NCBI GenBank assembly: GCA_024704765.1 | Contig: JAKMXF010000066.1 | Coordinates: 434,001-498,000 of the forward strand | Source: Oopsacas minuta | Lineage: Eukaryota > Animalia > Porifera | Length of the DNA stretch: 64,000 nucleotides | Direction of reading: 5' to 3' | In this document: positions 1 to 64,000 of the stretch, one piece after another | Numbering within the stretch: position 1 is the first letter of the stretch | Layout of the letters: each line of letters begins with the position of its first letter | The notes under the pieces: generated by a model | What the model was told of the DNA's origin: nothing | The model's input: the letters and a program-made list of their open reading frames with translations, nothing else | The model's database searches: none | Made by a program: the position numbers and the translations under genes

Positions 1-374
1 TCTCAATATCCCTTTTGTTACTGCCATAGGCATGTCTCTGTATTAGTGAAGTTCGTGTAATGTTCTTTACTTTCAAGTGATGCGACTTCCCCTATTTAAT
101 TAGCTGCCTTAGCCAATCCCATCGAAATACTATACTACATCTACAATTTCAGTGAAACATTATACGTATTTTATAAGATACACCCCCTATCAATTCGTCT
201 CTTCAGTAATATTTCCGATCTATATAATTGGCTCTTAAGTTCATTAGTTTAAACTATAAGCATGAACTCATAAGCTAGATCACCTCAAATATGAACTCAA
301 TATTAGTGAACTAAGGCACATAAAAGGAGTAATTACCGTTAAATTTACTATAATTATAATTTCAAATAATAGCA

Positions 375-393
375 CAACAACAACAACAACAAC
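375..393 (+). repeat. (CAA)n microsatellite, about 6 units, in the 5' flank of the 3CxxC gene
   Basis: caacaacaacaacaacaac ending 3 nt before the ATG at 397. Confidence 0.85.
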
Positions 394-396
394 ATC

Positions 397-834
397 ATGG
401 CTCAGAGATACAATTCATTCACCCTTCATGCCCATTGCAAACATGTACCACACTTGAATGCTCAGGGAGAAACTTTCGATTGGTCTCATAAGCCGAAGCC
501 ACCAGGTAGATTTTTCGGGAGATTTAAATGCGATACCTGCACACATGAGTGGGCTAGTGCTTGGACCTGGCTAGGTAGAGGTCAGAAGTGCAGAAATTGT
601 ACTGATACTTTTGGTTGGCAGGCGGTAGCGTACACCATCCCCTACGAGGTAGACCCGCTAATGAGACGACCTCCCGGACCACGAGTTCATCGCAAAAAGC
701 CAGATCACTACTACCAAAACTGTGAGTACTGTGCTGAACTGTGTGGCTCTCCTAGGAGGAAACCTTCTCACCATGCGTGTGGGAAAGGGAGATCTGGAGA
801 TGTAGAGTTCCCAAGACCTTTCGGACGTAATTAG
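397..834 (+). CDS. Stand-alone 3CxxC-type zinc-finger protein (ZCCHC24/ZAR1/RTP-like domain), 145 aa, single exon
   Basis: RFFGRFKCDTCTHEWASAWTWLGRGQKCRNC...HYYQNCEYC matches the FGxFxCxxC..W.S..W...Q.CxxC...H....CxxC pattern of 3CxxC domains; paralog at 9807-10217. Confidence 0.75.
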   Translation: MAQRYNSFTLHAHCKHVPHLNAQGETFDWSHKPKPPGRFFGRFKCDTCTHEWASAWTWLGRGQKCRNCTDTFGWQAVAYTIPYEVDPLMRRPPGPRVHRKKPDHYYQNCEYCAELCGSPRRKPSHHACGKGRSGDVEFPRPFGRN

Positions 835-1169
835 GCTACTAAGTGTTTCTAACTCACTCTCTTTTCTATCTAATATCTTGTTTCTTATAGTTACTAAGTG
901 TTATGCTATTCTCTTGTTCAACGTGAATGAACTTTCTTTTACCTTTCAGCGTATATTAATGAATAACTTAGTTATTTGTATATACAATTTGAGTATAGAT
1001 TGTCAAATTTATTGACAGCTCTGATAAGATTACTGATAATAGTTGGGATACAAAAATATGATAGTAATTATTATTAATTAATGAGTTCTCTAAATGTGTA
1101 AGTTTTGTAATGTATATTGTGTCTGAACCACCTGATTCTTGTAAGTGAAAGCTGTAATAAATATAACTT

Positions 1170-1595
1170 TCATATTCTCTCAGTATACAGCTCTATCCCC
1201 ATGCTAGATAATTCTTTCTGTATATGCTTGCCTTCTTCTTCAAATAGTTTCCTTAATCTTTCCTTACGGTCTCGTATCAGTACTTGATTTGCGATACTAA
1301 CTTCTCCATCCATTTGTTTCTGTTTTCTTAACATAGTCCTCTCTCTGCATTTACTTTCTCTGTCGTTTGTCCATTTAGATAGAAGTTCTTTCCTTTCTCT
1401 CTCGTGTTTCTGTTGCTCAAAAGCCAACAGTTCTTTCTCCTTCATAGCCCGTTCATATGTCTTATGTGTGTTTATTATAGGGCTAGCTGGAGGTTTAGAT
1501 TTATCATAGATGTAGTTGCTTGAAAATTCGGTCATTAACGTAGGTTTCTTCAGTGATTTCATCATACCTATTCTTTCCTGGAATGTTTTGAACAT
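1170..1595 (-). CDS. CFAP141: CFAP141 (C1orf189)-like axonemal protein, 141 aa
   Basis: C-terminal EVSIANQVLIRDRKERLRKLFEEEGKHIQKELSSMGIELYTERI resembles the C1orf189 C-terminus as recalled ([44 protein letters not shown]). Confidence 0.6.
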   Translation of the reverse strand: MFKTFQERIGMMKSLKKPTLMTEFSSNYIYDKSKPPASPIINTHKTYERAMKEKELLAFEQQKHERERKELLSKWTNDRESKCRERTMLRKQKQMDGEVSIANQVLIRDRKERLRKLFEEEGKHIQKELSSMGIELYTERI

Positions 1596-2548
1596 TTCTT
1601 ATATGCAATTTGTAATAAAGTTATGGATAGATGCCTAATTGACTGCTCTTTGTAAGCGCCTTCTGTAATTAACTAATGATTCTCGGAAAGACGAGTAAAT
1701 TGTTTGCGAATGAGTATTTTTGCTATATTTATAGTTACCAAATGAACTCTATTTCCTCTATGATTTGATTTGTGTCCGTCTGCTAGAGCCAGCTAGGCTA
1801 AGTCACGTCTTACTCAATTATGTCCCAAATTAGCTACTAAATCATTTCTCTAATATTCATCAACTTTATATGTGTTAATTAGTTTAAAAACTTAAGTAAT
1901 ATGATTAAGTTTCTGATTTAAGGGTATTATTATTGGAATTAAAGTTATAAATGTGCTTTCTATGCATTAATTTGTGTTACATTTTATTATTTGTAAAATA
2001 AGGTCTGAGTACAATATTATAATTATTTATTAAATATGGCTCATTTATTATAAATTCTAATTTTAGATCTCATCTATTGAAGCATATTGAATTATTGGAT
2101 TATATAAAGTGCAATTCTTATCTCTTATTGAGCATAGTTTATTTATTTTTAGTAACACTATATCGTTACACGGATGTGGGTGGTTATTGTGAACACTAAC
2201 TGTCGTTGAACCTTGCTAAGCATTTGTATTAATGAAAGACTACTTCAATTGATTTTGAATTTGATCTGGATCATATGGGAAATGTTTATTGGGCCAGCTA
2301 CTTGATTCGTAATAAGCGGAAAAATTTAGTGACTCTAGCTTGTGCTAAATCAACTTTGCATGGCTAAATCTCCAAAAAGTATAAGTCAGTTTTATATGCT
2401 AAAAATGGAAGATATCTCGTTCAGAGTACCTTCTTCCTCAAAAATTGTGCCTCGGGATAATTCGTTACACCATAATTACACGATATTGGCGCCTTAACTA
2501 TGTACATTTCTATTTTACACTAATATTTTAGAATTTTGTTAGAATCCT

Positions 2549-5500
2549 ATGAGTGATAAAAAGCTTGACATCTACACAGTCCATGCATACAAGAAGCTAT
2601 CACGTATAAGACCTGCTCTCCCAATAAAACTCTTAGATGCATGCCACGAGGTTGGAGTAAATACATGTAAGGTAGAACTATCATGTTTCTAGACAACATG
2701 CTTACATTTATTATTATTGATGTTATTTATCTGTTGATATAGCTCTAGTTAATATCTAAGTTCATTCTCGAGTATGAGCAAATGGTCAAGGTAATTATCA
2801 CGTTAATTATTAACCTAGTCACAATATTGTATGTATTTGTAGGATTTTCTTCTACAATTCCCTCTTACTCTTATGAAGCAGGTTGATATTGATTATCAAG
2901 AGTATATCACTTTAAACAGAATTATTTCTAGATCGATATCTCCATCCTCTTCTACGGTAAATACACTGTACATTATATTCATGTCTTATTTGTCAAGCTT
3001 GCCCTGGCAACAATATTTTGGTATTCGAATAATGTCGTATATATATTTATAGTAGTTATCAGCATGTAATACTGTATAAGCTATTGGTGTTAGCTAATTA
3101 GCTCAAATATTTGTTTACCTGTTTATCTGATGTATTGATCTATTTGTTTTTCGACTGAGTAATATATAAGATCGAAATTGGGCTTACCCCATGTATTGTG
3201 TATACTAAACTTCTCGTATGACTTCATTCATGGAATTATTTGGTTAGATATTATCTCTACTTCAAACAAGTGAATCTTCATTGAGAACTACATTGAAACA
3301 AGTAGACTCTATCCTACATGGAGGGCTACCACCTGGTATTATTACGGAAGTGAGTTATAAAGTTATTTGATACAGAAATTTATAAAACTGGAATCATAAC
3401 GTTGTATACAATCATTGTGTCCACTAAAATGTTTATAAAACATTTTCGCTTATTCATCCTCTTCATTGTGCTTCCTTTTTCATTGGGTCACTCTTAACCT
3501 CCATCATCGCTATATCTAGATGTAAATAAGCATACTGAATAGTTTAATTTGGCAAATAGTACACAACTTACTTTCTGCTTGGTTTCCCACTACATTATTC
3601 TCTTCTAAATTTTCTCCACTCTCTCCTATACGATAAATAGTGTATGCATTGATTCTACATTTTTGACAGGGTACACTCAGTATAAGGTCAAGTAACATTT
3701 AAAATCAGTTTCGTACTAAATAAGAGTTTCACTAACCTTTGAATTTGTCAATGTATGGAGCAAACGGATCGAGTATTCCTGGATGTTTCTTTGCGAGAGT
3801 TTTCTTAAATTCTTCTGCTCTCTGCCCCGCTTCTGTAAGCCTCGTTTCTGTCTCAACGGTTGTCTCTCCATCTTTAATATCTTTATCTCGAAATAGGACC
3901 AAGAAGAGTCGTGGGCCAAAGAATGCCAAAAGAATCGTTGCAGCTATCAGCATTAAACATATGTTTTGCACCAAACGTCTGTAGATAACGAACTCACCAC
4001 TCAATAGAAAGAATATTATCACATTAGCAAACATTATTACGATTAAAGAGAATGAAGAGTACATTATATGCACTGATTCGCGATAATTCTTGGGATAAGT
4101 ACGTGTAAGAATCGCGAAAAATAGCAGGATAACGACGGATAGAATAAACATAGCGTAAATGATGATAGTAAATGCATCATGAGGATCCATACAGGTTAGC
4201 TGGTGTATTGGTGTCCCTAGAATTGTAGGTTGAAATACAAGAATTTCTATTACCTGTTGCTTAGTAGAAAATGATATAATAACGATAACCAATACTACAA
4301 CTACTGGAATGATTGAGAATGCTATCTGCCATTGCCAACTTAGGAACCTTTTCGTATGGACGTTCTGTTTTGTAATGAATATACGTACAATTCGTATTAT
4401 CTTCATTAACAGTGGGAATATTAAAAGAGATAATGATGACCAATACAACAGGCTCCATATTGTACATGTGTATATTAGCGGTTTTGCTATTGTAAAGAAT
4501 GCTAGGATGAAACATATACCAGCTCCTATAAGCATCAAGATACAGTGCTCACGTCCGGAATAACGTATAACTTTATGATTCCATTTCACAAGATAGATAA
4601 TGCTAACGACAGCCCATCCAACGAATCCTATTAATGATATTACAAGGAATACCCATGCCCACCATGTATCGTAGTTAAGTGACAGTGTTTCTATGACCAC
4701 ACATGCTGTATTGTTACCAAACGGATTGTTACCCCATTGGCCATCAGGACAAGTTTTACAGTTCAATGCAAAGGTATTTGAACTGTACGTATTGCTTCTA
4801 CAAGGTTCACAGGTCCAGCAGCATAGATCTGTTTCTGCTTGGAATATTGTTTCGAATCCAGGCTTACAAGGAGCTATACCACCACAGTAAGATGTTACGT
4901 TATCTGTTGGGTTGTAACCTTTAATGTCTAGTCTCTTGCCTTCTCTCGCTGCATCCCAGGTTCCTATTTCTTTGAAGTTAATGTCTGAATTGTATTTGTA
5001 GTTATAGATTGCGTATTTTGCTTGTCCATCTCCAGATTCGTCGAAAAACACGAAATCCCGTGTTGTGCCTGTGAAATTAACTTTATACAAGGCATCCCGG
5101 AGAGTCTCTCCTCCTATTTTTATAAAATCATTTCCATTCTTTTCCTTACACATTTGATCGTGGGATATATTATAAGGCTGTTCACAGTTCTCTTTCAACA
5201 CAATATCAAGCGCACTAGCCAAAGCATAGGTTGCATCATATGTAAATGGGACTATATTATTCTGTTGATAGTCACTGGTACTTGCATCGGCTATCGAATT
5301 AGGACATTTCAAAGTTGTATTCATTGTATCGTATTCACAGTTAAAACGCTCACGGAAATATCCACAGAACCAGAGATCATTTGTTATAGCATAAGGATTA
5401 ATATTTGTAAAATACTCTGTGAAGTTTTGGAATTCTTGAGCGAATGGTGCAACCCCAATAAACCCGTCAACAAATTCTTCTACTCCCTCTATCGCGTCTT

Positions 5501-8500
5501 CTGACGTAGCCCACGCATCACTTGCTATCCACACAATACGTGTTCTATTGGGAATATTATTTGTGATGTAATCTCTAACTGCTGTGATTATCCTATTTGC
5601 ATCTGAGGTAATACAGAAGCAGACTACTATATTTGCATTAGAGATAGCTACACGCATTGCTAATCCATTTAACATTTCATCATCTTCCGGTATCGGAGAT
5701 TCCACATCCAAGCAAGTTTCGTTATTCGCATCTACAGCTCTGCTGAAAGCTTCTACTCCAGGCGTACCGTATGTTGATTGTGTGTAGAGAGCATTTAGAA
5801 ACCTATAGAACATTTAATGTGGATTGAATAAATACATGCAGTCAACTCCCGTTACAAGGTGCTGCGAAAATGCGAAAATTCGATAATATCGGAGTTCGAT
5901 GTAACCGATAAAATTATGTTACTTTGACGATTGGGGGCCATATTTGTCAATATCGATATATCACCATTACCTCCATCCGAAGTTATTGATAATATCAAGC
6001 ATTGCTAATGCTTGGAAGGTATCAGGTGCTACTGTCCTAAAGAAGTAATCGTATCTATCAGTATCACTTAGCAATGCACTAGTGGAGGCGTAGCTAATCT
6101 GAGGAATGTTAAATACCCTCAGAAAGCTAGCTATTGGGACTGAAACGGAGCTGCTAGCTGCTCCTATCACACCGATAGGAATTCCACTCAGGTTTCCACT
6201 GCTGAACTCAGATTGTACCAATGAGATTGCTTCCTCTATGCCTACAGTCTCCTGGCCGCATGTGTCTCGCATGTCATATCCAATAGTGATACCTGTCAAA
6301 TTATATTTACAATATATTATTGCACCAAAATCACTTTTAGGATAATTTGCAAATAAAATTTTTAAGGCACAATCACATTATATTTGCCCAATTCTTACGC
6401 TCAAAATTACAAGAACTTAATTCAGTTGTGATCTTTGCGAATATTTGGAGAAAAAAGTAGTAAATACCCGTTAAGTATTTTGTTCTAAATTTAGAAACTC
6501 TAATTGTTATTAAGTAAATATAATTATGCTGGATACCTGGTAGGAAATTGGTATCTTCATTGATGAGCTGAATTGCTCTGATCATAGATTCCATTCTCTC
6601 AACACCTTTCTCTAATTGGTACTCTAAACAGCCTGCTAGTTTGATTGGAAAGAGTCCTGCAAATACGAAATCCGCATTTTCCAAATTCGTAACCTTGTCA
6701 ACTAATTGATCATCTACATCTGCACAAGATTGTTGTGCTGCAGATTGTATTGAAAATATAATACACAATGCAGATGCTAGAAATATGAGTTTCATTGTGA
6801 ATATGTTGTTATACCAGGCCTAAATGAATTTATATTGGCAACTGCTTGCTACCTTTCTCAAATTACCTTTTTATTTGTTAGAGTATGTTGATGGGATATA
6901 TTGTTCATAGTGTAATATTTTATATTCTTTCAATAACAGTGAAAGCAGAATCATAGAACATGTCTAGGATAATGGTTATAATCATTATACAACAAACTTG
7001 TTGTTAGAACCGTATATTATTATTTTGAATCATACAAGGCTAAATTTGATAACAACAGGTTTGTTGTATTATGATTGGTACATTTGTACTTTATACTAAT
7101 ACCCCAGCAACCTCATAATTGACTTCACTAAAAAGTTGGCGTTAGTTTATTAACATTACTGTTCGTGTTATATCCATTGTTACTTGTTTAATGATCTTTT
7201 TCAAATTTTAGCAAAAGAAATGCACTATCCGGGAGTCGAACCCGGGTCGCAAGAATGGGAATCTTACATGCTACCCCTACACCAATAGTGCTATAAGTCT
7301 TTATTTTAATTCTGATATTTATTAAACTATGTTCACTTAGGGTACGCAGGTTGCCTAATTCAAGCCCTGTGTCCATTGTATGATTACGGTCACACTTTGG
7401 ATGTTTTGAAAGTATACGCTATCCTGAGCGGATCGTAATCATCGTATGACACTTTATTTAACATGCTACCGTTTCATCAATATTAAAATTTCATTTGTAT
7501 ATTCATAGCATTCTCTTGTATATTATTCGAATGATACATATGATATTCAATTTTTGTATAGATAACTGGTCCAGCTGGTTGTGGAAAGACTCAATTATGT
7601 CTCCAGCTTTCTATAATTGCAGCTTTGCCTATAGAATCTGGAGGCCTCAATACCAATGTATTGTATCTAGATTCAGAAAGTACCTTCAGTGCTACAAGGT
7701 ACTCGCTATCAATATTTTTGAATGAATACCAAATTTCCAGTCATACATTCCTTCCTCTCTAGATTGTTAGAAATTGCTGCCAACAGATTTCCCGAACACT
7801 TAACTGGAGAAAATAGTATGAACACGTTATCAAAGAGAATTCTTGTCTATACCATCAATAATTATGATTCATTAACTGCCAGGTAGTGTTTACACCCTTT
7901 ACATTATATATTACTTTGCTATTCACCTTTTGTGTCTTATGCGTAGCTCCATATGGTAGTATGTAGACATGATTACACCATTAAGAATCCCTCAATAGAA
8001 GATTATTGTCAATGGTTGGCATTTATTTGGTTTTAACCTTTGGAGCTAATATATGATTATGAGGGTATAACACCTTCAAACCTTGAATACAACCACTAAA
8101 TTTTCATAAGGAATAATTAACAGTGACATCGAGTTCATATGAAATTACAGATATCGGGAAAAAACACGAATGCTACTTTGGAGATTAAATTTAGCCAAGA
8201 AGTAGCGACAATTTTAGGAAGAAAATGCGAGAATCCTTCGCATACCAATTTGTCTAAAATTCCCATTCTTAGATTTGCACTATTTGGCTAATCCACATAG
8301 CTTGAATTATTTATATATTGTGATTGGTATATTTCATTTTTCCTGTTATATTAGTTTAGATAAGATTGAAGAGACACTGATTCGAGGTAAAGTAGGATTG
8401 ATAGTGTTAGATAGTGTGGCTAGCGTGATACGAGCAGAATTCCATGGAGATGATTCTGTTAAGTTAAGTACAGGAGTGTCCAGACTGGCTGCTACACTCA

Positions 8501-9272
8501 AGTATCTTGCTGATACATTCAGAATACCTGTAAGTAGTACAAGTATATGGTGTTAAATCTCGCCGCCAATCAGTACCGTAGACAAAGCAACAGATTTGAA
8601 AGTATCTGGTGAATTCGGCAATATTCAATCATTAAATATTTCGTAAAATTCGCGTTTGGAATCTTATCTACTATTGTCTTATTCGAATATGTTAAACTGT
8701 TCTTCTGAAAACTATTGGTACGAATTTAAATATTTTTAATCCTTTTTTGTAAAATGGGAGTTATCTTATCTCTGGTTATAGGTTATAGTTACTAACCAGA
8801 TAACACATGCATCTGTCCCATATCAAGATATATTACATGATCCCACATTGTCAGAAGGTCAGGAGAGTTTACAGGCTACTGCTGCTCTCGGATTGACTTG
8901 GTCACATTCAGTTAACATTAGAATTATACTACAATATTGGCGAGAGGACGTTAAAACCGTTAGTTAGTATTTTATGTTTGCATGATCCAAGTTAAAACTA
9001 AACTTTGCTTCCTAAAATTACATACATACCATCTTTATGAAAGTTGCAAAATGTAAAGATTACATTGAATTTGATTATCCTTCTAACTATTGGTTTCTTA
9101 CTTGAGCTTTTGAATTTAGTTTACTATTGCAAAGTCGCCCTATACAGCCAATGTAACGTATCCTTATACAATTAAGAGAGAGGGGATTGTTATAGAGACA
9201 GACCTCCAAGGTATGACTGTCTATTATGTTTGTAATACGATATACTTGTTTGTCTTTTCAGTAGTATTGTGA
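2549..9272 (+). CDS. RAD51B: DNA repair protein RAD51 homolog B, 9 exons, 349 aa
   Basis: Exons 2549-2671, 2843-2956, 3248-3349, 7562-7698, 7763-7882, 8355-8529, 8782-8958, 9120-9210, 9262-9272, all GT-AG and in phase. Motifs LHGGLPPGIITE|ITGPAGCGKTQLC (Walker A), LIVLDSVASVIRAEF, LKYLADTFRIP|VIVTNQ, ALGLTWSHSVN, IAKSP are RAD51B-like. Confidence 0.92.
3732..6795 (-). CDS. Metabotropic glutamate receptor-like class C GPCR, 3 exons, 883 aa, nested antisense in RAD51B intron 3
   Basis: Exons 6795-6537, 6292-5971, 5802-3732 join in frame (2652 nt). Signal peptide; Venus flytrap motifs GLFP, GVERMESM, IGAASSSVS, PQISYASTS, FFRTVAPD, ASDAW; Cys-rich CCWTCEPC; 7TM with P.NYRES. Confidence 0.93.
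5839..5960 (+). mobile_element. MITE family A, partial copy in mGluR intron 2
   Basis: cagtcaactcccgtta left end plus internal motif gttactttgacgattgggggccatatttg. Confidence 0.65.
7221..7291 (-). tRNA. tRNA-Gly (anticodon CCC)
   Basis: Reverse complement GCACTATTGGTGTAGGGGTAGCATGTAAGATTCCCATTCTTGCGACCCGGGTTCGACTCCCGGATAGTGCA: acceptor stem GCACTAT/ATAGTGC, anticodon loop TT-CCC-AT, T-loop GTTCGAC. Confidence 0.95.
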
Positions 9273-9806
9273 GGCCTAGTTTAGAGCTTTTTTTTCACTG
9301 GAGGGAGTGTCTTTTGCTCTATACCTCCCATATTATGAATCAGTTAAAATCAGTGTAATTCAATATTATTTTTCCCCCAAAAACAGTCAAACAAATTTGC
9401 AATCGTATTTGTTATTCAGTGATTAGCTAAGACACTATTAGCACTATGTTCACACCTATCATTTGTATTTGAACCAATCATAGCTTAAATGTACAGTTAA
9501 TAACAATCCATGTTACTCACTTGAAAAGAGTAGCCTTTAGAGTAGCCATCACTTGTTTCATAGTAAAATTTATCAGAAAGATGAGTTACAAAGTAGTTGT
9601 GTAGATATTTCAGTAGCTATCAATGCGCTCACCAGATAATTACTCTTGCGATCATTCTATTGCTTTTCTATTAATAATTTCAAAATTTATCCTTTAATTA
9701 ATTTGAATACGAAATTCCACAAACATACAAATGCACCACTTACATGTATCAGGACAAATTGTAACACCTCGATGCCATGCACATTAACAGTTATATAACA
9801 AAAATT

Positions 9807-10217
9807 TTACTTAATAGTTGCGTGGTGATAAGAACCGTATTCTGAAAATGGGATTTTAGTACAGTTTTTTCTCCGTTCAATACAGTATCCACATTTTGTA
9901 CGATCATGCTTTGTACAAGTTGATGACGTCTTTGTAACTTGTACCTTTCTCTCTTCTCTTGTTCGTAATTCCTCAACATTCAACGGAGGGATTAGATTAT
10001 CACAAATCTTACATTTCTGCCCTCTGCCCAGCCAAATGTACGCTGAAGTCCAAGTGTTCAATTCACAGTGTTTATTTGGACATGTAAACCTACCGTAAAA
10101 TCTAGCTGGTTTTAACGGTTTCTTGCTCCAGTTTAGTCTTAACAATTCTCCATCTTTCTTCTTCATCTGAACTGCAAAGATTTTTCTCTCCCTCTCCGAA
10201 TCCAATTTAGCCATCAT
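9807..10217 (-). CDS. Second stand-alone 3CxxC-type zinc-finger protein, 136 aa, single exon
   Basis: WSKKPLKPARFYGRFTCPNKHC...WTSAYIWLGRGQKCKIC...HDRTKCGYC; shares WLGRGQKC and RF.GRF.C with the ORF at 397-834. Confidence 0.75.
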   Translation of the reverse strand: MMAKLDSERERKIFAVQMKKKDGELLRLNWSKKPLKPARFYGRFTCPNKHCELNTWTSAYIWLGRGQKCKICDNLIPPLNVEELRTREERKVQVTKTSSTCTKHDRTKCGYCIERRKNCTKIPFSEYGSYHHATIK

Positions 10218-11441
10218 TGTGAATATCGACTAATAACTATAATTAACCTCTGTGTACTTTCAATTGACTATGTTTATATAGCATGCAAACTGCAAAGTGG
10301 CTTCCCTGATTATTACTGATACAAAGACTAATTTATACTGATGACCATGCGATGCACAGTACTATTTTAATATACAACATATAAGAATAATTTACAAGAA
10401 TTTTTCTGGATAAACCACATGCTGCCACGTATTAAGACATAATATTATCAGTGAGCCAATCATATTGTGTTACATGGATGCAATATTAATTAAATATTAC
10501 TAGATTACGTATTTATTGGGAGATAATGGAGATGACGATGTCACCATGTGTGCTAAATAGTTAATGAACATTATTATTGAATGGAAAATACATTTATTCA
10601 ATGGGAATCACTAAGAGATATTCTCTAGCTCACATTCCCTAAAGTTATGTGCTTTTTGAGTAAAATATTTTATTCACTAATTGACCTCATCAGCTGTTAT
10701 AGCGTATATCTAATAGATTAAAGGAACTATTCTCTGTTTTAATATCCAAAATACCTGCTAAGTACATATTACATTTTGTAGAATACCAAGCTGGCTTCTC
10801 AGTTCTTAATGCTACTTTCTGTGAGAGCTAGATTGTAAATTGTTTCTAGAAGGATTCATTGATATGCATAGAATATCAAATTGATCACTTCTTGCTCAAG
10901 TACCTATAATTTCATGTATGTGTGTGTTTGTGGGCTATGTAGTCTCCAGTTGATCGAGTAGAACAACCTGGAAGTAAACGAAAAGTGAGGTCTGTAGTAA
11001 GTAATTGATTAATTAAGAATTACGCAATTTACTCCGATTTTTGTGATTAATCGACAATCTGGGTCATGAACATTGCTAATCTCATAAAAATCATACTCTC
11101 TTTGCTTGATTGTTTTATGCGTATAATAATTAATTAAATAATTCTGAAAACCTAATATCCAAAAGCTGATCAATTCCCAAATCTTCATTATAGTGTCGCA
11201 CGAAACGTGGCTAACACGTGACTGAATTACGTATCTTAACTCAATAAATCAAGCGCGGTTGTTAATCATATTTTTCCATACAAACAACTTTATAATCAAA
11301 TTAGTTATCAAACTTACATCCCATAAACAATTTCTTCTCACAAAATTAACTTTAATTATACAAATACGTATTATAGCAAAAAATACTATTATTTCAAGAG
11401 CAAATGACTTATGAATTTTGTGGTTACTGCAAGTGATCCTT

Positions 11442-12419
11442 CTATGCCAGGTGCTTAATTACAACTGTGTGCTCATCAATTTTCGTTGTTCCTTCTACGT
11501 CAATTTCTTTGATCTTTCCAGTGCTGTTACTTTTGAATCTTGTTAACAATGTTGTTTTGAAATTCGACCACTTCAAGTCTCTCAGAGTGTCTTTGTTCAC
11601 TACGAATAGCATTGTGAATCCTAATCCCAATAGAGGCGTGGAAATTGCATGTAATAGATAGAGGGGGAATAATGGATGATTCGGCACTATAACATTCTGT
11701 ATTCTGTTAGCTATTGGGAAGATGTTGATAACTAAGAAGAATATTGGATAGAGAAATAGGGATTTAATCTCATTTCTGATCTTATCTTTTTTCTTATCAT
11801 TTTGTGAGTTGTACAGAGTCCATCTTTTCACTTTGAAAAGCAATTTTACAATTATTATTAAGAATATAATGAAAATGCCTCCTATTATGATCCATAAAGG
11901 AACGTACCAAATTCCAAAGCGTAGGATCTTTCCTGCATACGTCTTATTGGTGATCCAACACCATATACCAGCTGGGCCGTATGATGAGTTTATGAATGGA
12001 AATACAGAGAAACCTATTGGAATCACTACACCGAAAATTACATATCCAATCTCCAGGTATCTATTTGATCGTCTCCCCACTACGACGTTCCAGAAGAGAT
12101 TTACAGTTATGCTACAAACCCATACAACTAGATTCCACCGCAATAACATACGAAAGAATCCTTCTGCAGTACAAGCAGCTGATTCACTCAAATCCAGTCC
12201 CCCTAATGCCAAGGTAATCGCGTCTAACAATGTGGAAATGACTAAATATAGTATCAATCGTTGTGACACGAATTTGTATCTCTGTATAAGGAAAATTAAT
12301 ACTAGTACGATAATAGCACACACAGCAGATAACACTGAAATACTCCTTACTGTAACTTCCACGATTGTACAGTATTCTGTATAGTTTTGGAATAGACAGT
12401 TGTTTGTAATGTTCACCAT
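11442..12419 (-). CDS. cAMP-receptor-like (Dictyostelium CAR / GCR1 / GPR157-type) 7TM GPCR, 325 aa, single exon
   Basis: Seven hydrophobic segments; QRLILYLVIS, ACTAEGFF, SSYGPAGIWCWI, RFGIWYVPLW, LFLYPIFFL motifs are typical of CAR-like receptors. Confidence 0.8.
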   Translation of the reverse strand: MVNITNNCLFQNYTEYCTIVEVTVRSISVLSAVCAIIVLVLIFLIQRYKFVSQRLILYLVISTLLDAITLALGGLDLSESAACTAEGFFRMLLRWNLVVWVCSITVNLFWNVVVGRRSNRYLEIGYVIFGVVIPIGFSVFPFINSSYGPAGIWCWITNKTYAGKILRFGIWYVPLWIIIGGIFIIFLIIIVKLLFKVKRWTLYNSQNDKKKDKIRNEIKSLFLYPIFFLVINIFPIANRIQNVIVPNHPLFPLYLLHAISTPLLGLGFTMLFVVNKDTLRDLKWSNFKTTLLTRFKSNSTGKIKEIDVEGTTKIDEHTVVIKHLA

Positions 12420-13005
12420 TTTAATTTAGCATAAGAATTCCTTCTCTAGATTGTTTATATACTTGTGTTCAATTTACAGTGAAAGGTTTCCTACACAAGT
12501 GAATATAATTTTTTTTTCGTAGAATATTAGATATTACACAACACAAAATGTATTAAATTATTAATCTCCCTGTTTATTACACTTGTTACTGGCTAATCTC
12601 ATGATTTGGGATATACTATTATGAAGCAAAATGTGATGTAATCTTTTTAAATGATTGCTCAATTTGTCTGCCCTTTGTGCAACTCGTGTTTGCTACGCTT
12701 AATATTTACATTCAGTTAGCCATTGTAGTAAATTTACTCATTAGCGCAGATGGTCAAGGTTCTTTTTTGAATAATTACACTTTTTAATAAAGGTTTGGCG
12801 ACCTATCCCGACTCGAAAACAATTGTATATGCTCAGAAGTTGTGAGTATATTTTATTAAATATCTTGCACCCAAGCTTTATTGGGTACAAGACATTTAAC
12901 CTGAGCTATGTCATTGATTTGCCCTTCAGAAAAATACAGTCTATCACTAAAATTCGATACTAACTAAAACTACAAGTGTTGCTAAAAATAAACTACGTAT
13001 CTTGT

Positions 13006-13455
13006 TCAAAACTCCTTCTTGAACTCGCTCAGATACCCTTTCAATATCTCCTCCGCTCTTGACAATTCATAGTCCACAACTTTGAATCTCTCTCCATTAT
13101 CTGCCCCTCTAATCATAGAGGAAAGTCTTTTACCAGATTCTGGTCTGAACAGACACAACACTCTCTTCCCCATAGCTACGCATCTCCCAATTTCATAGCC
13201 AACTCCCAACGAAGGTTGGGTCACTTCTGCTATAAATACATCTGTCTTCACGAGCCAATCGATATCTCTGTCGTGTATGCCTTTGTTAGTCAGTCCTTTC
13301 TCCAGTTCTTCAACATTTGCTGATCCTACATGTTCTGTCAATACTGTACCGTATCCTTTTAAGATTTCTACTAACTTAGCGTATACATCAGCATCTTGTC
13401 TGCCTGCAGCAATACTGCCTGCAAAGTATATATTCAGGCCTGATCCAGTTGCCAT
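13006..13455 (-). CDS. DNPH1: 2'-deoxynucleoside 5'-phosphate N-hydrolase (RCL), 149 aa
   Basis: IYFAGSIAAGRQD, VLTEHV, IHDRDIDWL, AEVTQPSLGVGYEIG, LSSMIRGA. Confidence 0.93.
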   Translation of the reverse strand: MATGSGLNIYFAGSIAAGRQDADVYAKLVEILKGYGTVLTEHVGSANVEELEKGLTNKGIHDRDIDWLVKTDVFIAEVTQPSLGVGYEIGRCVAMGKRVLCLFRPESGKRLSSMIRGADNGERFKVVDYELSRAEEILKGYLSEFKKEF

Positions 13456-13579
13456 TATAAATTAGCTAATGATACAGTAAAACCTTAGGAAGTGTTTGAT
13501 GCTTCAAACTTCATTATACATATACGTATTTGATTTCTACATAATTGCATTATTTTGTTGTTGATATTATTAGCTGAGA

Positions 13580-14740
13580 ATGTTACGTCAAATATTAAAG
13601 TTAAATCGGATCACAAGTCTCTCACTCAGAGCTATTTCAAGGGAGTACAATTCTACAAACAAACCTATTGGAAATATGATTTTACGGAAATCTGTATACT
13701 CTTCTCACATACAACTTATCTACAGACGGTTTAGCACTGAGCCATTACCAGAACTTGATTTCGGGGAGTTTATCCCGCTATTCAACCGAAATATGATTGA
13801 TTTTTATATTCGAGAACGATTCGCGGTTATTTTCAATGTATTAAAAGATGGAACTCAGTTTAAATTAACCAAGGAAGATGTAGGTGACTTAAATGCGTCG
13901 TATCTACGTCATTTTTGTCAAATTATGGTCGATGCGAACGATGCAAACCCCTCAATTCCTACTCACCGTTTAATACTCCCAATACTAAGATATTTCGTGG
14001 ATTATCCGTATGTGCCTGGCCAATGGATGCTATACAATCTTGCACTAGCTCTCAATAGGTATGCAAGTACTGATGAAGAAAGGGAAGAATTAATGGCTAT
14101 TATTAAAGAATTTGATGCGATTCATTTCATGCAAGGCCGCCATATACTGGCTAAAGTGTACTACGAGGGTAGGCATGTGAAACAGAATTTCGTTGCAGCT
14201 CTTGCCTTACTAGAAATAAATGTTAGAACCGCTTATATGCCCAGTCTAATTCTGCTAGCTATAATGCTTAGAGATGGAAATGGAGTAACTCAAGACTATT
14301 CGAGAGCAGCTGAGATATTTCTCTCTGCTGGGTTAAAGGAAGATCCCGATGGGTTTATTTTACTAGCAGAACTATACCAGAAAGGTTTGGGAGTGGAAAA
14401 ATCTGACATAAGAGCTCTTCAATATATGAAAGATGCTGCTAAATTGAAATCTAAAGTCGGGATACATAACGTTGGGTGTGCTTACTTTATCGGTAGAGGC
14501 TGTGAGCAGAGTTATATAAAAGCTTTCAATCAATTTAGAAAAGCTGCTGAACTTGGAAATCCTCTCTCTCAAATAAATTTGGGAAATATGTATTATAATG
14601 GATTAGGAGTTGCTAAGAATTTGAAAGAAGCACGTAAGTGGTATGTCCAAGCATCTTCGATGAAACGTGAAGCTCTAGATCTTGTTAAAATTGTGGATGA
14701 GAAAATTGTTGAATCAATGGAGAAAACAAATAAAGAATAA
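13580..14740 (+). CDS. Sel1-like repeat protein with probable mitochondrial presequence, 386 aa, single exon
   Basis: Arg/Ser/Leu-rich acid-poor N-terminus ending RRF|S; several Sel1 repeats (e.g. SQINLGNMYYNGLGVAKNLKEARKWYVQAS). Confidence 0.8.
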   Translation: MLRQILKLNRITSLSLRAISREYNSTNKPIGNMILRKSVYSSHIQLIYRRFSTEPLPELDFGEFIPLFNRNMIDFYIRERFAVIFNVLKDGTQFKLTKEDVGDLNASYLRHFCQIMVDANDANPSIPTHRLILPILRYFVDYPYVPGQWMLYNLALALNRYASTDEEREELMAIIKEFDAIHFMQGRHILAKVYYEGRHVKQNFVAALALLEINVRTAYMPSLILLAIMLRDGNGVTQDYSRAAEIFLSAGLKEDPDGFILLAELYQKGLGVEKSDIRALQYMKDAAKLKSKVGIHNVGCAYFIGRGCEQSYIKAFNQFRKAAELGNPLSQINLGNMYYNGLGVAKNLKEARKWYVQASSMKREALDLVKIVDEKIVESMEKTNKE

Positions 14741-14921
14741 TCTAGTAATGTATTTTAAGCTAAAAATGTGTATGACGTAATAGTTAATAATATACGCATT
14801 TACTGGTTTATTATCACAATGGGTATGTAGAAATTCATCACACACAGTGCAACTATAGTGACCTATTTCCAATTTGTTCCCTTCATCCATCGTATCATTT
14901 GTATGTACAATGTAGTTCACT

Positions 14922-14974
14922 TATTAGCAAGTCTTTTGCACGAATTTCCTTGTTATTAGGCGAACGCCACTGTA
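14922..14974 (+). mobile_element. MITE family B, right-end fragment
   Basis: cgaatttccttgttattaggcgaacgccactgta matches the ends of the copies at 25441 and 21758. Confidence 0.55.
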
Positions 14975-15301
14975 GTCTTATATATTTTGTTATTATCTAG
15001 ATTTGTTAGATATGGAGGAATCCTTTCCAAACAAGGGAATATCCGTTAGGAGTAAATAATCCTGAATTATTAAATGTTCTACCAGTGATATTAGATGTTG
15101 TTATTCACATAGTTTATTGTATTCAATAAATACACAATTGATATTATGCAAAGTTGTGATATGCATATTTTGGGATCATCAAAATTACCTCTATAAATTT
15201 AAGTAGAAAGTGTATTTACTGATCGAACAGCTCTCCGAGTGTAGGTATAACAATTTATATATTTTAATAAGAGAGACAGGGAATACTAATTCCTGATTCT
15301 G

Positions 15302-18300
15302 ATGGCTAAGCTCGTATTAGAGGATGGAGCTGAATATATAGGCGTATCTTTTGGACACAATTCCGCTGCTACAGGGGAAATAGGTAATTAAATACAACGT
15401 ATTTACTTATAGAGTTTATGAGCAATTTTTGTATAGTTTTTCAAACTGGGATGGTTGGCTATGTGGAATCTCTGACTGATCCTTCTTATTACGGACAAAT
15501 TCTTGTGCTAACATATCCACTGATTGGGAATTATGGAGTACAGGCTAAACTCTACACAAAGTGAGTATTCAGTTCACATGTTCTGTACTTTTAATTATTG
15601 TGATTAAAATTTAGGGACAAACTCATCAAAACTCCCTTCCAATCAGATAAGATTCAGGTTAGAGCTGTTATAGTGGGTGACTACATTGATGATATGTCTC
15701 ATTGGACAGCTGAGAGGACACTATCTCAGTGGCTTAAGGAGGAGGGAGTACCAGCTATCACAGGTAAGATGTTATCTCACGATTATAAAGCGTGGGTGAA
15801 TAACTGTCTATTTTTCGTTTCGTTCTGTCCTTATCGTTTGTAATCCCAACAAGGAGTTGATACTAGAGCTCTAACAAAAAGACTCAGAGAGAATGGGACT
15901 ATGTTAGGACAGGTATTAACTATCGTTTGTATGCACAGTCAACTCCCCTTATATCGAAGCTGAGACCGAAATAATTACTACGGCAATATAAGCGAGTTTC
16001 GATGTAATAAAATATCTGTTTCTTTGGTTTGGAACAACATCGTACAATTTCAGACTTCGATATAAGCGGGTATCAGAACATTTTGAAATTTTATTTCCTC
16101 GAATTTGCACTCACATTTTATTAGATCGTACAATCAAAAGGAGAATTAATTGAAACTATTCCAGACCCCAACAAGGAGAATTTGATAGCAACAGTATCCT
16201 GTAAGGTAACCAATCAAATCACATACATTATATGCTTATTTATTTATTAATAGTAAGCAGAATTTATTTTATTTTATTGAATCCAAAAATGTTTGAAATT
16301 GATTCTGTTGATGAGGATAATCCTAAAGTACAGGGTAAGCTACAGGACATTACGGAGAGAATGTCTCTCCTGCTCACTAGCTATGAAGGTCCTTCCGATA
16401 AGCTAAGTCAGCGACTAGCTCTCAAGAGAGAGAAAAAGAATAATCAAGTGAAAGCTGAGATATTTGACATTTTAACGGATTTTGATCAGATTGTGGATGA
16501 AAGAGACGATTTGCTTTCTTCTATTGAGAGTTGGTTTGATGGTTCTTCTAGGCTAATGCAGGGAGTTAATACAGATGGAAATGCTGAAGAGGCCTGGAAG
16601 ATGATTGAGAATGAAATGAAGAAATTGTTTGGTGTTCTTCAAGCATATAAGAATTCTAGTAAAGATGTATCAGCACTGGAGCGTAGACTTTTAGAAGTTG
16701 TATTTAAAGATACTGCTGATATTGGAGAATTGGAGAAAGTTCGTAATAAAATATCTTTTAACAGTTTTAGGAAGAAAACGAAATCTAAATTGAATTCACG
16801 AGTTAAGAAAAATACACGTTTGGAATCAGTCGAGGAAATTAAATCAGAATTAAGTATCACATCTTTGTCAAAAGCTAAAAAGGATTCCTCTAATTTACCA
16901 GCCAAGTTGTGTCCAGTAGAAATACAAACAAACCTTCTAAATGATTCACAAAAAACTAACGGAAATGTAGTAATGAAATGTGTCAATAAAGAACAGGTCA
17001 AACCTCATAAAAATAAGAACAGAATTAATGTAGCTATACAAACAGATGATTTTGAATGTGAACCTAACTTTTCGAATGAGAAAATCATTGCAGAATGTTT
17101 GCCTGACTCAATTGATGCTATTCAATCTATTTCTTGTTTGCAGGATAGTTTGGTAGAAATTATAGATCAGTCAGATACAAGCATCAATACAAATAATATG
17201 AATTTTTCCATCACTGATGCATTAAAGAATGAATTGGAATTTCTCTCTTACAAGCCAAAACGTAACCACTTAACAATCAGAAAAAATACTACATCTACAC
17301 CAACTAAACAAGCAAATATATCTACACCAACAAAACAAGCAAATACATCAGCCAATTCTCCTTTTATACATTTGAAGAATTCTCCTGTTCTATCCCCGAT
17401 AACTTCCAAACCTATTCTATCTAACAAACGTGACACGAACAACTTTTCTCCCAAATTTCCTAACCTAAGTTTCATTCAGAAAGAACAATTAAAACACGAT
17501 AACATTGAGCTGTATCTATCAAAATCTAACAGAAGGAGTCCTGTAATGGATCATAGACTATTTACTCCAATTTCTGAGTATCCCTCGAAGAAGAACAGTA
17601 GTACTATAAGGACTCTAGGTAGTGTCAGAATGGATCGAGCTATGCCTACTCATATATTCAAACAAGATGACCAAGTTAAGAAATGGGGAAGCAGTCTTGT
17701 TGATTTTATGAAGGACATGTGTATCTAGTGACTTTATTGCAAACTTTTTCACCAAATATTTGTTATTAGAAATCTTACGATTTAATATGTGAATCTACTA
17801 TACAGGAAACATATCAGTACCCTATTTATTTGTATTTCAGTCAGGTTATACATGAATTTAATTGCTATTTATTCTAATTCTCCAGTCTACACATCTCTAC
17901 AATGCAACAGGATCTCCTCGTATAGTGCTAGTAGATTGTGGAGTTAAATCTAACATAATTCACTGCTTGACAGAGAGAGGAGCTCAAGTTTTGAGGGTAC
18001 CTTGGAATTATGATTGGACGCAAGAAAAAGTGTGTTGGGTATTATACTAATGTCCCTATGAAGTTTCATTATTGCTACAACTTATTTAGTTTGAGGGAGT
18101 AGTGATCAGTAACGGACCTGGTGATCCTGCTCTCTGCAAAGAATGCGTACATATAACTGAGAAATATATTAAATCTGATGGAAGCAAACCTCTATTTGGT
18201 ATTTGCATGGGTAATCAGATTCTTGCTTTAGCAATTGGTGCAAAAACATATAAACTCAAGTAAGAACTTTTTTGCATTTCAACTTTTAAATTCAGATATT

Positions 18301-21300
18301 TCTATATTGAGATAATGCATATTGTCATTCGAATTTATATGTTATATTTCCCGTAAGATATGGAAACAGAGGATTCAACCAACCTTGCAGAATCGACTCT
18401 GTTCATTCTATCCTAACTACACAGAACCATGGATATGCTGTTGACACTAGTACACTCCCTGATGACTGGTTTTCTCTATTCCAGAATGCAAATGATTTAA
18501 CTAATGAAGGCATAGCTCATAAAACAAGACCGTTTTTCAGTGTACAGTTTCATCCAGAGGGCTGTGGAGGTCCCAGAGATGCAGAGGGACTATTTGACCT
18601 GTTTCTTGATTCAGTTAAGAAGTGTAATAAGGGAGGAAGTATTGATATACAGGAAAGAGTTATAGCTAAGTTTGCTCCAGTACAAGTTGCAGAGAGTAAG
18701 GACAATGACATTAAGAAGGTGCTGATATTAGGCAGTGGAGGATTGTCTATTGGACAAGCTGGAGAGTTTGACTATTCTGGATCTCAGGTAATTGTTTAAT
18801 ATTGTCTTTTATAAGATTATCCGATGTCCTACAGCCAATAAAACTGCTATTTGACTGTGCTATACCTAGGCTCTCAAAGCTTTCAAAGAAGAAGGTATTC
18901 ATACTATCCTAGTAAATCCTAATATTGCTACAGTTCAGACGTCAAAAGGAATGGCGGATAAGATATACTCTATTCCCATTACTCCTGATTATGTATCACA
19001 GGTTAACATTCACGTATAACTAAAACAGTACATCTAGTATTTATATGTATTGTATTTAGGTAATTGAATGTGAGAGGCCTGATGGGATAGTTCTATCATT
19101 TGGTGGTCAGACTGCCCTCAATTGTGGAGTAGCTCTAAATGAACAAGGAATATACGATAAGTATAATATACAGGTTAGTCCAGACAGCAACTTTGAAATC
19201 ATTTGACTTAATTTTACTGTGCTTGGTTATAGGTTTTAGGTACTTCTATCGATGCTATAAAATGCACAGAAGATAGACAAAAGTTTGCTGAGAAATTGAA
19301 TTGTATTGGAGAGAATGTTGCATTTGGGAAAGCAGCTAGTTCAGTTGATGAGGTAACTTCCTAGTACAATTATTTAATAGCATATATTAAATTGAATAAT
19401 AGATGTATAACAATTTCCATTACAAATTTATTCGAATGTTTCGTCGATACTAAGCTTATCTTTAGGCTATCAAGTTCGTTAATGAGATTGGATACCCTGT
19501 GTTAGTTCGAGCAGACTTTTCTCTCGGCGGTTACAGATCAGGTTTTGCTTCTAACGAGTTAGAACTGACTACTATAGTAACTGCAGCACTGGTACATTCA
19601 CAGCAAGTGTTTGTTGATAAATCTCTTAAAGGCTGGAAAGAGATTGAGTATGAGGTTATGAGAGATGTGTATGGTAATGCAGTAACGGTAAGATTACTGA
19701 AGGGGTATATACACTTAGTATGCAAATTGAGGAAGTTCGATATTTGTAGATTTTTCAATTTTTTGCAGTTTCAAAAGCATGAATTTATTGGTAAAAACTC
19801 AAAATCTTCCTAGGTACAGTCAAACCTCTACAAATGGGTGGAAACGGAATTCTGAAAACGGTATGAAAATTAAATCGGGCGAATTCCTAAATCAACCGCG
19901 CCACTAACGGGGAAACGGTGTAGCATTTTTCGGCTTCCCTGGCTCTCCGTTCATGGAGGTTACACTGTATTTGTATTATGTGTAGATCTGCAACATGGAG
20001 AATCTGGATCCAGTAGGAATTCACACTGGGGAGAGTATAGTTGTAGCTCCCAGCCAGACTCTGACTGATCAGGAGTACCAACAGCTCCGGAGTGTTTCTC
20101 TCAAAATAGCTCACTATTTGGGGATTGTAGGGGAGTGTAATGTGCAATTTGCTCTAAACCCTATTAAGAATGAGGTACAGTATTTATAATAAGAATTACA
20201 ATACGTCCCAAAAGTAGGAGAACGATTTGATTCAATTTATAGATATGAAATTCTCGGTTTACTTATTTGCCAACCGAGCTCCCTGGATTATCCCGGATTT
20301 ACAAGAAACCCAAGAAACTATTCGCGAACTAATAGCCCGAAATGTTATTTATTTATTGGAATTGGAAATCCAGGCAATTTGCCGAAAATCTCGCGAAATA
20401 TAGTGTTAGAAATTTTATGTGTTGTATTACTTGTATAGAAATAATTATATTTTTATTGTGTATAATATTTAGTATTGCATCATAGAAGTTAACGCTAGAC
20501 TATCTCGTAGCTCAGCTTTAGCTTCAAAAGCTACTGGATACTCAATAGCATACGTAGCAGCTAAACTAGCTCTCAATATGTCTCTGCTACGATTGGAGAA
20601 TAACGTTACTGGTACTAATACTGCTTGCTTTGAACCTAGTCTTGATTACGTCACTGTTAAACTACCTCGATGGGACTTTGGAAAATTCGCTGGAGTCAAC
20701 AATAGGGTATGTGTGTATTTCTATATCTAGAAATTGTGAGTTTTGTATAAATGTTGATAGATTGGTAGCTCTATGAAGAGTGTTGGAGAAGTTATGGCAA
20801 TTGGGAGGAAGTTCGAAGAAGCTTTACAGAAAGCTCTGAGAATGATTGATGAAAAAGTTACTGGTCTTGATGCTAATGCTTATAAATTTAACCCAGACGT
20901 AAGTATCAGTTATTTTCGCATTTATACAATGTAATTTCCACAAACAAGGAAACGAGGTATCATTTTCCAGCGATGATATACATTTAAGCGACCGCTACGT
21001 ATACTGGTGATTATGTTTCTGTAAAGTTATTGTTTACTGTTACATTGTTAGGATTTAAGCAATCCCTCAGATAAGAGAGTGTTTAGCATTGCAGCTGCAA
21101 TGAAAGAAGGATACACTATAAAGAAACTATCTAATCTTACACAGATAGATCCCTGGTTTTTAAACAGGATGAAAAGAATTGTTGATTTCTCTTCTCAGCT
21201 AGAAAGTATGCAAAAAAAGGTTAAGAATTTAATAATATAAAGTTAGTAGAAATTTGTTGAATATTTTATTAAAATTTAGATGAGTGAGATTGATCCATCA

Positions 21301-24300
21301 CTCATTCTGGAGGCAAAAAAGTTGGGATTTTCTGACAAACAGATAGCTCGTCATGTCAACAAGTTAGTACCCGTATATTCCTGTGTGCTTCTTCTAATTA
21401 TAATCACGTTCTTACAGCATAGAGTTAAATGTGAGGAAATACAGACTTGAGCATAACATTGTACCATACGTGAAGCAGATAGATACAGTAGCTGGAGAAT
21501 ATCCAGCTTACAGCAACTACCTCTATCTAACATATAATGCTACTGAACATGATTTGCTTCCATCTGATAATGCTATTCTAGTATTAGGAAGTGGTGTATA
21601 TAGAATTGGTAGTAGTGTAGAGTTTGATTGGTGTGCTGTAGGGTGTATCAGAGAGCTGAGAAAGGTAAAATGGAATTTTTGTTACATTTTATTCTACTTT
21701 GATATTTCTTTCATTTTTACCGTGCACTTGACCTACGCAGTGCATTATTTATTGGTATACAGTGAAGTTCGCTTATTTGCAAGTCGTATTATCTACGAAT
21801 TTCCCTTGCTATTAGATAAAATATTTCCAAAATTCATTTGATAGCAAGTTTACGTATTAGCAAAGGTTGACTCTAAGTCCCTGAAAAAAACTTGCTTTTA
21901 GGCGAATTGCTAATATGCGAATTTATTTTTAATGTATCTTATGTTTAGCTCACTTATAGTACAATAATGGTTAATAACAATCCAGAGACCGTTAGTACAG
22001 ATTATGATGAGTGTGATAGACTGTATTTTGAGGAATTAAGTTTTGAGGTAAGAAAATATAATAAATATCTACAGTTCCTTTGTAATATATATTCTTGTAT
22101 AATTAGGTTGTACTCGATATTTATAACCTTGAGATGCCACAAGGAATGATTGTAAGCGCAGGAGGACAGCTACCTAACAATATTGCTCTAGCTCTACACA
22201 GACAACGTGTATGTTGTAAATATCTTATATATCTTAATATATGTATTTGTCGATGGTTTGTTTTTTGTCCGGAATTGATTGAGCGCTAGAGACTTGAAAA
22301 TTTGGCATGTGTGTGGACTATAATGAGGAATATTATTAATATTTCAGTGGACTATTGAAACCATATTATTCCACCAAATATCTATTTTGGCAAAAAATTT
22401 CAAATTGCATATAAATAATCGTGTTATACATTTGAAAGTGTCCGAATCGAATTCTACACTCCTATTTTCCCCTAAATAGCAGGTAATCTCAAGGACAGTT
22501 TTGAAAGATTGATAAAGAGTGAAAATATGATATTGTCAACAAGATATTGTCTATTTTTTGTTGTTTAGATGCATAAAGTAAACAATTTTCTAAATAGTCT
22601 TAGAAACTTGGATTCAACGGTTATACCGGGGTAATCGGATACGCTGATTCCGAATTACGCACTTTCAAGGTACTCATGTGTGAATAATAGTTGGTCTTAA
22701 ACGAGCAAGCGAGGCGGCTCGTTATTGATAATTATCGGTCTTTTTTTAAAGTGTTCGCAAAACTTGCTTATATTAAATTAATTTCGTATATTCTTGATGT
22801 TATTTCATAGGTTAAAATACTTGGTACAAGTCCTGAGATGATAGATACAGCTGAGAACAGATTTAAGTTCTCTCGTCTTCTCGATTCTATTCAAGTTACA
22901 CAACCAAAATGGAGAGAAGTGAAGGACATAGAAGTAAGTGACGAAATCACTAATATGCCCAAATCTCAAAATTTATTTATTTATTTGATGTAGACTGCTT
23001 CTGAATTCTGCAATGAAGTAGGATATCCTTGCTTACTGAGACCATCCTATGTATTGAGTGGAGCTGCAATGAATGTAGCAATGAATGATGAAGAATTGGA
23101 GCAGTATCTCAAAGATGCTATGATTGTGTCGAAAGATTATCCTGTTGTTATTTCAAGATACATTGTAGATGCTCAGGTGTATTATTTGAATATAGATTTT
23201 GTATCATCTTAAATAATCTGAAAAGTACGAAGTATGACTTTTAACCAATGCAACTCACCATCAAAATGGTGGGAAAATATCCAATGGATTCCGGTTATAA
23301 GACCCCCTTCTTGGGGGTAGCAACACATGTTCTTATAATCAGTATATTTACAGTTGTATATGGTGAACTTTATCCAGAGGATGGTGCTTATATTTGGCAT
23401 GTTCTTATAAGTTATAACCGGCGCCCACTGTATATTGTACAATTTTCTAGAATTATATGAATGTTCTTGGATTGTAGGAGATTGATGTAGATGCAGTTGC
23501 ACAGAACGGTAAATTACTAGCTATAGGTATAGCAGAACATGTAGAGAATGCTGGAGTGCATTCAGGAGATGCTACACTAATAACTCCACCCAAAAATATT
23601 AAGAAAACTATCTTGAAACTCATTGATAAGATTGTGAGGAAGATTGCTCAAGCTCTGCATGTTTCTGGACCTTTCAACTTACAGCTAATCGTTAAGGTAA
23701 ATACCTTTAATTAGTCCTGTGTTTATATTTGATTAATTCTATTATATTAGTTAATTTTGGCTAATTCGGTTATAGGAAGATGATATTAAAGTGATAGAGT
23801 GTAACTTGAGAGTTTCAAGGTCTCTCCCTTTCATTTCTAAGACGCTCGACACAGACTTTATGTCCCTAGCAACCAAAGTTATCATGGGAATTCCCTGTCA
23901 ACCTGTAAAGATGTCAACCAGCATTGAACGTGTTGGAGTTAAAGTGCCTCAGTTCTCGTTCTCCCGACTGGAGGGAGCTGATTGTAAAGTAGGAGTAGAG
24001 ATGTGTAGTACTGGGGAAGTAGCTTGTTTCGGAGAGAATGTGTATGAGGCTTATATCAAGGCACTGTTAAGTCGTGGATTCAAAATACCAACCAAAGCCA
24101 TTCTCTTATCAATCGGAACTTATAAAGTAAGTCTTTTAAACATTTATGTGATATATTTGCAGATTCGAGATATATTGATTAGCGTAGAGACACTGATGCT
24201 ACTTTCAATATATATCGGTATTTTAAATTATATAAACTAATCTAGGCTAAAAGAGAGCTTTTGGATACTGTGAAGTTGTTACAGAAGTTGAATTATGAGC

Positions 24301-27300
24301 TCTACGGGAGTTCTGGTACTGCAGATTTCTACTCAGAGAACGGAATACAAGTAAGCTAATCATACGAATTCACCCATATATGTTCTAAAATAAATTCAAT
24401 TCAGATTACGGAGGTCTACTGGCCACAAAATCAATCAGATGGTACATCATCTGGGCCCTTAAAGACTACAACAGATTATTTGAATCAACAAATGTTCGAT
24501 TTACTGATTAATATTCCTAAACGAGCGTATTTCAAAGCTCCATCTCTCCTCTCACACGGTTATAAGATAAGGAGACTAGCTACTGATCAATCGGTACCTG
24601 TCATTGTAGATATCAAGAGTGCTATATTATTCACTGAGTCACTCGCCTTTCTCAAGAAACAGCCTCCTCCAGTTAAGACAATGATAGATTCTATATCTAC
24701 TCATCAGATTGTCAGACTACCAGGGTTGATAGATGTACACGTGCATGCTAGAGATCCTGGTCAGACACATAAAGAGGATTTTGATTCTTGTACTTGTGCT
24801 GCTCTGGCTGGAGGTATTACCTTTATTGGTGCTATGCCGAATACTAACCCTCCTATAACTGACTTTGATATATTCTCCAACACGATAGAGGTAATATTAA
24901 TATTGAAATTCTAATTACAGTAAACTCCTGATATATCGAAACTCAAAGGATCGCGATGTTCGATATAACCGTTGAAAATTATTTTACATTAACGATTTGG
25001 GACAGTATGTGTACAATTTCGGACTTCTATATAAGCGGATATTTCGAACATATCGGTGATCGATATAACGGGATTTACTGTATATTATCCAAATTTCAAT
25101 TTCTTGTATTATATACGTATTAGGATCTGTCATTGAAAGCTAGATGCGATTTTGGCTTGTTCGTGGGAGCTACAAACACCAATATGAATGAATTATCACA
25201 TCTCCATGAGGATGCTTTTGCACTTAAAATGTATCTCAACCAAACATTCTCTACTCTCCAGCTTGATGATATGTCCGTATGGACTAACCATCTGGAGAAA
25301 TGGCCTGTTACTAAGCCTCTGTGTGTGCATGCAGAAGGACATACTATGGGAGCTATAATATTACTAGCTGAGCTCATTAACAGACCGGTACACATATGTC
25401 ATGTAGCTAGGAAGCAAGAAGTGAGTTATTACGTATATAGTACAGTGGAGTTCGCCTCCTACCAAGTCGTATTTTGTATGAATTTCCTTTGCTATTAGAA
25501 GAATTTTTTCAATACAAAATGGACTCCAGGTCTCTAATACAATTATTGGCGAATATTGCTAATAGGCGAACACCACTGAAACAGATATTTGTATTTTAAG
25601 ATTGAACTGATCAAGCGAGCCAAACAACGTAACATCCAAATTACATGTGAAGTATGTCCTCATCATTTATTCCTGTCTACTGAGGATGCTGATAGCTTAG
25701 GACTATCACAAGGAAGGAGGGAAGTTAGACCACGTCTGCAATCTAAAGCTGATCAACAAGCTCTATGGGATAATTTAGATATCATTGATTGTTTTGCTAC
25801 TGATCATGGTATGTATTGAAATCTTTATGTTCTATGTTTTCAAGTTTAATACCAATCATTTACTGTAGCTCCGCACACAATTGAGGAGAAGGATAGGGAG
25901 AATAATCCACCTCCTGGATTCCCTGGACTAGAGACTATGCTCCCTCTGCTTTTGACTGCTGTCAGTCAGGGAAGAATGACAATGAATGTAAGCTTATACA
26001 TAAATTGAAGTTATTATCGAGTGCCCTCTACATTGTTCAATACGATTGTAAATTTGACATACGTATATCAATGAATATAAATTTCAACGCATCATATGGA
26101 TCTTGATTTGGATCATTTCCACAGTACGTACAACAAAGGGAAAATACAGTGGTACCTCGTTAATACGAATTCCAATGGACGGTCATAATAGTTCGCTTTA
26201 TCCAAACTTATACGTATTAAGTTCCACTGTAATTAACAATGCTATTAATCTAGGATATAATAACTCGTCTCCACACCAACCCACTCCGTATATTCAATAT
26301 ACCTCCGCAACAAGACACTCATATAGAAGTAGATCTAGACGAAGAATGGATAATACCAGCTGCTACCAAACACAGTAAAGCAGGATGGACTCCATTCGCA
26401 GGGATGAGAGTTAAAGGAATTGTTAAGAGAGCTGTATTGAGAGGACAGACTGTATTTGTTGATGGGAAGGTAAGAAAATATTAATATAGCAATTCATATG
26501 GTGAAAGTATGTATCACTTTTTCTCACTATATCAGGTGTTATCAGAACCGGGTACGGGGAGACACTTCTTATCGAAGTCCCTGACGTCACCCAGACCCTC
26601 CTCTGGTTATCTAACTCCATCCAGACTATTTCCAAGCAAGATAGAGGATACAGAGATAATATCTGTTCCTCAACTCCCCGCAGATACTAAAGTAGCTTCT
26701 ACTATTAGTTCTTATCCTGATTTAGATTCTCCAATGCAAGGGAGTTGGACTCACAAACATGTTATTTCAGTAGACCAGTTTACAAGAGGACAGGTATACA
26801 AATAATTAAATAATTTATGACTTGTTTTCATGAGTTTGTTTGCTCATTTAGCTCCATGACTTATTCCAGTTGTCCCATGAGATGCGTCTTAAGGTACAGG
26901 GGAAAGGAGGATGTGACTTACTCAAAGGTAGGGTCCTGGGATCTGTGTTTTATGAACCTAGCACTAGGACAAGTTGTTCATTTCAGTCTGCTATGCAGAG
27001 ACTTGGAGGTACTGTTATTGACTTGAAGATGGAATCATCTTCTATTGTTAAGGGAGAATCTATTGAAGGCGAGTTTGTTTATTATCATTATTATCAATCT
27101 CATAGTTTCGAATACGGATATACCGAAATACCCGCTTATATAGAAGCATGAAATTGTACAAATATAGTTCCAAACCTTCAAAATTACTTATATTTATCGG
27201 TTTTATCGAACTCCTCTCATATTTCGGTCCCTTGAGCTTCGATATAACGTGAGTTGACTGTAATTGTTTTCCTTATAGATACAATTCAAATGCTATGTGG

Positions 27301-28055
27301 ATACTGTGACATAGTAGTGTTGAGGCATCCTGATGTAGGTGTATGTCAAAGATTGTCTAGGATAGCTACAAAACCGTTAATTAACGCAGGAGATGGTACT
27401 GGAGAACATCCTACACAAGCATTACTGGATATATTCACTATCAGAGAAGAGATAGGGACTGTGAATGGACTTACAGTGAGTTTATATATAATAATACAAT
27501 TAGAATTTAGCACAATAGAAAAGCTTCTATGGGATTTTATTGAGGATTTGACTTTTTTCACTCAATTTCTAGATTACCTTAGCTGGAGATCTCAAACACG
27601 GACGTACAGCTCATTCGCTGTCTCGCCTCTTAACTTTATATCAGGTTAGATTGCTTTACGTTTCTCCACCGGGACTTGAAATGCCTGACAGTGTTACTAA
27701 CTTCATTTCCAAACGCGGAATTCGTCAAAGCAGTTACAAATCTCTACAAGAGGTACTACCCCATACAGATGTATTGTATATGACACGAATACAAAAGGAG
27801 AGATTTACAGCGCCATCACATTACGAATCATCCGAAGGTAATCTTATTCTCACTTCTGACCTTATGATGCTAGCTAAAGAGAAAATGGTTGTGTTACATC
27901 CTCTTCCTCGTGTGGATGAAATTTCCCCTGAAGTAGATGCAGATCCTAGAGCAGTGTATTTTAGACAAGCTACATACGGGATGTATATACGTATGGCTCT
28001 ACTCGCGAAACTTTTCCCTACTCTCTCAACTACTATTGGTAGTAGTGAGCTTTAG
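15302..28055 (+). CDS. CAD: CAD trifunctional protein (GATase/CPSII-DHOase-ATCase), 34 exons
   Basis: Exons traced in phase: 15302-15383, 15437-15560, 15615-15763, 15854-15912, 16125-16205, 17886-18029, 18090-18259, 18358-18787, 18870-19001, 19060-19173, 19233-19352, 19466-19687, 19986-20174, 20473-20706, 20761-20898, 21052-21219, 21280-21362, 21418-21664, 21949-22047, 22107-22208, 22811-22933, 22994-23176, 23478-23696, 23776-24126, 24246-24350, 24405-24890, 25124-25420, 25601-25808, 25869-25987, 26254-26469, 26536-26793, 26852-27068, 27279-27475, 27573-28055. Catalytic motifs [41 protein letters not shown] and HPLPR are all present. Confidence 0.97.
15936..16074 (+). mobile_element. MITE family A copy in CAD intron 4
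   Basis: cagtcaactccccttatatcgaagc...gtacaatttcagacttcgatataagcggg. Confidence 0.7.
16289..17728 (+). CDS. Single-exon 479-aa coiled-coil/low-complexity protein nested on the same strand in CAD intron 5; N-terminus FAM186-like (tentative)
   Basis: Uninterrupted 1440-nt ORF (ccaaaaATG at 16289) between the CAD donor at 16206 and the acceptor at 17885. Helical N-terminal region [19 protein letters not shown]...[11 protein letters not shown]...[13 protein letters not shown] resembles the FAM186A N-terminus as recalled. Confidence 0.7.
   Translation: MFEIDSVDEDNPKVQGKLQDITERMSLLLTSYEGPSDKLSQRLALKREKKNNQVKAEIFDILTDFDQIVDERDDLLSSIESWFDGSSRLMQGVNTDGNAEEAWKMIENEMKKLFGVLQAYKNSSKDVSALERRLLEVVFKDTADIGELEKVRNKISFNSFRKKTKSKLNSRVKKNTRLESVEEIKSELSITSLSKAKKDSSNLPAKLCPVEIQTNLLNDSQKTNGNVVMKCVNKEQVKPHKNKNRINVAIQTDDFECEPNFSNEKIIAECLPDSIDAIQSISCLQDSLVEIIDQSDTSINTNNMNFSITDALKNELEFLSYKPKRNHLTIRKNTTSTPTKQANISTPTKQANTSANSPFIHLKNSPVLSPITSKPILSNKRDTNNFSPKFPNLSFIQKEQLKHDNIELYLSKSNRRSPVMDHRLFTPISEYPSKKNSSTIRTLGSVRMDRAMPTHIFKQDDQVKKWGSSLVDFMKDMCI
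17291..17349 (+). repeat. 27-bp in-frame tandem duplication ([18 protein letters not shown]) inside the nested ORF
   Basis: acatctacaccaactaaacaagcaaat followed by atatctacaccaacaaaacaagcaaat and acatc. Confidence 0.85.
19815..19969 (+). mobile_element. MITE family C copy in CAD intron 12
   Basis: TA-cagtcaaacctc...gaggttacactg-TA terminal inverted repeat. Confidence 0.65.
21758..21922 (+). mobile_element. MITE family B copy in CAD intron 18
   Basis: tacagtgaagttcgc...cgaatttcccttgctattag...ggcgaattgctaatatgcgaa. Confidence 0.65.
24916..25082 (+). mobile_element. MITE family A, full copy with TA target-site duplication, CAD intron 26
   Basis: TA-cagtaaactcctgatatatcgaa ... tcgatataacgggatttactg-TA. 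Confidence 0.85.
25441..25578 (+). mobile_element. MITE family B, full copy, CAD intron 27
   Basis: tacagtggagttcgcct ... aggcgaacaccactg terminal inverted repeat. Confidence 0.8.
26145..26231 (+). mobile_element. MITE family C copy, CAD intron 29
   Basis: TA-cagtggtacctcgttaatacg ... cgtattaagttccactg-TA; related to the copy at 60360-60436. Confidence 0.7.
27069..27278 (+). other. Non-canonical GC-AG intron in CAD (ATCase domain); contains a family A MITE remnant at 27107-27262
   Basis: GAA G|gcgagt ... ttatag|AT ACA restores [17 protein letters not shown]; no in-phase GT alternative seen. Confidence 0.85.
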
Positions 28056-28261
28056 TTGATTAACTAGCAATATTTCTAACAAAAATTAGGAATATAGCAA
28101 TTTTATGCAAATAGTAACAATTTTAGGAAATTGGAATAATAAATTTTGATATTTTATTCCTGGTTTATTATTTCTGTGTTTGTTATGTTGATAAAACGGT
28201 TATTTGAAGATAATGTTGTAGGGGTTATAAACTCATTGATAGAGTCTCTCTGTCAATATAT

Positions 28262-28314
28262 TACAGTGTAACCTCCACACACGCCAATTCCTCGTTTGTG
28301 GAGGTTTCCCTGTA
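28262..28314 (+). mobile_element. Minimal 49-bp MITE (family C-like) with TA duplication
   Basis: TA-cagtgtaacctccac-(spacer)-gtggaggtttccctg-TA, 13/15 inverted match. Confidence 0.7.
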
Positions 28315-29225
28315 TTCGTTTAAAAATAGGATAAATTGGATAATTATTGCTAATCTATGCTATGAAATAAAATTTTCAGAGAAATATAAGATACTACCGG
28401 TTAATTAGTAAATTTATAAATGATTCCTCTACACTAATATTCGGGGCTATTACTTGATTTGTTATTCTATCCTGATAACATCAATTTGAAGGGGATTGCA
28501 TGCGTGTAAGGTAGATAGCATTAATTATGCTAAATTAATGGCAAATTGTATCAGATATGATTTCATTTTTATTATAATAAATAGGATATTATTACATTGT
28601 GGTTGATTCCTTAAACAGATCAATTTTAGATAAATGTATTAGCTAATACAACACATGAGGCCGATGATTATCAAATATATCCTCTTATTTGTTATGAAGT
28701 AATTCTCCATAAGTGCTTATTGATTATTGTTGTTAATTATTTGAGAATGTCTAATTCATCGGTTTCCAGGTTGGAATTGCTGATCTAAATGCTTAAAATT
28801 GAAACTATATTATAACAGTCCCTACAATTGCTTTAGAGATAAAGTTTAGAATCACTCATTCTCTACAAGCACACATAACTTACAACCGTGTAAAGGTCTC
28901 GTGTAGTCCCATGACTTTAGCCACGAATTTCTTTGTGTATACATCAATACTAATAGAATACAATTGTAGAATCATACAGAAATATCATGAGGATATAATT
29001 CAGAAGAAATATGGCCTCTGAATTATAGAAATATGATATTTAACACAATATAATGCTATTATGTATATATGTATGCATACAATAAATGGTGAGAGTCAAA
29101 TATTGGACATAATTGGAATACTCTATACCTAGCCACGAATAATGAATGCCAATTGTGAGTAGTATAAATAGGTTGCTCTGTTAGTGGGTTTATAACGAAT
29201 CTCTTAAATTTTATTAATTTGTAAA

Positions 29226-32200
29226 ATGACTACTAATGAAGATATTCAGGATCAGAAAATCAATCGAATCCTTGCTGATAATTGTGGATATGAAAGTGTG
29301 AATGAATGGATTTTAGGTATGGGACTTGGACAGTATTACGATCTGTTCATTGAGAATGGTTATGATAGTTTCAGAATATGTTCAGAGATTCAGAAGATCG
29401 ATATTGAGACGATTGGTATTCGTAATCAATTTCATGCAAGTATTCTTATTAAAGGGGTTGCTAAAATGAATAATCCAAAATCTCAATCTGTTTACCATCG
29501 TTTATCGGTTTGTACTCCTGACGACAATGAAAATAAAAGTATTGCCAGTGAGCTGAATATTACTCCACCCACACAGACTGAACACAAATTAACAAATGGT
29601 TGTGATCCTTCTAAACTAACTGAGGACTTTTATAAGAAGAAACCAAGTCTTCTAGAGAAGAGATCAGTTCGTACCCTGCTAGTACAACTTAAAATAGATT
29701 TGTCAGAACCGATCTATGAAGAAAATGTAAGTTTTTGATTTCTTATTTTATTTTAATGATTTTATCATTGAATTTATTTGTCCCATTCATTTTAACTCTC
29801 ATGGGTATATTTAATAGGAAATCACATATTGACACACTCAGTGATTATAGTTTATTGTATTTCATACTTATCGATTTATTCCGGTTTTATTATAGTAAGA
29901 AAAAACCGATTTCTAGTGTCCATTTTTTCAATTCATACCTGTATATGACTGCTATCTACGGAATAGTCAAAATAATCAGAGCAATTTTGATGTTGTGAAT
30001 TCATAGTTTCCCTTGACAGTTTTCACTTATCACTTTATGGATTAATTTATAATTCATAAATATATGACGAATACATAGTCAACACCCGTTATATCGAAGC
30101 TCAAGGGACTGCGATAATTACTTCGATCTAACGGATGTATTCTATGTTACTTTGACGGGTTGGGGCCAGATTTGTACAATTTTAGACTTAGTTAAAAGCT
30201 GGTATCTCGATATTACGGGTATTGACTGCTTGTAAACATATTTAATGGTAAAATTGGCAGTGAGTGCCAATTTGTCCAAATTATTCATTTCCTATAATTT
30301 ACCTTGAACTTGTAATGGCGTCTGTATACAATGATATTTGTAATACTTAATATTGTTACCAATCATTCTTAGTAGATTTATTGAGATTATTCAGTTTCTT
30401 CAGTTGCTAACATTTTAAGTATAGTATGACTGTGTAATATTATCCTTACAAGTAATACAGTACAATCAATTTCTAAGAAATATTGTTGAACTCTCACGTG
30501 TTTAAGATTTTATTTATCAATAAGATGAGTTTCTCTATTATTTAAATGTAAAGAGGACTGCACCATCTGTGTATTTAAGGGAAAGTTATGAAATACCAAG
30601 ATTAGTAAGATTTGTCAAACTAGCTTAAAATGGCATAAATCTTATTTTAGCTTATATAAACTACAGAGAACTCAGTTAGTAGGTACTCGGCTTAAGACGT
30701 ACTCTCGGTAGATATTGATACACACTATCCTAATTGTATCTAAATTTACAGATTGGAGCGATAAGCAAAGCCAGTAATATCTATTATTAATACACATGTA
30801 TATGTGTTCCACCAGGATACCCAACCTAACCCGGTTACATAACCGGCGTCTCATAACGGCATTGAGGTTGGGTATCCAGGAGGAACATATATTATACCAT
30901 ATGACTTCACTGTATTCGTATATTAATAAACGTATGTTTAGTCTCGTTCTTTGGATGGACTCGCTGAACAGATCAGTCAACAGCTTACTATGGAGGAATT
31001 ATCTGTATACGATATTCTATGTTTGTTGAGGAGGATGGCTGTAGATAATAATTCTCCTAGACCCAATAAACTACCTATACAATTACCTAATAATGTTATA
31101 CCTAATGGAGACCCCACTTCTGTCTCTTCACCTGGGGAAAATGTGTTCTCAAGTCCGGACAGTTTTACTCCTCTCAGTCCAGACCCCGTAACTACGAACA
31201 TTCAATCGGTATGTTAATACAGTGGAGTTGACCCATTAACGAATCGTATTTTCCACGAATTTCCCTGCTGGTACTAAGTCCCTTAGGCGAATTGTTAATG
31301 AGTAAACATCACTATAATGCAATAATTATTCCATTTTCCAAATTTGATACACCAATCACCCTTGACGAATATATTTCTATTCATTTGAACTATTCCCATA
31401 TTCACATATAACTGATGCCATTCCATCTCTATCATATCTCAATTAGAACATTAACGACATGAAACATTCCTTTTCAACTTTGTTGAATCCTTGAATTCTA
31501 AATTGTTTATTAATAATAAACTTATCTAGTTTGACTTCTGCAAGGAATCTCCGATTATTTGTTGTTTGTTTCTTTTAGAAACCCCCCAAACCTCCTAGAT
31601 TATTCACAAATCCAGAAGATAAGTCCTTGGTAAGTTTTCACTATTCACGAATCATACCCAATTTGAAGCAGTAAGGAATGGAATTGGTTTCTAATTACAA
31701 CTTGCATTACTTCCAAAAACAAAGATTGTGATTTAATTATGTTAATTGTTTGTTTGACATTATAGCCATATAATTGGCTATTGTAGATTTTGGGATTAGT
31801 TGGTGGTCACTAATTGATATTTACCGAATGTCTTTGATTCCTCTCGCAGATTCCGCTTGCAAATGGAGAATCTTCACTCCCCATTAGTAACAGTATTTCC
31901 TCTAACTCTGTATCTGTAACGGATGTAGCTGCTGGGTGTCCTTATGATATATTACGTGCAGATAGTGTTGAGCCTCAGATTGTATCTACCAGTAATGTGA
32001 GTTGACTTAATTGTAATGGAGTCAGCAAGAAACACGTTGATAAACGACTAGATAATTATTTGATAAATTGTATTATTTCATATATAGCAGATTCATACTG
32101 CAAACAACTATTCCAAACATTCCCTGTACCCATTCCAACATATATCTCCATTCCATATATCTATATCACTACTACAATATATCATGTGTATATAGGTTAA

Positions 32201-35200
32201 ATCTCCAGCCAAAAAGACCACTACCAAACATGAAGATCCTCTCACTCCCCCTCCACCGCCACCTCCTGCTTCTAACGCTGTAATAGAAGAAGCTCTGTAT
32301 ATTGAACTAGATGGTAGTATTATTACTGAGAATAATATTGGATCTACTCCCAAAGTCAAGCAATTTACAAATAACATATTTAAGAAATCGTTAGTTGACT
32401 CAATTCTAGATAAACTGGTAATACTGAATCTTAAATATATTTTGCATGTATCTTCTTCTAGGAAATCTCATCCCAAAAAGGTCCAAGGTAAATACCCCGA
32501 GTATAAATATAACTTACAATGAATATAGCTGTGTAATAGAGTGTAGTGTGTTAGATGGACTGATAGCTTGACCATGAATTCATTGTATGACCGTTAAATA
32601 TTAGAGAAATTCTCCCACCACTCCACTCGCTTACCGTGATTGCATTGCTTACTAAGTATTTGCATAATTATAGTTACAATATTTACTCTAGATGATCAGA
32701 ACTTATTTAAGAAGCCTCCTAACCAACCTCCACCTCCGCCACCTGCTAGTTCAACACAAGGTTGTTATTATTTACTATCTAAAAATGCTCTGTTTACAAA
32801 CTTGTTATTTATTTTACTATAGAAACAGATCCTCTGAGTAAAGTTAAGACAAGCAAGGCATACAAACGAGATACCAAAGATGATACAGATATTAACGGTT
32901 CAACAACAGTTAACGAAGCTAAGGTATGGCTGAAAAATGTTTCAAATGTGCAGGGGGGGTCTACAGACTAGACTATATTAATGACGTAATTTTTTATATT
33001 TTTTTCAAAATATTTATAATTCAAAACTCATCTATCAGTATATTTCTATAGTCTAAGAAGCAATCTGGTTTCTTTAAGAAAAGCACGAAGCCTAAAACAG
33101 ATTCCAAAGGGAGACATAAGAAATCTAAAGACGAATCTGACTTGATTTCCAATATGAGGGTTAGCTATTATAGAATTTATTGGATATTTATTCGTAGCAA
33201 CTAGCAACATACCGAAATACTAATCCCAAATAAACTTATTTTTGGAATTTTCCCCATTATCGTTACTACTATTTTATCTTATTGCATTCTCAAGGTAGTT
33301 GAAGAAGTAGGATCACTTAAACGTTTGTCAAAGAATCTCTCTAAATCTTCTGGTATGATATTTATGCGGTACTATTGTAGGGGTCGTGTGAGATTGTTAT
33401 ATAACAAATCAAGTTCAATGTACTAGTCATCCAAATATGTGATTATTCAATATCTATGTTTGTCTAGATAATCTTCTTGCTCCCACAATTAGTGAAGATC
33501 TTAATTGTAGTGAAGAGGTAATTACTCATTATTATTCTTTGTAACATTTGGATACATGCTTACAATTATGAATTAAATTTGAATATTTATCACAGGATAA
33601 TAACTGGAGTGGTAAACAAATTAAACAACAAGGATTTGCAAGGTTCTCTCCTGAAGCTACAAGTGAGTTTCAAAGGAAGCTTTTGTCTAGCTCGGATCAT
33701 CAGGTATATTAGAAAATATGATACTTTCTATTATTCATGCATTTATGTTGGTTTAATTAGTTTACGAAAATTATTCAAGTCGATGTAGACGAATCATCAA
33801 ATCCTATGAGATCACTCCCACCCAATCCTATCCCCAGGAGACGTAACAGTCCTGATGAGATATTTACACAACCTAGCAACGACATTCCAAAGACCCAACA
33901 ACCAATTGAAGTACATACCTTACCTCGTAACCAAGGCTCTGAAAACAAAGCTCAACCTCCAAAGAAACCAAAGAGGAATATCAGTGCAGATATTTTGTAT
34001 GACAACGTTGAACAAGCAATACCTAATCCTGGTTAGAAATTTGAATTTTTTTGTTTTTTGGAAAAATGTGTGTTATCATAATAAGTTTTGCAGTGCCTAG
34101 AGTAAGAAAGTTAGATTCGCCTCCTCTTACAAAGAAGTTTGATCTCCCTCCTATAACATTCCCACAGCGAGCTTCCAGCATATCCTCACGACCACAAATG
34201 AAAATATCCAACGATATGAAACAGCCACAAGCTGGTAAGGATACGAGCAGTATAGCTAGAAATAAACCTGAAGTTCCAAAGGGGAAGAAGCCTATCTTGA
34301 AATCTAAACCTGTATTAGATGGATCACAGATCAAGAGGTTAGTATTAATTCTCATGAAATGTATTTGGTAATTATGCTAAAAATGTTTCGATATATCCGT
34401 ATTCGATATAACGGGAGTTGACTGCTAGTGTAATGCCAGCTCTGATGACGCTTGTTTGCTCTATAGAAATGATTCCTATACGTAACACATTCTTATAGGG
34501 AAAAGGTGTCAAGGGAGCCTCAACCACGTGATAATCAACTAAAACAAGAAAATGTCATAACTCGTATGACCAGTCCTTTAACTGCTCCTCCCCTCCCGAC
34601 TACAAAAAGACCGGCCACACCCTCAAACTCTAATCAGCCACCTGAAACTCCCCCTATTCACTCAATCCCCTCAATGAAACCAATAGCTCACGTCAGGCCT
34701 ACGAAACCTCCGATAATAACTCGCCCCTCAGCGACCAGCTCTAACCCTATAGCAGAACCTAGAAATATAGATAACTGGAAGAAAATAGAAGATAAGATAA
34801 CTTCTATACTTATAGAGGAGGATTTCTTAGATTATCTGGTTACACATTATACTGGAGAGGTACTTATGATAATATAAAGTGTATTCTTGTAATTTCATTA
34901 TTTATAAATTATAGAATGGAGAAAGTGATATTACTCCTGGATTAGTGTGTCGGCTTGCTAATGAGACTTCATTTGCTATACATCACATCGCCTCTGCACT
35001 GGATAATATTCGTATACAAAGACTAACAGAATTGGGAAGGAATGCTGTAAGTACTAGAATTATCGAACAATTTGGTATAATTTCCAGGGGATACAATACA
35101 GACAACTCTCCGTTATATCGAAGGTCAAACCGCGGAGTTCGTTATAACCGATATGTTACTCTGACGGTTTGGGACCGTATTTGCACAATTTAAGACTTAG

Positions 35201-35529
35201 CGGGTATTTCAATATAACGGAAGTTGACTGTATAGCCTCTTTGTCTTAAAGTTCATCACAGTAATATTATATGGTATACACATTTATATTATACATAATA
35301 GATTCCTATCTCACTCGCCGAATTCGATGAAATAGAAACACCTACACACATCGACAACATATCAACTTGGCTAACAAGTATTGGACTACCAAACTACATA
35401 GAAGTATTCTATGAAAACATTAAAGAAGCTAAAGAGATTAAAAATCTGGATGCAGATGACCTCAGTGAATTCTGTGTAAGTACAAAACATAGAGGCTGTC
35501 TCCTCCATGCAATAGATTTGCTACAATAA
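29226..35529 (+). CDS. Two-SAM-domain proline-rich adaptor protein (N-terminus SAMD5/SASH1-like), 17 exons, about 948 aa
   Basis: Exons 29226-29726, 30942-31208, 31579-31629, 31850-31996, 32196-32389, 32462-32487, 32692-32760, 32823-32923, 33052-33159, 33295-33352, 33468-33517, 33596-33662, 33789-34031, 34094-34337, 34499-34859, 34915-35046, 35302-35529 join in one frame (2847 nt). SAM1 VNEWILGMGLGQYYDLFIENGYD; SAM2 ISTWLTSIGLPNYIEVF. Confidence 0.75.
30075..30228 (+). mobile_element. MITE family A copy in SAM-gene intron 1
   Basis: tagtcaacacccgttatatcgaagctcaaggg ... tcgatattacgggtattgactg. Confidence 0.75.
31218..31314 (+). mobile_element. MITE family B, short copy, SAM-gene intron 2
   Basis: tacagtggagttgaccc...cgaatttccctg...ggcgaattgttaatgagtaaacatcacta. 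Confidence 0.6.
35097..35232 (+). mobile_element. MITE family A, full copy, last intron of the SAM gene
   Basis: TA-cagacaactctccgttatatcgaa ... aatataacggaagttgactg-TA. Confidence 0.8.
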
Positions 35530-35859
35530 CTTAATATCCCTCCTCTGGAAATATATTTTACAACCACAAATCAGTAACTGAAACAAATATTTATATCGGT
35601 TCTCTATGTGTGTTGTGTTAACACATAAAATTGAATTGGATATCTTGAAATGGTTTTGTTTCGCTTTTTATGAATATTTGTATATTTTGTTTGTTTATTT
35701 GTTGTTTGCTGGATCAGTCTCTAGTTGTGTATTAAATTAATATTGCTGTGAATGTATGTATGTGCTAGAAATTATATTTCTACGTATTGTGAGAAGAATT
35801 TGTTAGGAAAAGACTCCAAATACCACACAACTGCCAACCGACATTTTTAATTAATAAAT

Positions 35860-36029
35860 TACAGTAAACTACAGTTATATCTAATACGGATATTTCGAAA
35901 TATCCTCTTCTAGCGAAGTCTTAAATTGTACAAATAAGGTCCCAAACCGTCAAAGTAACATCATTAATCAGTTATATCGAAAGAATTATCGCGGTCCCTT
36001 GAGCTTCGATATAACGTGAGTTGACTGTA
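35860..36029 (-). mobile_element. MITE family A, full copy in the convergent spacer between the SAM gene and TRMT1
   Basis: TA-cagtaaactacagttatatc ... ttcgatataacgtgagttgactg-TA; internal motif present in reverse orientation. Confidence 0.8.
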
Positions 36030-36098
36030 AAAAGAATTGTGTAACAATATTAGAATATTTCATTGATAAAGCTTCTATTGTGTGTATTATAATTGCTA

Positions 36099-39000
36099 TT
36101 ATTGTAGTGATTCATTGTTAGTTTCTTGTCTAACTTTCTTATCATCTTGTAATTCAGATATATTCTCATCTTGTGAAGAGTTAGACCTCTTCTTATTCTT
36201 CTTAGCTCGACTCTGCGGCCCCCAATTCGGAGGATTTTCGGGAAATCTCTTCATATTATCAACTTTAGACATCGGTAAAACTCCCTCCCTTAATGTAAAA
36301 TCCGCTACAAACTTAATAGGAGTAGATACTATCTTGTGACCAGGCGATTGTTCAGAGGGTATCTTACTGATAGCCTCATCAGACCTAGCATAACACTTCA
36401 TAAAGTCCCACATAATATCAGATGGCATGTTTGTTTTGAGAGAACTTTTGTCTGTGTGTGAGTATGATACTTTGTAACCGGCATTTTTGATAGCAGACCA
36501 TAACTTCTGTGTTTTGGGCATGGAAGTATTTAGAGTTGTACAGAGTTGTTGTGTGGTGTAATGTAACGGTACATCCTGTAGCTCTTCTGTTATCATGGTT
36601 AGGATACCTAACAGGGTAGTATTAAGTTATCGAGGATTTGTTATTGGTCATTATTATATATTTATTTCTAATTTTGTATATACAGATTGTAGATACAGTT
36701 TATATACATTCAATTAATAATGTGTTCGTTTCCTGTTTTACTCGTTTTCACCATATATACAGCGACGTAATTATTTTAGAGGTTACCCAGGTAAGTTAAT
36801 ATATTTGCAAAATAATAATACAGAATCGGGAATTTTTTTGAAATTTTCAATTTACCATTTAATCTGTCAACTGTCTTGTATTGATGACTTTCAACGTCTA
36901 AACTCGTCAGAACATCTTTTACGAAATTTAAATCATGAATTGGATCAAGCCAGATAGGACCACCTACCAATAAAGTTATAAATTTTTAAAGTGAAAATAT
37001 TTCAAATTTACCTTTTACAATGTAAGTAAAATGCTCTTTAATTTTCATCAAAAATCTCTAAACAGTTAAAATGACGTGGTTTGAGGAAACCATGATTTCA
37101 AGTCAAATTTAGAATTATTTTGAAATGAAAATTTGTACTTCAAACTGTTGATTATTATACCCAAATACCTATATGATGAGTCCATCCACAGAAAGCACAT
37201 TCTCTGTCTACTGGGGGTCCAATAGCTGGTTTATACTTTATTGATTTATCATCAGTTATAATCTTGCCTAATGGCTGAGTACTGAAACTCTTACATCCAC
37301 TACAACTATACAACATTCCTATTCTCTCTGCTGAGTGCTTTGCTTGTTCTTTTCCCTTATACACTCTAAAATATATGTATATTTAATAAATATTGATCTA
37401 AATACGGAGGACCTGCCATTTACAAATTACTACGTTTGCCCCACCATCAACTTAGACAAATTAAATTCTGTTATGTACAATTTTGTAGCTATAAAATTGC
37501 TCCAGTTTGAACAAATTTCTAGAAATAACTGAAAATTATATATTTTTGCAGAATTTATTGTATCAGATTGTACAAATCTTAACAGTAGAATTTAGCCTGG
37601 AGAATGTCTAAGATAGAAGTTATCAATGTACAAGTGAAAGACAACCCTTGTCACTTCGTCTCCCCGTTTAAGTTCGAAATAACATTTGAGTGTTTTGAAG
37701 ATCTTCCCCAAGATTTAGAATGGAAGATAATATACGTAGGTTCAGCTGCCAGCTCTAAATACGACCAGACTCTTGATAGTGTATTGGTAGGTCCAGTACC
37801 AGCGGGGAGGCACATGTTCCTTTTTGAAGCAAAAAGTCCTGACGTCACGAAACTGCCTCTTCAAGACACGATTGGCGTAACTGTAGTTCTTCTAACGTGT
37901 TCATATCGTGAGCGTGAATTTGTACGTATTGGCTACTACGTGAATAACGAGTATGATGATGAAGAAATGCAAAGTAACCCTCCACCTCATCCATTGTTCG
38001 ACCGTATCAGGCGTAATGTACTCGCTGAATGTCCACGGGTGACAAGATTCGCGATAAACTGGGAAGACAATACCGCGATTGAAAATCTAGATGCTTTTGG
38101 TATACCGAAACAGGAAATAGGGAACATGAATGAATTCTCTAGCCACGGGGCTATTGATTTCAGCGACTTGAATTTATATCCACAATCTGGTCAGAACCCT
38201 GTAATAGCTGGTGCTGCTAAATTAACTTCAAACATAGGACACACCATTTTACAGAGCGGGGATCAGAATCATGTTCAACAAGAATGCTTCGCAAAGACAA
38301 AAGAAGAACCAATGAATGAACAACATATCTCTTAAATGTTTGAAATTTATTTCTCATAACACAGGAGAGTAGCTCCTTATAGGCTGATCGTTTAGGGTAG
38401 TTATATTGCTTTGAGATCTATCTGGGACTTGTCCTGTATTTTAACCCAATATTATTGTCAATTGCAGTAAATTTATGTACTTCACTTCTAATATATACTC
38501 GTTGTCGAATTTGTTATATATTACCATATTTGCCAACCCTCCCCCGGGATTTGACTTCATATCTAGGAATAAAAATTTTGATTTCTGGAGAAATACGTAC
38601 GTGATTTCCAGAGATATTTGTAAAAGGAGCGGACTATATGCACGCATTAAGTCTGGACAAAATCTTGGTTTTAGCTGAACTGACCTAACAAATATCCTAG
38701 CATAGAAGTCAATAGAGACTGACAACATAGGTTGTATATAACGTCCATATCTGTTAGCATGAGAACTAACAGTTGACAGTATTATCCTCAAAGCGGTCTC
38801 GTGTATGTGTGGAGTATTTGGTATTGAAGTACTGCCGTATTTAGCATAGCATGTAGTAGAAGCTCTCCCACATAGCACTGCCATATCTGTACACGTCACA
38901 CACAATAAGCCTATATAGCAACGTTTGATTGGTTATTGCGTCTAAATAAGTAAATCAGTGTTTGCCAGATGAAATGCCCACAACTTCATGCCATATTCAT

Positions 39001-39917
39001 GTCGCAGACCTGAAAGTTCACGCCAAGTGCTTTCCAAAACTAGAATTTCATTCCTTGTTGACGTAAGGGTTGATGCCAAAGTTCTTGCCAAAGCCAAAAT
39101 ATGTGAACTTTGTTCATGATCTGGCAATACTTATTCCACCCACTAACTTCAACAAATAATGGCGTAATCATCCATATTTATTCAAGTTACACTTACCACC
39201 ATATTCTACAGCTTGTACTGCTGTATCTAGAAAGGGTGAAGGAGATCCATATGGGTCTAAATCCACTACATGGTATCTACCCACTTCTCCATTGGTCCTA
39301 TGCATCAGCAGAGCTGCATCATTACATACTGGTACCACTTTATCTGACATTTTATTTAATTCTGAGTTTTGTTTGATAACTTCTACAGCTGTTGAGTCAA
39401 TGTCATTAGCTGTGATTTGTAGTCTTCCTTTAACTTCTAGAGCGTATCTAATTGCTCTCAGTCCTGTGGCGGATAGAGCGTCCAATATACGTAGTTCTAA
39501 ATATAGTAGAGTTATAATTTATTTGCTTGTGTATAGCAACAATAAAGTACAATGGAATTGAACACGAACATATTTTTGATACCCATTGTAATAATTGTGA
39601 TTGAACGCATCACGACATGAGGCATCAGCATAACAACACAGTGATATACCTGGAATGTCTTCTCCGTCAGCAACATATGTCCTATTATCTCCCTCTCTCT
39701 TCGCACTATTTGCTGTAGCTTTCCTGCCTATACCGTCTCTGTAGAATATCTTAGAAAACTCGTTTATAACAGCTACAGTCAGATCTCTATTGAACTCCTG
39801 TACTGGATTATAGAATACACCTGGAGGTAACACAATTTTAGCTCTACCCTCTGTTATTATTCTTGAGTTTTTATCAGTCTTATCAGTTTCATCAGATTGA
39901 GGGTTATTCGTAGCCAT
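36099..39917 (-). CDS. TRMT1: tRNA (guanine26-N2)-dimethyltransferase, 6 exons, 535 aa
   Basis: Exons 39917-39650, 39496-39197, 38910-38685, 37365-37169, 36963-36856, 36607-36099 (1608 nt). Motifs [67 protein letters not shown]. Confidence 0.95.
37604..38335 (+). CDS. ASF1: Histone H3-H4 chaperone ASF1, 243 aa, single exon, nested antisense in TRMT1 intron 3
   Basis: [66 protein letters not shown]. Confidence 0.97.
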
Positions 39918-40470
39918 AATTTATAATCTACTCTAATTCAAAAATATAGTTGTAACTATACTCGAATATGCCAGAGAATTCATTCGCATTATTCCTCAAT
40001 TATGGTAGAATTTACAGACATTGTTCCGACAAGCTCGGAAAATATATTACCAATTTGACAGTATGGCAACACTGCCTATGACCCTCTTTATATACGGGGG
40101 ACACCATCCATAGCTGTAGGGGTGATCCAGGCCAACACTTACTGTCTAAGGATATTCATTTGATCAAAATTTCAGATATAAAACTTTTCAGCGTAACTAC
40201 GATCTTCATGCACTTATTTAAACTATGTATCCATGGCTCATGGTCATTATTCTACACATATTCACTGATTGAAATAATTTACACAGAGCACTTTTCGATC
40301 GACACTTATGAATACATATCATTATTACTCCATTTCCTTCCTTACACGTGTAATAGGCGCTACTAATTAACATAACTGGTATGCAAAAGTCTTCCCTTTG
40401 GTCAAAAGTTTATTGGCATTCTATGCATTTATTGCATCAAATCTATCTTATCTAATCTCAGTATTTTCAC

Positions 40471-50030
<9,560 letters not shown>

Positions 50031-50479
50031 CTCTACAACATATCTTAACATATCACTGTTTTATATGCGAATATTTTATATGAGTTTTTAACCCACACAA
50101 AAGGAGTATGTGTAAATATGTGCTAGTTTGTTGTCTATATTTGTAGCTCAGTTTAGGTTGCTTTCTTATGTACATTTGTTATGGTTTTTTTAACGAGCAT
50201 GTTGCTCTTTGATGCTGCTTTATTGTATCTTATTTGGCTGACTGAATTCAATTGGAATATATCAGGGCTCCTAACCTTTTTACCTGTGTAATATCAAATA
50301 TGACCAGGGATTGTGTGACAAACTCGTAAATTTTACACGTATTATCAACAGCTAGAAAGCTTGATATAGTTATGGTGGAGTTTCGGATAATCAGGGCGAA
50401 CTTCTGTATAATGATTTTAATCACTATAGTTTATTTTAACAATTAATGAAACACTTATCGTAAACCATTCACTCAGTTT

Positions 50480-50480
<1 letters not shown>

Positions 50481-50506
<26 letters not shown>
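50481..50506 (+). repeat. (TAA)n microsatellite, about 8 units
   Basis: taataataataataataataataataa downstream of PKC. Confidence 0.85.
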
Positions 50507-50510
<4 letters not shown>

Positions 50511-51240
50511 CCGAAGTCTTAATCCGCAATCTGCAAATGGCCATTTTCAGTCCTTGAATTGTTTAGAAATCGTTAGCAAGATGATGGATAATTAATCAAC
50601 TGTCAGGAAGTATAATCGCATCAGTAAATTAGGTAAAGTGTTTCTTGGAAATTCTTCATATTCTGCCAGTCAGACAAGTAATATTGCTTTAACCAAGGTT
50701 CAAACTTACATAACCATTTTAATATGTCAACATGTTATGACTATTCATACATCGTAATCGTACGCACTACACTATTCAATATGTTTTGCGGGCGTAGATT
50801 TGTTTTCTTTTGATAATTTCATAATTGTTGTCGTTGTGCTGTAGCCAATTCTTTTTGTGACACTCAATATTATGTATAACTAAACATATTAACTATTCCG
50901 GAAATGATTAGATAATTCCTAGAGCACAAATGTTATTCAATGAAATATTACTAATAATTATCAGTTACAATTGAATTTTTAAGCTACTCTGAATAATTAT
51001 TAAATAATACTAATTAAAACCCCCGTTAATGTCTATAAAATCAATCTCTAGTCTCTTACTAATAATGGGCGGTGTTAGCGTGGTTTCTATTATTTATTTG
51101 AGTTATGTATTCTACAATTGTAACTCCCTCAAATATCCACTCACTCTAGTGAGCTTGTAACCCGAGACTAGTTGGAGAAATGAGTATGCCCGCTCTGGAG
51201 CATAAGATACGAGAGTTACAATCTATGAGATAATTTAACG

Positions 51241-54200
51241 ATGGCAACGAATTCAGATAGATTTGAAAACAACATGGAAATATATGATTGTGTGAATCCT
51301 ATTGAGCACTTCGGGTTATGTCCTGTATGCTTGAAGGAATTTGAGGACCCCGTATGTTTGCAGTGTTCTCATACCGTTTGTAGAGGATGTTTGAAAGGGC
51401 GAGACGGCCAGCCTGTCATGGCATTTGAGAAGATTGTATGTCCAATTTGTCAGAAAGCTACTGTAACAAATGAGAATGGGTTAGATGGGCTTATGTGTGA
51501 TACTTTTGCTAAGAAAATAGCTCAACTCAGCAAGCTAAAGAGCTCCAAACATAACATTAGTAAAATCAGATGTACTGCAGAATGTATGCAAGTAAGTTCC
51601 ACACATCTGTTTGATATATTATCTTCAGTGGTTTATTACGCTCTCGTATACGATACAATAGAATAATAGAATTCAGTCCAAATGCTGAAGAACTAATTTG
51701 GCTGATTGTGACGTTACAAATTGACCACTGGTTTCTACGTGGCATGTTGCAATTAACAACTAACATATCGCCAATTTCCCTAATCATATACGTATACCTG
51801 TATAATTAGTACTATATCATTGTGGTGATTATCCATTAATTATAAACACATTTTCTAGCTATGTGACAATTATCTTATCCATAATATTCAAGGCACATCT
51901 GTTATGAGTAGCCAGAAATATATTTCTATTTTGGCATAAAGGTTTTGCACTTACAGTTTCAATGGGATCATGGGCACTGAACTGAAAGCATTTTAAGCAG
52001 TGCTAAAATGGTGATAAAGCTATAGCAAATAATTCCTTAAATATTCATCATATATGTTGCTACAGTATGTGTACTTTTATAGATGTATAACGTTAAAGTA
52101 CACATCGTTACAGCTGGGAAAAGTCCACATAACTCATAGCTATGATTATACATAGACTCTATGGGGTAATCTCTAACGTCAATTTGTTATATTTAGTATA
52201 TCGTATTAGCTATTATGCTATATTTTATTGTGAATACTGTTTAGGGAAGAGCAAAGGCAGTAGGATACTGCCTAGAGTGTTCTGTATATCTGTGTCAGCT
52301 AGATCTTAAAGTTCATCAGAAAGTTACAAAAGAGACCCATATAGTCATACCACTCAAAGAATTAATTTCTAAACAGACTAATGAACTGTTGCTCAAGGCT
52401 GCTCCTGTAAGATGTACTTACCATTTGGATGTAAGTATAGCTTTTATTTGTTAACAAGATCTGTAACGGTATATTATTTGCTTTTTTATAGGAAATTTAC
52501 ACTTTCAATTTCTCATTGCGTTTTATGTATATCTTTTAAGACAGCTATTTAACTTTTTTTCAGCACGTGAACCCCTATACAAATTTTAACATATTCTGTA
52601 TGACCCCAGTTCGGTATCCGCTAATTTTATTTCCTATATAAAGTAACTCCACATGAAATGCGTTTGTGCTAATATCCGTACTACGTCTATTATACTCTTA
52701 TCATTATCAGGTCCAAGCTATGTACTACTGTCTTACATCTCAACTGCTATTATGTGCCCAGTGTAAATCCTCTCACAATCCTAATCACAACATAGAATTG
52801 CTAGAATCTTATCTTAACTTATTGACAGAACGTACGAGGGAAAACTTAACAGCATACAGAGAAGAATCCGAGAAAATGCAGACAGAGGAGGTTAATCAGT
52901 GGAAGAAAATGAAAGATATAAAAATACAAATCGGGTCTTCATTTGACCGTCTCATATACAAACTGGAGAATCGTAAGAAGGAATTACTTAATAAGTTAGA
53001 TAGCATTATTGATGAGACTAGGAATACCCTTGATAGCCACAGGCAGAAGATGGCACAGCTCGATCAACTCAGAGAACTTCTTATTGTAAGTCATTATTAT
53101 GTAGATTTTGGTTATAGTAGTATTACACCTGAAAAATATATTCCAATCCTGTCTAGCTAACCACACTTTACAATTATTCAATTCAAGCAGATTGGCTATA
53201 TTCTTTATTTTGCCAATTCTTGCTTCTGTTACAGAAATATCTTGTGTTTATATTAAAATATTGCTTACGGTAATATTTTGGATATAGTGATAAACGAATC
53301 TGTGACCTACACGTATATCCAATATATCCTGTATTGATAATCTATTTGAATGACGAAACTGTACTGATACTGAAAGAGTTTAAAATTCAATTTCAAAGAG
53401 TTTATTTAATGAGGAAAAGGTCAAATGATTTGTTTGTTGACAACCTGAGTTGGTATATTGGGATTTAGAATAAGCTTAACTATTTGCAGGTTAAGAGTCG
53501 CTACCCTAAAGATGTATCTATGCTCCACTCCCTCCAGGAGCTGCATCAACGTTTCCAGGACCAGTTAAACATAACACGAGTTGAATACGATGTTCCTTAC
53601 AGTGACATACACTTTGACATGGATCCAAGCATACAAGTATGTTTACAGAATTTGGGTAGATTTCAAGTGACCAGAAATATCCTACCTGTTGCAGTAATCA
53701 AAGATCCTGGTCAGCATGAAGTATTCAGTCCATACGCTATTGATGTTAAGAATCAGGGAATATTCGTGCTAGTCTCTGGCACTGCTAACCTTATAATCGT
53801 GTTCACTCATACTGGTGAACTTATGAAAACTATTCGGTTAGAAACGCAGAGTGAAGAATCCGTATCATTTGGTGGTTTAACTGTAACAGATTCGATTATA
53901 ATTGTTTGTGTAACAAGTAGGCACTGTTTACAAACGTATACACATGAAGGAGAGCTCATTAATATGATTGGGAAATTAGGACATGCTCAATTTGAATTCA
54001 ACACTCCCATCGGTTTAGCTACTACAGTAGAAGGTCATCTTATAGTAGCTGATAGCAGGAATAACAGATTGCAAGTATTCACACCAGAATTGAAATTCTC
54101 TCATTTTATCGGGAGTTCTAATAGTGTACCAGGTGAGCTACGCTATCCAGCTGACGTGGGGCTTACGAAGAATAATCAAATAGTTTGTCTACATCAGGGT

Positions 54201-54596
54201 AATCCTTCTATCCACGTGTATTCATTCACGGGTATGCTGCTTAACCAATTAGGCTCTACTGTTAATAGCAATGAGTTACATTGTCCAGTGAGATTAGCTA
54301 TTTCACAGTCAGGCCATATTGTTACAGTAGACAGGAGTAAGCCTTGTCTAGCAGTGTACGGATCAGATACTACTATTATGGTCCGTTTAGCCGGTATGTA
54401 TAATGAAGTCTGGGGTGTTGCATTTAGTTCACAGAATAGATTATTCGTATGTGATGGAGATCACATAAAAGTGCTTAATTTACAGCCTTTTGAGTTGTTA
54501 GGTCGTACCAGACACTCCTCACTACCTGGGGATTCTAAACGTCATCTTACGGCTACATCTATTACAGGAAATTTTCCCTCTATTAGCGATGTTTGA
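51241..54596 (+). CDS. TRIM-NHL protein (RING, two B-boxes, coiled coil, NHL), 4 exons, about 672 aa
   Basis: Exons 51241-51591, 52245-52430, 52711-53085, 53490-54596. RING CPVC..CSHTVCRGC..CPIC; B-boxes (YCLECSVYLC..H, C.YH..C..LLCAQC..H); NHL FNTPIGLA, VADSRNNRLQVF, LRYPADVG. Confidence 0.9.
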
Positions 54597-55013
54597 ATAT
54601 TATCTCAACAATGAATTTACTGTATTAACATTTCAATAGCTTATCTTGTATTATCTATCTTATATTATTTTTCCTCTTCATCGCGATTAACTTTGACTGA
54701 TAGTATCTTTCTACTTATTCATTTTTTCCAATTTTTCAGAATTATATTATCCTGAATGAATTATTACTGTTATGACGAAAATGCTTATTAGTTTATTTAT
54801 CCATGGATAGTGGATTTAGTTCATCTGCTTGAATGTGTTTTTGAATATTTTGAGGCAGTTCTCGCTTGATTGAACGGGATATTTCTATATTTTTATTGGC
54901 GAAAATGACCTTAATCCCACAATCCATGGTTAAAGAACATACTTTTTGTTTTCACAATAACCTTATTTCATATTATGTCTCTATCTATATTAGCATCTTA
55001 TAGCGTTATTTGA

Positions 55014-56007
55014 ATGGATTTCGGAACAGGTGCAGCTCTCCCCGTATCCAAGCCTCCTCTAGCTAGACAATTCAACCCCTATACTTCCAATGGTGGTACT
55101 ATTCTAGCTCTGAGCGGAGAGGACTTCTCTCTGGTAGCTTCTGATACCCGACTAAGCGAGAGATTCAGGATTCATACTAGGGATCAGCCTAAGACCTATA
55201 AACTCACAGACAATGTTGTTTTAGGTACAAATATACGTAATACCTATATTCTTTTGCTTCGTGATATTGTACGACTACCAACTCCTGTTATATCGAAGAC
55301 GTAATTGTGTAAATATTGGCTCAAACTGTCAAAGTAACAAATTTTATTGGTTATATCGAATTCAGCTTATATCAAAGTAATCATCGCGGTCCCTTAAGCT
55401 TTGATATAACGAGAATTTACTGTACTTTGAAGGTTTGAGACCATATTTGTACAATTTCATACTTCGATATTTTGTGTTTGATATAACAGGAGTTGAATGT
55501 AGTTAATATCTAGGTTGTTGCGGATTTCATGGTGATGTCCTAACTCTGAATAAATTGCTAGCAGCTCGTATAAAGATGTACAAACACCAACATGACCATG
55601 AAATATCATGTTCATCTCTAGCTCAGATGCTATCTACTATTCTATACTCCAGACGCTTCTTCCCCTTCTACACTTACAATATTCTTATTGGGTTAGATGA
55701 ACAAGGTAAGGGATGTGTGTATAGCTTCGATCCTGTAGGATCTTATGAGAGGGAGACCTATAGAGCTGGGGGTACAGGGGCCTCTATGTTACAACCTCTG
55801 CTTGATAACCAGATAGGCTTCAAGCATCAGAATATTCCTGAGCAAGATAGACCAGAATTAACAGCTGATAGAGCTATAGCATTAGTGAGGGATGTGTTTA
55901 TAGGAGCAGCTGAGAGGGATATCAATACAGGAGATGGATTGCATATGCAACTGGTAACCAAGGATGGTATCAAGACACTAGATAGGTTTCCTCTTAGGAA
56001 AGATTAG
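55014..56007 (+). CDS. PSMB1: Proteasome subunit beta type-1 (beta6), 2 exons, 234 aa
   Basis: Exons 55014-55224 and 55514-56007; [56 protein letters not shown]. Confidence 0.96.
55270..55501. mobile_element. Composite family A MITE (full copy plus an extra right half) filling the PSMB1 intron
   Basis: caactcctgttatatcgaag...gatataacgagaatttactgta, then gtttgagaccatatttgtacaattt...gatataacaggagttgaatgta. Confidence 0.7.
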
Positions 56008-56074
56008 ATACTTGATTTATATGTGTGTTGCGTAGTATTGGAGGAGTAGAGCTTATATTTCGTAATAATTATAA

Positions 56075-56338
56075 TACACTTAACTCCCGTTATATCAAAG
56101 CTCAAGGGACCGCAATTATTACATACTTCGATATGACTGATAAAATTTAATACTTTGATATCCAGTCAGCTCTCCTTATAATCGAACACAGATTTATCGA
56201 AAATTCAAAATCACCCTTATATCTGCCCGAAATTGTACAGATATGACCCCAAACAGTAAAAGTCACATAAATTACATCGTCATATCATGTTATTTTTCGC
56301 TTTCCCTTGAATTGCGTTATAACAAGCAGTTGACTGTA
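56075..56338 (-). mobile_element. MITE family A long copy in the spacer between PSMB1 and the orphan gene
   Basis: tacacttaactcccgttatatcaaagctcaagggaccgc ... ttataacaagcagttgactgta. Confidence 0.7.
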
Positions 56339-56411
56339 CATAATCACCAGCTTATGACTATTGTTTGATATTTCATTACTTAATGAATGACACAATAAAG
56401 TATAATTTAGC

Positions 56412-57612
56412 ATGGCTACTAGTTATCACATGGAAGCACTACGAAGACAACGAGTCATAGAGCGAGCCGTTGCTGCTCGCTCACGTATGGAGAAGGCTCA
56501 ATTAGAAGCAGTTAGTGTTGAACCTCCCTCAGTGTCTCCCTCTCAAGCACTAGCTAATGGAGTAGCTGAGCCTGAATTAGCTAAACTATCTCAACAATCT
56601 AATCGCTCTGCAACCAATAGTATATATACTCCTAGTGTAACTCATTCAGTGAGTAGAGCTAGTAATAGAACTGCCTCAAGTAAGTTATTTCGCGAAAACA
56701 TGCTTAATAGATATTTAACCATGTATCCGTGCTTTCATTTATCTGCTTTGATGTTGTTCTAGGTAATTTTAACGCACTCATGACTTGATTGGAGGGCGAT
56801 TTCTTTAGAACACAAATACCCGAATTCCACCATCAATGGTTAAATAGCTAATAAGGGGCTATTTTCGTCAAAACAATCCTTTCTATACTTTTGATTTCTG
56901 TTTATTATTTACGTTCTATACAAATGTGTATAGAACATTCATCTCAGCGATCTCGTCCATCTACTACTGCTACGCTAACTAAAGAGAATGTAGGAGAAGA
57001 TAATCAAGTGATTTCATCCCGTCCTACTTCATCGCATGTTTCTAGAGCTGTATCAGCTAGCAGTAACAAGCAACAAGAGAAACAGGAATCTAAGAGTAAT
57101 CATGGATCTAAAGAACCAAGTAGGAATGAGAAGAGAGAAGATGTTGCTAGTGTGAAGAGTCGCGAGGGTTCTAAATTAAGCAACAGAGCAGTATCTAATG
57201 CTTCTGAGAGGTTAGGATCCGCTGTGAATGCTGAGAGGGCTAAATCTGCTAATTTATCTCAAAAATCTTCAAAGAGGAATTCTCCTATCCGTGGTAAATC
57301 CATTAATTCTAACTTATATTGTTATTTATACCAATCAAATAATTGCTATGCCTAATTATAGCCAATTCTGTTACTTTGACGTTTTGGGACCATATTTGAA
57401 CAATTGTAAAGCTGGTATTTTCGATATATCCGTGTTAGATATAACATAAGTTGACTGTATTTATTTCATAACATTATATAGAGGAAGGAGCACAGCATGA
57501 GGATACTAATAACAAGTCCTCTCGCCCCCCATCAGAAGCTAGATCAACATCCCATCACTCTTGCAGTGGATCTAATAAGCCTATAACTCATGACGAACAA
57601 ACATCTACATGA
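56412..57612 (+). CDS. Uncharacterized Ser/Arg/Lys-rich disordered protein, 3 exons, 252 aa
   Basis: Exons 56412-56679, 56934-57293, 57482-57612 join in frame (759 nt) with GT-AG sites; no recognised domain. Confidence 0.6.
57369..57459 (+). mobile_element. MITE family A right half in orphan-gene intron 2
   Basis: gttactttgacgttttgggaccatatttg...gatataacataagttgactgta. Confidence 0.7.
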
Positions 57613-57807
57613 CTATACAACTAATAGGATATACTATTATTATTGCTTTATACTTGGCTACCCTTTCACTAGTATATTATATTATTTATTGCTCACTGTC
57701 TTCTCGTCGTACTGTTTATGTTATTTTCGATTAGATTATTATTATTGTATTTATGATATCTGTACTATATGAATCCGTATACCAATGAGGGTCTGCTGTT
57801 ACCAACC

Positions 57808-57933
57808 TACAGTCAACTGTTGTATCAAAGCTTAAGGGACCGCAATAGCCAATGAAATATATATACATGTTACTTTGACGGTTTGGCACCATATTTGTAC
57901 AATTTCAAATTTCGATATACCGGGAGTTGACTA
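57808..57933 (+). mobile_element. MITE family A copy upstream of SMG7
   Basis: tacagtcaactgttgtatcaaagcttaagggaccgc...ttcgatataccgggagttgacta. Confidence 0.7.
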
Positions 57934-58023
57934 TGGTTGTATTTCTATCCATTGTATAACAGTTACTATTATGCACTAGCGATCTAATTACTGATGTAAG
58001 GTAGCTCCTGTTTGAGATGTAGC

Positions 58024-60189
58024 ATGAGTGAGAGCATATACGATCTAGCCAGAGAGGCTGAGCTCCTCAAATCCAATTTAAAACATCAACAAGAAGCCGC
58101 CTCCCCTCTTGACTGCTCCTGGACAACTAGACAGAGACTGGAGGATATTTACAGACAAATGCTATTAACGGATTTAAGCTTCTCGCTAGAGAATAGAATA
58201 GAAGTTGATCTGTGGAATTGTGTGTTTAGAACTCAAATAAATTATCTACAGACTAATATCACTCATCAACAGGTAATTTTGTTATCATAGATTCCTTTGA
58301 TAAATATAGATATTTTTAGTCCTATAAAACGTGATTTATTCGATATAAAGCGTAGTTAAATAATTCCATGAATTTTATGGTATTTTGGCGGTTTTGAGTC
58401 ATACATTTAACTCCCGTTACATCGAACACGGATATATCAAAATTTGAAATTGTACAAATAATCAAATATGGTCCCAACTCCCAAACCAAAGTAAGATTAT
58501 ATCCAAGTTCTTTATGAAAGTTTACTGTATTCTTGTTAGGGTACACAACGAGAAGAGACATTATCTAGCCTATATATATGTTTGGAAAGTACCTGTTGTT
58601 TCTATCATCAGCTGTTACAGAGCATATGCTATAAATATAATACTTCACTTCCTTCCTACCTTACTCCAGAGCAGATAGGAGTGTGTAGAAGATCAGTTAG
58701 TACTGTAACAGCTGGAGAAGATAATATACGAATTATAGGACAGGACTGTCTATTGAGGTTAGGAGATCTAGCTAGATATAGAGGGGAGTGTAACCTAGCT
58801 ACCAAGTACTATAAGCAGGTTAGATTATTTTATTTACTCATAATTCAGTCACTATCTTAATTACATATTATAAGTAAGTATTCCCTTACTTAGGCATATG
58901 ATCTACTACCTGGCAAGAGCATAATATCTAATCAATTAGGACTCATAGCATCATCACAGGGTAACTTCTATAAAGCAGCATTCCACTACTCTCATTCTAT
59001 CATCAGTCACATTCCATTCTCCCCCAGTCGTAACAACCTAGAACAGATATTTGAGACTCACACTAGACAATTCCCAGATGAGATATCTGATTTATTATCT
59101 TTCCAGACAGGATTCTTATACTTGTTATCTCTTCTGTATTTCTCTAAAGACCTTGCATTTCTTTCATTTCTACTTCCTAAACTCATGACAGCTCTCTCTT
59201 CCTTCTTACAGAAGGGAGAAGCTAAACACGAGTTTATTCTATGTACAGTGGGACTGTGTTTGTTTGCTTGTGTGATTAGTTACCAACCTTTGACTGGGCT
59301 AACACTTCATCAGGTAGTGCTTTATCCTTTCGTTGTAGTTAAATATTCTAATTTTAGAATTATTCTACTCAGTGAAACCTCCATAGACGTGGAAACAGTG
59401 TAGCATTCCCTAGTTTATGGAATTACACTTGTACACTTTCAATAGAGTACACTGTATTTTATTTCTATTATTATTTAGGCTACAGAATGTCTTACAGCAG
59501 AAGAACATCAGAAATGTAAACTATCTCTCATCTTGCTCTTAGAAACTACTTTAGTATTGCTATCAAACTCTCTATCTACTACATCCCATATGAATACCAT
59601 GCTACCATTCATTAACGCAACTCTCCATTGGTTAGCTACACACATACATCATATACCAGTAGATCAGCTGATCCAATTGCCTTCTCTTTGGCAGAGCTTA
59701 GCTAAGTTGTTGAATAGACTATCATTGAAATCTGGTTTTGAAACAAATATTGACGTCGCTCAGTGTTTAAGTGAGGAAATATCTTTAATCGAATTTCTAT
59801 CATACAAATATACACCCACTAACCTAACGAAATGTTCAAATGAAGAATTGTGTTTAGCTAAAATGATTTCTAATATTAAATCTATGACACAAAACAGCCA
59901 ATGTAGTTTCCTCTCTCTCAATACACATGATGGTACATACAAACTAGTCTATACTTCTCCAACAGCTGATCAGCCTGTGGCAATAGAACATGACATTATG
60001 ACGTCACCTACTCTAAGCCCTCTCTTCGCTTCTCCACTGCTTAATAATTCTAACGACTGCTCTTTCTTTCCTAGTATATGGTCTGATACTCCTTATCAGC
60101 AGACTAGTCCACTGCTTACTACGCCTACTGTATCCTCCATAGATACTATTCAGTCCCTTTGGAACGCTTCAGACCCTGCTTCATCCTAA
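58024..60189 (+). CDS. SMG7: Nonsense-mediated decay factor SMG7-like, 4 exons, 552 aa
   Basis: Exons 58024-58272, 58540-58818, 58894-59313, 59479-60189; WTTRQRLEDIYRQMLLTDL, EVDLWNCVFR, CLLRLGDLARYR and NQLG match the SMG7 14-3-3-like/EST1 domain. Confidence 0.85.
58402..58529 (-). mobile_element. MITE family A copy in SMG7 intron 1
   Basis: taactcccgttacatcgaacacggatatatc...aaattgtacaaat...atatggtccc...tttactgta. Confidence 0.6.
59370..59456 (+). mobile_element. MITE family C copy in SMG7 intron 3
   Basis: cagtgaaacctccatag...gagtacactgta; shares internal ggaaac.gtgtagcatt with the 19815 copy. Confidence 0.55.
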
Positions 60190-60359
60190 AAGCTTTATAA
60201 TTGTTATATTTCTGTAATTAGATTAATGTAATTCGCTTTATTTCCTGCTTTGTTCATCGCTAAGATTGTTTCTGATTAAATAGTCATTTAAACAAAACGA
60301 ATGAAACTTTCAGAATGTTTTATATATTTTTAACACACTAGACCCTGATTAATACAAAC

Positions 60360-60436
60360 ACAGTTAATACGAACTCCAGATAAGCGAACACATTTTGACC
60401 GTCCGTTCGAATTTGTATTTACGAGGTTCCACTGTA
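60360..60436 (+). mobile_element. MITE family C copy between SMG7 and GLMP
   Basis: ...gaccgtccgttcgaatttgtatttacgaggttccactgta, inverse-related to the 26145 copy. Confidence 0.55.
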
Positions 60437-60511
60437 TTTGGATAAAATCGCATGTCTACTTTAATATTTACATTTCTATTTACTTAAATGTCTAGATTTA
60501 TAGTTTATGAG

Positions 60512-61705
60512 ATGCGAGATAATCTATTACTGATCCTTACTTCTCTTATCTTCACGACTGCTCTATCTACACAAGGCCCTAAGTTTAAATGTGAGCTAAA
60601 TTATAAACACAGTACTGAAGGAGTTTACACTGTATACGACATAACTAATGGAATTATGCATGTAGCGAGTTTCGTTGGAGATCCTACCTTTATGATATAT
60701 CGCACAAACAAATCTGATTCTCTGAAAATTCATTGCAACGAAAGTAAGCAAATAACAAATGTAGCTATCAGTAGTTATGAGTTGTTGTATGGATTTGTAA
60801 TTAGGAATTTAATAGAGTTCAAAGTTCAAGGTTCAGGTGTAAATTTTAACCGGCAAAAGTTCGACAACAATACAGTTAACCTGTTCAACACAACATCTCT
60901 ATCCAATTTGAAGTATAACATAACTAGTTTAGGTAAGAATTGTGACGAGACTGGGAAAATAACAGTATCTCTACAGCAAAAGAATATTAGTTCAAATTAC
61001 ACACAAATGAATATTCTATTTAATTTCCAAGCTTACTCGAGTGAAGGGAGATTGATGAATCAACCTCGTTACGCGTACAGGGGTAATAATTCAGTGATAG
61101 GTATTGTTATAAAGGATTATCAATACCATCTAACTAATACATCAAATCCTGCTAGCAGGCTAGCCCTAGAACTTGATTTCATACGGAATGATAAATCTCA
61201 GTTATTCTACTCCTCAGTATCTAATATAGATGATGAATACACACCAGCTGTATTCCTACAGAACACACTGTCACTACGACAAGGGGGCTATTACTACTGG
61301 AAGCCTATTGCGTATGTAGCTCAAGATAGAACAGTAGAGACTTCTATGATGGCTACTTACCTGAATGGTACTTATACTAACTCTACTGTTAAATTGAATA
61401 CTACAGGTTTTTACCATTATCTACAGGGTAATATTAATGCTAGTCTTGAGAGAGCATTTATGCTGTTTGGAACTGATGGCGATTCAACACTAAATGCTGA
61501 TTATGTCTACTTCCGTATGGAGCTAGGACTAGGTACTCCACCCACTGATAGTATTTCTTTACCTCTGATTATTGCTATTGGGGTTGGATTTGGTCTCCCT
61601 GTGCTTGGACTACTGTTGGGGGTTGTTGGTATGTGTTTCTTTATGGCTTACAAATGCTGTTTCAGGAAAAGCACCAGAAATGCACGCTATGTAATGATAA
61701 ATTAG
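60512..61705 (+). CDS. GLMP: Glycosylated lysosomal membrane protein (NCU-G1/C1orf85), single exon; the ORF opens at 60488 but the second ATG gives a clean signal peptide
   Basis: Signal peptide; many N-X-S/T sequons; IDDEYTPAVF and YYWKPIAY; single C-terminal TM helix; lysosomal sorting tail YVMIN-stop. Confidence 0.85.
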   Translation: MRDNLLLILTSLIFTTALSTQGPKFKCELNYKHSTEGVYTVYDITNGIMHVASFVGDPTFMIYRTNKSDSLKIHCNESKQITNVAISSYELLYGFVIRNLIEFKVQGSGVNFNRQKFDNNTVNLFNTTSLSNLKYNITSLGKNCDETGKITVSLQQKNISSNYTQMNILFNFQAYSSEGRLMNQPRYAYRGNNSVIGIVIKDYQYHLTNTSNPASRLALELDFIRNDKSQLFYSSVSNIDDEYTPAVFLQNTLSLRQGGYYYWKPIAYVAQDRTVETSMMATYLNGTYTNSTVKLNTTGFYHYLQGNINASLERAFMLFGTDGDSTLNADYVYFRMELGLGTPPTDSISLPLIIAIGVGFGLPVLGLLLGVVGMCFFMAYKCCFRKSTRNARYVMIN

Positions 61706-62153
61706 ATATGATGTACATGTTTGTAAGTAACCGCAGTTTGCTTCTTTAACTTTTGAACTTTATTTTAGCGAAACTTTCCCTTCTTGAAACGTATACATAC
61801 TTGTTACAAAATTTATGTACATTCGTATTTGAGCTATTACTATTATTACATTATAATCTATGTACACTTTATTAGATTAGAGATTTAATCATACAGCATG
61901 ATCAGTCGATGCCCATCAATTCCTTTGCTGTTAGAGTGTTAAATGAATTATTGTACCATCATTATAGGTCGCTCTATGTGTGGCCGTTAAGGCCCCAGAA
62001 TGTATAGTTATGGTGGGATGTATTGTCTCGAGACACAATCTTTCGGGTAGAGAGCATTCTGACCTATATTTTCGCAATTTGAGCTTATAAACATCTTAAG
62101 CTATATAATTTTCGGATCTAATCTTTATATATTATAGGTTATTGCTATTTGAA

Positions 62154-64000
62154 ATGTCTAGAATATTCCTGTGTGGCTCTCGTTCAGTAGGAAAGACAAC
62201 TCTATGTAAAGATTGGTGTGAATGGAATAAAGAATATGTTCATATTAATGGAAATGACGTCACTAGTGAAGTAATGGATGCAAATAATATTAGTCGTGAT
62301 GATATTATTAATTCTTTGAATACAGAAGCTAAAGAGTTATATTACAATCTACAGAAGTATCTTTTTATTGAGCAAAACAAGAGAGAAGAATTGCTAAGTG
62401 ATCGATTGTTCATATCTGATAGCGGACCAGATCCTCTTATTTATACTCACAAAGAAAGTAAGGATATGTCTTATAAATTGTATAAGCATGAAGATGTTAC
62501 GAATTGCTTCAATCTCTACCGCAAGAGTTTAATAGTTGTAGTAGCTCCTTTAGAAGATGACAGAGAACATAATTCTTATACAAAGGTATTGAGACATGTA
62601 TTACAAGAGTGTGGTGTACCTTATATGTACCTGAGAGAGAGGGTTAGATCAAAAAGATTAGAAATACTTAAGATAGCAGCTATTAATGGGTGTGTCCTTA
62701 TGCCATTGGATCAGTTAAAAGAACAGCAGTGTCTTGCTTACTACATGGACATAGGAACTGTGAAAAATCGCATATTTTGCTCTCCAATGTCTCTGCAAGA
62801 TAATACAGCCTATATTCGTAAATTCATAATATATCCATATGAAATACAATTATCTATTCAATCAATGGACAGTACTAATCGTATGCTAGAGAGATATGGT
62901 ATAGGTAATTTTGTATTACTTGAATTCCACTGGAAAGTTAGTGATAATGACATTAAAGATATTCTGGGTATAGGACTATATGTAGATGGTGATGAATACC
63001 AGTTTATAGGTTGTAGCTCAGAGGAATTGAGGAGTAGGACTTGTTACCTTATGAAGGGAGATACTAATTACATTGATGCTGTATTGAGTGAGTGTGGAGA
63101 TTTTTCTGGGGTAAACACGGTTGCTGAGAGGTTGAATAGGATAGGATACCTATTCTCAAAAGGTATAAATACAGGTGTAGCTATTAGCAATGACGAGTTT
63201 GAGGTTATTGAAGATGTCTCAAATGCTGGAAGGATATTCACTGATGGTTGTGGATTAATTGGATTGAATTTAGCTAAGAAATTGGCTATAGGTTCTAATG
63301 TGGGTATAAACTCTCCAGATGATAATATTCCAGGTGTTTTTCAGATCAGATTCCAAGGGTACCAATGTGTTGTTATGAAGGCCCCAAAAGAAAACCAAGA
63401 TTCTTTTCAGTTAAGAAATTCTATGTTGAAATATAATACTGGAACAAAGCCTTTTCCACATATCTGGATCTGCAACCATTCTCGTCCTAATTCATACGGC
63501 AATCTAAACAAACAGTTTATTATGTTACTATCTGGACGAGGGATAAGTGACAAAGTTTTCCTTACAAAACAAGATAGTTATTTCACTGCATTAGAGAATA
63601 TGTTAATCGATCCTAAATTCGCTATTAAACTTCTTAACTGGAAAAACTACACAGAACTAGCCGAAACAGTAGCTGCCTGTCCTTCTACCGAGGATATGCA
63701 ACAGAACAAAGAAATACAAAACAAACTCAAATACCTCAAAAATACACTTGTAGAGAGAATTGACGAATTAGAAATTCCAGTTATTAACTCGCGATATATG
63801 TTTGGTGTCTGTGATCCTAATCAGCTGTTAGAATACGGAGAATGTTTCGTTAGATACACATTGAATGATGAACTAAAAACACTACAGGCAGGAACTTCTG
63901 TGATTGTTGGGAAGAATCCTTGTTATCATCTCGAAGATATTAGAGTTTTAATCACAGTAGATTATCCTGAATTGAATCATTTAGTTGATTGTATTGTATT
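62154..64000 (+). CDS. Cellular RNA-dependent RNA polymerase (QDE-1/RDR family) with an N-terminal P-loop NTPase (AAA_28/NMP-kinase-like) domain; 3'-truncated by the window end
   Basis: Read manually: 615 uninterrupted codons from ATG 62154. N-terminal IFLCGSRSVGKTTL (Walker A) and ISDSGPDPLIY. RdRP motifs STNRMLERY, FIGCSS..LR.RTC, RIGYLFS, FTDGCGLI, FQIRFQGY, RNSMLKY, LNKQFIMLLS, SRYMFGVCDP..LLEYGECF, KNPCY..DIR, LNHLVDCIV. Confidence 0.92.
   Translation, partial: MSRIFLCGSRSVGKTTLCKDWCEWNKEYVHINGNDVTSEVMDANNISRDDIINSLNTEAKELYYNLQKYLFIEQNKREELLSDRLFISDSGPDPLIYTHKESKDMSYKLYKHEDVTNCFNLYRKSLIVVVAPLEDDREHNSYTKVLRHVLQECGVPYMYLRERVRSKRLEILKIAAINGCVLMPLDQLKEQQCLAYYMDIGTVKNRIFCSPMSLQDNTAYIRKFIIYPYEIQLSIQSMDSTNRMLERYGIGNFVLLEFHWKVSDNDIKDILGIGLYVDGDEYQFIGCSSEELRSRTCYLMKGDTNYIDAVLSECGDFSGVNTVAERLNRIGYLFSKGINTGVAISNDEFEVIEDVSNAGRIFTDGCGLIGLNLAKKLAIGSNVGINSPDDNIPGVFQIRFQGYQCVVMKAPKENQDSFQLRNSMLKYNTGTKPFPHIWICNHSRPNSYGNLNKQFIMLLSGRGISDKVFLTKQDSYFTALENMLIDPKFAIKLLNWKNYTELAETVAACPSTEDMQQNKEIQNKLKYLKNTLVERIDELEIPVINSRYMFGVCDPNQLLEYGECFVRYTLNDELKTLQAGTSVIVGKNPCYHLEDIRVLITVDYPELNHLVDCIV

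Follow-up and report, generated by a model that had tools for sequence, protein, structure and literature searches.

The locus at the 3' end of the 64,000-nt stretch of Oopsacas minuta DNA analysed here (the window; positions 434,001 to 498,000 of contig JAKMXF010000066.1) raises the question of whether this glass sponge carries a working cellular RNA-dependent RNA polymerase (RdRP) fused to a kinase-like module, or a protein that retains the body of such an enzyme and not its chemistry. Frame 1 is open over all 615 codons from 62154 to 64000 on the plus strand. The original prediction, which held that this frame had been missed by the list of open reading frames, was right, and the frame is absent from that list only because it runs past the window end. 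An exhaustive search identified the full protein, P0004, which is 2,305 aa long and 100% identical to the window frame over residues 1-615. Its coding sequence is uninterrupted and lies in a single exon (GCA_024704765.1 JAKMXF010000066.1:496154-503071), with the 5' 27% of the gene inside the window; the predicted intronless frame of at least 615 codons is in fact 2,305 codons without interruption. The size of the protein is given as 230-kDa.

The start codon of the gene (62154..62156, +) is the first ATG after an in-frame TAA at 62106-62108, and the N-terminus that it opens, MSRI[IF]LCG, is common to orthologues and paralogues. The 5' leader that runs from this TAA up to the ATG (62106..62153, +) contains the stretch ttatattatAG (62127-62137, +) approximately 17 nt 5' of the ATG, a candidate acceptor-like site. 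The GLMP/NCU-G1 gene (60488-61705) lies directly upstream of the P0004 gene. A short interspersed repeat was also observed at 62008-62080, approximately 75-145 nt upstream of the ATG; a second occurrence of its core (62015-62040) was not found within the window.

The fusion of a P-loop domain to a cellular RdRP, as predicted from the window, was confirmed. The first 389 of approximately 490 residues of the RdRP domain (aa 227-615; 62832..64000, +) lie in the window and match PF05183 with an E-value of 1.4e-70 (239 bits, profile positions 2-418 of 582, gathering score 23.8). The domain continues past the window end, and in full P0004 the match covers aa 227-716 (E 2.2e-92, 311 bits). Among solved structures, Arabidopsis RDR2 (7eu0, E 1.9e-24) is the closest by sequence. 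The further prediction, of a working polymerase with a DxDGD motif past the window end, failed at the motif itself. Its position lies 47-61 nt beyond 64000, i.e. 17-21 codons past the window end, and the residues aligned there (aa 632-636) read SLGED in P0004 as against DLDGD in approximately 45 relatives. Two of the three aspartates are gone, the third is kept with Glu635 adjoining it, and the YFVCWD next to the catalytic position is retained. RdRPs have DbDGD as their established active site (Pinzon 2019, PMC6396948; Marker 2010, PMC2896523), and its third Asp is the only one shown by mutation to be essential, in QDE-1, RDR6 and Rdp1 (PMC2896523). A further replacement lies inside the window at codon 404 (63363..63365, +), which is CAA (Gln) within the family-invariant QIRxxGYKG and Lys in approximately 45 relatives; with G405C beside K404Q, Gln404 and Cys405 replace invariant residues of YKG. 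From these residues we infer that the catalytic metal would no longer be bindable and that polymerase activity has been lost, with residual or altered chemistry a possibility that may follow from the retained third Asp and the adjacent Glu635.

The same site has decayed in related species. P0005, P0153 and P0154 are decayed positional orthologues of P0004 and read HYGGD, HLDRD and HSDGD at the catalytic positions; with P0004 included, the first Asp is gone in all four and the second in two of the four. Since positions that were once invariant vary freely among the orthologues, the catalytic site is probably no longer used. Four assemblies share one gene order, namely EST1, GLMP, the RdRP-fusion gene, a gene of approximately 330 aa (minus strand) and RING. 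On the tree P0004, P0005, P0153 and P0154 form a clade (100 SH-aLRT) inside an 18-member glass-sponge clade, with a stem of 0.35 and an Oopsacas end branch of 0.39. The sister of this decayed clade, P0156, has all motifs intact (DLDGD, DRGPD, the lid and DEATQ) and occupies the same GLMP-flanked locus, with homologous neighbours, in a fifth assembly; GLMP distances put its species outside the other four. Because intact P0156 shares the locus and is sister on the tree, the decay took place within the glass sponges. The locus thus once encoded an intact enzyme, and its decay falls on the stem leading to Oopsacas and the three sister species. A paralogue, P0008, has decayed independently (DLAGD, DDATL).

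The N-terminal domain (aa 1-200; 62154..62753, +) was assigned by Pfam, a family profile, AF2 and VIA as a degenerate P-loop kinase-fold domain of the NadR-RNK/AAA_28-like type. AAA_28 (PF13521) matches aa 3-163 with 21.7 bits, under the Pfam gathering score of 27, as against 38-78 bits in relatives, and the family profile matches NadR (8x7f, 1lw7 and 6gye) with E-values of 4e-8 to 4e-6. The AF2 model of the domain, built from a 44-sequence alignment (pLDDT 88.7), has its best structural match in the ribosylnicotinamide-kinase domain of NadR (8x7f; VIA Z 16.9, rmsd 2.3 Å, 160 residues), with further NadR entries and thymidylate kinases next in rank at Z 14-15 (VIA; Foldseek was also run). Both motifs quoted in the original prediction can be read in the frame, where GSRSVGKT occupies aa 8-15 and ISDSGPDPLIY occupies aa 87-97. 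The former is an intact Walker A of the form GxxxxGKT (62175..62198, +; family consensus GASSVGKT). Within the latter, ISDSGPDP (aa 87-94; 62412..62435, +) carries Ser90 for the Arg of most members (ISDRGPDP), a change found in all four decayed orthologues. Alignments also revealed a deletion at 62547..62567 (+), where P0004 reads PLEDDRE and the family has PLxxxTDDGxRLVxxxxEQ. The missing DDGxR segment aligns with the NadR lid, W-x-DDG-L-R, and is deleted in the same four orthologues. The predicted P-loop domain thus stands in its fold and its likeness to NadR, and has lost its lid motif and the arginine of DRG.

Extension past 64000, which had been expected to add domains, did so. The model of aa 717-1135 contains a helical region plus a TLDc fold (pLDDT 79.8), for which the fold search returned NCOA7 (7obp, E 5e-5), OXR2 (4acj, TMt 0.70) and Atlas TLD clusters. 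The TLDc assignment comes through the fold search only: PF07534 had no sequence match, a Pfam scan of aa 717-1290 with an E-value limit of 5 gave no family, and Pfam and NCBIfam returned nothing in aa 717-1890 or, apart from the sub-threshold AAA_28, in the N-terminal domain. The linker at aa ~1130-1530 (approximately 400 residues) is disordered, poorly conserved and lineage-specific, and its DNA carries tandem repeats with periods of 129 and 267 bp. The Upf1-like SF1 helicase anticipated farther downstream was found at aa ~1890-2263, outside the window, where AAA_12 (162 bits) and AAA_11 (127 bits) are above the gathering score; the E-value against solved relatives is ~1e-54 for Nam7/Upf1 and 2e-30 for ZNFX1. 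Motif I of P0004 is GLPGTGKT, an acceptable form of GxxGTGKT, motif II is DDATQ and motif VI is TRGRR. The change in motif II from DE to DD (E2035D; DEATQ in the family and in the three orthologues) is conservative, and P0005, P0153 and P0154 keep GPPGTGKT or GPSGTGKT, DEATQ and TRAKR, so that three of the four decayed copies have an intact set of helicase motifs. The zinc-binding (CH zinc-knuckle) domain of UPF1 is absent from P0004 (Pfam, E up to 0.01), and because of this absence the name that NCBI gives to the O. minuta paralogue P0162, 'Regulator of nonsense transcripts 1', is regarded as a transfer based on the helicase only.

Selection on the decayed copies was estimated as dN/dS by the Nei-Gojobori method from three close species (dS 0.35-0.65), using as comparison the intact paralogue from the same three assemblies (P0160, P0161 and P0163). 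The overall value was 0.27-0.30 for the decayed copy against 0.13-0.15 for the intact paralogue. By region, the decayed copy gave 0.24-0.29 in the RdRP (intact paralogue 0.07-0.10), 0.18-0.25 in the helicase (0.06-0.11), 0.24-0.28 in the TLDc region (0.13-0.15) and 0.12-0.13 in the P-loop domain (0.14-0.26); the neighbouring GLMP gene gave 0.17-0.21. On these values the decayed RdRP and helicase are 2.5-4 times less constrained than those of the intact paralogue and yet far from neutral, and the constraint on the lid-less P-loop domain is equal to or tighter than that of the paralogue. The decayed copies keep 74-84% of the family-invariant columns in the RdRP and 86-90% in the helicase, as against 96-100% in other members. 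All four are uninterrupted open reading frames of 2,082-2,305 codons. In the P0004 coding sequence 5% of point changes would make a stop, and the chance that the frame would stay open through 2.5% neutral divergence is ~2e-4, with ~8.6 stops expected. Given the uninterrupted frames and the dN/dS well under 1, the gene is, as far as sequence comparison can tell, a conserved pseudo-polymerase rather than a pseudogene.

The reading that we consider likely is that P0004 is a selected pseudo-polymerase, a non-catalytic scaffold with a nucleotide-binding P-loop and a helicase motor, working with live paralogues. The RdRP-shaped body and the TLDc domain would together form a non-catalytic scaffold to which RNA or a partner binds. 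Nucleotide would be bound by the P-loop domain without phosphate transfer, and the helicase would be the only remaining motor. The genome encodes several intact RdRP-fusion paralogues, and the protein probably acts alongside these or regulates them; this role as partner or regulator is proposed by analogy. Alongside the architecture, the motif losses, the orthology and the purifying selection, all of which are observed, it is this role as scaffold or regulator that we infer. A more specific version, in which the dead but selected protein regulates or targets the many live RdRP fusions of the genome, for example as a heterodimer or as a helicase-driven RNA clamp, is put forward tentatively and with appreciably less confidence.

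The Oopsacas copy itself has to be considered apart from its orthologues. It has suffered extra losses (K404Q, G405C, the DE to DD change in helicase motif II, and GLPGTGKT), and its RdRP domain and helicase each have 12 Oopsacas-only changes at family-invariant sites, E2035D in the helicase among them. Run X5, with DNA contigs from a related organism (approximately 95% identical at the DNA level), provided a closer comparison. This relative has AAA (Lys) at codon 404 (63363 C>A), and K404Q is recent in Oopsacas because so close a relative still has Lys404. Over codons 1-197 the two differ by 21 nonsynonymous and 8 synonymous changes (29 of 30 differences), giving an omega of ~0.64, which rejects 0.12 (p 1.5e-5) and does not reject 1 (p 0.2). 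Constraint in the Oopsacas lineage looks weak on these 29 changes in one domain, and the recent K404Q and the Oopsacas-only helicase changes leave real room for an ongoing loss of function, so that the Oopsacas copy may be on its way out. Carried further, this would make the Oopsacas gene a young pseudogene, or one losing function, with only the sister lineage still using the protein, and the long end branch and the lineage-specific expansion of tandem repeats in the linker speak for it as well. Against this, the 6,915 nt contain neither stop nor frameshift where ~8.6 stops would be expected under 2.5% neutral divergence, the relative's two contigs show no indels over the open reading frame, the ratio of Oopsacas to sister dN is approximately equal to that of the neighbouring GLMP, and the omega estimate comes from 29 changes in one domain only. 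We regard this reading, of a young pseudogene or a gene losing function, as unlikely.

It was also considered whether P0004 could still be a functional cellular RdRP that amplifies small RNAs through a non-canonical metal site, with the kinase as an accessory. The strong Pfam match, the 84% of family-invariant RdRP columns kept, the purifying selection in the sister species and the remaining third Asp with its adjacent Glu would fit such an enzyme, which nevertheless appears very improbable when the first Asp has been lost in 4/4 orthologues and the second in 2/4, the motif differs in every orthologue, Lys404 of YKG is lost in Oopsacas, the kinase lid is deleted, and dN/dS in the RdRP domain is 3-4 times as high as in the intact paralogue. 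The proposal that the gene is part of a transposon, provirus or other mobile element with its own RdRP can draw on the long intronless frame and on the short interspersed repeat upstream (62008-62080), and is hardly credible for a single-copy gene whose locus is syntenic in five assemblies between the GLMP and RING host genes. Moreover, the RdRP is of the cellular two-barrel type and not the viral palm type, and the gene calls on either flank contained no element genes. A mobile-element origin was rejected because the locus is syntenic.

To our knowledge, small-RNA amplification is the only established role of cellular RdRPs, and their role in most animals is not known. If the selected pseudo-polymerase proposed here is the correct reading, polymerase chemistry would be dispensable while a 230-kDa protein is long kept, which would suggest that the RdRP body has a non-catalytic function in this multi-enzyme family, whose members are spread across eukaryotes. 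A syntenic locus with both live and dead orthologues, in species that also carry live paralogues, would offer a clean comparative system for what each module does, and the intact orthologue that another glass sponge has at this locus would be, if this is true, a ready-made natural control. The locus also carries a caution for surveys, as counts of PF05183 or the label 'Regulator of nonsense transcripts 1' may overstate or misname RdRP capacity.

P0004 belongs to a wider family. At least 20 clusters at 50% identity, with lengths of 1,700-2,400 aa, align from query residue 1-4. Pfam places AAA_28 (above threshold) beside RdRP, AAA_11 and AAA_12 in proteins of Dysidea avara, Mya arenaria and Symsagittifera roscoffensis, and the same Pfam set is found in the diplonemid Rhynchopus euleeides and the diatom Amphora coffeiformis. 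Members include P0162 of O. minuta, Mya arenaria XP_052769817 and Symsagittifera roscoffensis XP_063723451, and Ephydatia muelleri KAL5489393 aligns from the P-loop through the RdRP with the family motifs. The four-domain design is thus widespread and uncharacterised. The original prediction saw in it a distinctive machine of an early-branching animal, but it is not special to such an animal: besides sponges, demosponges among them, the architecture is present in a bivalve (M. arenaria), an acoel (S. roscoffensis), the diplonemid and the diatom. A description of the AAA_28-RdRP-TLDc-helicase design was not found in the literature, and RdRP and RNAi do not come up in the O. minuta genome paper.

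The closest known system is this unnamed AAA_28-RdRP-TLDc-helicase family itself. P0004 is collinear with it from residue 1 to the C-terminus of the helicase, with the same domain order, and nests inside its glass-sponge clade, but differs from other members in lacking DLDGD and the kinase lid and in having its own repeat linker of approximately 400 residues. With the RNK domain of NadR (8x7f, 1lw7, 6gye) it shares a fold (Z 15-17), and the family shares the Walker A and the DDGxR lid, whereas P0004 has no lid and neither the NMN adenylyltransferase nor the HTH part of NadR. The two-barrel PF05183 domain is common to P0004 and to QDE-1 (Neurospora), RDR2 and RDR6 (Arabidopsis) and Rdp1 (S. pombe); in contrast to these, P0004 is without DbDGD and is fused to three further domains. 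Partnerships between an RdRP and an SF1 helicase operate in the S. pombe RDRC, as Rdp1-Hrr1, and in C. elegans, where RdRPs act with ZNFX-1. An RdRP with a helicase of the Upf1/ZNFX1 class is likewise found in P0004, which differs as a one-chain fusion with kinase-like and TLDc domains in addition and with a polymerase that, from its sequence, appears dead.

The nearest parallels for the loss of the active site are found in other lineages. Paramecium tetraurelia Rdr3 has a degenerate catalytic domain and is nonetheless required for transgene-induced silencing (Marker et al. 2010, PMC2896523), and in Branchiostoma there are RdRP genes whose active site is not intact (Pinzon et al. 2019, PMC6396948). 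One Branchiostoma gene, BL02069, joins RdRP with AAA_12. Like P0004, Rdr3 and the Branchiostoma genes with a degenerate catalytic motif are retained RdRP homologues. P0004 differs from them in lineage and architecture, and it permits a direct comparison of live with dead forms, as its locus also has an intact orthologue and its species has intact paralogues.

Several relatives of P0004, the product of the fusion gene that starts at window position 62154 (+), were called as more than one ORF or named after one part only. At the P0001 locus (ENA ERZ25068966), three consecutive same-strand ORFs were called, of 951 aa (AAA_28 and RdRP), 560 aa and 651 aa (helicase), separated by gaps of 7 and 81 nt, and these are probably one gene interrupted by short introns or frameshifts. 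The intact paralogue P0006 (L006 3001-9314) was likewise called as two overlapping ORFs, the first of 1,507 aa and the second a 613-aa helicase ORF beginning 52 nt before the end of the first. The split falls between the TLDc/linker portion and the helicase and points to a frameshift, a short intron or an error of assembly there. The O. minuta paralogue P0162 (2,061 aa, AAA_28-RdRP-helicase) carries the NCBI name 'Regulator of nonsense transcripts 1', which is a name transfer from the helicase part alone and conceals the RdRP.

P0008 (L005 3001-9042; assembly ERZ20067936) is a separate paralogue from another glass sponge, with DLAGD at the RdRP motif and GYPGSGKT, DDATL and TRAQL at helicase motifs I, II and VI. 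Its frame remains open over 2,013 codons despite this motif decay, which is an independent event.

Two short repeats lie upstream of genes in the window. An interspersed repeat of ~90 bp at 60349-60438, closely preceding the start codon of GLMP (60488), reached a summed depth 10-20 times that of its flanks in the DNA runs, with 18-39 further contigs matching per run. The second, at 62008-62080, ~75-145 nt upstream of the P0004 gene ATG, contains the palindrome TGTCTCGAGACA; its depth was 2-4 times that of the flanks, several further contigs matched it at ~80-85% identity, and its core (62015-62040) occurred only once within the 64-kb window. Closer to the ATG, and 17 nt before it, ends a pyrimidine/AT-rich run, ttatattatAG (62127-62137), which from its sequence looks like a candidate 3' splice or trans-splice acceptor.

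Beyond the window (L001 6875-7563), the linker of P0004 contains, at aa ~1292-1521, tandem repeats with periods of 129/267 bp. The family alignment revealed no aligned counterpart of these repeats in other members, and the three orthologues aligned to the repeat linker only partially. Translated, the repeats yield a unit of ~43-46 aa, present about seven times, with LIELSDTEIT-like motifs, in which a hydrophobic core is followed by acidic and Ser/Thr residues, a make-up resembling that of SUMO-interaction motifs.
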